Assembly: GCA_035084275.1 (NCBI GenBank)
Contig: CM068750.1
Span: forward strand, 13,888,001-13,952,000
Source: Hydrolagus colliei
Lineage: Eukaryota
Direction: 5' to 3'
Length of the DNA stretch: 64,000 bases
Both the position numbers and the translations under genes were made by a program. Shown in pieces: positions 1-64,000 of this stretch (position 1 is the first letter of the stretch; the number at the start of each line of letters is the position of its first letter). The notes under the pieces were generated by a model that made no database searches, was not told where the DNA came from, and worked only from the letters and a program-made list of their open reading frames with translations.

Positions 1-479
1 TCTACGTCTGCCGACAAAAGGCAGCTTTTTTGGGATAATCAAATGAGACAGAAATACCATAGTCCAATAGGGCACAGATCATCTGGCCTCCCTTGTCTGC
101 GCTGGCTCCCTTAGGAGCATTTCTTTCAGTCCCATTTACCTGCGGTTACCTTATACTCCTTGTATAGATAGATGTAGAGCGACAGACTCACGTGGCTTAT
201 TATCCAACGCTGAATATTTACATGAATAATATGAATTAGACATTAACGTATAACGTATTTACCAAAAGCCACTTTCCTCTATGTGAATGTGGACATGCAT
301 TCCATTCGATGTATCAAAGGTTCCCTTTCTCACTGAACACATATTGATTGATGAGATGCAGGCTGCCACCCTCCCTCCCCTCCCCTCCTTTCATCTGTAA
401 GCGGTGATGCTGCCTGCCCCAAATCGACTGTTTGCATCACGTTCAAAGTGCGTAATATATATATATATTTGTGGGGGAA

Positions 480-2340
480 AAAGCCAAGTGCGTTAGCAAC
501 GCCTGGAAACGTCACGCTTTGCTCAAGCCCCAAACTACACGCGGGATGGTGAAGGGGGAGAAAGAAACATTGAAATATCAATTCTAGTCGAATGCTGCCA
601 GTGAACGATACACACACAGCTCCGCACTGGGGAGAGGGCGCGATGGAGGAGGGCGAGGACAGCGGCTGAGTGTTTGGCATTGGGAGGGAGGGGGTGGGGT
701 GGGGTGGTGTGGGGGTAGGAAGGCGTGTAAATTGACCTACTCTGATTTATATAGATCAGAATCAAGGATTATTATTAATTGATTGATTGATCGATCGGTA
801 GCTGTTGTCCACTTTGAACCGCCAGTGTGTGTGTGTGTTTTGTGGGGTGGAGGGGGGGGGGGAAAGAGAGGCGAATAAGCGAGATCAGAGGGATGAGTCC
901 TCTCCATTCCTCGGATGGATATTTCTACTGTTTTCCCCCTAACCGGCGGCGGCGGCTCCGGCAGTGAGCAGAGCGGCGGCCCGGGGCAGCCACAGGGAGA
1001 TGATGGAGGCGGCGGGTCCCGGCTGCAGGGCGCGGCGCTGGCCTCACAGGCTCTGGTGCTGCTGCTGATCTTCGTGCTGTCCAGTCTGGGCAACTCGGCG
1101 GTGATCGCCGTGATCGCCAAACACCGGCAGCTGCGGACGGTCACGAACGCTTTCATCGTGTCGCTGTCTCTCTCTGACCTGTTGGCCGCTCTCCTGTGTC
1201 TGCCGTTCGCCTTCCTCACCCTCTTCAGCGGCGGCGGCGACGCTCAGAGCGGGGGAGGAGGCGGCGGAGGCTCGTGGCCTTTCGGTGACCGGCTGTGTGT
1301 GGCCAACGGCTTCTTCAACTCCTGCTCCGGCATCGCCTCCGCCCTGACCATGGCCCTGATCAGCCTGGACCGTTACTGCGCCATCGCCAGGCGGCCCCGC
1401 GCTAAGATAGGCCGGCGTCTGGCCGCCCGGCTGCTGGCCGGGGTGTGGGTGGCCGCCGCCGCCTTCTCCAGCCCCTGGTACCTGCTGCTCCGGCCCCGGC
1501 TCCCGCCCCGGCCCCGCCCGCGGGGTTTCTATCACTGCACTCACCTCTTCCACTCGGCCTCGTCCCGCCTCGGCCTGTGGTACGGACTGACCCTGATGGG
1601 CCTGGGTTACCTGCTGCCCTTCGCCCTCATGTGCTTCTGTCACTACCACATCTGTCAAGCCGCCCGGCTGTCAGAGAGGCGGGTGCGGCCTCTCGCCGAC
1701 TCCCAGTCCCAGGCTCTGGCTCAGGCCCGGCCGCTGTCACCGCCTCCCCCGCCGCCGCCGAGATTACACGGCGAGACCCGAACCGCCACCACCGTCCTGG
1801 TCATGATCGTCTTGGCGATCTGCTGCCGCGGCCCTTACTGTGTGGCGGGGATCGTGGCGGCGGCGGCGTCTTCGTCGGTGGCCGAGGCTGAGCTGTCGGG
1901 AGGTGGCGGCGGCGGCGGCTCCTCGGCCTCCCCCTCACTGATGGACGCGGTGGCCGCCTGGATGGCCTGGGCCAACGGCGCCATCAACCCGCTGATCTAC
2001 GCCGCCAGGAACCCCGACATCTGCCTCCTGCTGGGCCGGGGCCGAGCCCGGGGGAGAGGCCGGGGCCGGGAGAGCGGCTACAGGACTAGGAACCTGGCGG
2101 CCTATTTGCCCGGGGAGGGGGTGGGTGACAGGCAGAGCCGCCGAGGGCAGGTCAGGACCGACCCCGGGCAGGACACGCACAAAGACCGATACCAGCCCGA
2201 CCCGGACCGGCCCGGCCCCGGGGACCTGGCTGTGTGGGCCTGCAGGAACCCCGCGCTGCTCTTCTGCCGAGACGGGCAACGGGACACGGTGTCCGAGCCG
2301 GGGACCACGGCCAAGTCTGACTCCGCGGACACCAGCCTGT
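480..2340. promoter_or_regulatory. CpG/GC-rich island over the GPR135 5' region and CDS
   Basis: Dense CpG and very high GC in 930-2340, moderate from about 480, against AT-rich flanks. Judged by eye. Confidence 0.55.
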
Positions 2341-2342
2341 AA
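915..2342 (+). CDS. GPR135: Orphan class A GPCR GPR135, single coding exon, 475 aa
   Basis: Intact ORF with 7TM motifs: TM1 SSLGN, KHRQLRTVTNAFIVSLSLSDLL, SLDRYCAI, YLLPFALMCFCHYHIC, RTATTVL, WANGAINPLIYA, and C-tail GYRTRN...WACRNPALLFCRDG...DTSL typical of GPR135. Convergent with DAAM1 as in human. Confidence 0.93.
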   Translation: MDISTVFPLTGGGGSGSEQSGGPGQPQGDDGGGGSRLQGAALASQALVLLLIFVLSSLGNSAVIAVIAKHRQLRTVTNAFIVSLSLSDLLAALLCLPFAFLTLFSGGGDAQSGGGGGGGSWPFGDRLCVANGFFNSCSGIASALTMALISLDRYCAIARRPRAKIGRRLAARLLAGVWVAAAAFSSPWYLLLRPRLPPRPRPRGFYHCTHLFHSASSRLGLWYGLTLMGLGYLLPFALMCFCHYHICQAARLSERRVRPLADSQSQALAQARPLSPPPPPPPRLHGETRTATTVLVMIVLAICCRGPYCVAGIVAAAASSSVAEAELSGGGGGGGSSASPSLMDAVAAWMAWANGAINPLIYAARNPDICLLLGRGRARGRGRGRESGYRTRNLAAYLPGEGVGDRQSRRGQVRTDPGQDTHKDRYQPDPDRPGPGDLAVWACRNPALLFCRDGQRDTVSEPGTTAKSDSADTSL

Positions 2343-2362
2343 ACCTGAGCAGCTTAGATCAT

Positions 2363-2470
2363 TACACACACACACAGATATACACACACATAGATACACA
2401 CACACACACATAGATACACACAGATATACATACACACATACAGGGATACACACAGATACACATATACAGT
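2363..2470 (+). repeat. Compound (CA)n/(CAGATA)-type microsatellite right after the GPR135 stop
   Basis: acacacacacacagatatacacacacatagatacacacac... Confidence 0.9.
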
Positions 2471-4386
2471 CTGTATAAGGTGATAGCGTTTAGTAACATG
2501 CAGTCTAGTCGGTCTAGGGTTATTACTGTATTTTGTATTGCAACACACACACATAGACAGACGGTGTGATTTAGAGTGACTGTATTTTGTAACAGACACA
2601 CACACACATTCTTGTCTGGGTGACTATTTTTCAACACACATAAATAGGATGATCCTATTTTGTAAACCAAACCCGAAGATACACACGCACACACACATTA
2701 TATATGCTGTATACTGTATGTATATATATATATATATATAGATTATATCTATTTAAAAAAATTGAACGCGCCACAATCCCTGATGTTGCAGGGTTTAATG
2801 GCTGTATTCTCTCTGGTGAGTATCTGTTTTAGAATTATTACTGTTCTCGCTCAGTTTGTTGCTGAACTCAAGACGGGGGCAATCCCAGGGACATCAAACT
2901 CCAAACAAGACAGAGATGGGGGACATATGCACACACACACACACTCAGAGAAAAGAAAGAAAATGTGAGATTCTTCTACAAAAATGCAAGTTTTTTATTC
3001 TTTTGCACGGCGTACATACAGCGACGGTCGCGGGATGGTACCGCAGTGCGATGTAGTGAAGCGCCTTGAGACGTGTGGAACGCGTGTAAAACGCTGTGTC
3101 CAACGCAAGGATTATCAGGTACAGTCACTTGGGAGTCTCCAGTGACGTCACTCTGAACCGTGCGTTATCCGCGTTGAAGCGAGAACTTCAGCCACACACG
3201 GAGCCTGTGCGAACCAAGCGTTCCCTGGGGAAAAAAATAGTGTTGGGATCACTTTAGAGTTTGCATATATACACGCACTGCTGTGCGCAATTCGGCTGCC
3301 GCGTTTCGCCCACAAATATACAGTCAATTTTCCTAGTCATCATCCTGCCCCGACCTTTCCCTCACCCTGCTCTTGTCCCTACCTAACTATACAGCGCCTT
3401 GGGATGTCCTCTCGCCGTGAAAGGCGCTATGTAAATGTAAGTTATGATTGATGCGGTACTGATGCAAGACCGCATTGTAGCTACACTTAGGAAGATTCAT
3501 CAGTGCCAGGCGTGTGTGTGTGTGTGTGTCAGCTCGGCTCAGTTGGTAGCACTCTCGCATCCGAGTCAGAAATAATGCCAGTAATAATTGGTCATTGACT
3601 TCACAGTTGTTTGTGGGGGACATTGCTGTGGACAAATTGGCTGATGCGTTTGCCTACGGAATCACACAGTCGGCCCATATTACAGTAAATTCCTGTGAAG
3701 CGATGTCCTCCTGACGTGAAAGGTGCCATATCAAGTGCCAGGATTACAAGATGAGCGCAGTTAGCAATAGAGTGTCATTAGAAACAAGATTGGAGAGTAT
3801 TAATTGACTTTACCTTCCAGTATCGGGAGCCAGGCGATCTGACACAGCAGAACTTCGAGGGGAAAGTTGATGGCAGAATGCAGGACAGACAGTATTTACT
3901 TTCACTCAGACGCTGGGAAAAGTTTCAGCATGGGAGGTGGCCTTTTATTGTTGGTGAGATAGAGGAGAAAAATGATAATGATCACCATCATCCCCTTTAT
4001 ATGCCGCCTTGTAGGCCCACACTAAGTGTAACCAGACTAATCCCTAAATAACACCAGGATGCTATTGAAAGCTTGAAGTATCAAAGCTTTGGAGTGTGCA
4101 GACTGCCTTTCTGTAATTTGGGTAAAAGGAGAACACTTTAGCATCACATTAGCTGAATCTACATGCTTCGATTTTCAAATCTGTTCATGTTTGTGATGAA
4201 GTGAATGTACTGTATATAGATATTTCGTAAGCAAAATAAGACATAAAATGATTTGTATTTTGCTTGTCCCTTAAATGTTCCTTTTTATCTCGTGCAAAAC
4301 AGTGCAAATGTATTCAGTACCAAAACCTCCATGTTTGTATATACAGTATGTGTACATGTGTGTTATACAGTAGTATGTTATGTTTT

Positions 4387-4392
4387 TATTAA
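4387..4392 (+). terminator. Candidate GPR135 polyadenylation signal (ATTAAA)
   Basis: ATTAAA at the end of an AU-rich stretch with TGTATATA motifs at about 4211 and 4337. Confidence 0.3.
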
Positions 4393-4967
4393 AATTTAAT
4401 TTATGAAATATTCACATGGATTTGAAACAAGTATCTTCAATGGCGCATTGACATTGCAAAGTTGGTGAATACCACTAAGAAGAAGTGGACTTACTTGGAC
4501 TGTAATGCTGTGTGAAAATTAGATGTCGTGTTTGCCTGAAAGCACAGTCATTACACTTTGCTGTAAAATCCTGTGAAGTGATCGGAGATGTCCCCCAAAT
4601 GTGAAACACAAGGATTAGAACTTGCTTCATCGTCCTGTAGCCTGCACCATTCATTTTTAAATAGAATTTAATAACAACCTTGGGCTGAATCACACCATGC
4701 AAAAAGCCAGACTGGTATTTAACTCTGACCCAGCAGTAAACCTCCCACTGCTTTGAGAAAGATCAAGCTATAAGATCAGACACCTCCCCACAGAGCGAGG
4801 AGGCAGAGGCAGAGTTCATGCTGGCCCTTCTCGCTCACCTCCCAATAACAAGAATATACTGAGAGCATTAAAGGCTTGGGAGAAAAAATTGTTGCAGTTT
4901 CACTTGGATTGTAGTCTATCCTGAAAACCAGAGACCGAGGAGAAAATTCATACCCTCACCAAATACC

Positions 4968-5300
4968 AATAATCCTTGCATTTGATATAGCGCTTTCCAC
5001 ATCTTATCAACGTCCCAAAGCGCTTCACAGAATATACTGTAAAGTGAATTGACTGTATATATTTGTGGGCGAATCGCGGCAGCCATATGCGCACAGCAGT
5101 GTCCCACACACAGTCATGGATTGAAATGACCAATTTTATTATTGTGGTTTTTTTGGAGGGATTATTATTAGGCGTGTGGAGTAAGGAAACTTGCCCAAGG
5201 TTTCGCCCTGACCTGCCTGGATTCGAACACAGATCTCCCCAGCTTGGTCTCCCCAGCTTGCAAGACAAGTGCTCTAACCACTGAGCCACAGGAGCTCCAC
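4968..5300 (-). mobile_element. Full-length tRNA-headed SINE with Deu-like 3' part and L2-type tail
   Basis: Reverse complement of the 6564-6884 family: GTGGCTCAGTGG A-box head, TGTGGGACACTGCTGTGCGC core, GCGCTATATCAAATGCAAGGATTATT tail. Confidence 0.85.
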
Positions 5301-5449
5301 TCCAAGAGAATAATTCAACACTATGCCAGTCTATGCAACCTGGAATTTCAATTTAAACCATGCAATGAATTGAGCATCCATTCATAGTCCCCTCTGCCCG
5401 AAAATCATTTGACTGACAGTTACACAAATATTGACACTGGAATCTTGTA

Positions 5450-5992
5450 TCAGCCTGGCTCAGAAGCACTTCTCGTCTCTCGCCGAGTCAAAAGGTTGTG
5501 AGTTACGAGCCCCACATCGGGATTCTGAGCTCACACAGTCTAGGCTGACACTTCAATGCAGTCCTGAGTGAGCGCTGCATTGTCAGAGGTGTCGTGCTGC
5601 AGATGAGATGTTAAACCAAAGGTCCTGTTCGGATAGTTTTTACAGATCTCATGGCACTATTTGAAAAGGGAACGGAATTTCTCTGGGTGTCTTGGCCAAC
5701 AATCCCCCCAGATAAATGTTTCCTCACTCCACACACCTGTTTACCTAGCAGCAAGTAGCAGCCCAGCTGTTAGCTGATTGCTTTTCCAAGGGTAATAATC
5801 TCTTCCAAAAACTAATAGTAATTTGACCATTCAGTCCAGAACTGTTGGTGAGACACTGGCAATTTGCTACCTCGTTTCACCCACAAAATATAGTCAATTC
5901 CCTTTTAGTACTGTATACGCTGTGAAGCACTTTGAGACATCTAATGATATGACAAAGTGCTGTATCAAATGCAAGGATTATTATTACTATTA
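5450..5992 (+). mobile_element. Old long DeuSINE (SacSINE1/AmnSINE-like), possibly chimeric with the shorter family
   Basis: CTAGGCTGACACTTCAATGCAGTCCTGAG..GCTGCATTGTCAGAGGTG..GATGAGATGTTAAACC resembles the Deu domain. Ends in the shared ATCAAATGCAAGGATTATT tail. Confidence 0.65.
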
Positions 5993-6563
5993 TAATGGAA
6001 CAGAGGGGTGTAGGATTAAGGAGTTGGAGGTGGGGAAGGGGGTTGTTTGGGAGGAGTATAAACACTAGCAAGGACAAGTTGGACTGATTGCCTTGTTTCT
6101 TGAGCTATGATATTCTATGTACTAATAATTCTATTGCAATTTGTGCAGAAAGGTTGATCAGCTTAGTTTCTTAACATTGCTGCATTGGATATTCATCAGG
6201 TACAATAATATTGAAAACACCAAAACCTGGATAGAGCTGGCACTGTAAACAACCAACTCCACAGTGGCATAACTTCCAAGTTTTCAAAAAAAAATCAATC
6301 ATGGATCAGTTTTCTAACAGAATCGTGGATCAAATACAGCAACTGAAGGAGCCTTCCAGTAAATTGTGTTTATCTTGGTGTGAGTTATATATAAATATAT
6401 ATATGACCATGAGTAGGTCATTCAGCCCCTCAAGCCTGTTCCACCATTCTCTTAGATCATGGCAGACCTGAACCCCAACTCCAATCTATCAAGTTCCTTG
6501 ACTAGAGCTTTCTACTCTAATCCCATTCACCCGTTCTTTCCTCCATACCCTTTAATATTATCA

Positions 6564-6884
6564 GGAGTCCTGTAGCTCAGTGGTTGGAGCACTCGCCTTA
6601 CAAGCGTGAGACCTGTGTTTCGAATCCAGTCAGGTCAGGGCGAAACATTAGGCAAGTTTCCTTACTCCACATGCCTAATAATAATCGTCTTAAAAAAAAA
6701 CCACGATAATAAAATTGGTCATTTCAACACACGACTGTTTGTGGGACACTGCTGTGCGCAATTGGCTGCCACATTTCGCCAACAAATATACAGTCAATTC
6801 ACTTTACAGTATATGCTGTGGAGCACTTTGAGACGTCTAGAAGACGTGAAAAACGCTATATCAAATGCAAGGATAATTATTATC
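6564..6884 (+). mobile_element. Full-length tRNA-headed SINE
   Basis: GGAGTCCTGTAGCTCAGTGGTTGGAGCACTCGCC (A box)...TTCGAATCC (B box-like)...L2-like tail ending (ATT)n. Confidence 0.88.
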
Positions 6885-7855
6885 ATTTTCCCTCCAATAT
6901 TTATCCAACGCCCTTTTAAATGCTGTCAACACTCTTTGTGACCTTTGCTCTGAAGTTTCACATGAAATGCAACAGGATTTCTTTGTAGCTGCAAAAGATT
7001 TTGATTTGAGTTACTTTGATCAGGATTTTCGGGCGGTTGGTGTGGTGTCAGTCTGCGCTCGGGCCGTCCCACCGTTACAGAGGGAACGAATGGTTTGCTT
7101 TTCATGGGGGTTTGTCTTGGGCTGAACAAGGTTCTCTTGCAACTCATTTTGCTTTGGTATTTATCCCGGTGTTAAGCTACATGATGAGGTTGCTCTGTGA
7201 TCTGTGTGTGTGTGTGTGTGTGTAGCCTGGGGAGATAGAGAAGCAAAGGAGGTCTTATTGTTCCTCCTGTGAATTGTATGTGCAGTTTGTGGTCTTCACC
7301 ACAGGGTGGCGCTATTGTGCCAGATTGTCCCTTTCAAAGTGCAATTTTTGCTGGAAATGTAGCAGATCAAACAGGTTTTAAAAGAGGAGGATGGATTTCG
7401 GTTAACGTTTCAACAGCCCCCCTCACCACCAAACCCAGAGAGGGGCAAGAAGCCGGAGGAAAATGTAAGAGAAGCAAAAGTGATAGAGCAAAGCAAAATA
7501 CAGTCAATTCCCGTTGCAGTATATTCTGTGAAGCGCTTTGAGACATCTCAAAGACATGATAAGGCGCTGTATCATAATGGCAAGGATTATTATTCATCAC
7601 TATTAGGAATAATATACAATAATAAACCTTGCCTTTGACCTCGCACCTTATCCCCTCGTTGAGACACCTCAATGCGTTTCACACAATACACTGTAAAGTG
7701 GATTGACTATATATTTTGTGGCGGAAAGTGCCAGCCAATTGTGCATGGCCGTGTCCCACAAACAGACATGGATTGAGTTACTACCTTTACCCCCCGAGAA
7801 AGCCATCTGCCAATCGACTAACAATCGGGTTCCCAAGGTATGAGAACATAATAGT

Positions 7856-8180
7856 AATAATAATAATTCTTGCATTTGATATAGCGCTCTTCACATCTTA
7901 TCAACATCCCAAAGCGCTTCACAGAATATACTGTAAAGTGAATTGACTGGATATTTGTGGGCAAAATGCGGCAGCCAATTGCGCACAGCAGTGTCCCATG
8001 AACAGTCATGGATTGCAATGACCAATTTTATTATTGTGGGGTTTTTTTTGGGACGGATTATTTTTAGGAGTGTGAAGTAAGGAAACTTGCCCAAGGTTTC
8101 GCCCTGACCTGCCAGGATTCGAACACAGGTCTCACATTTGTAAGGCAAGTGCTCCAACCACTGTGCTACAGGAGCTCCAC
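7856..8180 (-). mobile_element. Full-length tRNA-headed SINE
   Basis: Very similar to the 4968-5300 copy. Ends GGAGCTCCAC on the + strand. Confidence 0.88.
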
Positions 8181-9899
8181 CTGGATACACCTGAGAGCAT
8201 CAGTGGAATTCTCCATCTCATTCTGTGAAACCGTTGAATAGCAACAATCCTTGCATTAGCTACAGCACCTGATCACATGAAAGTCTCAACGCACCTCACA
8301 GACCTTTTCGGTAATTTTCGAGGTGATTGCAATGCAGCCAATGTGTGTATACACCAATGTCTCGCAAGTGACTAGGAAGTGAATGACCCAATTTTCCAGC
8401 TGGAGAACTGTTGGCCGGGAAGAAACTGGAAGACTTTGAATACAGTCCGTGGGATCCTTAACATCCACCTAATCAGATAACTGAGCGAAATCTCTCTCCT
8501 TCAGACTTTAGGTAGGAGGAGGGTAGACAGTATTCCTCCCCACGGGCTAATTAGGGAATGGAATGTGTTTAGGAATACTACAATTTTGACCCCGCTGCCG
8601 AAAACCACATCCAAAAAGGACAGTGGGGGTAATTTGCTTGTCTTGTGTCTCAATGTATATTTTAGAAGCTTTCAAAGCTATAATGAGAAGCACCCCACCC
8701 CGTGGTCATTAGGGTGAGTCACAATTCTATATTAAAGATCAATCACTGTTTGAAATGCTCGTTTTGCTCGTCTCTGCTGTCTCGGGGCTCCAAAAAACAG
8801 CTTGTGAACAGCTGGGCAGACAGGCTGGTTAGTGGCAGGAACAGTGAGCAAGGATGCGCACACACAGTCTGCGGGTATAGTGGCTACATCGGGTTCAGCT
8901 GAGGGAAGCCTGTGTCGATGACGCTGCGCGATCGAAGTTGAAAAAAAATAATAATAATAACAACCACCTATCTCAAAGCACTTCATACAGCCGACTGAGA
9001 ACCGAATCTGCTGGAGGCCAGAGGAATGGTGACTGAAAAAGTGGTTGAAAAGATAGGTGAAGGCGGGTTTTAGAGCTAGGGGAGTGGGGGAGGCGGAGGA
9101 GGAGGGAGGGAGGGCCGAGGCAGAGGGTGGGATGAGGTGGAGGGAGGGGTTGAGTGAGGAGGTTTGCTGAGCAGAGGGAATGGCTGAAACACTATGAATT
9201 GGGGAATCAAACACAAGGAGCCAGGATTTTCAGATTGACTTTTTCACATTAAAAAGCAGTGTTCTCTCTTCAAATCCCGCGTTACAAGCTAAAAATGTAA
9301 TCTTCGTTAAATCCTTCTGAACTCAAGTCAATCAAATCAAACCCAAGAATAGAGAAACGTCAATCTTGCAAGGGCATTGATGTGTGAATCATCTCTCTCT
9401 CTCTCTCTCTCTCTCAAGGCACTTTAAAAATCCAGGCTTGGTACAGAGGACAATTTTGAATACGTGCACCCATCATCAGAAACAGTAGCGATAACAGTGC
9501 CACAGCGATAAACAGGAGGGTTGGGTCTTGTGTGGAGTTTAAACACCACTGCAAACTTGATTTGTCACATCACTCAATGTAAATCTACAATAATCCTTGC
9601 ATTCGATATACAGCCTCATCATGTAATTGAGATGTCTCAAAGCACTTCACCGCACCACTGTAAAGTGGATTGACTGTGAATTTTTTGTGGACCAAAACAT
9701 GTAATTCTGAGAGCAAGTGATCATACTGAAGAGTTTTGCTCCATTTCCAAAAACAAAAGTGTGTTTGGTTAAATGGCCCTGAGCAGTGTGTTAAAACTTT
9801 ACATCATTTAAATCTTTGACTGTCAGGTGAAACATTCGGTGCAAAACAGCATCAGAAAAACAGACCTTAAGGTCATTACTGGATAAAACAATACAATCT

Positions 9900-10120
9900 A
9901 CAGGGTATCCACAAAATCCTCTTCGCCTCTTATTATGAACCAGCGATATGACACTACAGAGGAGCTGAAACAAGCTGTGAAAGATGCACGTTTACCTCCT
10001 CACTCCGTCTGTGTTATGGAAGATATCAAGGCCGAACATGGCTACGGGTCATTATCTGCCAAGAAAACGATGGTGCTCAAATCCTCTGTACGTCTGAATA
10101 CAACAACACTTGTATAACAC
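9900..10120 (+). mobile_element. Decayed Tc1/mariner-superfamily transposase C-terminal fragment
   Basis: Frameshifted reading TTEELKQAVKDA / FTS / RTWLRVIICQENDGAQ resembles the C-terminal helix of Tc1/mariner (maT-like) transposases. TA-CAGGGTATCC at about 9899 resembles a TIR start. Confidence 0.45.
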
Positions 10121-13119
10121 CTTTCATGTCAAGAGGATGTACTAAATACAATTAAATACTCCTAAATACAACTATAATTATTCCACGTTTCATTTGTCAG
10201 TCAATGCACTGGATTGGGGAGGGGTGGGAGGTAACAGGATTTTGTTGATACCCATTTATATGCCTTTTATCTTAGGAGGACATCTCTCAAAATGCAGCAA
10301 AAATGCAAGCTCTTCCTGTCCTCCTTTTCTCTGCGAAGCTTTGGATCAAAAGGTTTCGTTGGAGCCTGTCATTATTTGACTTCTTTTGGCGATTTTTCTG
10401 AATGGCCTTTCACTGTCGATCATTCAGCATATTATCACAAAGATATTAGAAGTGAAGGCTCACTGTGCAGATTTGAGAAGAAATGCCCTTTAGATCAAAG
10501 ATCGTCCTCTAATCTGGCTTCATGACTGGTATCGAACTCAAGACATGGTCTGCGCTCTGGGAATAGTTTACGAATCCTAGAGTAAACGTTGACATCAATT
10601 GTAAATCAATGTATCAGTCTTTGAAATTAAAATGTTATTTTAGAATTATAATGTTGAGGCTTTGCCTTCAACTTAATCGACTGCCGCGTTTCGCCCACAA
10701 AATACACAGTCAATGTCTGTGAAGCGCTTTGAGACGTCTCAATGGTGGGATAAGGTGCTGGTATCAAATGCAACGATTGTTATTCTTGTCTTTACGTAGT
10801 TACGTTGATTTCTTTCGCCGCCCCCTTAATCTGCTGTGGAATGAAATAACGGATTTGTCAAACACAGAAGCGCACAGTCGGTTTTCAGTCAATGATAAAG
10901 GAAGCCCAAAGCCTCGCAACAGACAGCAGCACTGAGACCAACAGCACCCACAGCCCTCCACCCCAAACCCCCCACCCCCCATAATATCTCACAAACACGA
11001 ATGATCAATTGTTGGCCAGGACACACTCCCTTCCTTACCTTGTCAAATAATCATGGGACCTCAGTTTAAAGTATCATCCAAAGGACTACATCTCTGCCAA
11101 TATAGCACATACACACTCTAATCACTACGCTGGAGCATCAGTCGATTGCTAAATGGAATTAAGAAGGGTCAACCCAGAAAATATTTAATAATAATCCTTG
11201 CATTTGATATAGCACTTTATTAAAATGGATGGGGTGGCTGTTTTCGAGTTCAGTCTCGTTGCCCCCAGCTCACGTGCTCTCATCTGCACTGGGCATCTCT
11301 AAAATGCACAGATTATAAATCGCTTCCTATTTCAGGCACCACCTCATTTTAAATTACAACCACAGATCCTTGGCTGCAAAATGGTTTAATCAAAGATAAA
11401 CTGCAATACTTTCAAAGTGAATCCTTAAATTCCCAACTGAAGATAGGCTCAGCGCAAGTTTCAACGGCAGCCACGGCAACAGTGTGTAGATATGTTGAAT
11501 AATTCTAGCAAGGTGCAAAAATGGCTGTAAATCCCTCACCAATAGTACTGTTGAAATGCCAGATGGCGCTGCCCTCTCTCTCCTCCTTTTATAATAGTGA
11601 ATTAACCTGGTTTCAAAGGAAATAATTCTCCAGGGAGCTGACCAGCAGAGGGGAAGAGAGGATGAAAGGGCCAGTGGTCTCTATTGACAGGGAGGTGGAA
11701 AACACATTAATAGACACAGATCCTGTGATGTCCTATCCCCCAGATAATTATAATAATCTTTGCATTTAATATTGCTCCTCATCACATCATTGAGATATCT
11801 CAAAGCATTTCATAGAATATACTGTAAAGTGAATTGACTGGATTTTGTTGACAAAACATGGGAGCAAATTGTGCACAGCAGTGTCACACAAACAGACCAA
11901 ATTTGTTTTTAAGGCATGAAATCTCTCCCAGATAAAATCAGTCCTTCACTTTTTGACTGTGTATGGGACATTGCTATAAGCAAATTGGCTGCCACGTTCA
12001 CCTACAAAATTCAGTCACTACACTTCACAGTAAATCCCGTGAAGCGCTTTGAGACAGACATCTCAAAGGCACAATTAGGTGTTTCATGAAATACAAGTAT
12101 TATTAGTATTATTATAACAAAATGTTCTGAACTCAGTCAAGGACAAGAGTTTCATTTACAAAAAGTTTACCAAAATTCAATCCTGATGCTTTTCACGTTT
12201 TTTTTGTAAAATCAGAAACAACTTATTTCACCTTGCAAATGCAAAAACAATTTAATGAAGCATAAAGCGCTGGTAACACCATCTGTGTATTGGAACTATA
12301 CAAGTCTCTAAAATTGCTTAAATTGGCACAGTGTGATTTTTTTTGTTACATTAATATTCTGCAGCAGAATGCAGAACCAAAGGGAGTTTCTCCCAAAGTC
12401 CTACCAACAATTCCTGGAATATAACTGATCATTTACTTCACCGCTGTATGTGGGAAATTCCATGAGCAAATTGGCTGACCCCTTCACATACTTGGATGTA
12501 GTGTGTGAAGCAGATTGAGACATCCTTCCTATGTAAAATGTATGCTTTTTTAATGATCCATTTTTTGAAAACATATCATCTCCTTTCTTACCTTGTACAT
12601 GTTGCTCTTATAAAACAAACACTGAAACAGACGCTCTACAAAAATAGGCAGCTGGCAAGCAATCACCTGAGCTGCCACATTTGTTATATATGTCAGTGTA
12701 CATGACAGTATACCTATCCTGTGAAGAACTTGAGATGTTGTCTTGACGTGAAAGGTTTGGTACCAAATGTAAGGGAAATTATTGTTATTTATTATCCTCT
12801 ACTTCACTCCCAAAACTGGCCTGAAGAGGAAGAGACCAAGCAAATTAGATCAACCTTTCAACTGTAAACAGGTCTGGGTAAGTGGTTAAATACCAGTAAT
12901 GTTATATAACTGCTCAGAACCTCAAGGCAGAGTTGAACAGCAAATTAATGCATCCGCTCTTGCTATTCGTGGAGCCCTGTAGGACAGGAATGGTCCAACT
13001 TCTGAGGGCTGGATTTCGTTTTTGAGAAATGTCCCCGTGCCTCATGAGCAATATTTTGTATTTCCCGTACAGAAACATAACATGTATCTATTATGGAGGG
13101 TGCGGGTGGACTTTTCCTG

Positions 13120-13410
13120 AACAGGGCGAAACCGTGGGCAGGTTTCCTTACTCCACTTGGTTAACCAAGCAATAGGTAGGAACTGGGTAGCTAATCGATT
13201 GGCGGATTACTTTTCTGGGGGTAATAATCTCTTCAAAAGTGAATAACCAATCACTTGGGCACTCAATCCATGACTCTTTGTGCACGTTTGGCTGCCGCGT
13301 TTTACCCGTAAAATATACAGTCAATTCACTTTACAGTATATTCTGCGAAGCACTTTGACAGTCTAAATGATTTGATCATATCAAATGCAAGGATTTTATT
13401 ATTATTATTT
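13120..13410 (+). mobile_element. SINE, intermediate-length variant with extra central segment
   Basis: CAGGGCGAAACC..GGGCAGGTTTCCTTACTCCAC, then a longer centre, then the shared tail. Confidence 0.75.
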
Positions 13411-13921
13411 GGAACAGCAATCCATTCCTTGTTCTGAGACAAATGGGGAGAATGGAGCTGTATTACAACAGCAAAACTGATGATTTTTTTGTTCCCCTAA
13501 AAGTGCAGCTAAGTGGGCAGAGTATTAAATGTTCAAGACAGGAGTTTTAACGGATAAAAGTAAATGTAAATGTAAACCTTACTTGGCTAAGGCGATGGCA
13601 GATGTGTTACATTAGGTTATCACATCAACGGATGAAAACTGAACCGATTCCAGATCCCATCAAAATGCCTGAACAATGGATAACAAGCCGGTAAGTCAGG
13701 AAACCACATGATGAAGAAATGGCACGGATTAAGTGTCTACATTGCACCTGGTCCAGATGGGATCAATCTACAAACCTCAAAGAAAATCGGTGAAACGTCT
13801 GGTTAATATTCATGGGTGTTCCATAAATACAAAGGCTTCACCTGAGCCATGCGACAGATTACCAGACTTCAGGTAATTCCGCTATTAAAACTAGACAAAG
13901 AGGGAGAGCAGGAGATCATCT

Positions 13922-14170
13922 TCAGCACTCGCCTCGCAAGCTGTGGGATCCAGGTTTGATTCCCACGAAGGGCGAAACCTTGGGCAAGTTTCTTTACTCC
14001 AAACACCCAGCAGTAAGTAGGAACTCAATGACTGTTTGTGGGGCACTGCTGTGCACAACTGACCGCCATGGTTCGCCCACAATATATACAGTCAATTCAC
14101 TTTGCAGTATATTCTGCGAAGCACGTCGAGATGTCTCAATGACTATATCAAATGCAAGGAATATTTTTTT
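13922..14170 (+). mobile_element. SINE copy
   Basis: AGCACTCGCCTCGCAAG...GGGCGAAACCTTGGGCAAGTTTC...ATCAAATGCAAGG. Confidence 0.8.
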
Positions 14171-14246
14171 ATATGACCAGCATGTGTAAAGTCTCCCCAA
14201 AGATTACATGACACATTCACTGTTAACCACCGTTCATCTACTTTTC

Positions 14247-14252
14247 TTTATT
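14247..14252 (-). terminator. Candidate DAAM1 polyadenylation signal (AATAAA), implying a 3' UTR of about 2.1 kb
   Basis: AATAAA on the - strand followed by GU-rich TGAATGTGTCATGT. The stretch 14230-16333 is free of SINEs, as expected for a UTR. Confidence 0.5.
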
Positions 14253-16333
14253 GCATGTTACCACTATTAGGAACTTACAGGTCAGAAAGGTACATGGTAT
14301 TGTGTGAAAGTGACTTGACTGTTCAACATGTTAAGTAATGACATCGCACTAAATTACCAAGCTAATGAGAACCTCGGCATACATTCCGGTTTACAAATAT
14401 TTTATAGTCTTTTTTTTTGGCATGGTTTTCAAAACTGTTGTGAAAGACACACACACACATACATACACACACACATACATACAGATCTCCAAGGAACAAA
14501 TGGGACTTCTAAAGGAACCAGCACCAGTCTAAAACACTTAACAGTGGCACATGGAACTGCTTTTAGCTTCCACTTCAGAAAGCCAAACAAAGATGGATTG
14601 TGTCAGAATCCAGAAGATGAGACACACGCAAACACACACATATGTACACACACACACACACACCAATCAGACCTAAGGTTTTTTATTGTGTTCCCCCTCT
14701 TTGTAGGACCGATCAGGACACTCATTCTCCTAGCCAATAGTTTATTCTGCACAGTGTCCAAACCAGTTGTTTTTTTTTGTTATATATTTTTTAAAAATCA
14801 GATACTGAATCCTCTAGTTTACTACAGTGAGCATTGTTCTCAAACACAAACCTGTTTGCAGGCACTTTGGTTAAGGGATCAAGTCACTATACATTGGGAA
14901 GAAAGATGGGAGGGGGTGTGGGGGAGCGGGTGAAAAAAAAGACAGCCAAGTTGATACCAAATTAAGGTCCATTTATAACCATGAGAATTTGGTAAAAAAA
15001 AACTGAATCAGTTTTGTTACAGTACTTGAAATATATAATGGTCTGAAACCTCTCCCAATTATGTCCAAATATAAATAGGCTAGAAGGTTCAAATGTCCTA
15101 AAGTATTCACACGGTCTTCTTTACATTACAGCATAGTGTTTTTCAGACTGCAGGAGAGGGTGGCAGATACATATGAACTTACCAAAGGTCGCGCAACCTT
15201 TCAATTCCATATCGCACACTTTCTTTTCAACACAAATCGCTCTCTCTCTCTCTCTCTCCCCCACCCCCCCTCCCCCATACCCAGAAAAAAAAATACAACT
15301 TGCAAAACAAAAACAAAACAATATAATAAGCAGCTCCGTTGTATTCTGTGTCTGGTTACGGTCTTGCACTAGACCTGCCAGTAGCAAGGAGAAAGCTTAA
15401 ACATATTTCTCGTCGTCTCTTCAGAGAACCCTTTTACCATCATCCCCATTAAGTGTGGATTTTTTAAATATATATATTATTATATATATATAAAAAAAGC
15501 AAAGGAAATCTGGATATAACCAAGTTGCTATACACAAATTCCCCATGGTCTTGCTTCTTAAATGAGAGGAGAATTTTTGTGGGGGTGGGAGGGGTGGGGA
15601 ATTTAAACCAAAAGTTCAATATAGAAGCCTTGTTTCTGCCCCTCCAAATCATGAATGACGCCTTGAATAATCATCGAGGAAATCTACCCAACTGCTCGCA
15701 ACTGAGTCAGCCTCAAATGTACGGGTTCTTCGGCTTCAGGTATTCCTTTCATGCTCGGCCTTCATTCATTCACGATCTCCTTAACATGCCTCAGCCACTT
15801 CATAGTCAAAGCCAAGGGTTCAAAGTCGTTCAGTTCGTTCCACAAGTCCCTGGCAATGTATCAACACCATATTCCCTCCCCCTTTCCCTCCCGCTTGGGT
15901 GCAAGGCTGTCACAACAGTAGAACCTTTTGCGGGAAGCAAAAACAACCACTTTTCTTCATCAGGAAGAAAACAAAAAAACTCACAATGGGTGGCATGGGG
16001 AAAGAGTGTGGAGCAGGGGTCAAATGTCTTAGGAATTGGTTCACTGCTTCGGGGAGAGGGGAGTGGGGGGAGGTTGTGCTTCAGCACCAAAAAAGGGCCC
16101 AGACTTCTCTTTGCACGGACAGTGGTGCAAATTCACACAGCCGCAAGGAGGGTAAAGGGGGCGGCAGTCACCGATAGGAATGAGAGGCAGTGGAATCGCT
16201 CAGTGGAATCGAAACTTAATGGTGACGTGCTAGCCTGCGGCTACTGAGGCTGTTGTGTTGCTTCACCTTCACCACCACCACCACTACCACCACCACAGCG
16301 AGCGAGCGTGCGGGCGGGCGGGTGGGGCAGGGC

Positions 16334-16540
16334 TCAGTAATTCAGCTTAGTGACTGGTCGCTCCCGACTGCTCTCGGTCACCTGGCTGCTCCCTCGCTTG
16401 CGGTTGCGCTTCAGCTTGAAGTCTTTGTCGAAGACTTCTCCCGACCGGAGCGCCGACACCAGGTCGTCAAACTCGCCGCCTTCCTCTCCGCCCTCTTTCG
16501 CCTTCCTCGCTTTGCGTTCCCTCTCCCGCTGCTCTTTCAG
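16334..16540 (-). CDS. DAAM1: DAAM1 last coding exon (DAD, stop)
   Basis: [49 protein letters not shown]...[12 protein letters not shown] acceptor at 16541-42. Confidence 0.95.
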
Positions 16541-19500
16541 CTAAAAGAAAAAGTATACATACCGTTTAGTAATATATATCCATACCGACCTGCCGGCTCC
16601 CTCTGCTCAGCGGACTCCAGCCTGTTCCATGCCCCCCTCCCTGCCCGCCTCACCAACAGCAGTCAGGCCTTCTGGCCCCCCACCCTTTGGAACTCCACCC
16701 CACAGTTCCTTGTCCTTGCCCCCTCTTGTTGCCTCCTTCAAGGCTCTTCCTTTTCAATCACCTGCTTACACCGAACCCTGCACCCCACCGATCCCAAACC
16801 CCAGCTCAGGTGCAAATTCTTAACTGTCCAGTGTTTTGGGACGTCCTCTCAATGTTGTTATTGTAGTAAGGAAACTTAATTCACAAGAGAGGGTCAGGTG
16901 AAGTGACTTCAGTCTATCTGATCTCATCCCTCGAGAACATCCCCCTTCAACTCCCATCACAAGACCAATAAAATTACATTTGCTTATCAGAGCATCAAGC
17001 TGCTTTTTGAATGAGTCAAGCATCCTGGCTTCAACTATCCTTCCCACACCCTGTCCTGTTCCACTCGACAAGATCGCTAAAGGAAAGATGAGTTAAGGAC
17101 GTATGTGGGCAAGGTTTAGTACAGGCTGTAAACTTGTAAGAACATATTCCTATATACACTCATGGTGTCTGACCTGTGCTTCCATCTTTGCCCTTCGCTC
17201 TTCCTCCTCCTTCCTCCTCCTGATGTTCTCATTCTCCTGCTTTGCTTCTGTGAAAGCCTGGAGGAACTGATCAAACATCCCGAAGAAATCGTCCGGCTGG
17301 ATTTTGCCAGACTCTTCGCCAAAGTGCTTCACGGCTTTGTTAAACTGCAGAGACAAAATTATGTTTGCAGGTCAGATGGCAGACAGTGAAAAGGAATCTC
17401 ACTAACATGGTCCTAAGGCTGGATGCTCATTGCTGTGTGATATTTCTCATCAAAGCAATACTGTACAATACAATTAACCAGTCCCAAACAGTACTCAGAT
17501 TGAAATGTACGACAGACAATTAACATATTTTGTTTGTGAAAAAAAATCCTCACGTGGCTTCAGCTCAAAGCAATTCAGTTTTCTCCCGTGTACAAATAAT
17601 AGCTTTCAGGACTCTCTGTCTGCAGTAGGTTTAGATAAACAAAAGCAGGGAGGGAAGTTCATAACTTGTGACTATATTTTACAAAACGTTTAATTTTATT
17701 TTCCTTTCAAGAATAATTTAAATTGTTTCCATATAATTTAATTTATTTTAATAAACAAAGTGTTTCAGCGTTCTGTGATGCCATCTATTCTGTTGTGCAA
17801 ATGGAAGCTCTTACTGTTGTTGCTTAAATCTGGGGTGTGTCACATTGGCAAAAAAGTCCTGAGGAAAAGCACTACGAGTTCCCGCTGAGAAATCATGGGC
17901 GAGTTTACAATGAGTTTAATGTCCTGTTAAATACTAGACACCAGCCAGGCTCAGTCGATAGCCCTCTCACCGCACAGTTAGAGGGTGATGGGTTCAAGCC
18001 CAACGACCGTGACTTACAACTCACAATCTGGGCTGACAAGCCATTGCAACTCTGAGTCAGGGCGGCATGGCTGGAGGTTCTCTGCTTCAGACTAAATCAA
18101 TCATTCACTACGTACGTGGCTGTCTGGATGTTGCTCTGCGCTGCTCTGGCTGCCCACAGAATATAGAGTCACTGCACTTTATAGCAATTTCCGGTGAAGT
18201 TTTTTTTAACCAAAATTCACATCTTTGGGACATGCCACATCAAATGCAAGGATTATTATTGTTACTTCTTGGTGCTATTTAACAGGACTTTAAATACAAC
18301 AACAGTCTGTGAACAATTAACCAAATGAATGTCAGTGCAGATCCCCAAATATCACAAACATTCCTTAACTATTTATAGGTTCTGAGTAATGTTATCTAAA
18401 AACTTTGCTTATTTGGCCTTGTCCTATGTCTTGATAAGTGACCACAACACAGCCCTGTTCCCCATAAGGGCAGCAATGGGACCTTGGCAATGCAGGTGGC
18501 CAGGAACAAGCACATTAGGCAGAGAATCACTTCACTGCAATTTGTCTGGGCTGTGGTTTGTTCCGGGTTACAGCATTTGAATAACAACGTGCACATATAT
18601 ATAGTGCATTTCATGTAGGAAAATGAATCAGAACCATTGGTGCCAAGAGCGAGTCTTTTACCCCCATCTTATTACAATATGAAACATATCAATATTCCAG
18701 CACCTTGGGACGTCCTCCCGATGTGAAAGCCATTCTATAAATGTAATTTTGTTGTTGTATATTGGTACACTGCCTTTCATGTCGGGAGAACGTGCCAAGG
18801 TGCTCAACAATAACAGCATAAACCCCAAGCTGGGGTGGAAGGCAACGTGAGTGAAGGGGGGGAAACATGGCCAAAAGCACCGACAAAGAGGCAAGTCTCA
18901 AGCCAGAAACTGAGTGAGATGCAGGGAGGAGGGAATGAATCAGAGCGACTCCAGGATGGAGTTCTAGAGAATGGGCACAGATAGTCTGAAAGCCCCGCAA
19001 ATCCAATTCTTACTCCCTTTCTTCAATGCTCCTGGTTTTCCACCAACATTGACTTATTTAGCAAACACCAATAAAAGCAAAAATATAAAGAGGTTAACAT
19101 GCACACACTCGGCACACACTTATTTTACATAATATATTCACAATAAACGCTGAATTGTAAACTGCTCATTCTCTCAATCACTTTGATGTTATTTTTCACT
19201 ACGCAGTTTCACGATTAATACCATCTGCACATCTGTTTTTTTGAACAAGTCTAGGTCAATAATGAATTCATTATCATGCACGGAACAGGAACTAGGAAGC
19301 TCGCTATGGCTTTGAATAAGTGATGTTGTAGCACACAAATTACTGAGAACATCAAGCTCTTAGTAAGATTTATTAAACTGGATTACGTTTCAGAAATGTA
19401 GAAATTCACAGTATATGTCTATCCTGGGTTTTGGAATGAGCAATCCATAATACTGATTCCTATTTTACCTTCCCTTTTATCCTCACCTCCCTTGTAAATT

Positions 19501-22500
19501 GTTCTTTTGGATATCTTCAAATGACAACAAAATATACAGTCACTACATTTTACATTAAAAAAAAACCTGTGAAATGCCTTGACATTTGGATAGATGCACT
19601 CCCAATGTGAAATATGAAAGGCAAGGATTACTATATTATGTATTTAGTTTCCTCTTGAAGGTCATTTTAGACCTTGCCTCAATCCATTGTGTCTACAAGG
19701 TGCTCCACATTCTAATAGCTATCTCTGTTCCAATTCCACCTAAGCCCCCAATTTGCTCCTTATTTTACTAGTTTGGAACACTCTTACCCCAATCCTTTTG
19801 CCTTCCCCACACTCTCCCCTTTTTCAAGTCCTGCCTTGAAACCTTCCTTTTTTGACCGTGGTTAGGGTCAACTCCCCCCTGCCCCATCATCCCCCCCAAC
19901 TAGCTCAGAGTCAGGCTCCGCTATTGCTAAGAGCTCTGAGATGCTGCCCAACGTGGAGGGTGATATATAAGTACAAGTTGATATTGTCATTGTTATTTTA
20001 AATTGACAGCTCTAGTCATTGATTAACAGTGGGCCACACTCGGCAGAGTGGGACAGAGGCTGTCAGAGAAAGCCAGCGGTGGAATAGGATCCAGACACAC
20101 ACAACCCACAGAAATGGGTATGGCACTTCCTGCAGTCTTTTAGGAAGAGAGGCTTATATTGTAAAAATAACTATAATTTTTTTATTGTATATTATATACA
20201 AATTAAATTTATATATACATCATGTATTATGTATATATATATACACACACACACACAATATACAAGTAATTATAGTTAGATAAAAATTAAAATATGTACT
20301 CATTGGCAGGATCTGGAAGGACAGACAGGTCACTGAGGGTAGGGACTTCACTCCTGTTAACCCTGGAAACCAAAGCCATAATGGGTAGGGTGGTCCTCGC
20401 TGGACAAACAGCGGGAAAGCTTGCAGACAGTGCTTTCAATAGCAAGCTATGTGGTTTTACTGGTTAGGATTCCACGGGGCTGGCTAAAAACAAAAAATTA
20501 TAATGTATATTTATTTACCAGTTCCTTAGCGTCTGAGAGGAGATCTTCTGCATCAGAAAAGCTGAAACTTGCCAGAGTGATGAACTGACTGACAACGGAG
20601 ACAAACTTATCACCCGGCTGTAGCACTTGGGTCTTCTGGTATTCCAGCTCCTGTGGAAACAAAAGGGAGTTGGTGTCAGCCTTCCCAACACCCTGCTCTT
20701 GGCTTTTTAAAAATTCTATGCACTGTTCAGTCAATAAAAGGCATTACAAAACATGTAGTAAAATTCAGTTTGCAGTTTCAGTGAGTTAACCCTCAAAGGT
20801 TGTACAAGGTCACGCTGCTCTCAAGTATTCCACCCAAGCGTAGCTTGGCTGGGTGAGGCGAGGTGAAGGTGGGGGGGGCGGGAAGTAAGGTCGTACTTCC
20901 CCTATAAAATGTCTGCAACAATAGACGTGAGCATGAAAGCTAAATTTAAAAAAAAACACACACACAAAAGCAACCAGCAACCCAGAGCTGGACAATATGC
21001 TTCCTGTGACTGAAACATTAGCTGCTCACAATGCACGACCCCCACAGTGATAGATAGATAGATTCTCCACCAACACTCATAAATGCTGGCTTCAGCCTTT
21101 CACAGTAACAGTGCTAAGTTTACTGTCCGTGTCTTACTCACGTTTGTGAGCGAGCGCAATGATCAGTAGTGCCCTCCAACATCAGTACATGTACCAAGTC
21201 ATTGAGTTAGGGCAGACAGGAGTTCCCCACGAGCTTCCTAATCTCTCTGTTGGGGGAATTCCTTCCCGAACCGGAGTGCAAGCGCCAGCCGAGCGGGCGA
21301 TACCACAAGCGGATTAGGATTGCATGAGGCACTGCAGGCCCTTAGCGCGAGCAGAGAAACCAAAGCGTTCAAAAAGGTTCACAGATGTACAATGTGGAAA
21401 GGAAAAGGGAGAACACGTGCTCCCTAGGAAGGAAATCAAAGTCTCTTGTGAAGGGGAAACCGGATAGCACTAATCACTGGCAACGTTTCCCACCCACGGC
21501 TTCCTTTGGACGTTTTAATGAGAAGACCCAGGGCCGTAATAGAACAATTGCTGCTTCGTGATGGTGGTGGTGTGGGTGGGGGGAGGTGGGTGTGCGGGGG
21601 GGTGGGGAGGAACCAGGGGGATTGCTTACATTCTCCACTGCCTTCAGACCACTTCGCAGGTTGTTGACCTCCTTCTCCAGTTCAGTCATACTGAAAACAA
21701 ACAGGTCAATTGAAGGATATCAAAGAGAGTTTGACTTCCAAAATCAAATCCCACTAAAGAATGGCCAATGTCAAAGAAGACCCCACCTCACCCCAATGCT
21801 GTTCATTTCCTCCTCCCCCACCCAAATCACCCAAGCCCTTCGCTCACACCCCAATGGAACCTAAACTGCTTGCTCTCATCTTTCACCTCTGATGGACTCA
21901 AATCTATCCAGGGTGAGGACCTTTGGGACGTCCTCCTGACGTGAAAGGCATATACAAGTGTCATTTTATTGTTGTTGTTAAAGTCAATAAACAACAAGGA
22001 GACTGGGGAGGATGGGGATGAGGGGTGTTGTTGTTGTTAAAGTCAATAAACAACAAGGAGACTGGGGAGGATGGGGGTGAGGGGTGTGTGAAGCTATGCG
22101 TGGACTGTATAGGATGTAGAGTTTTGGATGAACGTTTCAGCAATATTGGGCAAAACTTAGGTGGGCGAGAGACAGGGACAATGGTGGGTGATATGAAGAA
22201 GATCAAAAAAAAGTTGTGGTCAAAAGCCCAGATGTGAGGAGCAAACCCTTTTAGCACCTACAAAGAACATCGCAACATTCACTCAATTCTCAATATTCAA
22301 AGCAAAATTACTGTATACAAATTAATAAAAAATCTCTGCTGGTCTCGGCATTTGCCCTTTTTTCTAAAAAAAAGTCATTTCTCACAAAGACTTACTTCAC
22401 TTTGGCAGCTTGGGGGATGCTCTGCAAGTCACCATGAATGTTCACCACTTTGGGATATTTCTTCTCCAGAATTGTAATCAAATAGTGCAAAAGGGTAATG

Positions 22501-25257
22501 TTCCTGAGAACCAGAAGGCAAATCATGAAGTGGTTTTGCAGCTGAGAAAGTGATACCGACCTTGGAGAATCCTGATGCGTGGTTCACAAGCAGTTGTTTA
22601 AGCATCTACATGTGTTCAAAGACCAGCTGAAGATGCCCAGCTAATCTTTGCCAACTTTCTACGGCAGTAAAATGAGAACAAATGGACCATGGCTCTCTGT
22701 TAATCTGCTTCCATCCCGTGCGTCTATTTGGGGGCTTGCACGTTTCATTAAGTAATCTGTACTCAAATTCTGGCTCAATTTGCACCAACAACGTAAGGTA
22801 CTGCAATGCTAATTCAGTCCAGGCTGTCAGCATTGGTCCGTGTGTTCACCACTAAGATTACAAGAATGAGAGCCAATTATTGAGGGAGGGCAAAAGGCAG
22901 GCATCTGATCTCAGTTAGTGTACGGGCAGGTTTGCTGAACTGCATGATTGTGTTGTGTGTGGGCATTAATAAAATTGACATGAAAAACTCCTAACACATT
23001 TGGCTTCTTAAACTTCTTAAACTCACGGAGCTCCACACTACAATCCTCTCAACCCCCCGCCACCCACACACAATCAGAAATATATTTGCAGATAAAGGTG
23101 GGCTGTTATGCTGAGGTTAACATTTGGGAAAAGCTTGCAGCGATAACTTGGGAAACTTGAGGTTTCTGCTCAAGTCAGGATTTAACTTTGACGTGCTGTA
23201 AATATTAATGACTCAAGAACAAAATTCCCATTGTAATCCAGAAAGTCTAATAGGTGGCATTAAATGCTGCGTCTATGCAAGACTCTTCCTGCATATGGGA
23301 CAAAAACTTTTTATAAACAAAGACAAAGAGTATAAAATATAAGAGGTGATTCGTAATCTGTATAAATCCATAGGAAGGATGACAGGGCCAGAGGGAGTGG
23401 TTTGATTGGATCAAATGGGCTTACTCAAACAGAAGGTGGTTGAGGCAAGACTGATTGAGGTCTTTAAAATTATACAAGGTTTTGACAGAGTCAATGGGGA
23501 GAAATTGTTTCCATTCACTGGTCACTGAGTCAGGGACTGGCGGGCAACAATTTAAGATAGTTAGCAAGGGAGCAAAGGGAGAGTTTTTTTTTGTTTACAC
23601 AGAGTTCAAAGACATGAAAAGTTAATGACAATTCCATTGAATCTGTGCCCGAGTTACAGACTCAGCTGTATAAACCTAGACCAAGAGTCATCAAAAGCAA
23701 CAGAAACAACAATCATGAACTTAAGTCTCCTCCAAATGTTAACTTCAGATACTGGATGGACTCCAATGGTCATTCCAGCATATTCAGGGAATAGTGACAG
23801 GAAGGGTGCTCTACAAATGTAATTTTGTTGTTGCTGCTGTTGTAGTGGCAGCAATGCCTTACTTGTCGATGCTGGACTTGGTGTCTGCAATTTTGTTGAG
23901 GCTGGAGAGCTTGAATCCACAGGCATTGCCTCTTTGTCCCTTGTTCATGTAGTTGCCAAACGCCAAGACCACCTCTAGCAGCTGCTTTAGGGTTTTGCTC
24001 TGCAGAACCTGCTTGGAACTCAGATGAATAGCTGCAAAAAGAACAAGATGCCTCACTGCCTATAACATATTCTAACAGCGACTAAAAGTATCTCATTCAG
24101 GAAAGCAGTATAGAAATCGTAGAGAAAAAATGTTGCATAATCCTCACTACATGTCAGTAAGAGTTGTCATTCCGTATGATATAGCACTTTATCACTTCAC
24201 TGAAACATCTCAAAACACTTTATACAGGATTTTACTGAAGAGTGTAGCAACTCTTGTGTTTTGTATAGAAACAACGACAGCCAATTTGCATACAGCAATG
24301 TCCCACCAAACAGCCATGAAGTGCATGACCAGTTTTGTTTGTGGGAATTGTTGGCCAGGACTCTGGGGAAAACTCCTTTCTTCTTCTGGGCAGTACCTGG
24401 GATCTTTAAACGCCCACCTGAACAGGCAGACGGGACTTTGGTTGAAGGTGCACAGCAGGAATTAGTACAACAAATTTCTTCCCCAAATGCTTAAAGAGGA
24501 CAGAGAATGCCTAAGCACAATGCCTCAAGCTAAAACACACACACACACAGACAGACACATTTCAATAATGTTCCCAAATACAAGAGTGGGAGTCGTACCT
24601 TCAATTTTGGGTTTAACTTCAGCTACCCTTTCAGCAAATTTCTTCTTGAAGTATAGCGACTGCAGCCTCTGCTGGTAGTGAGGAATTCTGTTTTTTTTCC
24701 AAAAAAAAAAGATGATTTAGATAGTTTCAAAGATGAATGGGTGCTGGGCGTCGGCAATTCTGTTGAAACAGGAGTTCCTTCCTACCACATAGTTCCCGCA
24801 ACGAGTTTCAACTTGAACCGATTTCCTTTCTACCTATGAACACTTTAACAAAGCGGGGGTGTTATCCTGTCGATCGCTGGGTTGGAAAACGGGTGTCCGT
24901 TAGTCAGGAACACTTCTCCACTTTGTGTGGAAAGTAAAACTTGATGCAAACCAACCTGGTGCTGGCTGATTCGGGAAAAATGCATGTAGGTAAGATTGAA
25001 AGGCTTACTGCAGTGAGGATTTTGTTTTCCTGTTAACGCAGTGTGTTTAAAAAATTTTTTTTAATTGCATATCCACCACTTGTCTGATGTGGAAGTCAAG
25101 TCAGGCTGTGATATCAGGAATGTTTTACTAGTGTGTGCTAGTATTCAGGATTGTGATGTCAATGGAGTGGGCATTGAGAGACGAGTATAAGATTAGAGCC
25201 AGAGAGAGAGATGCTCTCAGTTAGAGATATAGCGCAAGTGGCACACAAAAACAGAGA

Positions 25258-25304
<47 letters not shown>

Positions 25305-28300
25305 CACACACGTGCAAAATAAAGCGAGAGAAAGACACCCACACACCATGTGAATAACCATCAAGAGCAGAAATACGAGCAGATTCTCCCTTCCCTAAAC
25401 CCAGAAAGCGAATGAATGAACAACTGGAGGTTGAGATCGGTAACTCAGCCTCGCTGGGGATCTGACATGTTGTCACCCTTACACAGAGCAAGGAATTGAG
25501 AGGTGGTGGTGAAGCCCCAGTTAACAAATAACAAGTAGTAAATCTACTTTGCCGGCCAACTTGCAAGGTTATACCAGCCCCGGCCTGGCTACGTACCTGC
25601 TCATCTCGTACAAAAACCGGTCTGCTTTCGCCATGCGGTCGATCTCGTGTTTATGCTCCGACAGAAGATCAACATCACTTTTCTCGGGGACAAATTTCAG
25701 GAGCTGGAAAGGAAAATCACGTACCAATTTAGCAGCACCTTAAACTCTCCTTTTCTGTGCATTTATCTAGAGGACTCCGGAAAGCACTTTCTTCACCCTA
25801 ACCCTAGAGAAATGCTGAAAACCTACTTGCACGTGAAAAATTTAATTGGCAACAATTTATTTGTTTTACTTCCAGGAGACTCCCTGCACCATAATAATCC
25901 TTGCATTGGATATAGCGCTTTATCACATCATTGAGACATCGCAAAGTGTTCCATAGAATATATATGTTCAGGAAATGAGCCAGTGCACGGTCACAGAGCA
26001 GTCTTTTCATCTCTGGTGACCAATCCAGCTAGAATGGATAGCTCAGGTGCACACTGTGTTGAATAGAAACTTTTCACAGGAACGCCTTTTCTACCATGCT
26101 TGTGGTCACCTCTGCCCTCCCTCTGGATCGACTTTCTGCTCTGCCACTGTCAATTGTTTTGGGATGCTACCCTGTGTGAGTGGGTGGTGGGTGGGGGGTG
26201 CTTTATAAATGCAAGTTGTTGATGTTGAATAATGAAACAATCTACTAGGGAGAGAGGTTGAACATCATTTCCGGATTGATGATTCTCTCAGGAGTTGCAA
26301 ATTATTTGTGTTTCTTTTATTTCCGTGGCAGTGTTGTAAATCTACATTGCTATGTGCTACATGTCCCTGCCTCTTATCGTATGCTAGTGCCAATTTGGAA
26401 ATACATCTGCAGCACAAATGAGTCAAGGGTGAAATTTATAGAAGACAGCATGAATTACAGTACTGCCTTCTGACAGCACCATCTGAGGTGGTTCTAGGAA
26501 CAGCAAAGTAATCCCAGTCTGCACAGGCAAACACATTATGGGAGAAGCCATTGAATAAAAGTTTATTTGATGATCTGTTTCATCCGGAGGTTAATGTTTC
26601 AAAGTAGCATTTCATCACCACCACTGAAAATAACTGAAGCTTTTCACAGAAACACCACGAGTATCTCAATGCCTTTCTTACTAGATTCAGTTTTGAAACA
26701 AAAAAATTACCAGCCTAGCCTACCCCATAGCTTGGAGACTTTGTAATTCATTTCAAATTGTCAGCCGAGGGCAACTGCGACTAGTTACCCACATCAGAAG
26801 AGCAAACAAACCCTGGGGTAGCCAAGTCTTACAATAATAACTGCAATTGGTATAGCCCCTTATCACATCACTGAGTTGTCTCGAAGTGCTTTGCAGGTTG
26901 TACTGTACTATCAATCGCTGCGGCTGTGTATCTGAATATACTTTGCCATTTTCTGAGCTCCGCTAGTTCACCCTCAATGTATGAGTCGCAAAATCCTATT
27001 CAGCAGAACCCGAGTCTCATCCTGCAAAGCAAGTTATATAAGTTTGAGGTAGCTGAGAAATTCTCCTGATACTCGGTAGGTAGTAACAATCATCTTCGGC
27101 TAACACTTTGGAATGCATTGTAGATGCGTGGCACATGCACCAGCTTGCTTTTGTTCATTGAATATACTGAGGATCCTCATCTATCTGGCCTACATTATGA
27201 AGCTACCCACCCTCCTCCCCCCCACACACACACACATCACCTAACCTTTTGATTCATGCAATCTTGAAAGAACCAGTTTATTTTGTTCAACTTTTAAAGT
27301 GTAACCAGCTGGGTCAGTAATGGCAGTCAGATGTGGTTCAACAAGGAGCAGACATGATGAAAGGAGAAGCAATGAAAGGTGCAGGAGATTCCCGTAAAGC
27401 AATAGTCCAGCTCCTGTCACCCTGGTCCATGTTACATGCGTCAAAAGTGGACAGGGAAATGGAGGACTCAGTTCCAGTTTTGCGGTTACACATCAGGGCA
27501 GTAGACAGCATGAAGAGGTTTGGTAAAAGGGTGGCTCTGGGATTAAAAGATCTCTTAAAATCACAAGATTGGCTTGGATGAAGAAGGTTCTTTGGCTAAT
27601 CCGATCTCATCATTCCAGAATGCCCACACTGACCAACTCCCATCACAGCGTGTGTATTTTTTAATTTAAGAAACCACCCTTCCTGGCAACCTGTTCCAGT
27701 AGTTAATTTCCCCTCCAGTAAAGAAACTCTTCCTAGTGTCAGTCCTGAAATTGCCCTTTCCAACTCTAAACATGGGTCCGTCCGCTTGTCCTGCAAATCA
27801 TCGCAAAGTATTGTTCTGGATTTTCTTTCTCATAATCCCATTTAAAACCTTCAAATGACCTCCTCTGAGCCTTAATTTCTTACATTCCTAAATCATTGAA
27901 GAACCAACTTTAATCTGAAGACATTTCGTTTTTTTTTAAAGTATGATTGAAATATTAATAAAAAGATAAATTGCAACATGATCATATATGTCGAGACCAC
28001 TGATGACTTAAAAATACACAAGACAACAAGCTTCTAAATAAATGGGCTAATGCACATGCTTAAACATAACCCTATTGACTGGTATGTTTAATATCAATAT
28101 ACAGTAGAAGCCCATTTATCCAGCACTCGCGGGACCTGGCCAATGCCTGATATTCCGGCGGCCTGTGGCCAAAAACTCACTACAAAAAAATTAAAGTTCT
28201 TTTAACACACACCATACAGACCAGACGAGGTAATAGCAGATAGTGGCAGAGTATTGTGTTGATGCTTGTTGTTGGGGCTGCTCTCTTGCACTTCTCATCT

Positions 28301-31300
28301 TTACTGATTGGGGTTTGCAGTCCAGCGATTCCTTTTTGAATGGGGGACACCAGGCAGGTGAAAGAAGCGGCGACGTGATTTTAAAGTTGCGAGACTTTAC
28401 TAGCTGCAAGCCGAAGCCCTAGACTCTACTAGCGGCAAACCGAAATACTGCACCTGTCCGACAATGTGGGTTATCGGCTAGCGTTATTGGCTTACCGCAA
28501 GTATGACTTTGAAATCATACATGCTCCATTTTTTACACCCGCTCGGTGTGCTCCATTTTGGGAGGGGTCACTGGACTGTAAACCTCAACCGCAGCATCAT
28601 GGCTTCAAGCACAGCATCTACCAGTGGGGGTGGAGGCTAGGAGAGTAGTTTTAAAGGGGAGTGCCAATGCAATAATCTGTTATTATGTTATTATTTATGC
28701 ATTTACAAATGCTCCACTGCTATTGCTCCAGATAAGTTCCGGTTTATCGAATGGGGATTTTATTTTGGCGTGCCAGTTATACAGAAGTGCCAGTGCATCA
28801 AGTCACGGATGAACGGGCTTCTACTGTAACTGCTTGCTGTGTAAAAGTGGCTGCTACATTCATCTACAAATACACAATCCTGGAGGAACACACTGCTTAT
28901 CTAATTCTATAAAGTATGAGGCACAGGTTGGCAAGAGCCAAGGCTCGGTGGCCTCAGAGTGTGCTGGAATCTAACCAGCTTTAGCTACAAAGGGCTTCAA
29001 GATGGTTTGATACTGCAGCAACAACAATAATTTACATTCTTATAGCGCCCTTCATGTCGGAAGGACATCTCAAAATGCTTCACACAGTTGACCAGGCACC
29101 TGAGTATGGAGGCTAAGAAGCTATAATAAATGCAAGGTTTATTATTAATAATGAATAATTATCATTAGAAAAATAATCACCCAGATTCAACAGGAAACTC
29201 CATCAGTAAACATAAAGCTAGCTACCTGTTCAAGCATGTCCTTGGGCAGATCCTCCTGTTCATCCATTGTTAAAATAGCGCGTTTTATCTCCTCGTTTGA
29301 CAACTTTAACCTGGAAGAAGAGAGAGATGCAAAATTCAAGAATTATGGAAAGATCACGACAGCTCACACATCCAGCTGGTTTCACTACAACACACCTGTT
29401 CACAACATGCTGAGAGTTTTATACTGTATTTAGTTTATAGACTCTTCATGAACTGTTTCTAATGGAGCTGCCTCTCACGTCACCAGCAGCAATAGAGTCT
29501 CACGCAATTAGGGAGGTCAAGATGTGCAGGTATTCCTGCAACAGAAGATTAGATGTTGCGACTGGTCACAGGAGAATGCTGTGTCGATCCATGAAGAACT
29601 TAAGACCGATTCGCTTGGTTGCTCTTTCCCCCACCCCACCAACCTCCATTCTCCCACACGCAGCCAGGGGCTCGCTGGGCTCCACGTGATTGCTTATCGA
29701 AATAGGATGAAGAGCGAACTCAAAATGATGTCCATCCTCACCCTCCACCCACCTCATTCCTGCTCCACGTTCACGTGGGACCAGGAATGGATTAAGAATT
29801 TAATCCTGTTAAGAAAACCTGTTAAAAATTTAGCTTTTAGTGTCAGCATGATCCAGTGAGAAATCTCTCCACTCAGTGAATTTTTTTGTGACAAATTATT
29901 TTTTATTCAGAATACTTATGTCTCTCAGTGTGGAGAACTGTAGCTCAGTGATTAGAACACTCGCCTTACAAGCGAGAGTCTTGGGTTCAATTCCAGGCAG
30001 GGTGAAACCTTGGGCAAGTTTCCTTTCTCCTCACACCTAATAATAATCCATCATAAAAAAAATTAATTTCTCATTTCAATCCACCACTGTTTGTGGGACA
30101 TTGTTGTGCACAATTGGCTGCTGCGTTTCGCCCACAAATGTAGTCAATTTAATTTACAGTATATTCTGTGAAGTGCTTTGTGACATCTAGAAGACATGAA
30201 AAGCGCTATATCAAATGAAAGTATTCTTCTTCTTCTTCTTATTATTATTATTAAGTGCTGCTGCTGGACTGAGAGAGTTACTGAGGCTGACATCTGAACT
30301 AACTCGAGTAGATGGTCATTAACACAAGTGCTTCAGCCATCGGTTTATTTCAACCGTGTAGATTAGATTATTTTTCTCCTCACACGCTCCGCCACACCAA
30401 CCCCTTGAAGCCAACTCCCCGATGTCATCAGTATTTAAATAAAATGAAACTCACTCCCACACACAAAAAGAAACAGAAGGGGGTGGTGGTGGGTGGGGGT
30501 GGTGACATTGTTCAAAGGGTTACAGATCCGGATATCGGCGAAAGGAAACTTAAGGCTCATTTGCCACTGAAAGCACGGTCACATTTGGGAGAGACCACCC
30601 ATCAGTGTGCAATTACCTTCAAGGCAGGGAGCACCACCAAAGTAGGTGGTCCTCGCTCCAGCCTTCAGAGTGTATCCACCTCTGCCGTGGATCCTAGGGG
30701 AGAGTGCCAGCAAACAGATGAGAAGCGTGGCCCCTGGCATCTCCAGACGCTTCTGCACAGGCATTCTCACTATCCATGTAAAGTGCTACAAGACATCCTG
30801 CTACATACATACAAGCTCAAGCTATAGTAATAATCCTTGCATTTGATATAGTATCTTTCAAGTTGATAGTACATCCCAAAGTGCTTCATAGATGAAGTCA
30901 CACTGTACTTTGTATCTTAATGACCCCTTTCCCTGATCAAGAACAAAGCTAAAGTACACGCACAGATAACTATTGCTCTCTGTTATTGCTGTAACTATTC
31001 ATAGATTATTGTTAGATAAGGCTTTCATGGGAAATGGGGCAAAGGTGGTATTTGGAGTTGAGGTAGAGATCAGACAACAGACGAAAACAACAACTTGGAT
31101 TTATATAGCGCCCTCTATGCCGGACGGCATCTCAGAGACATGATCTAATGGAATGGTTGAACAGGCTTGAGGCGCTGAAGGGCTTATTCGTTTGTTCCTA
31201 TGTTCCTATAACTAGACGGCAAGTACAACTGGAGCAGAGGAAGAGGAGGCAATTCAGCCTCTACCGGTTTATTAAATCATGGCAGATCTTTTAATCTCAT

Positions 31301-34300
31301 TTCCGTGCCTTTTAATAGCCAGTTAAATATCTCGGTTGATTTTGCCTCTACAGCCTTCAGGGGCTAATAGTGTTCTGTTTCATGCTCTCTGTTCAGTCAA
31401 AAGAGAAAGAACATTATAAAAGGCCTTTTAATATTGACATTCCCAGACATGGACCGACTCCGAGCCTCGTCACATGCTCTGCCAAACAGCAGAACATAAG
31501 AGCAGCTGCAGATAGTGAACGCATTTATCTGCCTGACCTACATAGCCCCAGCTCGTGACCATGACCTTCACCATGCTGTAATTTGGGGGCCAAAGAATTA
31601 CAACACGAAAAATAATCTAAAAAGAGGTCATTGAAAGAGAAACCCACGTGACGTGGAGTGGAGTTACACTTTCATTTCTGCCTCCCCTCCACCGCCCCCC
31701 GCGCCCCCCCCCCCCAAAGAAAACAAACATTTGGGGTTTTGGAGAAAGCAAATCAGTTACGTCCTGCAATAATGCAAAATAGACTCACAGGAGGAATTTA
31801 AACCATGCTGTGTATGATTTATCACCAACTCCCATTTAAGCGGGAGCTTTCAGGAACAAAGAGCAACACTGGACCAGAGGTTCATGGCTTGCAGAGCATC
31901 AATTCTTATTAAGATTATTGTTAATAATAATAATTATGCATTTGGTATAGTGCCTTTCACATCAGGAAGCTATCTCTGAACACTGCACAGGATATATATT
32001 GTAAAGTGGAATGATTGCTTTGTGGGTGAACACAATAGTTTAATAATTATTGTGTTTAATTTAGTGCCTGTAATGTCAAAATGTCTCAAAAGCTCATAAT
32101 TGATATTAAGGCTTTTACATCATGAAGCTTTAGAAGCTCAGCCGATTGCCTTTTGATGGTAGTGGGGAAAAGGCTATTGTCTTATATTCAACATAGTAAG
32201 TGTTGAATTCTTCTTAAGATTGCAGCAATTATTGTATCACTGCATCCCATACATGTGTCAGAGGCACAAAATATACAGGTCCAACAATCTGTCAGGATAC
32301 CCTGTCATTCATTCCAGCAAATGACACAAACAATAACTCTCTTCAGACAAGACATGGAACCAACATCATCACAGATTTGTGGCTGTTTGTAGGGCGTTGT
32401 TCCACACAAAATGGCTGCCATATTTACCTACAGAATGATCTATCATTACACTTTGCAGTAAATCCTGTGACGTGATAAGGCTCTATATCAAATGCAAGGA
32501 TTATTATTAATAATTCATGTATAATCCTCTAAAAACAAAGACCCTAAAGTAAAAAAAAGCCCTGTGATGCGTAAAGCTCTATTACACCAACAAAATACAT
32601 AACCAATACCCTTCACAATATATTCAATGAAACTCTACGAGACACCGTGATGTGATAAGACAGCGTATCAAATGCAACGATTATTATTATTATCGTCATC
32701 AATGGGGTTGTTGTGTGTGAAGGAAGTGAAGTATAAACCCGTACAAACCAAAAGATCTCAAGTTTAGTTGCCAGTTAACTCTCGTCAACCCAAGGAGGGG
32801 CAGGGGTGGGGTGGGAGGAAAAGAGACAGCAGTATATTTAACATGTGAACATGGAGTATTTACCTTGAGAGAAGAATATTGCAATTCTGGGCTCTTCTCC
32901 CATCGATTACGGAAAGCTCCTTGACCTTTTTGGTGGAATTTAACGTGTCTTCATTCGCTTCAGTCTCTTTCTGTGACATAAATAGAATGACAGGGGACTT
33001 GTTGGTTAAACAAGGCAAATCCATATTGGAAAAGTGCAAGCGCCAATGTGCTGTGGATTTTGCCACAAAGTTCTCCGTGACCCAGATCCCGTTGCATTTC
33101 TAGTCTCTGCACGGGCTAACAGAGAGAAGCTGACGTGCTAAAAAGAAATCTCTCCATTAGCAACATGAGATTTCCACGCGATGTTAATTAGATTAGCTCT
33201 GGAAGCACGATTCACTTTTTGCCAGAAAAACAATCCACAAATCACTGGAGTCTATTCCAGTGAGGACCGCATCAGCAGGCCGTTCGGTGACAGTGTTTAA
33301 TTACTGACATACACCCACACACAAGGGTCTGCCAGATCAATGAAGGCAACAAGCAGCGAATCCAATAATACACTGGGATGTGGTTTGTGACTGTCAGTGG
33401 AACCAGCAACCAGTGTTAGCCCCAGACATCAGTTTAATAATTTACGATTCTGGATTTCAGTGATAAAAAAACGACTTTAAACCATCTGCGTCCAGTTTGC
33501 TATTTCTATATTCCCCTAACCCTCGGTCGCAAGTCACAATGTGATGTTTTGAAAGATGCAAAAGTTCGACTGAGAAAAGCTTCAGGGCATCTGAGGATTA
33601 TTTGGCCCAATTACTGCTCCCCCACCTATAACTTGCAACACTGTGAAGGGCTTTATATGCAAAACTATTAATGAAACGTTCAAAGATTATTCAATTCAAC
33701 CGCGAGGGCATTTAGATTTTCAATAACGGACTTCAACAGGGTTAAAAACAATGAACCAGATTATAAAAGGTCTGTGAAGACAAGACACAATCGAGCATCA
33801 ACTGGGACACTTAAGTGTTTGCACTCCTCACCATTATGGCTAAAAGCGTCATGTAAATAACTACAATTAATGTTACATTTTTTAATCCATAAAACAATTC
33901 TCAAAATTCTTTTGGTATCTTTGCCAAAATTCTGAGCGCTGAAATTAACAATGACAAATGTATACTGACAGAGAGAATACAGGAACTGTCAATGCAAAGT
34001 ACACCTAAGTCTACACTGGAATAAAAAGTTCAATTTTCAAGTCATTTCATTTTGTTTGCAAGACTCATTATTATTATTAATAAGCTTCCTTTTTACTCAA
34101 AATACAAGATATGCACGTAAATCGCTGCAGAAATTTTATCTGCTGCTCATAACTTTTTCTGTACAATCCAAATCCTGGCAACAAAAGTAGCAGAAAAGGC
34201 TAAAATTGGCCTGCCAAGCCAGGGCTGTTAAGTGTCTTGGGATATCTTCCCAATGTGAAACGCACTACATAAACATAAATTTGTATTGTAAAACTGCGAT

Positions 34301-37300
34301 TGATGTATTGCAGAGGCAGCAATCTAATTTCCTTCACAAATCAGGTCAAAATCCCGAATATGTCACTAACTTTTAATGCCCTTAATATTTCAGGACAAGC
34401 GGACTTAAATGTGTGAAAAGTGCTACATGAATTAAATTGGTGGTTATTGTTGTTGCTAAAGGCTGATTCATATTGATATTTTTGATGAATAGGCATTCAG
34501 CCAAAGCTTCATTCAGTGTCATAAAGATGTTCATGCATTAGCCATTCAAATTTCAAATGGCAAATTCGGAAATGAAGCAAAATAAAGCCCCACCACCACC
34601 AGTTAGCTCTAAAGAAATAAAACTAGCTTGTGCTCTATTCCATTTTTTAAATTCCATCTTTGGATAAAGTAATTTGCAATTATCTGCAACAGAATTATTT
34701 GAAAGATTGCACTCCATTTTAATGGTGTAGCTTAAGACGGGAGAATAGAGAGGGATTCAGAAGGATTATGATTGTTTTGTAACACAGAGAATGTGGAATG
34801 TCTTTCCACAGTTTACTGTTTAGGGAGTTGAGGTCTGTAACTGTAGTTCAAAGGGAATTTGATAATGATGGGTACTGGTATGGGAATGAACAGGGCTTAT
34901 CGTTCCAGCAAGGAGTTAGTACCAGCAGAGACACTGTTGGTCAAATGACCATCTCTTTGTTGCACTTTTTCAATGGGAACAAAAACAAAATCTGTGTCCC
35001 ATTTACATCCGCGCAAGCTGATAATTTTATTATTTGTTAATCCAACATTGGACATCTTGACTACTATTAAATGCATTAATAAAATTATAATAGGCCTTGT
35101 GTTTGATTTAACCCACAATGTCGAGAATATCACAAAGCTCTTCGTAAAGATTTTGTATAATGCGGAAGTTATATTTGAAGGCGAACTCGGCAGTCGAATG
35201 TCTTATGCACAGTCATGAAGTATATTTTACATGGAGGATTGTTGTCCAAGACAATAGGAGAAACTCCAAGCTCTTCCAAATAGTGCCATGGAATCTTTAA
35301 CATCCACCTGTCTAGGCAGACAGGTATATCACGTATGAAGGACTGCATTTCCCTCAGTGCAGCACTAAGAGTGTTAGCCTTGACTGTTAGCTCAAAGTCC
35401 CAATGTGAGGCTTAAACACACAACCTTCCAACTCAGAGGCAAGAGTACTACTCACTGAGGCAGGCTGACACCTCAACTACATTGATGCATTGGCATAAGA
35501 ACGAGCGTTTATTAACAATCTTCCCCTGCACTTTACCTCCAGTTTATCAAAACTAAGCACACGCTTACCTGCTTGGTATGATTGTTCAGAAAGAAGTCCT
35601 AAAGGCAGGCCGAAGGCAAGGAGGATAACGGTAGCAACAGTTAATAGCAATAAAAACTGCAGTTCAGCAATCGTTGCAAGAAGGAAAATAAAATGGCAAA
35701 CAGAGCACAATTACACAGGCAAGGCATCATCAAAAAGAAAATGCAATTGGACATGCAGGAGTAACTAGCTAGAATGTCATCTGCAAACGTTACTCCATTC
35801 ACCAGCTCAGTGACTCAGAAGCTAAGGCGTGGCAGAGATGATTTAACTGTTGGGAGTGCTTTGGTCGAATGTTGCATTTCTCTCTTGAGTTGCAGGCAAG
35901 TTTACTTTAGAATCCATTTCTTTTTGTATTTGGGTGAGCAGTTTAAAGATCTTATTTTTACATGGTTACATAAAACCAAAATGCTTCCAACTGCAAGTGA
36001 TGTATAATTTTCTGTAAACAATTTGTGCTGGTGAAGGGGTTAAATCATTTAGATATCTCGACTATTGAGCAGTGACCACTTTACAGTAAATGATGCAACA
36101 GGCAAAGACATGCAAATCATCAGTTTTAACATTAAAAAAAGCCATTTCACAATTTCCGCAGCATCAATGCATTGTGTGATATATATTTTTTTAAAACAGG
36201 CAATTAAAGCAAAATCGGATGGTTTGGTTTCCCAATCCAAAGCGGAAGAAAATAGCGCAAACACAGGTTTAAAACAAATGAATTAAGCGAATGCACTGAC
36301 TGCTGACTTTACCCTTAGCTTTGTGTTCTCCAAACGTTACATAGCATTAGCATTATCGTTACATTATGCTGTTGTGATATATAGCACACTGAAAATGTAC
36401 TGGACAATGGACTACGTATACACATGATAAACACGACCGTCACTGCTGAACTATTGTGCTTAATGGAAACTCACATTGCACCTCTCACTCAGATATTCAT
36501 TCTGTGTGGAGAAGCATCATAAAGGGGAATTCCATAGAAATCATACCAGGGGAAACGTAAAATGTATTGGACGCAAAAGTTGCACATAAAATATCAACCC
36601 AACTCCTTCTTCTAGATACTGATCGAGCTGCCCATTCTCTCACTTTACTCTCCAATTTCTGTTACCTGTTGCCTTTGGTAAGCAGAGAATGTCTTCTCGA
36701 TCTCTTCCAAGTCAAGCACTTTGAAAACCTTGGTGTCGTCAATTTCCTCCCAGACCGTCTCCCCTAGTTTGTTCTGTAAAAGCGAGAAGAGGTTCACTAT
36801 CATGCTGTGCAAAGCACACATTAAACAAATGCATAGTTTTGTCACTGCAATTTGCTGTTTATCCTGTGAGTTATAAAAGGATTCAACAAGGTTAGAATGA
36901 ATAGGCTGTTCACCCTTTGTTTCTGTATATGACCAGTGTAAGATAATCTGTGTAAATCTACGTAAATGCTATAAAATATCCCCCCAACATGGAAAGCTCT
37001 ACAGCTAATATAAGGATTATATACATTATATAACATTTATATTCAAAGCTATATATATACATTATATATATATATATAAGCTATATATATACATTATATA
37101 ACATTTATATTCAAAGCTGCTGAAACTGAGTAGATGACCTGAACTCAGCTTCTTATCGTGCAGCTGATTCCAAATCTGCTGGAACAGCCAGAATCCCTCC
37201 ACTGCGTGCGTGATGATCCAATATTGGGAAAGTGGCCAATAGGTTACTGGAATAGAAGCTGTTGACTGTAATTCAGTCCCTTTTCTTACTTCGACTTTGC

Positions 37301-40300
37301 TAAAGATAATGAATTACAAAGAAATTTTGTATTACAAAGGGACTGATTTACAGTCAACAGTGAGCAAATACAACAACTTGGATTTATATAGTGCCCTCCA
37401 TGCCAGATGCTGTCCCAGAGCAAATAGCTAACACCAGCTCCGAAAAGAGCACAGACCCAAATGTTATCTAGTCATTGTAATCCCCCCAAATTATAATTTG
37501 GTCATTCAATCCACAACTGTTTGTGGGACATTGCTGTGTGCAATCGGCTGCCGCATTTCTCCCGCAAAATACAGTTGATGCACTTTACAGTATATTCTGT
37601 GAAGCGCTTTGAGGCATCTCAACATTGTGATAAATCGTTATATCGAATGCAAGGATTCTTATTCATTGCTCCCAGTGCTGTGTGTAACCATGTTATCACT
37701 AACCTCAGGTAACTTGGCCCAGTTGAAGGATTTGACAGGATTTGCTGGTTGTGGGATATTTTTCCTCTTCTGTCCCGAGCTCATGGGGCCACCTGGAGGT
37801 GGGGGCATACCCCCAAGGGGGGGTGGGCCGGGAGGTGGTGGAGGGCCGCCGGGCGGGGGAGGAGGGGGAGGGATACCGCAGATCGGAGGCGCTACAGGGA
37901 TCCCTCCTGAGAGAGGTGGGGGGGTTGGAATGGGACCACCAGGGGCTCCCGGGGGGGGAGGTGGGCCTCCTGGACCTCCAGAATAGGCTGCTCTCTAGAA
38001 AGGAGAAAGATATCTGGTAAAGGACACGACATTATATACAAGAGGGCTCAATCGCATTCACAAAAACACACAAAAAAAATTATTATTGAATGCTCACCCC
38101 GCCCCTCTATTCTCAAGCAAAATAGCACTGCTTAAAATCTCTATGTGGGGTTTTTTAACCGAAAAGCTTATTGAAATTGAAATAATACATTTTTTTCCCC
38201 CCTAAGACAGTCGGGTCATTTGAAAGACATTAGAAATTAACTGAAGCATTAAAGAGAATATGGTAATTAATGTCATGCACCCATCTACCCTGTCAATACG
38301 CACAGTGCTTAGATCCTGGATCTGGGTCATCAGATCTGCCGATTGCTTTTTGGCTGCTTTGTGCTCCTGAGTTTCTTTTTCCAGTTTTTCTTTCATCTTG
38401 TTCAGCGTCTGCATCATCTCTTCCTTCTCCTGGGTCTTGGCCTCACATTCGCGCTCCTTCTTCTCCAGCTTCTGCTGCAGCTCAGTGTGTTCTGTCAACC
38501 AGACGCCGGGCAGTGAGATCTCAGATCATTGAGCCCAAGCCCGGACCCTCACATCAACCCCCGATTACTGTTCAGTTTTTAAGAACTAAAAGGAGATTAA
38601 ATTGCGATATTTCTCAATGTGATTTCTTATTTCACCAATTATGTTTGTGGCACCGGGCGACAGGAATGCTGATCAACTGGCTGCATTTTGAGTGAAGGTC
38701 CCTTGGCTTTGGACTCTGCTTGAGTTGCCAGGAGGGCCCGGTCGAAAATTGGGTTAATCACATATAGAAACCCTGCAAAATTTAACCCACAGCACTTCCA
38801 GCTTCACATTAGTTCCTCAGCTTTGCTGAATGAACCTTTTATTAAATAGAGCATTAAAACACTCAGTAGTTAGTCATGCAGCAAAGTTAGAAACAATCTC
38901 AATTTCAGCACCCAGTAAAACTGGAGTCACACCTTTTCTCGTTTTTTCCGCTTGTTCCTTCCACCGTTTGACTTCATTTTCGTTAACCAGCCTGTTTATC
39001 AAATTTAACAAAACAGAAACAATTTGGTTTAAGGGATGCTTCACATAGGTTTTGGTTTTAAAAAAAAGTGTGTATATTTTCGGAATGGAAATTAGAAAAA
39101 TGCTGAAGAGTCTTACATTCGAACCACTTTCTTCACATCAAAGTTTTCCAATGGGGCCACGTCAGGATCTTGCCCCTTATCGTTCTGTAAAACTATTTGC
39201 TGCACTATTCGGTCCAAGAGTAACCAATACTGGACAGTGTTCCCACTTCGCTTATCTGGAATAGAAGAACAGCAACAGCGAGGGTTCAAGTGGACTAATG
39301 CCAAGAAACTAACCAGTACTCTCAGCTTGTTCTACAAAATCCAAATGGACTGGTTACGCTGACACTGAACATCACCAGTCATGTGGATTCTTTCTGTGTC
39401 ATTGCAAACTCCACAGTCCAACACGGATTTAGAGCACCGACAACAGCACAATATTAAATCAATTCTCAAAGCAGAAAAGGCTTTTGGAAACTTCCTTTTT
39501 CATTCAAATAAGCAAAATCATTCATGGGTTTGAAAACCTCCATTAGATTCCCCTGCTCCCCACTCACATCCCACTAGCAAGTTAAAACCTAGCTCTACAC
39601 AAAATCATAATCTCTCATCCTAGTGTCATTGAACTGACCCTCCACTGCTGATATTATCCATGAAATCCAATGAATAATCCAGAGTTAAACTAAATCAAAC
39701 CTAATGTCGAAAATTGCAAACGATATTCTCTATCTGGACTGGTATATGACCTTCTGAGTTTTCCCAGCTCTCTGTTTTTGTTTGTGACCTTCTTTCCTTC
39801 CAGTTCAGATCGACGCACACGAGCTAAGCAAGAGCTCGGTACTCACAAGGCATCTGGAGACAGTGGTGAAGAACGGACATAAAGTGCGGGTAGGCCTCAG
39901 TGTGGCTGATTTTCTTCCTGACCAGTTCAAACACTTGGGTGGCACTTCTCGTGTCAATGTGGACCTGCAGTAAGAGACACAAGTTACCCCAAAACAATTA
40001 AATAGCACCCATCAGGTTGGAGGATGTCTCAAAAGTGCTGGCGATGTGGTTAGAGTGGGGTTAGGGATTATCTGGCTTTCTGTGACTGAATCCCATCAGA
40101 AAGATGGGTTTTAAGACAGCAAGGGAGAGCAAAGTAGGCAGACTCTGAGAGGCAGTTCCAGAGACAGCAAGAGAGAGAGAGAGGTTGGGGAGGGGGAGTG
40201 GGGAAGATGTGGAGGGAATGGCTGAAAGCTTGCAGAGGTGTGAAGCAGCACAGTGCTTGGTTTAACAAATAGAGCCGCCAGGGCAGTTGGATCAGAGACA

Positions 40301-43300
40301 GGGTGGGAACCCAGTGTGATAACACATTGCACTTGGAACCTTTTCTACATTCACAGAATAGGTGCTGAACTACTCACCATATCAAACCTCTTGGCCAGCT
40401 CCACTTCATCTTCATTCCTCAGCATCTCAAAGAAATCTAAATGCCTAAGAAAAATACATTAAAAAAACAAGGTTCGATATAAAAATGACACATTGAGAAG
40501 GTCGTCAATAAATCAAACCAGATGTGCAGCACCTGTACTCACCGGTCCAAAGTTGCATTTTCATGTTCGCGTAATTTGTCAATAACGGGTTGAATTCCTA
40601 ACATCAAAAACTCATATCTGAGATGTACTCGGAAATCAAGACTTTCCTATAAAGCAAGACAAATGTAGCTGTAACACAACCTCCCTCTGGGGCCTAAAGA
40701 TATAGAATCTCAAATGGAATGTGTGCTGGATTTATTAATGGATTTCCTACCTCTCCTGACCCTTGACTTAGGACAGCATTAATAAAGGACATCACGGCAG
40801 TTTTAAGGTTCACCTCATCTTTGTATCGTCCCGTGCTTTTGTCCAGGTCATTGACTAGCGTCTGACAAGAGAGGGCGGGGGGGGGGGGGAAAAGGGACCA
40901 AACAGTAATTAAACAGGAAAATTTCAAGGACTCACCATGTCACTCAGCATGTCACTAGTTGGTGAAAAATGCAACAACGAAAACCACTTGAATTGATATG
41001 CACAGTGTTGGAAGAGGCAAAGGATGGAGTTCCACAGGGTGGGAGCAGAAAGTTGAGCATTTTGTTTCCGTTCCCTTTTAAATTTATGTAGATATTAGGA
41101 CCAGATGACCAACTTGTAACAGCTTTACCCTGTAGTTGGCACCTGGGCCTTTCTTGTCCTTCAAATTTAACTCTGTTCTCATCCGAAACAAATTTTCAAA
41201 ACCAAATTTTTTTTTGCTGGTTACTCTTGATCCGACATCGAGAAGGAACCAGATGATTTAAGAATTATTTTAAGCCCTTCAGCGTTTGGGGACTTAATGG
41301 GCAATATTACAGTATTAAAGCTAATGCTGCTGCGTGGAGGTTCATTGTTGGTCATTGTTAGCCTTTGTCTTAGCACCACAGGTAGCAGTAAAGCCCATAA
41401 CCTGAAAACAGTTCTGTCCCTGGGGCAGTCTGGAGGTTAAAATGGTAAGCGGAAGGCAATTATTTTCATTGGATCAGAGACTTAACAACAAAGAGGCAAG
41501 AGATAGCATTAAATAGATTGAGATTTTCAAGGACAAGGGACCCAGGGGAAACAGGTGGGAGCTGCGAGGCTGCCAAGTATTATCCTGTTTGTATTTTATA
41601 AGGGGGGCAAATTAATCAGCAAGTTAATTAAAATAGGAATACAGAAATAAAATGTTGTGCAGGAAGGCTCAAGTCGGAAATTACATTTGTATAGCGTCTT
41701 TCATGTCAGGAGGATGTCTCTAGGCCCTAGACAGTGAAGGATTTGGGCTTGAGATGGAGATTGGGATCAGGAGGGGTGGAAGGCAGGGAAGGTGGAGGCA
41801 GAAGGGTGACCAGAGGTGCGGTCAAAAAGGAAGGTCTTGAGATGGGTCTTGAAGGGGAGGCGAGGGAATGAGATAGGTGAAGGGTCTGCGGGATGGATTT
41901 CCAATGGGGTATGTCAATTTTGCATTTGCTTAATGCCATTTGGCAACATTTGCACAGTGCTGTGACTGACCGCACCATACCTGGAAGCGTGTCCTTTCAC
42001 TTGCGTATTTCTGATAGTGCAGCATTGCCTCCAGGACCTTCTTGTGACCCCCAGGCACCAAACAAACGGCCCCCAAAATTTCCAATACCGCGACTTTAGT
42101 CTTTATGTTTTCCGTGGTCAAACTCTGAGCTATTACGTTGATGCTCTCGACGTGAGCCAAAACGTGGGCCCTGCCCTGAGAGTTGTTCATTAATGCTTTA
42201 ATGCAGCCTATAAGAGAGGTATGTATTCGAGATTCTGAGGTTTCATAGTCCATACTTGTCAAAAAATTCAGAATGCATGTTAACCCATCCAAGTCAATGA
42301 ATCTGGTGACAAACCTGTGGAATGAACAAACACAGCAGTTAATGAGAAGAGAGTCAAATAATTCACTCTATCACAGAAAGAACAGCACAGCAGGAAATCA
42401 TTCAGTCCATCTAGCCTATACTGATGCTAGCTTTTCCAATGGAATCAACTATTCTAATCTAATTGCAATTCCCTGCTCCATTGAAACAATCAAGCAAGTA
42501 TGTTCCGAGACTATTTCAAGTACGTCCGAGGTGAGTGATATAATCAATTTTAAACGACTTCTTCAAAACACTATTTGACAAAACTCAAAATCTGTCAGGT
42601 GGCTAAGCAATCCCGCAAGCAAAAGCCCTAATGGGTAGGATGATTCTATCTGGACCAGCAATGGGAAACATGCCAAATAGTGCTTTCAATAGCAAGCTAT
42701 GCAGTTTTAGCTGGTTAGACTCCAGCAGTTACCCAGTGCACACTGTTCGTCCCCAAACCTTGGCGCTTACCAACCTATGCCCAACACTGCAGAAGTAGGT
42801 AAGGAGGACACATCCATCCAGAGAGAGAGTGTGCATTCCATTCCAAACATGGGAATTTCCATGTGTAGGAGACAGGCATGGAACTCTCAATTAGGTTGGA
42901 AACTCTTAAGCATGGTGATGGGTTTCCGCGTGCATCAGACACTGACCAAGAAAAAAAGAGCTTCAGAGCTGGCAGGGAAGATGTTGACCAATACATTTTT
43001 CATACCTCATGAAGCAGACTCATCAGATTGCAATAAATTAAATCAGAATCTTAGATAAAACCTTTTAAATACAGTAAAACCATAATAATTTGGCACAGTT
43101 GGGCCCACACACTATTTAGAAACCTATTTAGAAATAGCTGGGGAAGCCCTCCCCCACACACCAAGCCAAAAAATGTGCGAGCTTCACCCACAGCGCCGGA
43201 TGGCAGAGTAGACACGCTGGGAACTGCAAGTAGCTGTTCCGAACTTCGGGAGATTTGCTAGACATCGGAAAAAATCTAATCCTGTTATATTTTGAAATCT

Positions 43301-46300
43301 TGCCGATTTTAGGGAGTTGCCAGTTTTCGGAATGTCAGATTATCGAGGCTTTACTGTACTATTTGATAAAGGGAGTTGAGAAAGTAATTCTAAGCTCGGA
43401 AAGCAAGTCGCAGTTAACTCTAACTCCGAAACTGAGTGTATTCTCGGTGGGACAGTTGATAATATGAAACGATCAAAGAGAGATAGATTGCCTCATAGGT
43501 TGTGTTCTTAGTGCTGTCTTCAAACTCTCAATGGTCTTATTTCTTTCTTCCTCGTCTTCTTTCTCCAAAGCCAAGAGAGATTTCCTCTAAAATGGGAGAA
43601 CAAAAATACATCCATCCACATCTCTTACACAAAGTCAGAAAGTAACAAGCGGATGTCACAGTACATTCAATATAATTGAGCTATATAGGTTATTTTATTC
43701 TCACTGTTATCCTCACTTCATCCTTCAGTATCTGCTCCAATTTAGCAAGGCACATATTCAGCAGGCTCGTCTCCATTTCCCATGCGAAATCTCCATTTCA
43801 CATGAGAAATATAGGCCACCCAGTTTTCAGGTGCTCCAATTTAGCACAGGGTCACTTATAGTCAATGCAGGTGATGTCAGTGTGGCTTCCTGTGCATAGC
43901 GTACAACAATGCAGGAAGTACATCAGTAGCATCCGATAACCCAGAAACCAACAGCAGGTCTACAGGGCACCTGCCTTATATACAAATAAGGGTTGTTAAG
44001 CAAGTATCTTATAACACGATGGCAGTATTCCTTGCAGATCAGATGGTAACAGGTTCAACACCCATCTCACATTGGGTGGGTGGGTATGGGTGTAGGGTGG
44101 TGATAAATGGCTTCGGTGCCACTATGCTAACAAGGGGTGGGGAGTGAGAAACAATAGGAACATTGCTCCTGATCATTATAAGCGGCTTCTAATGGTGTTT
44201 GCAGACTGGGCTCTACAATAGAATAGACCCCCACTCGGACTTGCATGTGCTGTCCAGACTCTTGATAATGATAAATGGACACTTGGATAAGCAACTGGAG
44301 GGCCTCAAGCATTTGTGGAGTCAGCTCAGTGGCATTCAGAGGAGGTGGTGGGGGAGAGAGGAAAGCAATCCTACACATGTATGCCTACTCATTAGAAGCT
44401 AAATTGTAAAAGCACCCATTCACCCCCCTTTCACTCTCTGCTCCCCCATCCACACACAATGCAACACTAAAAACATTAATCCACTTGGGTGCTGCTGCTA
44501 ATGCAGTCGTTCACCAATTGGCAATGAATTTTGACAGCTGTCACTGCAAGAGTGCAGAGCACATACTACCTAAAGGCTCATCTGTACGATGATGTTATCG
44601 CCTCACCAGCAGCAGTCAAATACAATTGTGTCAAACGCAATCCAATTCCCAATGCAAATCGCACAGCTTCCACCCGAGCATACTGGGTTATTCTGGTGGT
44701 GAAATAACAGGGGTAATTCTGTCACCACCCGAGCTCATTCCCCTCAAGTCAAAAGGAATCCTCTCGACTGGGGTACAAACTTGGGTGTTAGTGTAACTAC
44801 CCCTGGGAGACTTGTACTTTCTCCAAAGTGTGAAAAACCAACAATATTTAAGCTGCGATTGTGTAGACAGAAAAGCTTGCATGTTGTTACATTGGATTCT
44901 GCCTTCTCTCTTCCCTTCAGGCTAATGACTGCAACCTCTCCCTGGTTTTAACCTTACAATGTCACTACACGAACATTTCTTGCAAACAAGCTCTCTGCCT
45001 GCTTCGCTATGCTGGGGAGCAAGTAAGGGGTGGTTGAAAGACGGATCATGTTTCTGATTATTACAGTGGCCTCTGATGGACATCGGGGGCCATACTCAGC
45101 TTGGTCTCTATAGTGAAATAATCCCCACCCCCAACACTCTCTGTCCAAGTTCACATATGAATAATAGTTTATTTTCCAATTCTTAATTCATCTGTTTCAA
45201 TTGCTTAGTCACAAATAGGGGCCCAGCAACAGACACACAAAATTATTTTGGGTGACTCAGGCAAGTTTTATATCTATCAGATGTATTGAGGATAAATATT
45301 TCCAATTATTCAAGGCTGTGTCAGGAATCGTACAGAGGACTTGCAGCCCTTAAAATAATGTAGTTTCCGAACAAGAAAAGGATCTTAAGCACTTAACACT
45401 ATTAGTATCAAGACAGGGATGCAACAATGAGATTAACCCCAGGGTCAGGGCAGCTTTGAGTAATTGGAAGAATGAAAGTAGATTTGTGAAGTGCTGAAAC
45501 CGAGCGTTCGCATTTGTATTTATAGACTGAACTCTTTGTTAGTGATACATTTTGTTCCACTTTTGCATTTTATATTGTGAAAATGGATCAGATCACTGTA
45601 TTTTGCCACGTTTAGCCAGCTTCATCTCACTTAGTGAAGATATTCTAATGATAGACTCACTAACATTACAGGATAGGAGGCAGATCGAGGCCAGGCAGGT
45701 GTTAGCTCTTCCTTTGGGGCAATGCTCTAATACCCAATTCCCTGCTCACTGCCAGTATCCTTTAAATTGTTCATCTTCTAATTCTTAACCTATTCCCTTT
45801 CAATTGTTATGGTTTTATCTTAAAAACCCATTTCAGGAACGTTTTCCATGCCCTAACCCATTGCACCAATAAAAGGCTTCTAATCTCTCCCTGATCTAAC
45901 AAACTTGTCCCTTTTGACCAATTGCACAACCAGTGGGAAAAATCTTTCCCCGTTTATCCTCTCAAACCCCTTTAGAATTTTGAAGACTTTTTATTAGATT
46001 CCCTCTTAATCTTCTCTGCTTCAGTGAAAACAGGCCTACGTTTTCATGCCTGCCTTGCTAGGTATGAAATCCCCTGAGATGCTACCCTGAGTGAGAGGGC
46101 TTTATAAATGCATGTTGTTGTTGTTACTATAACTCCCCTCATCCATGTTATCTTTGTGAATGTACTCTGCACCCGCTGCCATTTCTGATGTCCTTTCTAT
46201 ATTGGGGAATCAAGAACTGCATACGATATCTCAAATAAGCCCCAACTCAATTCTCCCCTCACCGGATATTAAATCCATAAGTACACAGAAAAAGAAAAAA

Positions 46301-49300
46301 GATTCTGATCTTAAAACCTGATCTTTAAACTCAGTACACTTCACTCTAAAGCACTGGCTACACTCGGCATCGCTGCTCATCGAGAAGCTCGGAGTAAAAT
46401 GTGTTGAGTCTTCTAAAAACTAGTGTGGGCATTGTGGGCAGCTATCTTCTAAAGCTTCATTGTTGGTGGACGCGCAGCAAATTCCCCCTCCTTCATTTAA
46501 TGAAAGCCAAGTTCCAATGATTCCTGAATCCCACTGTCTAGGCTACAGTGAACAGCAGCACCACGCAGATTGCCCTGAGCAAAACTACCAGGCTGATGGG
46601 ACACTCACAGCTGCCATAGAATTCAGCTGATCGATGTAAAACTCCGGCCAGCTCGTGGCTCCTTTATTCTCTTCTTGGTCCTGAAAAAGAAAATAACATC
46701 ACACATCAGCATAGCACAGAGGAACTGAGAAGCACTTCGCAACGAGAGTGCATCATTATCTAAAATATTTAAAAATACACTCATTATAAATGTATTCCCA
46801 TTATATAGAGTGCATATTTTCACCCACAAAATACAGTCAATCGACTTTATAATATATAGACAGGTATCCCTCCCCAACCGTGGGGATATGTTCCTGTAAA
46901 CTTCCGCAGTTGGTAAAATCGCGGGTGGAAAATACAGAGCCCTATGGGAAACACAGGGATAGTGGGGGAGTACATTCACTTTTTCACGGTTGGGAAATGC
47001 AGGGCCCTATGCCAAACATGGGGATAGGGGGAGTAAGTTCACGTTTAGTAAAACTAAACACAAAAAAAACATACAATTATAACATACATGGGGACAGGGA
47101 GAATAAGTTTGGGCACATTGGCTGCCAGGATCTGCAGCAATCCCTGTCTGACTGATTTACAGAGAGAGAGAGAGAAACACGGAGGGTGGGGGCGGGGTGC
47201 GGGTATAGTCCGCGAAGCACTTTCAGGCATCTCAACGATGTGATAAGGTGCTATATCAAATGCAAAGGTTATTAGATTATTATTTGGTTGACAATGGTAG
47301 ACATAGAATTAAATTCTGGTCCACTCCTTTCCTTTTGGTGCAGGAAATTGCTGAGGGAGGAGCTCAGCCAGGATGAACAAAAATAGGCATCCAAACAACC
47401 GATCAACTTTAAAATCAACATCCTTACTTTCAGTGCCTTGTCTCCACCCTATCGCCACTTTCTTTTTGAATGGTTCACGTTTTACTTTTGCTTTTAGAAA
47501 GAGGTAGCGGGGGAAACCCACAGAGATTTTTAAAAAGTCACCAATCTTCCCCCCACACCACCACAGATATGGAAGCCAAACACAATGATAGTGAATAGAA
47601 CAAAGGAATATATAGAAAACACAAAATACTACAGATGCTGGGAATTTGAAACAAAAACAAAAGTTGCTGGGGAAACTCAGCAGGTCAAACAGCATCCATG
47701 AAGAAAGGAAAAAGAGTCAACGTTTCGGGTCTACAACCCTTCGTCCTGACGAAGGGTTGTAGACTCGAAACGTTGACTCTTTTTCGATGCTGTTTGACCT
47801 GCTGAGTTTCCCCAGCAACTTTTGTTTTTGTGAAAGGAATATATAGGATTGGAAAAGACAATTGGCTGGTCCATTGCTCACACAATTCACCTCCACCACT
47901 TCCTTGGAACAGGTCATTCCACACACAGCTCCAGCTTTATCATAACAAGGCAATCAGCCTCCTTAAAATGAGATTGTGTCACAATGCGGCATATTTCAGG
48001 AAAAGCTATTCTCCCCATTTCTCTCTCACTTCCTTCATTTTGCTGAGTGCAACAACAACATCTTGCATTGATATCCTTCACTCAAGAATGCAAATTGGCG
48101 ATCACAATCACCTGCAAGGTAAATCATGTGAACACATCCAATTTGAAAAGCGTTGCTACACAAGAATTACCATCATATTTGTAAAGTCATCATTCAGATA
48201 CATTGTGTTATATCTGAATTAACTGAACTGTACTCTCTCCTCTGTGTGATAGAATAAATCACTGTACTAATTTTATGATGTCGGTATGAACCAAGCCACC
48301 CACGATTCGAGGCACTGGTTCCCCAATGAACAACGATTGCCGAAGTGTCAGGGAAAAAAACCTTTACAACCACTTTGACCACCACAGTTAAAGGTCATCA
48401 CACAAACACTGATCAAAGCTCCTCAACAGTGACAAAGGCTTCTTTCCTCTTCACCGGAGCCCCATTTGATTACCTTTTTGAACACAGGAGAGTTAAAATT
48501 ACTTACTTGCACTTCAAAGCATCATGAAGCAGAAACAATGATAAGGTAGAAAAACAGCCAGCGTAGCTGGGAGAGACACACACAGCAGAATGAAACAGAA
48601 AACATGGTCAGTTAATCTCAAGTAAAATTGGGAGGTTTTTTGGAAATAACAGAGGGCTTCACAACATTATCAAATCAGAGATTTCTCAGCAATCATGCAA
48701 CATATCATTTCCGGTCCTGTTGTGAGAGAACTTTTCTTAACTTCTAGAGGAAACCCCCTAACCACATATGCAATAAGATGCTTTTTAATTCTTGTCCTAG
48801 TCACAAAGAAAATTCCAAGATGATCCTGCTTCCATATTTTGAATGTATTAACAGAGCATTGCATAGTTCGTCTACATAATACACACTTTACAGAGAAGGG
48901 CATCCTCCCGACACATATCAAATGTAAGTATTAATATCATTGAAACACAAAAATACTTAACATGGTCCTGTTATAAGCCAAGTTTTTTCAAAATTTGATT
49001 GGAAGGTGACAAAAAGGCACCCGATATAAGCAAGTTGTGTTGATAATCTAGGACAAGAATCCAGACACCACCCAGCGCTCACAGCAAATGGGGACATGAG
49101 TACAAAGAACAAAAGCAGTGAAATGGGACCACAACTGGCCAGAAAAATAGATGCCCTCATTCCATCCAGAAACATTGAACCATGGATAATTACAGCAAAG
49201 AAGGAGGTCGTTTGGCCCATCGAATCTGGACTAGCTCTAGGAATAAACTGTTCATTCAGTCCCACTGTCTCACCCGATTCCCACACCCCTTCAAGCCTCA

Positions 49301-52300
49301 AACTTTCTCCCATCAAGCATTCAAGAACTAAACACAACTAAAGAACTATGGAAAACGTACTTGAGAATAATTTATTCAGAGTGTATTTGAGTAAGGCAAC
49401 TGCTGAAAATGCAGTCGCATCAGTCGCAGGTAAAAGTGAAACTAGCACTTTTTAGTTCTGGCAAATAAGATTTTTTTAATAAAATGTCTCGGAGTCGCTG
49501 GAAGTCACCAACCTCTCTCTGTATCTTTGGCTAATCTTTACGTCTTGCCAACTCTTCTAAGAGCAAGTGGAGCCTGCAGTGTTCAAACAAACCTTATCCA
49601 GTAAATGACCTCTCGAGGGAGCTCCCATTAGAAATGGCAAGAACCCAAGCAGTTTATTGACCGACTGCTAGATGCTTAACTACAGTTCCACTTTTACCAG
49701 TCAAGGCAGCTGAAAGGTACAACCACTCAATGTAGAATAGATTAATTCCTTCATTAAATATGAATGAAACATTAATAAAATAAAACTTAAGCAAAATTCT
49801 GATATGTGCTACATATTTTTAATGTTCTCTCACACCATATCCCCCAGGAAGTTAAGTGTTTCTCAAGAGTGTTTCCTCTGGAAATGAATTGTGTTGAGAG
49901 TGGACCTGCAAAAGAGATGAAAACTAAGAAAGGGGTTTGATAAGGTGGACGCAAATAGATTGCCCACTTGTCGATGAGCCGATAACAAACAAGAGACAAA
50001 GCTAAGCCAGTCACTAGCTGATCTAATAGGGAGAGTGTAGGATGAACTTCTTCACATATTCTTCAAGAGTTGAAATCGCTATCAGTATGTGTGCGTGAAG
50101 CAGAAAGTGTGAATGTGTTTAAGACGCAAATATAGTACAAAAGTACATTTGTAAAGCGGCATTTACATCGGGAGGACGTTCCAAGACACTGAACTGTCAG
50201 GGATAAGAATCCAAGGGGGCTGTGGTGGAGTGTGGGATCAGGGAGGGTGGAGAGCAAAGAGGGTGGCCTAAGGCACAGTCGAAGAGGAGTCTTGAAGCAT
50301 ACTTTGAAGGAGGCAAGAGAGGGAGCGAAGCAAAGGGAATGTGGGATAGGGTTCCAGAGGGTGGGGGCACAGGCCAAAGGCTTGACCACCGATGGTGGGG
50401 TGGGCCAGATGGTGAACATAGAACAGGCTGGAGCCTGCTGAGGGGAGGGAGCAGACAGGTTGTTATGGCGTTATCAGGTTGGAGAGGTAGGAGGCGGGCA
50501 AGGCCATGGAGAGCTTGAAGATGAATACGAGAATTTTGAACTCGATCCTCTGAGGGATGACGGGCTAGTGAAGCCAGGTGAGGGTGGGTATGAGGGGATA
50601 ATGGAGCCTGGCGCAGGAGAGGACACGAGCTAGAGATTTCTGGATAATGCTCTTATGTGAGGGTGAAATGAACAGTGGGGACTAGGGAGAGATTAGCAAG
50701 GTTGGAAGCTCATGCGGAGAATAAACAATGGATTAGTTGGGCCAAATGGCCCGTTTCAGTGTGTAAGATTCCATCAGAAACACAATTACAACAAATGTTG
50801 CAGCTAAAATCAACCATTAAGATCTCTGTGGAGTGAGTGCACACGGCTGTTGTTCATAAACACATGCAACAGTATCCAAATTGCAAAGTGCCCTGTGAGA
50901 CTCTTCACAATGTGTAATTAAACCTTGACGGTCTTGCCCCCTCCTATCTCCCCAACCTGCTGTCTCCCTATGAACCTGCCTGCCTGCCCCCTGCATTCAG
51001 CGGGCTACAATCTGCTCCATGTACTCCGCCCGACCCACCCTACCATCGGTGGACAGGCTTTCAGCCTCTCTGCCCCCACACTCTGGAACTCCATCCCACA
51101 GTCCATTCGCCTCGCTCCCTCTCTTGCCTCCTTCAGGTATGCTTCAAGACTCTGCTCTTTGACTGTGTCTTCGGCAACTCTCTCTGCCCTCCAAACTCCC
51201 TGATCCCACCACCCCACCACCCAACACTTGGGTTCTAATCTTTACGGTTCAGTGCCTTGGAATATTCTCCCGACGTAAATGACGCTCTGTAAATGTAATT
51301 TTGTTGTTGGAGTTGGGCTCTCTTTTGCAGTGTTATTGTGTTCATACAGCACCAGGTTTAGTGATTTGGCAGCAATGTACAGAAATCTGCAGTGGATCTT
51401 GCCTCTGAATCTACACTCATTCTCCCCACCAAAAAAAAACACTGCTCCCTGTTTAACAATGTCCATTCTAGTCATTGGTAAGCAAACTAGAATTTCCCCA
51501 GCAGTGGCTGGCAGCAGACAAGGTTCCATTTGCAACTAATTCAATCTTGAATAATTTTGACGGTTAATCTACACGGTAGATTTTTGAACCAAAAATGTAA
51601 GAACAGAGCAAGCAATATTTTCCCAGTTGTATTTAATACTCCACCAGTCACACTGTGTGTTTAATGCAATTCTTGTATTTACATATCAGTCTTGTGAGTA
51701 ATCTTGCATTTTTGGATAAGAAGCAGGCAGACCTCATCAATGCAGTTGTATAGTTTACACAAGTGACTATGTTTAAACAGGGTCTTAACCTGCGGGGCCC
51801 AAGGTAACGAAGCTCGAGTTGAGTTTAAATAGAATAGCGTGTTCTTTTAACATGAGTAGCTCTGGTTTGTTTTTGGAATAATGTGTACTGCTCCCTACAG
51901 CACCAATGTTCTGTTCAGCAAGTGAGGTTTGGGTTGAGTTCAGAAGTTGGAATTAGAGCCGCTCAAAACAGGCAACGCTTAAGGTTTGGCACACGAGGAC
52001 TTGACACAGAAAACCTGCTCGAAAAACAGAATACTTCACACCTACCATTTTGCTCTGGAATGTCACTCCAATCCAACTCAGGCTGGAATGTGCGCAAACA
52101 TAAAACCACCTCCGTTCTCGAAAAAAACCACAATAAGCCCCAAATTCTCAGCAAGTGGGAACTACAAAGGAACAGCCTCTCTCCTCATCACTGATGTTGG
52201 AGCAGAGCTTCAGCCTCTGTGTTTAAGAGATCACATCTCGTCTCAGGAGGACAGAAAAATACCATTGAAATTCCTGCAGTTGGATTGAATATGTAGTTCT

Positions 52301-55300
52301 TGTATTTCATGACAGATTTCTCAACAAATGTGAGTCAAAACATTGAACATGCTGAAGAATGCTTTGCTCGGAACATACGATGCTTAGAAATTCGACTTTT
52401 GCAAAGAACTCCCTCAGAGTTTTCTCTCCGTCTCCCACAATTTAGACTAAATTCTCTTGTCTCGACATGGACAGTAAGACGGGTGAAGGGCAAAAACACA
52501 GCCAAGCTAAGGGTAAAAAGGAGCTTCATCATTGCCGGAGAAGGGTCAGGTTTTTAAAAGGCAAATCACCAAGCAATAATGCGGAAACATTGTTTTGATC
52601 ACTGAGAAATTATTAATAATATGTAATAATAAATATCCTAGCATATGATATAATAGTATTTCTTGTATTTTGATATGGTGCGTTTCACTTCTTCTAGACG
52701 TCTCAAAGTGCTTCACATTTATTGTAAAATGAATTGACTGTATATGTGTGGGCAAAACGCGGCAGCATTTGTGCACAGCAGTTCCCATAAACAGTCGTGG
52801 ATTGAATTGACCAATTGATTAAGAGTTTTTTGGGGGGATTATTATCAGGCGCGTGAAGTGAGGAAACCAAAGTTTCGTCCTGCCTGAAATTGAACCCAGG
52901 TCTGTTGCTTGTAAGGCGAGTGCTCTAACCACTGAGCTACAGGACTCCACAAAATAACATCACGTTGTTGAGATATCTCAAAGTGCTTCACAGAGTACAT
53001 TTTAAAGTGGATTGACTATACATTTTGTGGACAAAACATGGCAGCTAATGGAATTGAAGATGGAACTGAATTGAAGGTGGAATGTAAACAAAAAAAGTTC
53101 GAGAACAGTTAAAGAAACCAAAGTATAGGGCCAAGCCTTGATTAACTTTTCCACTAAAGAGGAGAATGGTGTTGGACTGAGACGGGCATTTGTTTGATGA
53201 AAAGTAATTACATTTAAGCCTCTGCAGGAATGTAAGTCTTGTGGAGATTTCTGCATAGAAATCGGTTTCAGGACTGTGGACTTTGTCTGTGGTATTTTTT
53301 CCCCCAACAGCAATACCTCCAAAGACTCCAACCTGACCTCGCTGAAAGCTTTAATCCTTTCGGAATTAAGCAAAGTGACCTCCTGATTCATGATACTATG
53401 AAAAGGTTGTTTGGGATAGACTGGGTAAACACAGCCATTGTTATAAAGCAGATATTTCATAGCCTTGATTTTTGTGATAGATTAGAGAAGGCAAACCCAG
53501 AGCAAATCTTTTCAGCAAGATTGTAGGACACGAGGGCATGGGTTCAGGGTTGTGAAGGGTGATTTTAGCACTGATAACATGAAGTATTTCTTTACACAGC
53601 AGGAAATAATTAGCTAGAATGGATTACAATGAAGTTGGGAAGCGGAAGACCACAACATTGGGAAGATGGGATGGTTGGCATTCTGGAAGGATGAGATCAA
53701 ATGAAATGTAGGGCCTTCTGCAAACAAAAGTCTTGCAATCTCACCTTGTCAGAAACATGCTTCACAACAAGCATCAGCTTTTCTGACCAGTTTAAGGATG
53801 GATTGCTGACAGATAAGCACCCCATGTCTTCCATTGATATAATAATAATCCTTGCATTTGATATAGCGCTTTTCATGTCTTCTAGACGTCTCAAAGTGCT
53901 TCACAGAATATCCTGTAAAGTGAATTGACTGTATATATGTGGGCGAAACGCGACAGCCAATTGCACACAGCAGTGTCACACAAACAGTAGTGGATTGATG
54001 TGACCATTTTTTTTGAGGGATTACTATTAGGTGTGTGGAGTAAGGAAACTTGTCCAAGGTTTCGCCCTGCCTGGAATTGAAGCCAGGTCTCTCACTCATT
54101 GACATCAACACCAGATATCCCACTCATTGCAGTACAAAAAAAGGATCTCACACAAACGAAGCAATGGGGATCCTAGGGGTATTTAAAAACACTGAGAAAT
54201 AGTTTAGCAGGATGAGAATGAAAGGGCAAATAAAACAAAGAAATACAACATAATAGAGCAGCAGATCATAAACCGCATTTGCCCCGCAGTCATAATACAG
54301 TACTGTGCCCTAACATGGCATAATCCTATCATTACACAGTGAAGTCAAGGCTATATATAAGAATCTGGATGTTGGTGGTTAGGACGAGGTTTGGAAATCC
54401 ATTCGTCTGCAAGCTTGTGTCCTGTAAAATCTGGACACTGCATAGCACCACTGTTGCCAGTGCAGATTGAAGGAAATAAGGGGAAATTAAACAGCAGTTG
54501 TCTCATCGAGACATCGGGTCTGATGGTTTTATGCTACTTCAGGTGTCACTTAGAAAAATTTTAGCAAAGAAAAAATGTTTCAAAGTGAAACAATAATGGA
54601 AAGTATAAAGGCATAAAGCTCACAAATGCTGTAGTTTTTTTTTAATGGTACATGTTTGTCATTTCACTAAAAGTATTTTTATGTGGCACAATAAAGATTT
54701 AAACTGTCTGTGGACGTGGCAGACATTAAGTAATCATTGATCAAGAATATGGTTGTAAAAACCAGCTAATCCTTAGGATTAAGCAGAGATTTTGAATTAA
54801 AACAGAGAACTAAGAACCCCCTACAGTGAGATGAAGCATAAGTCACAGGTTAAAAGGTGCTATAGGATTGTGTCAGCAAAGCAAAATTTGAGAAGGAATT
54901 AGGTAAGTATTTGATAAAGAGGCATATGCCTACATGTTGACCCGCCCAACCTGCCCTAACATAGGCGGCCGTGCTTTCAGCCTCTCTGCCCCTACACTTT
55001 AGAACTCAATCCCACAATCCCTTCACCTTGCATCTCCCCCACCCCCCATTTGGGTCCCAAACAACCCGCTGGCTGTTCAGCTCCTTAGGACGTCCTCCTA
55101 ACGTGAAAGACGCTCGTAAAAATTTAATTTAGTTGTTGTTGGCCACAAAATACACAATCAATCCACTTTATAATATATCCTGTGAAGATTGTGGAATGTT
55201 CACCTGATGTAAAAAGCAAATGCAAGAATTATTATTATCAATAATATTATCATCATATGACAAGCGAAATTGCTTTGAGAAGTTTTTACATGAATTGTTC

Positions 55301-56638
55301 CATGACTGCAAGTTCTTTCTTCTGAACGCACATTGAGTACAGCCCTCTTTGATGAATATAATATCAACATGGGAAGTTTGTGCTGCTGCAGTCTATACAA
55401 GTACAAAACCTTAGCCCTCGGGAAATTAGATACACTTGTGCCTAAGTGTAGCACTAAGCTGGGGGCTCACATGAGTCTTGTAAAAATAGAAACACTGGGG
55501 GGAATCCCATTATAACCGCGAAAGGTCAGGAGGTACATAATAAATACATAATAAACCTTGCTGAGTTTGATATAGTGCCTTTTACATTGGGGACACACAC
55601 CTGAAAGCACTTCACAGGATACACTGAATAAAGTATAGTGACTGTAGTTTATAAACAGATATGGCAGCCAATTTGCACCCATGAACCCATGAAGTTATGA
55701 ACCAACAAACAAATCCAATCCCTCATAGCAATGTATTAATAATCCTTGCATTTGATATAGCGCCTTATCACATCGTTGAAACTTCTCAAAGTGTTTGACA
55801 GAATATATTGTAAAGTAAATTGACTGTATATTTTGTAGGCGAAATGTGGCAGCCAATTGCGCACAAATGATCAAATTAATCAGTTATTTTTATTACCACA
55901 GAAATAATTTCTCAGACACTGAGAATTTTGCTGTGGTTCTGGGCAATTGAATGGGAGCTTCTGTCTTGCCGTTGAACAAAAGAATATAATGACCTGACAG
56001 GCAAGAAGCATTGCTGAAGTGATCAAATAAGTCAATGTTACTTTGGGCAATATTTCAGTAGATGGAAACTGCAACATCTCAATCCATCTCATTCCACAAA
56101 GGTCTTTTTTTTTTGCTTGTCCCTAAACTAAATTGTATCCGGTTAGGTAATGCAAACCGAATGTCAGAAGCTATTTTTATAAAAATTGGTTTCTTGCATT
56201 GGAGGAAATGAAAAAGGTATTCTGGAATAATTCATCAGAGTGGAAGGATTTGACTCATTTCAAAATGGTTAACCTTGTAATTTAATATTGAGGTGTTTGG
56301 TTACTCCCTTCTCCAAAAGAAAACAACCATTCACCAGTCTCTCATCCTCTCTCCCACGTACGCAATTAATCCAGTCTACTTTTCTCCTGTCCCTCCTATC
56401 AGTATTTCAGAGACATTTTCATTAACTGGGACAGTGAGTTACTGTTTTTTGGGAGGGGGGCGAGGGGGTGGCGGTGGGATTTCCCAGGGAGGGAACACTG
56501 GACGGGAGTCAGGGAATCCACAAACAACAGATTATGTTTTTGCCTTACCTTTTTCTTGCTGCAGTATATTTGCCATTTCTTTTCCGCAGGAAGTGCAAAC
56601 ATGGCTTCCCTGTGCTTCTCACTGAGGTCAAGTTCATC
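16334..56638 (-). CDS. DAAM1: DAAM1 formin (GBD/FH3-CC-FH1-FH2-DAD), spliced, 5'-partial; 23 constitutive exons in window
   Basis: Exons join in a continuous frame (3012 nt, 1003 aa plus stop) with matching phases and closely follow recalled human DAAM1. The first coding exon (MAPRKR...) was not found in 56639-64000. Confidence 0.95.
16585..16863 (+). mobile_element. L2 LINE 3' fragment
   Basis: CCTGCC..CCCTCTGCTCAGCGGACTCCAGCCTG...CTTTGGAACTCC...TTTGGGACGTCCTC, homologous to the 59060-59700 copy. Confidence 0.7.
17174..17344 (-). CDS. DAAM1: DAAM1 exon, 171 nt (FH2 end)
   Basis: [14 protein letters not shown]...[12 protein letters not shown] boundaries. Confidence 0.95.
17940..18262 (+). 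mobile_element. Old Deu-type SINE
   Basis: GGCTCAGTCG..GGGTTCAAGCCC..ACAATCTGGGCTGAC head and shared tail. Confidence 0.55.
19680..19995 (+). mobile_element. Degenerate L2 3' fragment
   Basis: TTTGGAACACTCTTACCCCAATCC..TTCAAGTCCTGCCTTGAAACC and an L2-like tail. Confidence 0.55.
20340..20480 (+). repeat. Unclassified interspersed repeat, copy 1 of 4
   Basis: TTAACCCTG..CAAAG..GGGTAGGGTGG..GTGCTTTCAATAGCAAGCTATG, shared with 42605, 58215 and 60885. Confidence 0.75.
20519..20650 (-). CDS. DAAM1: DAAM1 exon, 132 nt
   Basis: [23 protein letters not shown]...DAKEL. AG/GT. Confidence 0.95.
21630..21690 (-). CDS. DAAM1: DAAM1 exon, 61 nt
   Basis: (N)[24 protein letters not shown]. Confidence 0.93.
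21969..22086 (+). repeat. 59-bp tandem duplication (2 copies, 1 mismatch) at the tail of a minus-strand L2 fragment
   Basis: TTGTTGTTGTTAAAGTCAATAAACAACAAGGAGACTGGGGAGGATGGGG(A/G)TGAGGGGTG x2. Confidence 0.9.
22396..22503 (-). CDS. DAAM1: DAAM1 exon, 108 nt
   Basis: (K)[39 protein letters not shown]. Confidence 0.93.
23305..23615 (+). mobile_element. CR1 LINE ORF2 3' fragments
   Basis: GAGTATAAAA..GAGGTGAT..CTGTATAAA and GATTGAGGTCTTTAAAATTAT..GGTTTTGACAGAGT..GAGAAATTGTTTCCA, typical of the CR1 C-terminus. Confidence 0.7.
23863..24031 (-). CDS. DAAM1: DAAM1 exon, 169 nt (FH2 GNYMN)
   Basis: [59 protein letters not shown]. Confidence 0.95.
24599..24687 (-). CDS. DAAM1: DAAM1 exon, 89 nt
   Basis: [33 protein letters not shown]. 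Confidence 0.95.
25260..25303 (+). repeat. (GA)n microsatellite
   Basis: About 20 GA units. Confidence 0.95.
25597..25703 (-). CDS. DAAM1: DAAM1 exon, 107 nt
   Basis: [39 protein letters not shown]. Confidence 0.95.
28102..28826. mobile_element. Tc1/pogo (Tigger-like) non-autonomous DNA transposon, 725 bp
   Basis: TA|CAGTAGAAGCCCATTTATCC ... GGATGAACGGGCTTCTACTG|TA: TIRs plus TA target duplication. Confidence 0.85.
29226..29310 (-). CDS. DAAM1: DAAM1 exon, 85 nt
   Basis: [32 protein letters not shown]. Confidence 0.95.
29930..30252 (+). mobile_element. Full-length tRNA-headed SINE
   Basis: TGTAGCTCAGTG..GGGTTCAATTCC head, shared core and tail ending (TTC)n(ATT)n. Confidence 0.87.
32864..32970 (-). 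CDS. DAAM1: DAAM1 exon, 107 nt
   Basis: [39 protein letters not shown]. Confidence 0.95.
35240..35475 (-). mobile_element. Old DeuSINE 5' part
   Basis: Reverse complement of the Deu-like head (CCCTCAGTGCAGCACT..GTGTTAGCCT..ACAACCTTCCAACTCAGAGG). Confidence 0.6.
35569..35598 (-). CDS. DAAM1: DAAM1 30-nt alternative (neural) microexon, [10 protein letters not shown]
   Basis: cctgcctttag|GACTTCTTTCTGAACAATCATACCAAGCAG|gtaagc. Phase 0/0. Matches recalled human DFFVNSNSKQ at the same position. Confidence 0.9.
36475..36501 (-). CDS. DAAM1: Candidate second DAAM1 microexon, 27 nt, NEYLSERCN
   Basis: tgcttctccacacag|AATGAATATCTGAGTGAGAGGTGCAAT|gtgagt. In frame, no stop, long AG-free zone upstream. 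Confidence 0.55.
36666..36773 (-). CDS. DAAM1: DAAM1 exon, 108 nt (FH2 lasso)
   Basis: [40 protein letters not shown]. Confidence 0.95.
37018..37117 (+). repeat. AT-rich local duplication around a (TA)n tract
   Basis: TATACATTATATAACATTTATATTCAAAGCT occurs twice. Confidence 0.85.
37259..37360. repeat. 25-bp inverted repeat (24/25) with 52-nt spacer
   Basis: CTGTTGACTGTAATTCAGTCCCTTT / AAAGGGACTGATTTACAGTCAACAG. Confidence 0.85.
37704..37994 (-). CDS. DAAM1: DAAM1 exon, 291 nt (polyproline FH1 and FH2 start)
   Basis: [20 protein letters not shown]...[28 protein letters not shown]...[24 protein letters not shown]. Confidence 0.93.
38304..38491 (-). CDS. DAAM1: DAAM1 exon, 188 nt (coiled coil)
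   Basis: [26 protein letters not shown]...IQDLST. AG/GT. Confidence 0.95.
38933..38991 (-). CDS. DAAM1: DAAM1 exon, 59 nt
   Basis: [23 protein letters not shown]. Confidence 0.92.
39117..39255 (-). CDS. DAAM1: DAAM1 exon, 139 nt
   Basis: [31 protein letters not shown]...KKVVR. AG/GT. Confidence 0.95.
39847..39964 (-). CDS. DAAM1: DAAM1 exon, 118 nt
   Basis: [43 protein letters not shown]. Confidence 0.95.
40378..40444 (-). CDS. DAAM1: DAAM1 exon, 67 nt
   Basis: [26 protein letters not shown]. Confidence 0.93.
40543..40646 (-). CDS. DAAM1: DAAM1 exon, 104 nt
   Basis: [38 protein letters not shown]. Confidence 0.95.
40751..40861 (-). CDS. DAAM1: DAAM1 exon, 111 nt
   Basis: [41 protein letters not shown]. 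Confidence 0.95.
41981..42314 (-). CDS. DAAM1: DAAM1 exon, 334 nt (GBD/FH3)
   Basis: [47 protein letters not shown]...ERTRFQ. AG/GT. Confidence 0.96.
42605..42975 (+). repeat. Unclassified interspersed repeat, long copy
   Basis: Aligns by eye with 58215-58570 over about 350 nt. Confidence 0.7.
43072..43356. mobile_element. Tigger/pogo-like MITE, 285 bp
   Basis: TA|CAGTAAAACCATAATAATTTGGCA ... TGTCAGATTATCGAGGCTTTACTG|TA. Confidence 0.75.
43492..43586 (-). CDS. DAAM1: DAAM1 exon, 95 nt, GC donor
   Basis: [33 protein letters not shown] acceptor; donor reads AG|GCAATC. Confidence 0.9.
45655..46240 (-). mobile_element. CR1 LINE 3' fragment (with an embedded SINE/L2 tail)
   Basis: TTTAGAATTTTGAAGAC..ATTAGATTCCCTCTTAATCTTCTCTGCTTCAG..TTTGTGAATGTACTCTGCACC, reverse complement of CR1 ORF2 end. 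Confidence 0.65.
46609..46680 (-). CDS. DAAM1: DAAM1 exon, 72 nt
   Basis: [28 protein letters not shown]. Confidence 0.95.
46861..47208 (+). mobile_element. Tigger-like DNA element inserted in a SINE tail
   Basis: Starts CAGGTATCCCTCCCCAACCGTGGGGATATGTTCC. The SINE tail is split at 46860/47209. The right TIR is degraded. Confidence 0.55.
47651..47831. mobile_element. Penelope-like-element-derived palindrome containing a minimal hammerhead ribozyme core
   Basis: 84-bp arms (1 mismatch, one 11-nt bulge, 2-nt centre). CTGACGA..GAAAC GTT core at 47746-47774. Confidence 0.75.
50140..50650 (-). mobile_element. L2 LINE 3' end
   Basis: Reverse complement of L2 ORF2 end ([16 protein letters not shown]-like) plus 3' tail. 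Confidence 0.8.
50922..51310 (+). mobile_element. L2 LINE 3' end
   Basis: CTTGCCCCCTCCTATCTC..CAGGCTTTCAGCCTCTCTGCCCCCACACTCTGGAACTCC.. tail ending (TTG)n. Confidence 0.8.
52651..52950 (-). mobile_element. Full-length SINE nested inside an older SINE tail
   Basis: Complete family member. The host tail halves are at about 52626-52650 and 52957-53048. Confidence 0.85.
53380..53700 (+). mobile_element. Degenerate CR1 3' fragment
   Basis: GATAGATTAGAGAAGGCAAACCCAGAG..GGACACGAGGGCATGG..TATTTCTTTACACAG..GAATGGATTAC. Confidence 0.55.
53838..54096 (-). mobile_element. SINE, 5'-truncated
   Basis: Same core and tail; the A-box head is missing. Confidence 0.85.
56549..56638 (-). CDS. DAAM1: DAAM1 exon, 90 nt (second coding exon)
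   Basis: [34 protein letters not shown]. Confidence 0.95.
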
Positions 56639-57647
56639 CTGAGGTAAGAGATAAGAGACCATGTTATACGATCAGTATTTTCCTAAAGAACCACTTGCAT
56701 CACCATTTATTACTGAACAAAACCTCTGAAATCAGCCAAGATTCAGCACTTTCAAGTCAGCATTCACCCAGCTGTTGCAAACAATCAGACAATAAATAGT
56801 GAGGCATGAACCGTTATTGAAATGAATGTTCACACACAAACTTGCCATGGAATTGGATGATGACATACAGGGTTATCTTGTAACAGCGCCTTGGGATGTC
56901 CTCTCGACGTGAAAGGCGCTATATAAATGTAAGTTTTTGTTTGTTTGTAACACAGGCTTTTCACCTTTCATACCTGGCTTCAAAACCATGGTACACTCAA
57001 GCAACATCATGGGAATAGGTTTAGACAGCCACAGTAACAATGTCCACCACATGACTTAAAACACTCTCCAGTGGGAGCTGCTGTACACTGGGACTCATAG
57101 CGGTAGGTGGTTGAGTGGGGAGGGGAAGTTAGCTAAAATGGAGAGGGGAGCTAAAAGTGTGAGAAGAAGATGAACTGCGAGGAGCGAGGAAAATAAGGTG
57201 GGAGGGGGGAGAGGGGCGGGGGGGGAGGAGAAGGTTGCTAAGCTCCGGGGGAGTTGTTAAGGTCTGGGTTGTGGGCCAAGAGAAGTACACAAGGTTTCTA
57301 AAGCTTGCCAGATGTCAGAGCCTAGAATAGAGTCCGGATTTGAAAATAGTCCTGGGGCAATACATGTGTACGTGGGGGAGGGGAGAGAATGGAGGATGGG
57401 TGGTGGGGGGGCGGGGGTGAGGAGGAAAGAAGAGAGACTATGGATTTATTCAGGAACAAACCCTGCTGTTTAATACACAAGGTTCAAATGTCAAGAGATT
57501 CTCCCTTGTAAACTGAAAATGGCAAATTAGCTCATGACATTAATCAATGATTATGCTTCCAAACTTGACAGAAGGTTAGGAAAAAAAGCACACAAACTTC
57601 CCAAGCACTTAGCTTCAAGCACCCGGGAAACATCAAAATCCACAGCA

Positions 57648-57951
57648 ATAATAATAATAATCCTTGCATTTGACATAGTGTGCTTTTCATGTCTTCTAGA
57701 CGTCTCAAAGTGCTTCACAGAATATACTGTAAAGTGATTTGACTGTATATTTGTGGGCAAAGCGCAACAGCCAATTTCGCACAGTAGTGTTCCACAAACA
57801 GTCATGGATTGAAATTACTAATTTAATTTTTTTTGATGGATTATTATCAGGTGTGTGGAGTAAGAAAACTTGCCCAAGGTTTCTACCTGCCTGGAATTGA
57901 ACCCAGGTCTTTCGCTTGCAAGGCGAGTGCTGTAACCACTGAGCTACAGGA
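57648..57951 (-). mobile_element. Full-length SINE
   Basis: Same family; head reads CCTGTAGCTCAGTGGTT on the - strand. Confidence 0.87.
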
Positions 57952-58184
57952 AAAGGATAGTTAATATTCCATAGACATAAACAGCGTAAAAGATGATCTT
58001 GCCAAGAGTGTTAAAGGGGAAAAAAATTATACTAGGATATATCCAGAATCCTACTTGGAACTCTTTCAACTGTGTTGGGGGTGTTGGGATGGAAGACGGA
58101 TATGATAAAAATGAAACTGAGTGGATATAAATTGAGGTTTTTACAAAATTAAATTATCAGGACACCTTGCAAGCCAAACGTCAG

Positions 58185-58570
58185 ACTGTGGCAAGGATTC
58201 TTCCCCCCACTTCACATTAACCCTGCAAGTCAAAGTCCTTTTGGGTAGAGTGGTCCAAGCCAGACAAGCAGCAGACAACTTGCCATCAGACGCTTTCAAT
58301 GGCAAGCTGTGTCATTTTAGCTGTTTAAACTCCAATAGTACCCACTCACATACACTCTGGGATCCCCAAGCATTGGTTCTTGAAAACTTGTGCCTGATAC
58401 TCCCCAGAATTAGGTATGCAGGGTGCGTCCCTCCGAGGAGATAACGTGCATTCCACTCTACATACAGGAATTTCACTGTGCAGGTAGCATTGGGTTCAGT
58501 TTGGTTTCAACTCTCTCTTAAGTACTGTGATGGGTTTCTGGGTGTGTCAGATATCCAGCTGACAAAAAAC
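58185..58570 (+). repeat. Unclassified interspersed repeat, long copy
   Basis: Homologous to the 20340, 42605 and 60885 copies. Confidence 0.7.
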
Positions 58571-58842
58571 ATCAGCAGCTGCATTTACACTGCAGCCAAC
58601 AACAATGTGAAGAATGATTGTCCGGCATGGTGAAAATTGGCTGTTCACACCATCCATATCAAAGCCCCTAAATCTGTTGCAGGTTCACAGGAAGGAAGGA
58701 GGATGATCTCAGCAGCAGAAAGGAAGAAAAACATTTCCCTCTGATCTCAGGCCTACAAATGTTTCCGATGATATGGACTTCAACCTTTAGGACCAGGCTC
58801 ACTGTCCCAAAGCAAAACTCTTACCCCAAATAATGTAATGTT

Positions 58843-59700
58843 TGTCGGTCTTACCAACTCTTCGCTCCACAAGTTTCAGATTATTCAGAACTCTTCAGCT
58901 CATGTCTTCTCTCGCACTAGGCTTGGTGAACCCATCGACCCATCCTCGCCCGGCTGCACCCACTCCCCATCCCCTAGAAGATCAAGTTCAAAATCCTCCC
59001 CTTAACTTTCAAAGCCCTTGCTCCTCCCTACCTCTATGATCTACTAAACCCCTACTAGCCTGCTACTCCACCATTATCTCCATGCCACCGAAACCCTCGG
59101 CCACACCTTTATCACTTCCAGGCTCGACTATGGGAAGTCTCTCTTCGTCGGTCTCCCCAGCTCCTCCCTTCACAGGCCGCAGATCATTCAGAACTCTGCA
59201 GCACGTGTACTCTCCCGTAGCAGGCTTCGCGGCCACATCACTCCCACCCTCTCCCGTCTCCACTGGCTCCCCGTCACCCAGAGGATCAAATTCAAGATCC
59301 TTGTCCTCACTTTCAAGGCCATTCACGGCCTTGCCCCCACCTATTTCTCTGACCTACTGTTCCCTATCAGCCTGCCCGCATCCTCCGTTCAGCAGACTCA
59401 GGCCTGCTCCGCGTCCACCGCCCTAACCATCGGCAGCCGGGTTTTCAGCCTCTCTGCTCCCACACTGTGGAGCTCCATCCTGCAGCCTCTCTGCCTTGCT
59501 TCCTCCCTTTCATCCTTCAAGGACCTTCCTCTTCGACTGCGCCTTCGGCTGCCCCAATAACTCTTCTTCCTCTCCCACTCACCTTCCCCTTCCCCCTACT
59601 TCGACCCCCACCCCGGTCCCGACCAGACTGTTCAGCGCTTTGGGACATCTTCCCGACGTGAAAGGCGCTATATAAGTGCAATTTTGTTTTGTTGTTATTG
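58843..59700 (+). mobile_element. Two tandem L2 3' fragments (older 58843-59060, younger 59060-59700)
   Basis: The younger copy translates SRLDYGKSLFVGLPSSSLHRPQIIQNSAARVLSRSRLRGHITPTLSRLHWLPVTQRIKFKILVLTFKAIHGLAPTY, the classic L2 ORF2 C-terminus, with tail CAGCGCTTTGGGAC..GTGAAAGGCGCTATATAAG. Confidence 0.9.
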
Positions 59701-60229
59701 TACTGGACATGCTGAATAAATTGGGCATTGTACTCATAGCAAGTGCTAGTGCCCATAAAACAGTTGTGATAATCCTAGGGATTGATTAAATAAGAGGAAG
59801 GGTGAAGCATGATACACTTAGTAAAGGGTAATTTTTATAACTGTACTAGCAATGGTTATATCTACTGCTGATCCCCCTTTTGTAAACCTTGAAACAAAGG
59901 GAGAGCAAAGTCATCATGGAGGTCAGTTACAGGTCATTAGATGAGCTAACTGTTTGGAGTGAAGCTCACTCAGTCCTTGCTGAAAACTAAACCCATGAAG
60001 TCATTTGGGTGAGTAATAATATCCTTGATGTCAGCATGCGGAGAACTGACAACTTATTAGGTCAAGCTGTACGAACAGAATGCACTGGAATCTTTAAACA
60101 GGAGATAGATACTCAGGAAGTAAGGGTATAAAGTGGGGGAAGGCAACTAAATGTTTTTCAAAGATTTGCCTTGATCTAAAACTGAATAGGCTCGATGCTC
60201 AGAATTGCCTCCCCAGGTTCTGTCCTTTG

Positions 60230-60522
60230 AATGAGACATTAAACCAAAGCCCAGACTGCATGTTTAGGTGGATGTTAAAGATCCCATGGAATTATTCAAA
60301 GAGAAGGGAGTTTCTCTGGTATTCAGGCCAACTATTGCCAAAATAAAATCAGTCACTCACTTCATGGCTGTTTGTGGGACACTTCTGTCCTCAAATTGGC
60401 TGTCTTGTTGGCCAACAAATAAACTGCCACTGCTTTACACAATGCTGTGAGGCGCTTTGGGACATCCTCCTGATGTGAAAGGCACAATACCAAATGTAAG
60501 TACTACAGTATTATTATTATTT
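60230..60522 (+). mobile_element. Old DeuSINE 3' half
   Basis: ATGAGACATTAAACC..GGTGGATGTTAAAGATCCCATGG..CTGTTTGTGGGAC..AAATTGGCTG plus tail. Confidence 0.7.
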
Positions 60523-60884
60523 AAGCAGACATTGTTGGTTTCAGGGCATAGTTGGCTGCCACAACACCTCACTCCTGCTTGGTGACTCATATACAGGGTA
60601 GCATGTCTGCCCAGTTGACGGATGATGAGCAGGACAGAATGAGCTGCCAGACTTGTGACAGCTGATCAAACCAGACATTCAGGATACAAAAATGCACTGA
60701 ACTCTCGGTGAAACAGAATCTGACTAACCTGGAATAGCAATGTCTGCTTTCATTGTATTTAAAATACTGCCTACAAGCAGATTAGGACTTTGCAAGCAGA
60801 ACAAAGCTCTTGGGATGGTTTGCTTCCAATTTATTGTTAGCAGAACTGTAGTAGCAAAGGGGCTCCTGTTAACCCTGCAAAGCC

Positions 60885-60978
60885 AAAGTCCTAAGAGGTA
60901 GGGTGGCCCCAGCTGGACAGACAGCGGGGAAGCTTACTGGACACTGCTCTCAATGGCAAGTGCTCTCGTTAGCTGATT
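60885..60978 (+). repeat. Unclassified interspersed repeat, short copy
   Basis: TTAACCCTGCAAAGCCAAAGTCC..GGTAGGGTGG..CTCAATGGCAAG. Confidence 0.7.
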
Positions 60979-63900
60979 AAACTACAGCAATATCCGAACA
61001 CACACAATAGAGTTCCCAAGCCATGGGTCTTGCCTGATGCACTACGGATTGTGGTAAACAGGTTCCTCTGGGGGGAGAGGGTACATATTCCGTTCCATGG
61101 AAAATGTTTTGTTTCCATGGAAAATTCCCCCCTCCTCCCCATTTTAAAGTAAGCTGTTTACACTCAGGCAAGATGCCACGACAGTCCTTGAAAAGCAAGA
61201 CAGTCAACAGCGAGGTTGTTGATGCATACTGTACCTAGCAGTACATGTGAGGACAAGAAGTCAGCTTCTTGTAATCTGTTGTGCAGTAGATTGCTGTAGC
61301 TAACTGCTATACTGTAGCCAACAGCAGTGCATTAATAATTCACATTTAAACCTCCTGCATAAAGAGTTTGTGGAGATTGTTGAGCACTTCTTGAAGAAAC
61401 ATTTATAAGATAAGTTTCAGAACCTATTACAGTCACAATTGAGGGAATCCAAAGATGAAAGATGTCTGCAGGACCACGTGGATACCACAGATAAAATACC
61501 TTGCAGCACAACAAGCCTAAAGCTAAAGATAACACCCATTACAGTACATGCATTTAGTTGACTAGTGGAAACCTTCAGTCAATTTGTTGTGTGTGAGGTC
61601 TGTCCTCTCATCAGACACTGGCTGACAGCTCACGTGCTTGTCTAGTCTAGTATTTATGCTCCCTGCAATTTGCACCAATTTTATTACACAATCACCCCCT
61701 CGGAGGTGGAATCCGGCACTGAACTTAAAACTGAAAGGAAACCGGATGGTGTGTGCCAGTTAAACAGGACACTACATTCTCAATGTTAACTTGACGCAAA
61801 GACCACAGCAAGTCGGCGCTAGCTGTGCCACACAAAAAAAAGGGCAGGAGTCTCCTAGAAAACGGAAACCAGATGGAGCAAAAAAAATAAAGTTCATTGT
61901 TTTCACGTGTAAATAATTATTCAACGCGTTTGTTCTGCCTGGCAAATAGCTGTTTTTAATAGACTTCAAAACCATTCTATAAATTGCAGCTGGTCGAGCA
62001 AGCAGTCAAGTCTAGGAAGCTCTCATCAGCCTATTTCCCCCTACCCCACACCCCTCCCCTTCCTCTGTTGTCCAGTCAAACATTTCCTTGACATAAAGGA
62101 GATGGATTGTCATCTGGTCAACTCTGCGGGAGTCACCACTGTCTCCTGTTTAGTGGATCCACACGCAACCCCACAAGGACTCCTTAAAACTAGAATGTCT
62201 TGCCAGCAAGAGAGACTGGGACGAGCACAATTTAGATGCGCTATTTGTTCATTAATTTAGTTAAATTGTTTAATAAAACAACATCAACAATTCGGTCAGG
62301 AAATGTCCGGCCTGACACAGTTCCTGTCCTGCAGGGTACTAATGGTAGTCAGGGTAACAAGCATTAACTGAGCCAAACACATTATAACCTTTGTGAAATA
62401 ACACTGCAAGTCCAGTTTAAAGCTATGAATAAATATACATTATTATATTTATTGCCATTATTAGACTTATTGCCCACAAAATATACAGTCAATTCACTTT
62501 ACACTATAATCTGTGAAGCACTTGGAGATGCCTTGAAAACATGATAAGGCACTATATCAAATGCAAAGATTATTAGAATTGCTACAAGGACACTGTACCC
62601 AAATTTCAAAAGAGTTCAAGGTGAATGGCTTCTCCAATAGGGATTTGGCCTCTTTGGTTAGATCCCGCCATCAAGTTTTCCTCCTGATGCCAGGAAAACT
62701 CATCGCAGAGATTTAGATACTTTACAATTCCCTCAAGGCATCCGTCAATCTGCAGACTTTTATCCTTGGGGCTAGTCATCACTTTTTTCGCTCATCAGGA
62801 AACAGAAACACATTAAAGCAACAGAACCCAGAGCAGATGGGCAATAGATCTCAAACAGCTGCTTTGGTGTAATTTGTTTTTTGAGGTGGGGGGGGGAATG
62901 AAGAGAATCTGAGTGACGGAAATCAGTTTGTAATGATACGCAGCTAGGAAGAGCTAGGACGATTCTTGCCCCTTTGTCATCCAGTCAAACGTTTCCTCGA
63001 TTTACTAGACGTGAATAATCATCATCATCTGATCAACTCTGTGGGGAGCCTCACTGCACATCTCCTGTTCCGTATATCAAAATGCAACCTAGGATTTTTA
63101 AGTGACCCTCTTGGTCGGAGCGATGTCTCCCAGTTATTCTGTAAATTGCATGCCTCAGTCCCCCTTTAGAAATTAAAGAGTTAACGGCTTGTAACTTAAA
63201 CATGACTTTGACAATTTATAATTCATATAAAAAATTATCAAAATTATCGCTGCTGATGTGGGGGCGGGAGGGTTAGAAGGATAAGAAATACAAACTATGA
63301 TGTTACAGTAGCAGGGGGAGAGTAATGTTACACAGAACTATTGCTAGTCTGGAGTTGTATCTCGGTATAAAATTGCCTAGTCTATGAACTCAAAGTCCTA
63401 TTTCAGATTCAGAGGCAGAATACCAACAACTGAATCGAATGAGCAAAGGGAGTTTTTCCCTTGTGAAGCTCACTTGTTAGTTCCCTTTCTGCTCTTCATT
63501 TTCACTCCTATCCTCATTCTGAAGGATGCTCCAGTTGCCTTTGAAAATCTTTGAGCTCGACAAAGACGAGCTGTCTGATAAAACTAATGAGCTACAATTC
63601 TGTTTGAAATCCAGTTTCCGCTGCACAAAATGCAAAGCACGTTTAGCAAACATCCATCAGACATATGGAAAAAAATAGTCACTGGGAATATTGAGAACTT
63701 TGCCTCACTCTGAAGGCATTTCTCTGTATACAGAACAGAATGCATCCCGCATTTTGTTTAGAATTGCAACAAAGCAATTTTAACAGGAAACCTTAGGAGG
63801 TGAAACAACGCAGGGATTACAGTTGCAGACAGCGATTTCTATTTCCCATTAATGTCTGTGTTGACTGGAAAATCTGAGCAATTTTACTTTGAGGCTGCAA

Positions 63901-64000
63901 TGTATAAGCAGTCACTTAGCTTAGACATTGACGAAACACTGACTTACTGGTGGTGACTCCATGTTCACACCTATTTCAAGTTAAAGTATCTGTGGCCTGA

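Follow-up and report, generated by a model that had tools for sequence, protein, structure and literature searches.

The window, by which we mean the whole 64,000-nt stretch analysed here (Hydrolagus colliei, assembly GCA_035084275.1, contig CM068750.1, positions 13,888,001 to 13,952,000), contains most of the DAAM1 gene on the minus strand. Mapped against the Callorhinchus milii protein P0091, the coding exons run from about 56640 to 16340 and are mostly 94-100% identical to it within the exon bounds; the nearest protein to the DAAM1 of the window is that of C. milii, and the two are not identical. A single-exon receptor of the rhodopsin family (Pfam 7tm_1), which is probably GPR135 judging from synteny, is located downstream of DAAM1 at 897-2342 (+). 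The region of interest is the 3.7-kb intron that interrupts the FH2 linker, and the exons mapped in and around it are as follows.

36666..36773 (-): DAAM1 exon carrying the FH2 lasso and the start of the linker (the lasso exon), 108 nt, phase 0/0, matching the human DAAM1 FH2 structures 2j1d and 2z6e; junctions mapped
35569..35598 (-): known neuronal DAAM1 microexon, 30 nt, 10 aa, identical to the insert of C. milii P0091; described in the part of PMC12056172 available to us
32864..32970 (-): next constitutive DAAM1 exon, end of the linker, from exon mapping

The 30-nt microexon is Daam1-MIC (HsaEX0018410), which the available part of PMC12056172 describes as a neural, SRRM3/4-dependent microexon of the DAAM1 linker and which is also treated in the accessible text of PMC12993246. 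According to the same part of PMC12056172, its inclusion lowers the polymerisation rate and bundling and makes the fibres longer, and linker length is a tested dial on the actin activity of DAAM1. In the upstream intron, six TGC motifs lie within 80 nt of the acceptor of this microexon (35599-35700, minus strand).

A sequence-only reading of this DNA had proposed that a second, 27-nt microexon is located between the lasso exon and the known microexon. The relevant features are listed below.

36475..36501 (-): candidate microexon, 27 nt, 9 aa (NEYLSERCN), in frame and stop-free, read from the sequence; its splicing is predicted
36502..36665 (-): 164-nt segment from the lasso exon to the candidate, purine- and AG-rich in its first 60 nt and then AG-free; it would serve as a short intron were the candidate spliced in
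36504..36602 (-): 99-nt AG-free zone ahead of the candidate acceptor, exceeding the zones of 41 of the 42 true acceptors, whose median is 37
36514..36516 (-): UGC at -15 to -13 of the acceptor, a possible SRRM3/4 enhancer, a role taken from the available part of bioRxiv 10.1101/2024.09.17.613571
36469..36474 (-): candidate donor GTGAGT, score 8.7

The earlier account was right about the gene and its known microexon, about the reading frame and about the anatomy of the splice sites. The candidate (27 nt, minus strand) is preceded by CAG, followed by GTGAGT and free of stops, and the flanking junctions are in phase 0; 164 nt separate it from the lasso exon upstream and 876 nt from the known microexon downstream, the latter distance previously given as about 880. 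The AG-free stretch before the acceptor measures 99 nt, with the last preceding AG at -103, and the UGC is found where it had been claimed, with more TGC at -74 and -83. From motifs at about -60 and -42 a branch point may be conjectured, which would place the UGC between the branch point and the AG. The candidate has the sequence properties expected of a cassette microexon, namely a length of at most about 30 nt, an AG and a GT with usable splice sites, a kept frame and no stop, together with two features of the SRRM3/4 class: a UGC near the AG, and a branch point and pyrimidine tract that are set back, as the long AG-free zone indicates. Two GT sites inside the candidate, after 13 and 20 nt, are weaker, with scores of -1.8 and 3.5. 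The confirmation applies to the sequence anatomy of the candidate, whose splicing is a prediction.

Splice sites were scored not with a standard scorer but with matrices built from the DAAM1 and DAAM2 sites of the same genome, a small set of 41 donors and 42 acceptors. The candidate acceptor and donor scored 8.9 and 8.7, compared with about 8.3 and 8.4 as the leave-one-out medians of these 42 true acceptors and 41 true donors. Among the GTs of the 3.7-kb intron the candidate donor ranked third, after two true donors, and was the best non-exon donor, and the candidate acceptor was the third-best AG of the intron. A strict filter, whose threshold for each feature was the weaker value of the candidate and the known microexon and was set after the candidate had been seen, let through only these two in 1.328 Mb searched on both strands and no site in 1.166 Mb of held-out sequence (0 others in 2.49 Mb overall). 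A looser filter passed 8 other sites in the 1.328 Mb and 9 in the 1.166 Mb, 2 and 3 of which were 6-30 nt long (5 in all). This background, which amounts to 0.77 per 100 kb, consisted mostly of 3-nt matches, several of them from one repeat. A dispersed repeat with the arrangement CAG-GAG-GTAAAT, seen in L007, L009, L016, L078, L097, L113, L119 and a further stretch upstream, is scored as a pseudo-microexon of 3 nt and accounts for a large part of the background. The matches expected by the looser filter were about 0.03 in the 3.7-kb intron, 0.3 in the introns of the gene and about 1 per window (both strands), and those expected by the strict filter in the 3.7-kb intron were fewer than about 0.005. 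Since about one loose match is expected per window, a scan of many windows will yield such sites by chance; the candidate is unusual for its intron, not for such a scan.

Two TGCATG motifs downstream of the candidate had been put forward in its support. Both are present where they had been claimed, and a third copy had been missed.

36109..36114 (-): TGCATG in the sequence, 361 nt downstream of the candidate donor
35752..35757 (-): TGCATG in the sequence, roughly 155 nt ahead of the known microexon
34532..34537 (-): third TGCATG in the sequence, roughly 1 kb past the known microexon

We take TGCATG to be the RBFOX motif. Two copies in 876 nt have a chance probability of about 0.02, and three in the intron of about 0.07. 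As support for the candidate the motifs are weak, because the nearest copy lies 361 nt past its donor and the second precedes the known microexon by about 155 nt, so that neither is assignable to the candidate. Together with the set-back branch region, the UGC suggests that SRRM3/4 would be the likeliest regulator of the candidate if the exon is real. UGC was found in 74-79% of SRRM-dependent microexons and is not strictly required, according to the available part of bioRxiv 10.1101/2024.09.17.613571.

Conservation was surveyed in 505 DAAM proteins gathered among the matches listed (the best 120 of 1,069, with at most 15 listed members per cluster), of which 430 span the linker and 75 do not. 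The candidate peptide was found in 0 of the 430 linker-spanning proteins among the matches listed, being absent there from the protein models of sharks, rays, bichir, sturgeon, gar, teleosts, coelacanth, amphibians and amniotes, and a pan-vertebrate exon was rejected on this count. At least 50 DAAM1 proteins of cartilaginous fishes, belonging to 22 named species, were included; 22 skip, 26 carry the known microexon only, 2 are C. milii models that read through into the intron and none has the candidate. Six C. milii models of the survey lack it, among which P0091 joins the lasso exon directly to the known microexon. The C. milii models P0057 and P0090 run on into the intron ahead of the next exon, apparently as artefacts of the annotation. 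Host DNA in metagenomes provided four loci, of which L064, a bird-like genomic contig with a vertebrate-type DAAM1 lasso exon that ends before the known microexon, was used and L065-L067 were left out; no counterpart of the candidate was found in the 4.7 kb after the lasso exon of L064. A protein search with the antisense frame overlapping the candidate, a route to the DNA of relatives, returned one unrelated ankyrin protein, which carries no information because such frames are rarely called. The conservation check proposed in the sequence-only reading therefore failed in the 430 linker-spanning proteins and in the one bird-like intron.

The candidate was kept out of the conserved neural microexon programme because conservation across jawed vertebrates was tested and not found. 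It is at best restricted to chimaeras, at about even odds. The survey covered proteins and one bird-like intron and is compatible with an exon that is confined to chimaeras or rarely included. Annotation can miss such exons, since the C. milii RefSeq DAAM2 model P0444 lacks a microexon whose homologue is clear in the present genome. That homologue is a 27-nt in-frame segment in the matching intron of DAAM2 (L012:8887-8913 (-), equal to G000:C3:88598887-88598913). Its peptide is similar to the linker insert of teleost DAAM2, with a score that 3 of 1,390 background peptides equal; the segment has a weak donor (score 1.7) and no UGC nearby. Linker inserts were observed in the teleost DAAM2 proteins P0148, P0151 and P0443 and in the mammal-type proteins P0463 and P0465. 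As both teleost and mammal-type DAAM2 proteins carry such inserts, the linker microexon is likely older than the split of DAAM1 and DAAM2.

A further insert in the linker was found in frogs. Fourteen frog DAAM1 models among the matches listed, from the genera Xenopus, Ascaphus, Pelobates, Hyla, Phyllobates and Pseudophryne, contain, downstream of the known microexon, a second linker insert of 11 aa in which an RR pair is conserved.

Frog models with the insert: P0331, P0349, P0351, P0353, P0355, P0360, P0408, P0412, P0414, P0415, P0469, P0471, P0476, P0480

The known microexon accompanies the insert in 11 of these models and is missing from 3, and all four combinations are annotated. Among the matches listed, the insert was not seen in salamander or other vertebrate DAAM models. 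Judging from the protein models alone, it is likely a 33-nt exon of its own, because it ends in P or L, not in a codon ending AG, and follows either upstream exon. The candidate was rejected as an orthologue of this insert on position and on score, with 135 of 1,238 background peptides scoring as well. Frog annotation thus has the four linker lengths imagined in the sequence-only reading, through a different exon, and offers a precedent for the combinatorial idea. In the portions of the literature available to us, no report was found of a second DAAM1 linker exon, of the frog insert or of the DAAM2 microexon, and the accessible part of the PMC12868881 supplement has no DAAM entry; databases and supplements may list such exons. 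The known microexon has already been described, and a second linker exon would be new if real.

The candidate likely arose from intron sequence and not from a repeat. It is single-copy, with one match in the genome in a search that skips very common words and none in 1.2 Mb of other loci, and repeats cover 0% of the 1,067-nt intron between the lasso exon and the known microexon, versus 23% over the introns of the gene. An origin in a repeat was rejected on these grounds, and a copy of either neighbouring constitutive exon was rejected with p values of 1.0 and 0.53. Among the other introns of about 1 kb, several likewise contain no repeats.

We put the probability that the candidate is a real, optional DAAM1 microexon restricted to the chimaera lineage at about 0.48. 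By our own rough estimate, if 1 of about 10 sampled lineages gained a second linker exon, about half of such exons escape C. milii annotation and about 40% pass the filter, the expectation for a real exon is about 0.02, and that for a chance site in the intron is about 0.005-0.03; a lower prior reduces the estimate. These two figures give near-even odds, in which a chance site keeps a large share and all other readings together a small one.

The most serious competitor is that an ordinary intron happens to contain a good AG and a good GT, and that the segment between them is a pseudo-exon, never or trivially spliced; we regard this as quite plausible, if short of an even chance. The silence of the protein survey fits it, as do the looser-filter rate, the occurrence, 5 times in 1.166 Mb, of AG/GT pairs in which neither site is weaker than its counterpart in the candidate, and the selection of the finding from a scan that took in very many windows. 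Such a site was, however, scarcely to be expected in this particular 3.7-kb intron by either filter, and of all introns of the gene this is the one known to contain regulated microexons.

Far less probable is that the segment acts as a non-coding splicing element, either as a decoy site or as an alternative donor. The candidate donor is strong and the lasso frame stops at 36645-36647, six codons past the lasso exon, so that use of the candidate GT as the lasso-exon donor, or retention of the 164 nt, would lead to an early stop and RNA decay; but the frame-keeping, stop-free spacing of AG and GT would then have no explanation. We likewise give little credence to a diverged tandem copy of the known microexon, whether active or decayed. 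The candidate peptide aligned to the ray form of that microexon with a score of 12 and with YLS in register, which 34 of 1,390 background 27-mers equalled (p about 0.025), and 63 of 1,390 did as well against the family mean (p about 0.045). The available part of the PMC12626424 supplement moreover gives the zebrafish daam1a microexon as 27 nt long and 209 nt after its upstream exon, a similar geometry. Against this, the peptide scored only 5 with the known microexon of its own species, no DNA similarity was detected when the two segments were compared with flanks (local score 23, shuffles 20.5 +/- 2.7, p 0.19), and that supplement lists the zebrafish exon as the orthologue of the known human exon. 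The likeness to the ray microexon is too weak to call a duplication from sequence.

If the candidate is a real optional microexon, the short upstream intron would be spliced via a branch point within the AG-free stretch. By default the exon would be left out; some cells would include it, possibly by the action of SRRM3/4 at the UGC. Inclusion would lengthen the flexible FH2 linker by 9 aa, or by 19 aa if the known microexon is included as well. If the effect resembles that of the known microexon, the longer linker may slow actin polymerisation and reduce bundling. With a second exon, the two-state switch of the linker would become a four-state one, and the pairing of a young microexon with an old one would illustrate the birth of SRRM-type exons; with the frog insert, exon gain at this site would be convergent. 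We tentatively propose, at somewhat below even odds, that in-frame microexons have arisen repeatedly in the DAAM FH2 linker, with one gained before the split of DAAM1 and DAAM2, a second gained downstream in frogs and, independently, a second gained upstream in chimaeras, so that frogs and chimaeras would have converged on four-state control of linker length and hence of formin activity. A pseudo-exon would be an ordinary finding, and a lineage-restricted exon in a non-model fish is modest in reach either way.

Comparison with described systems places the candidate closest to its neighbour. Daam1-MIC and the candidate share the gene, the linker, the interval within the intron, the kept frame, a length of 9-10 aa and a UGC before the acceptor; Daam1-MIC (35569-35598) is conserved from sharks to humans, whereas the candidate is a separate upstream segment for which neither conservation nor DNA similarity was found. 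With the SRRM3/4 neural microexons of bioRxiv 10.1101/2024.09.17.613571, as far as the available part describes them, it shares the length, the strong donor, the UGC between the likely branch point and the AG, and the long AG-free zone. Deep conservation is typical of that class, whereas it was not found for the candidate, for which neural inclusion and SRRM dependence are predictions. The frog insert differs in lying downstream of the known microexon and in its 33 nt, compared with an upstream position and 27 nt for the candidate, and the two are not significantly similar. If the candidate is real, both would nevertheless be lineage-restricted second in-frame cassettes of the same linker, the frog form being annotated alone and together with the known microexon.
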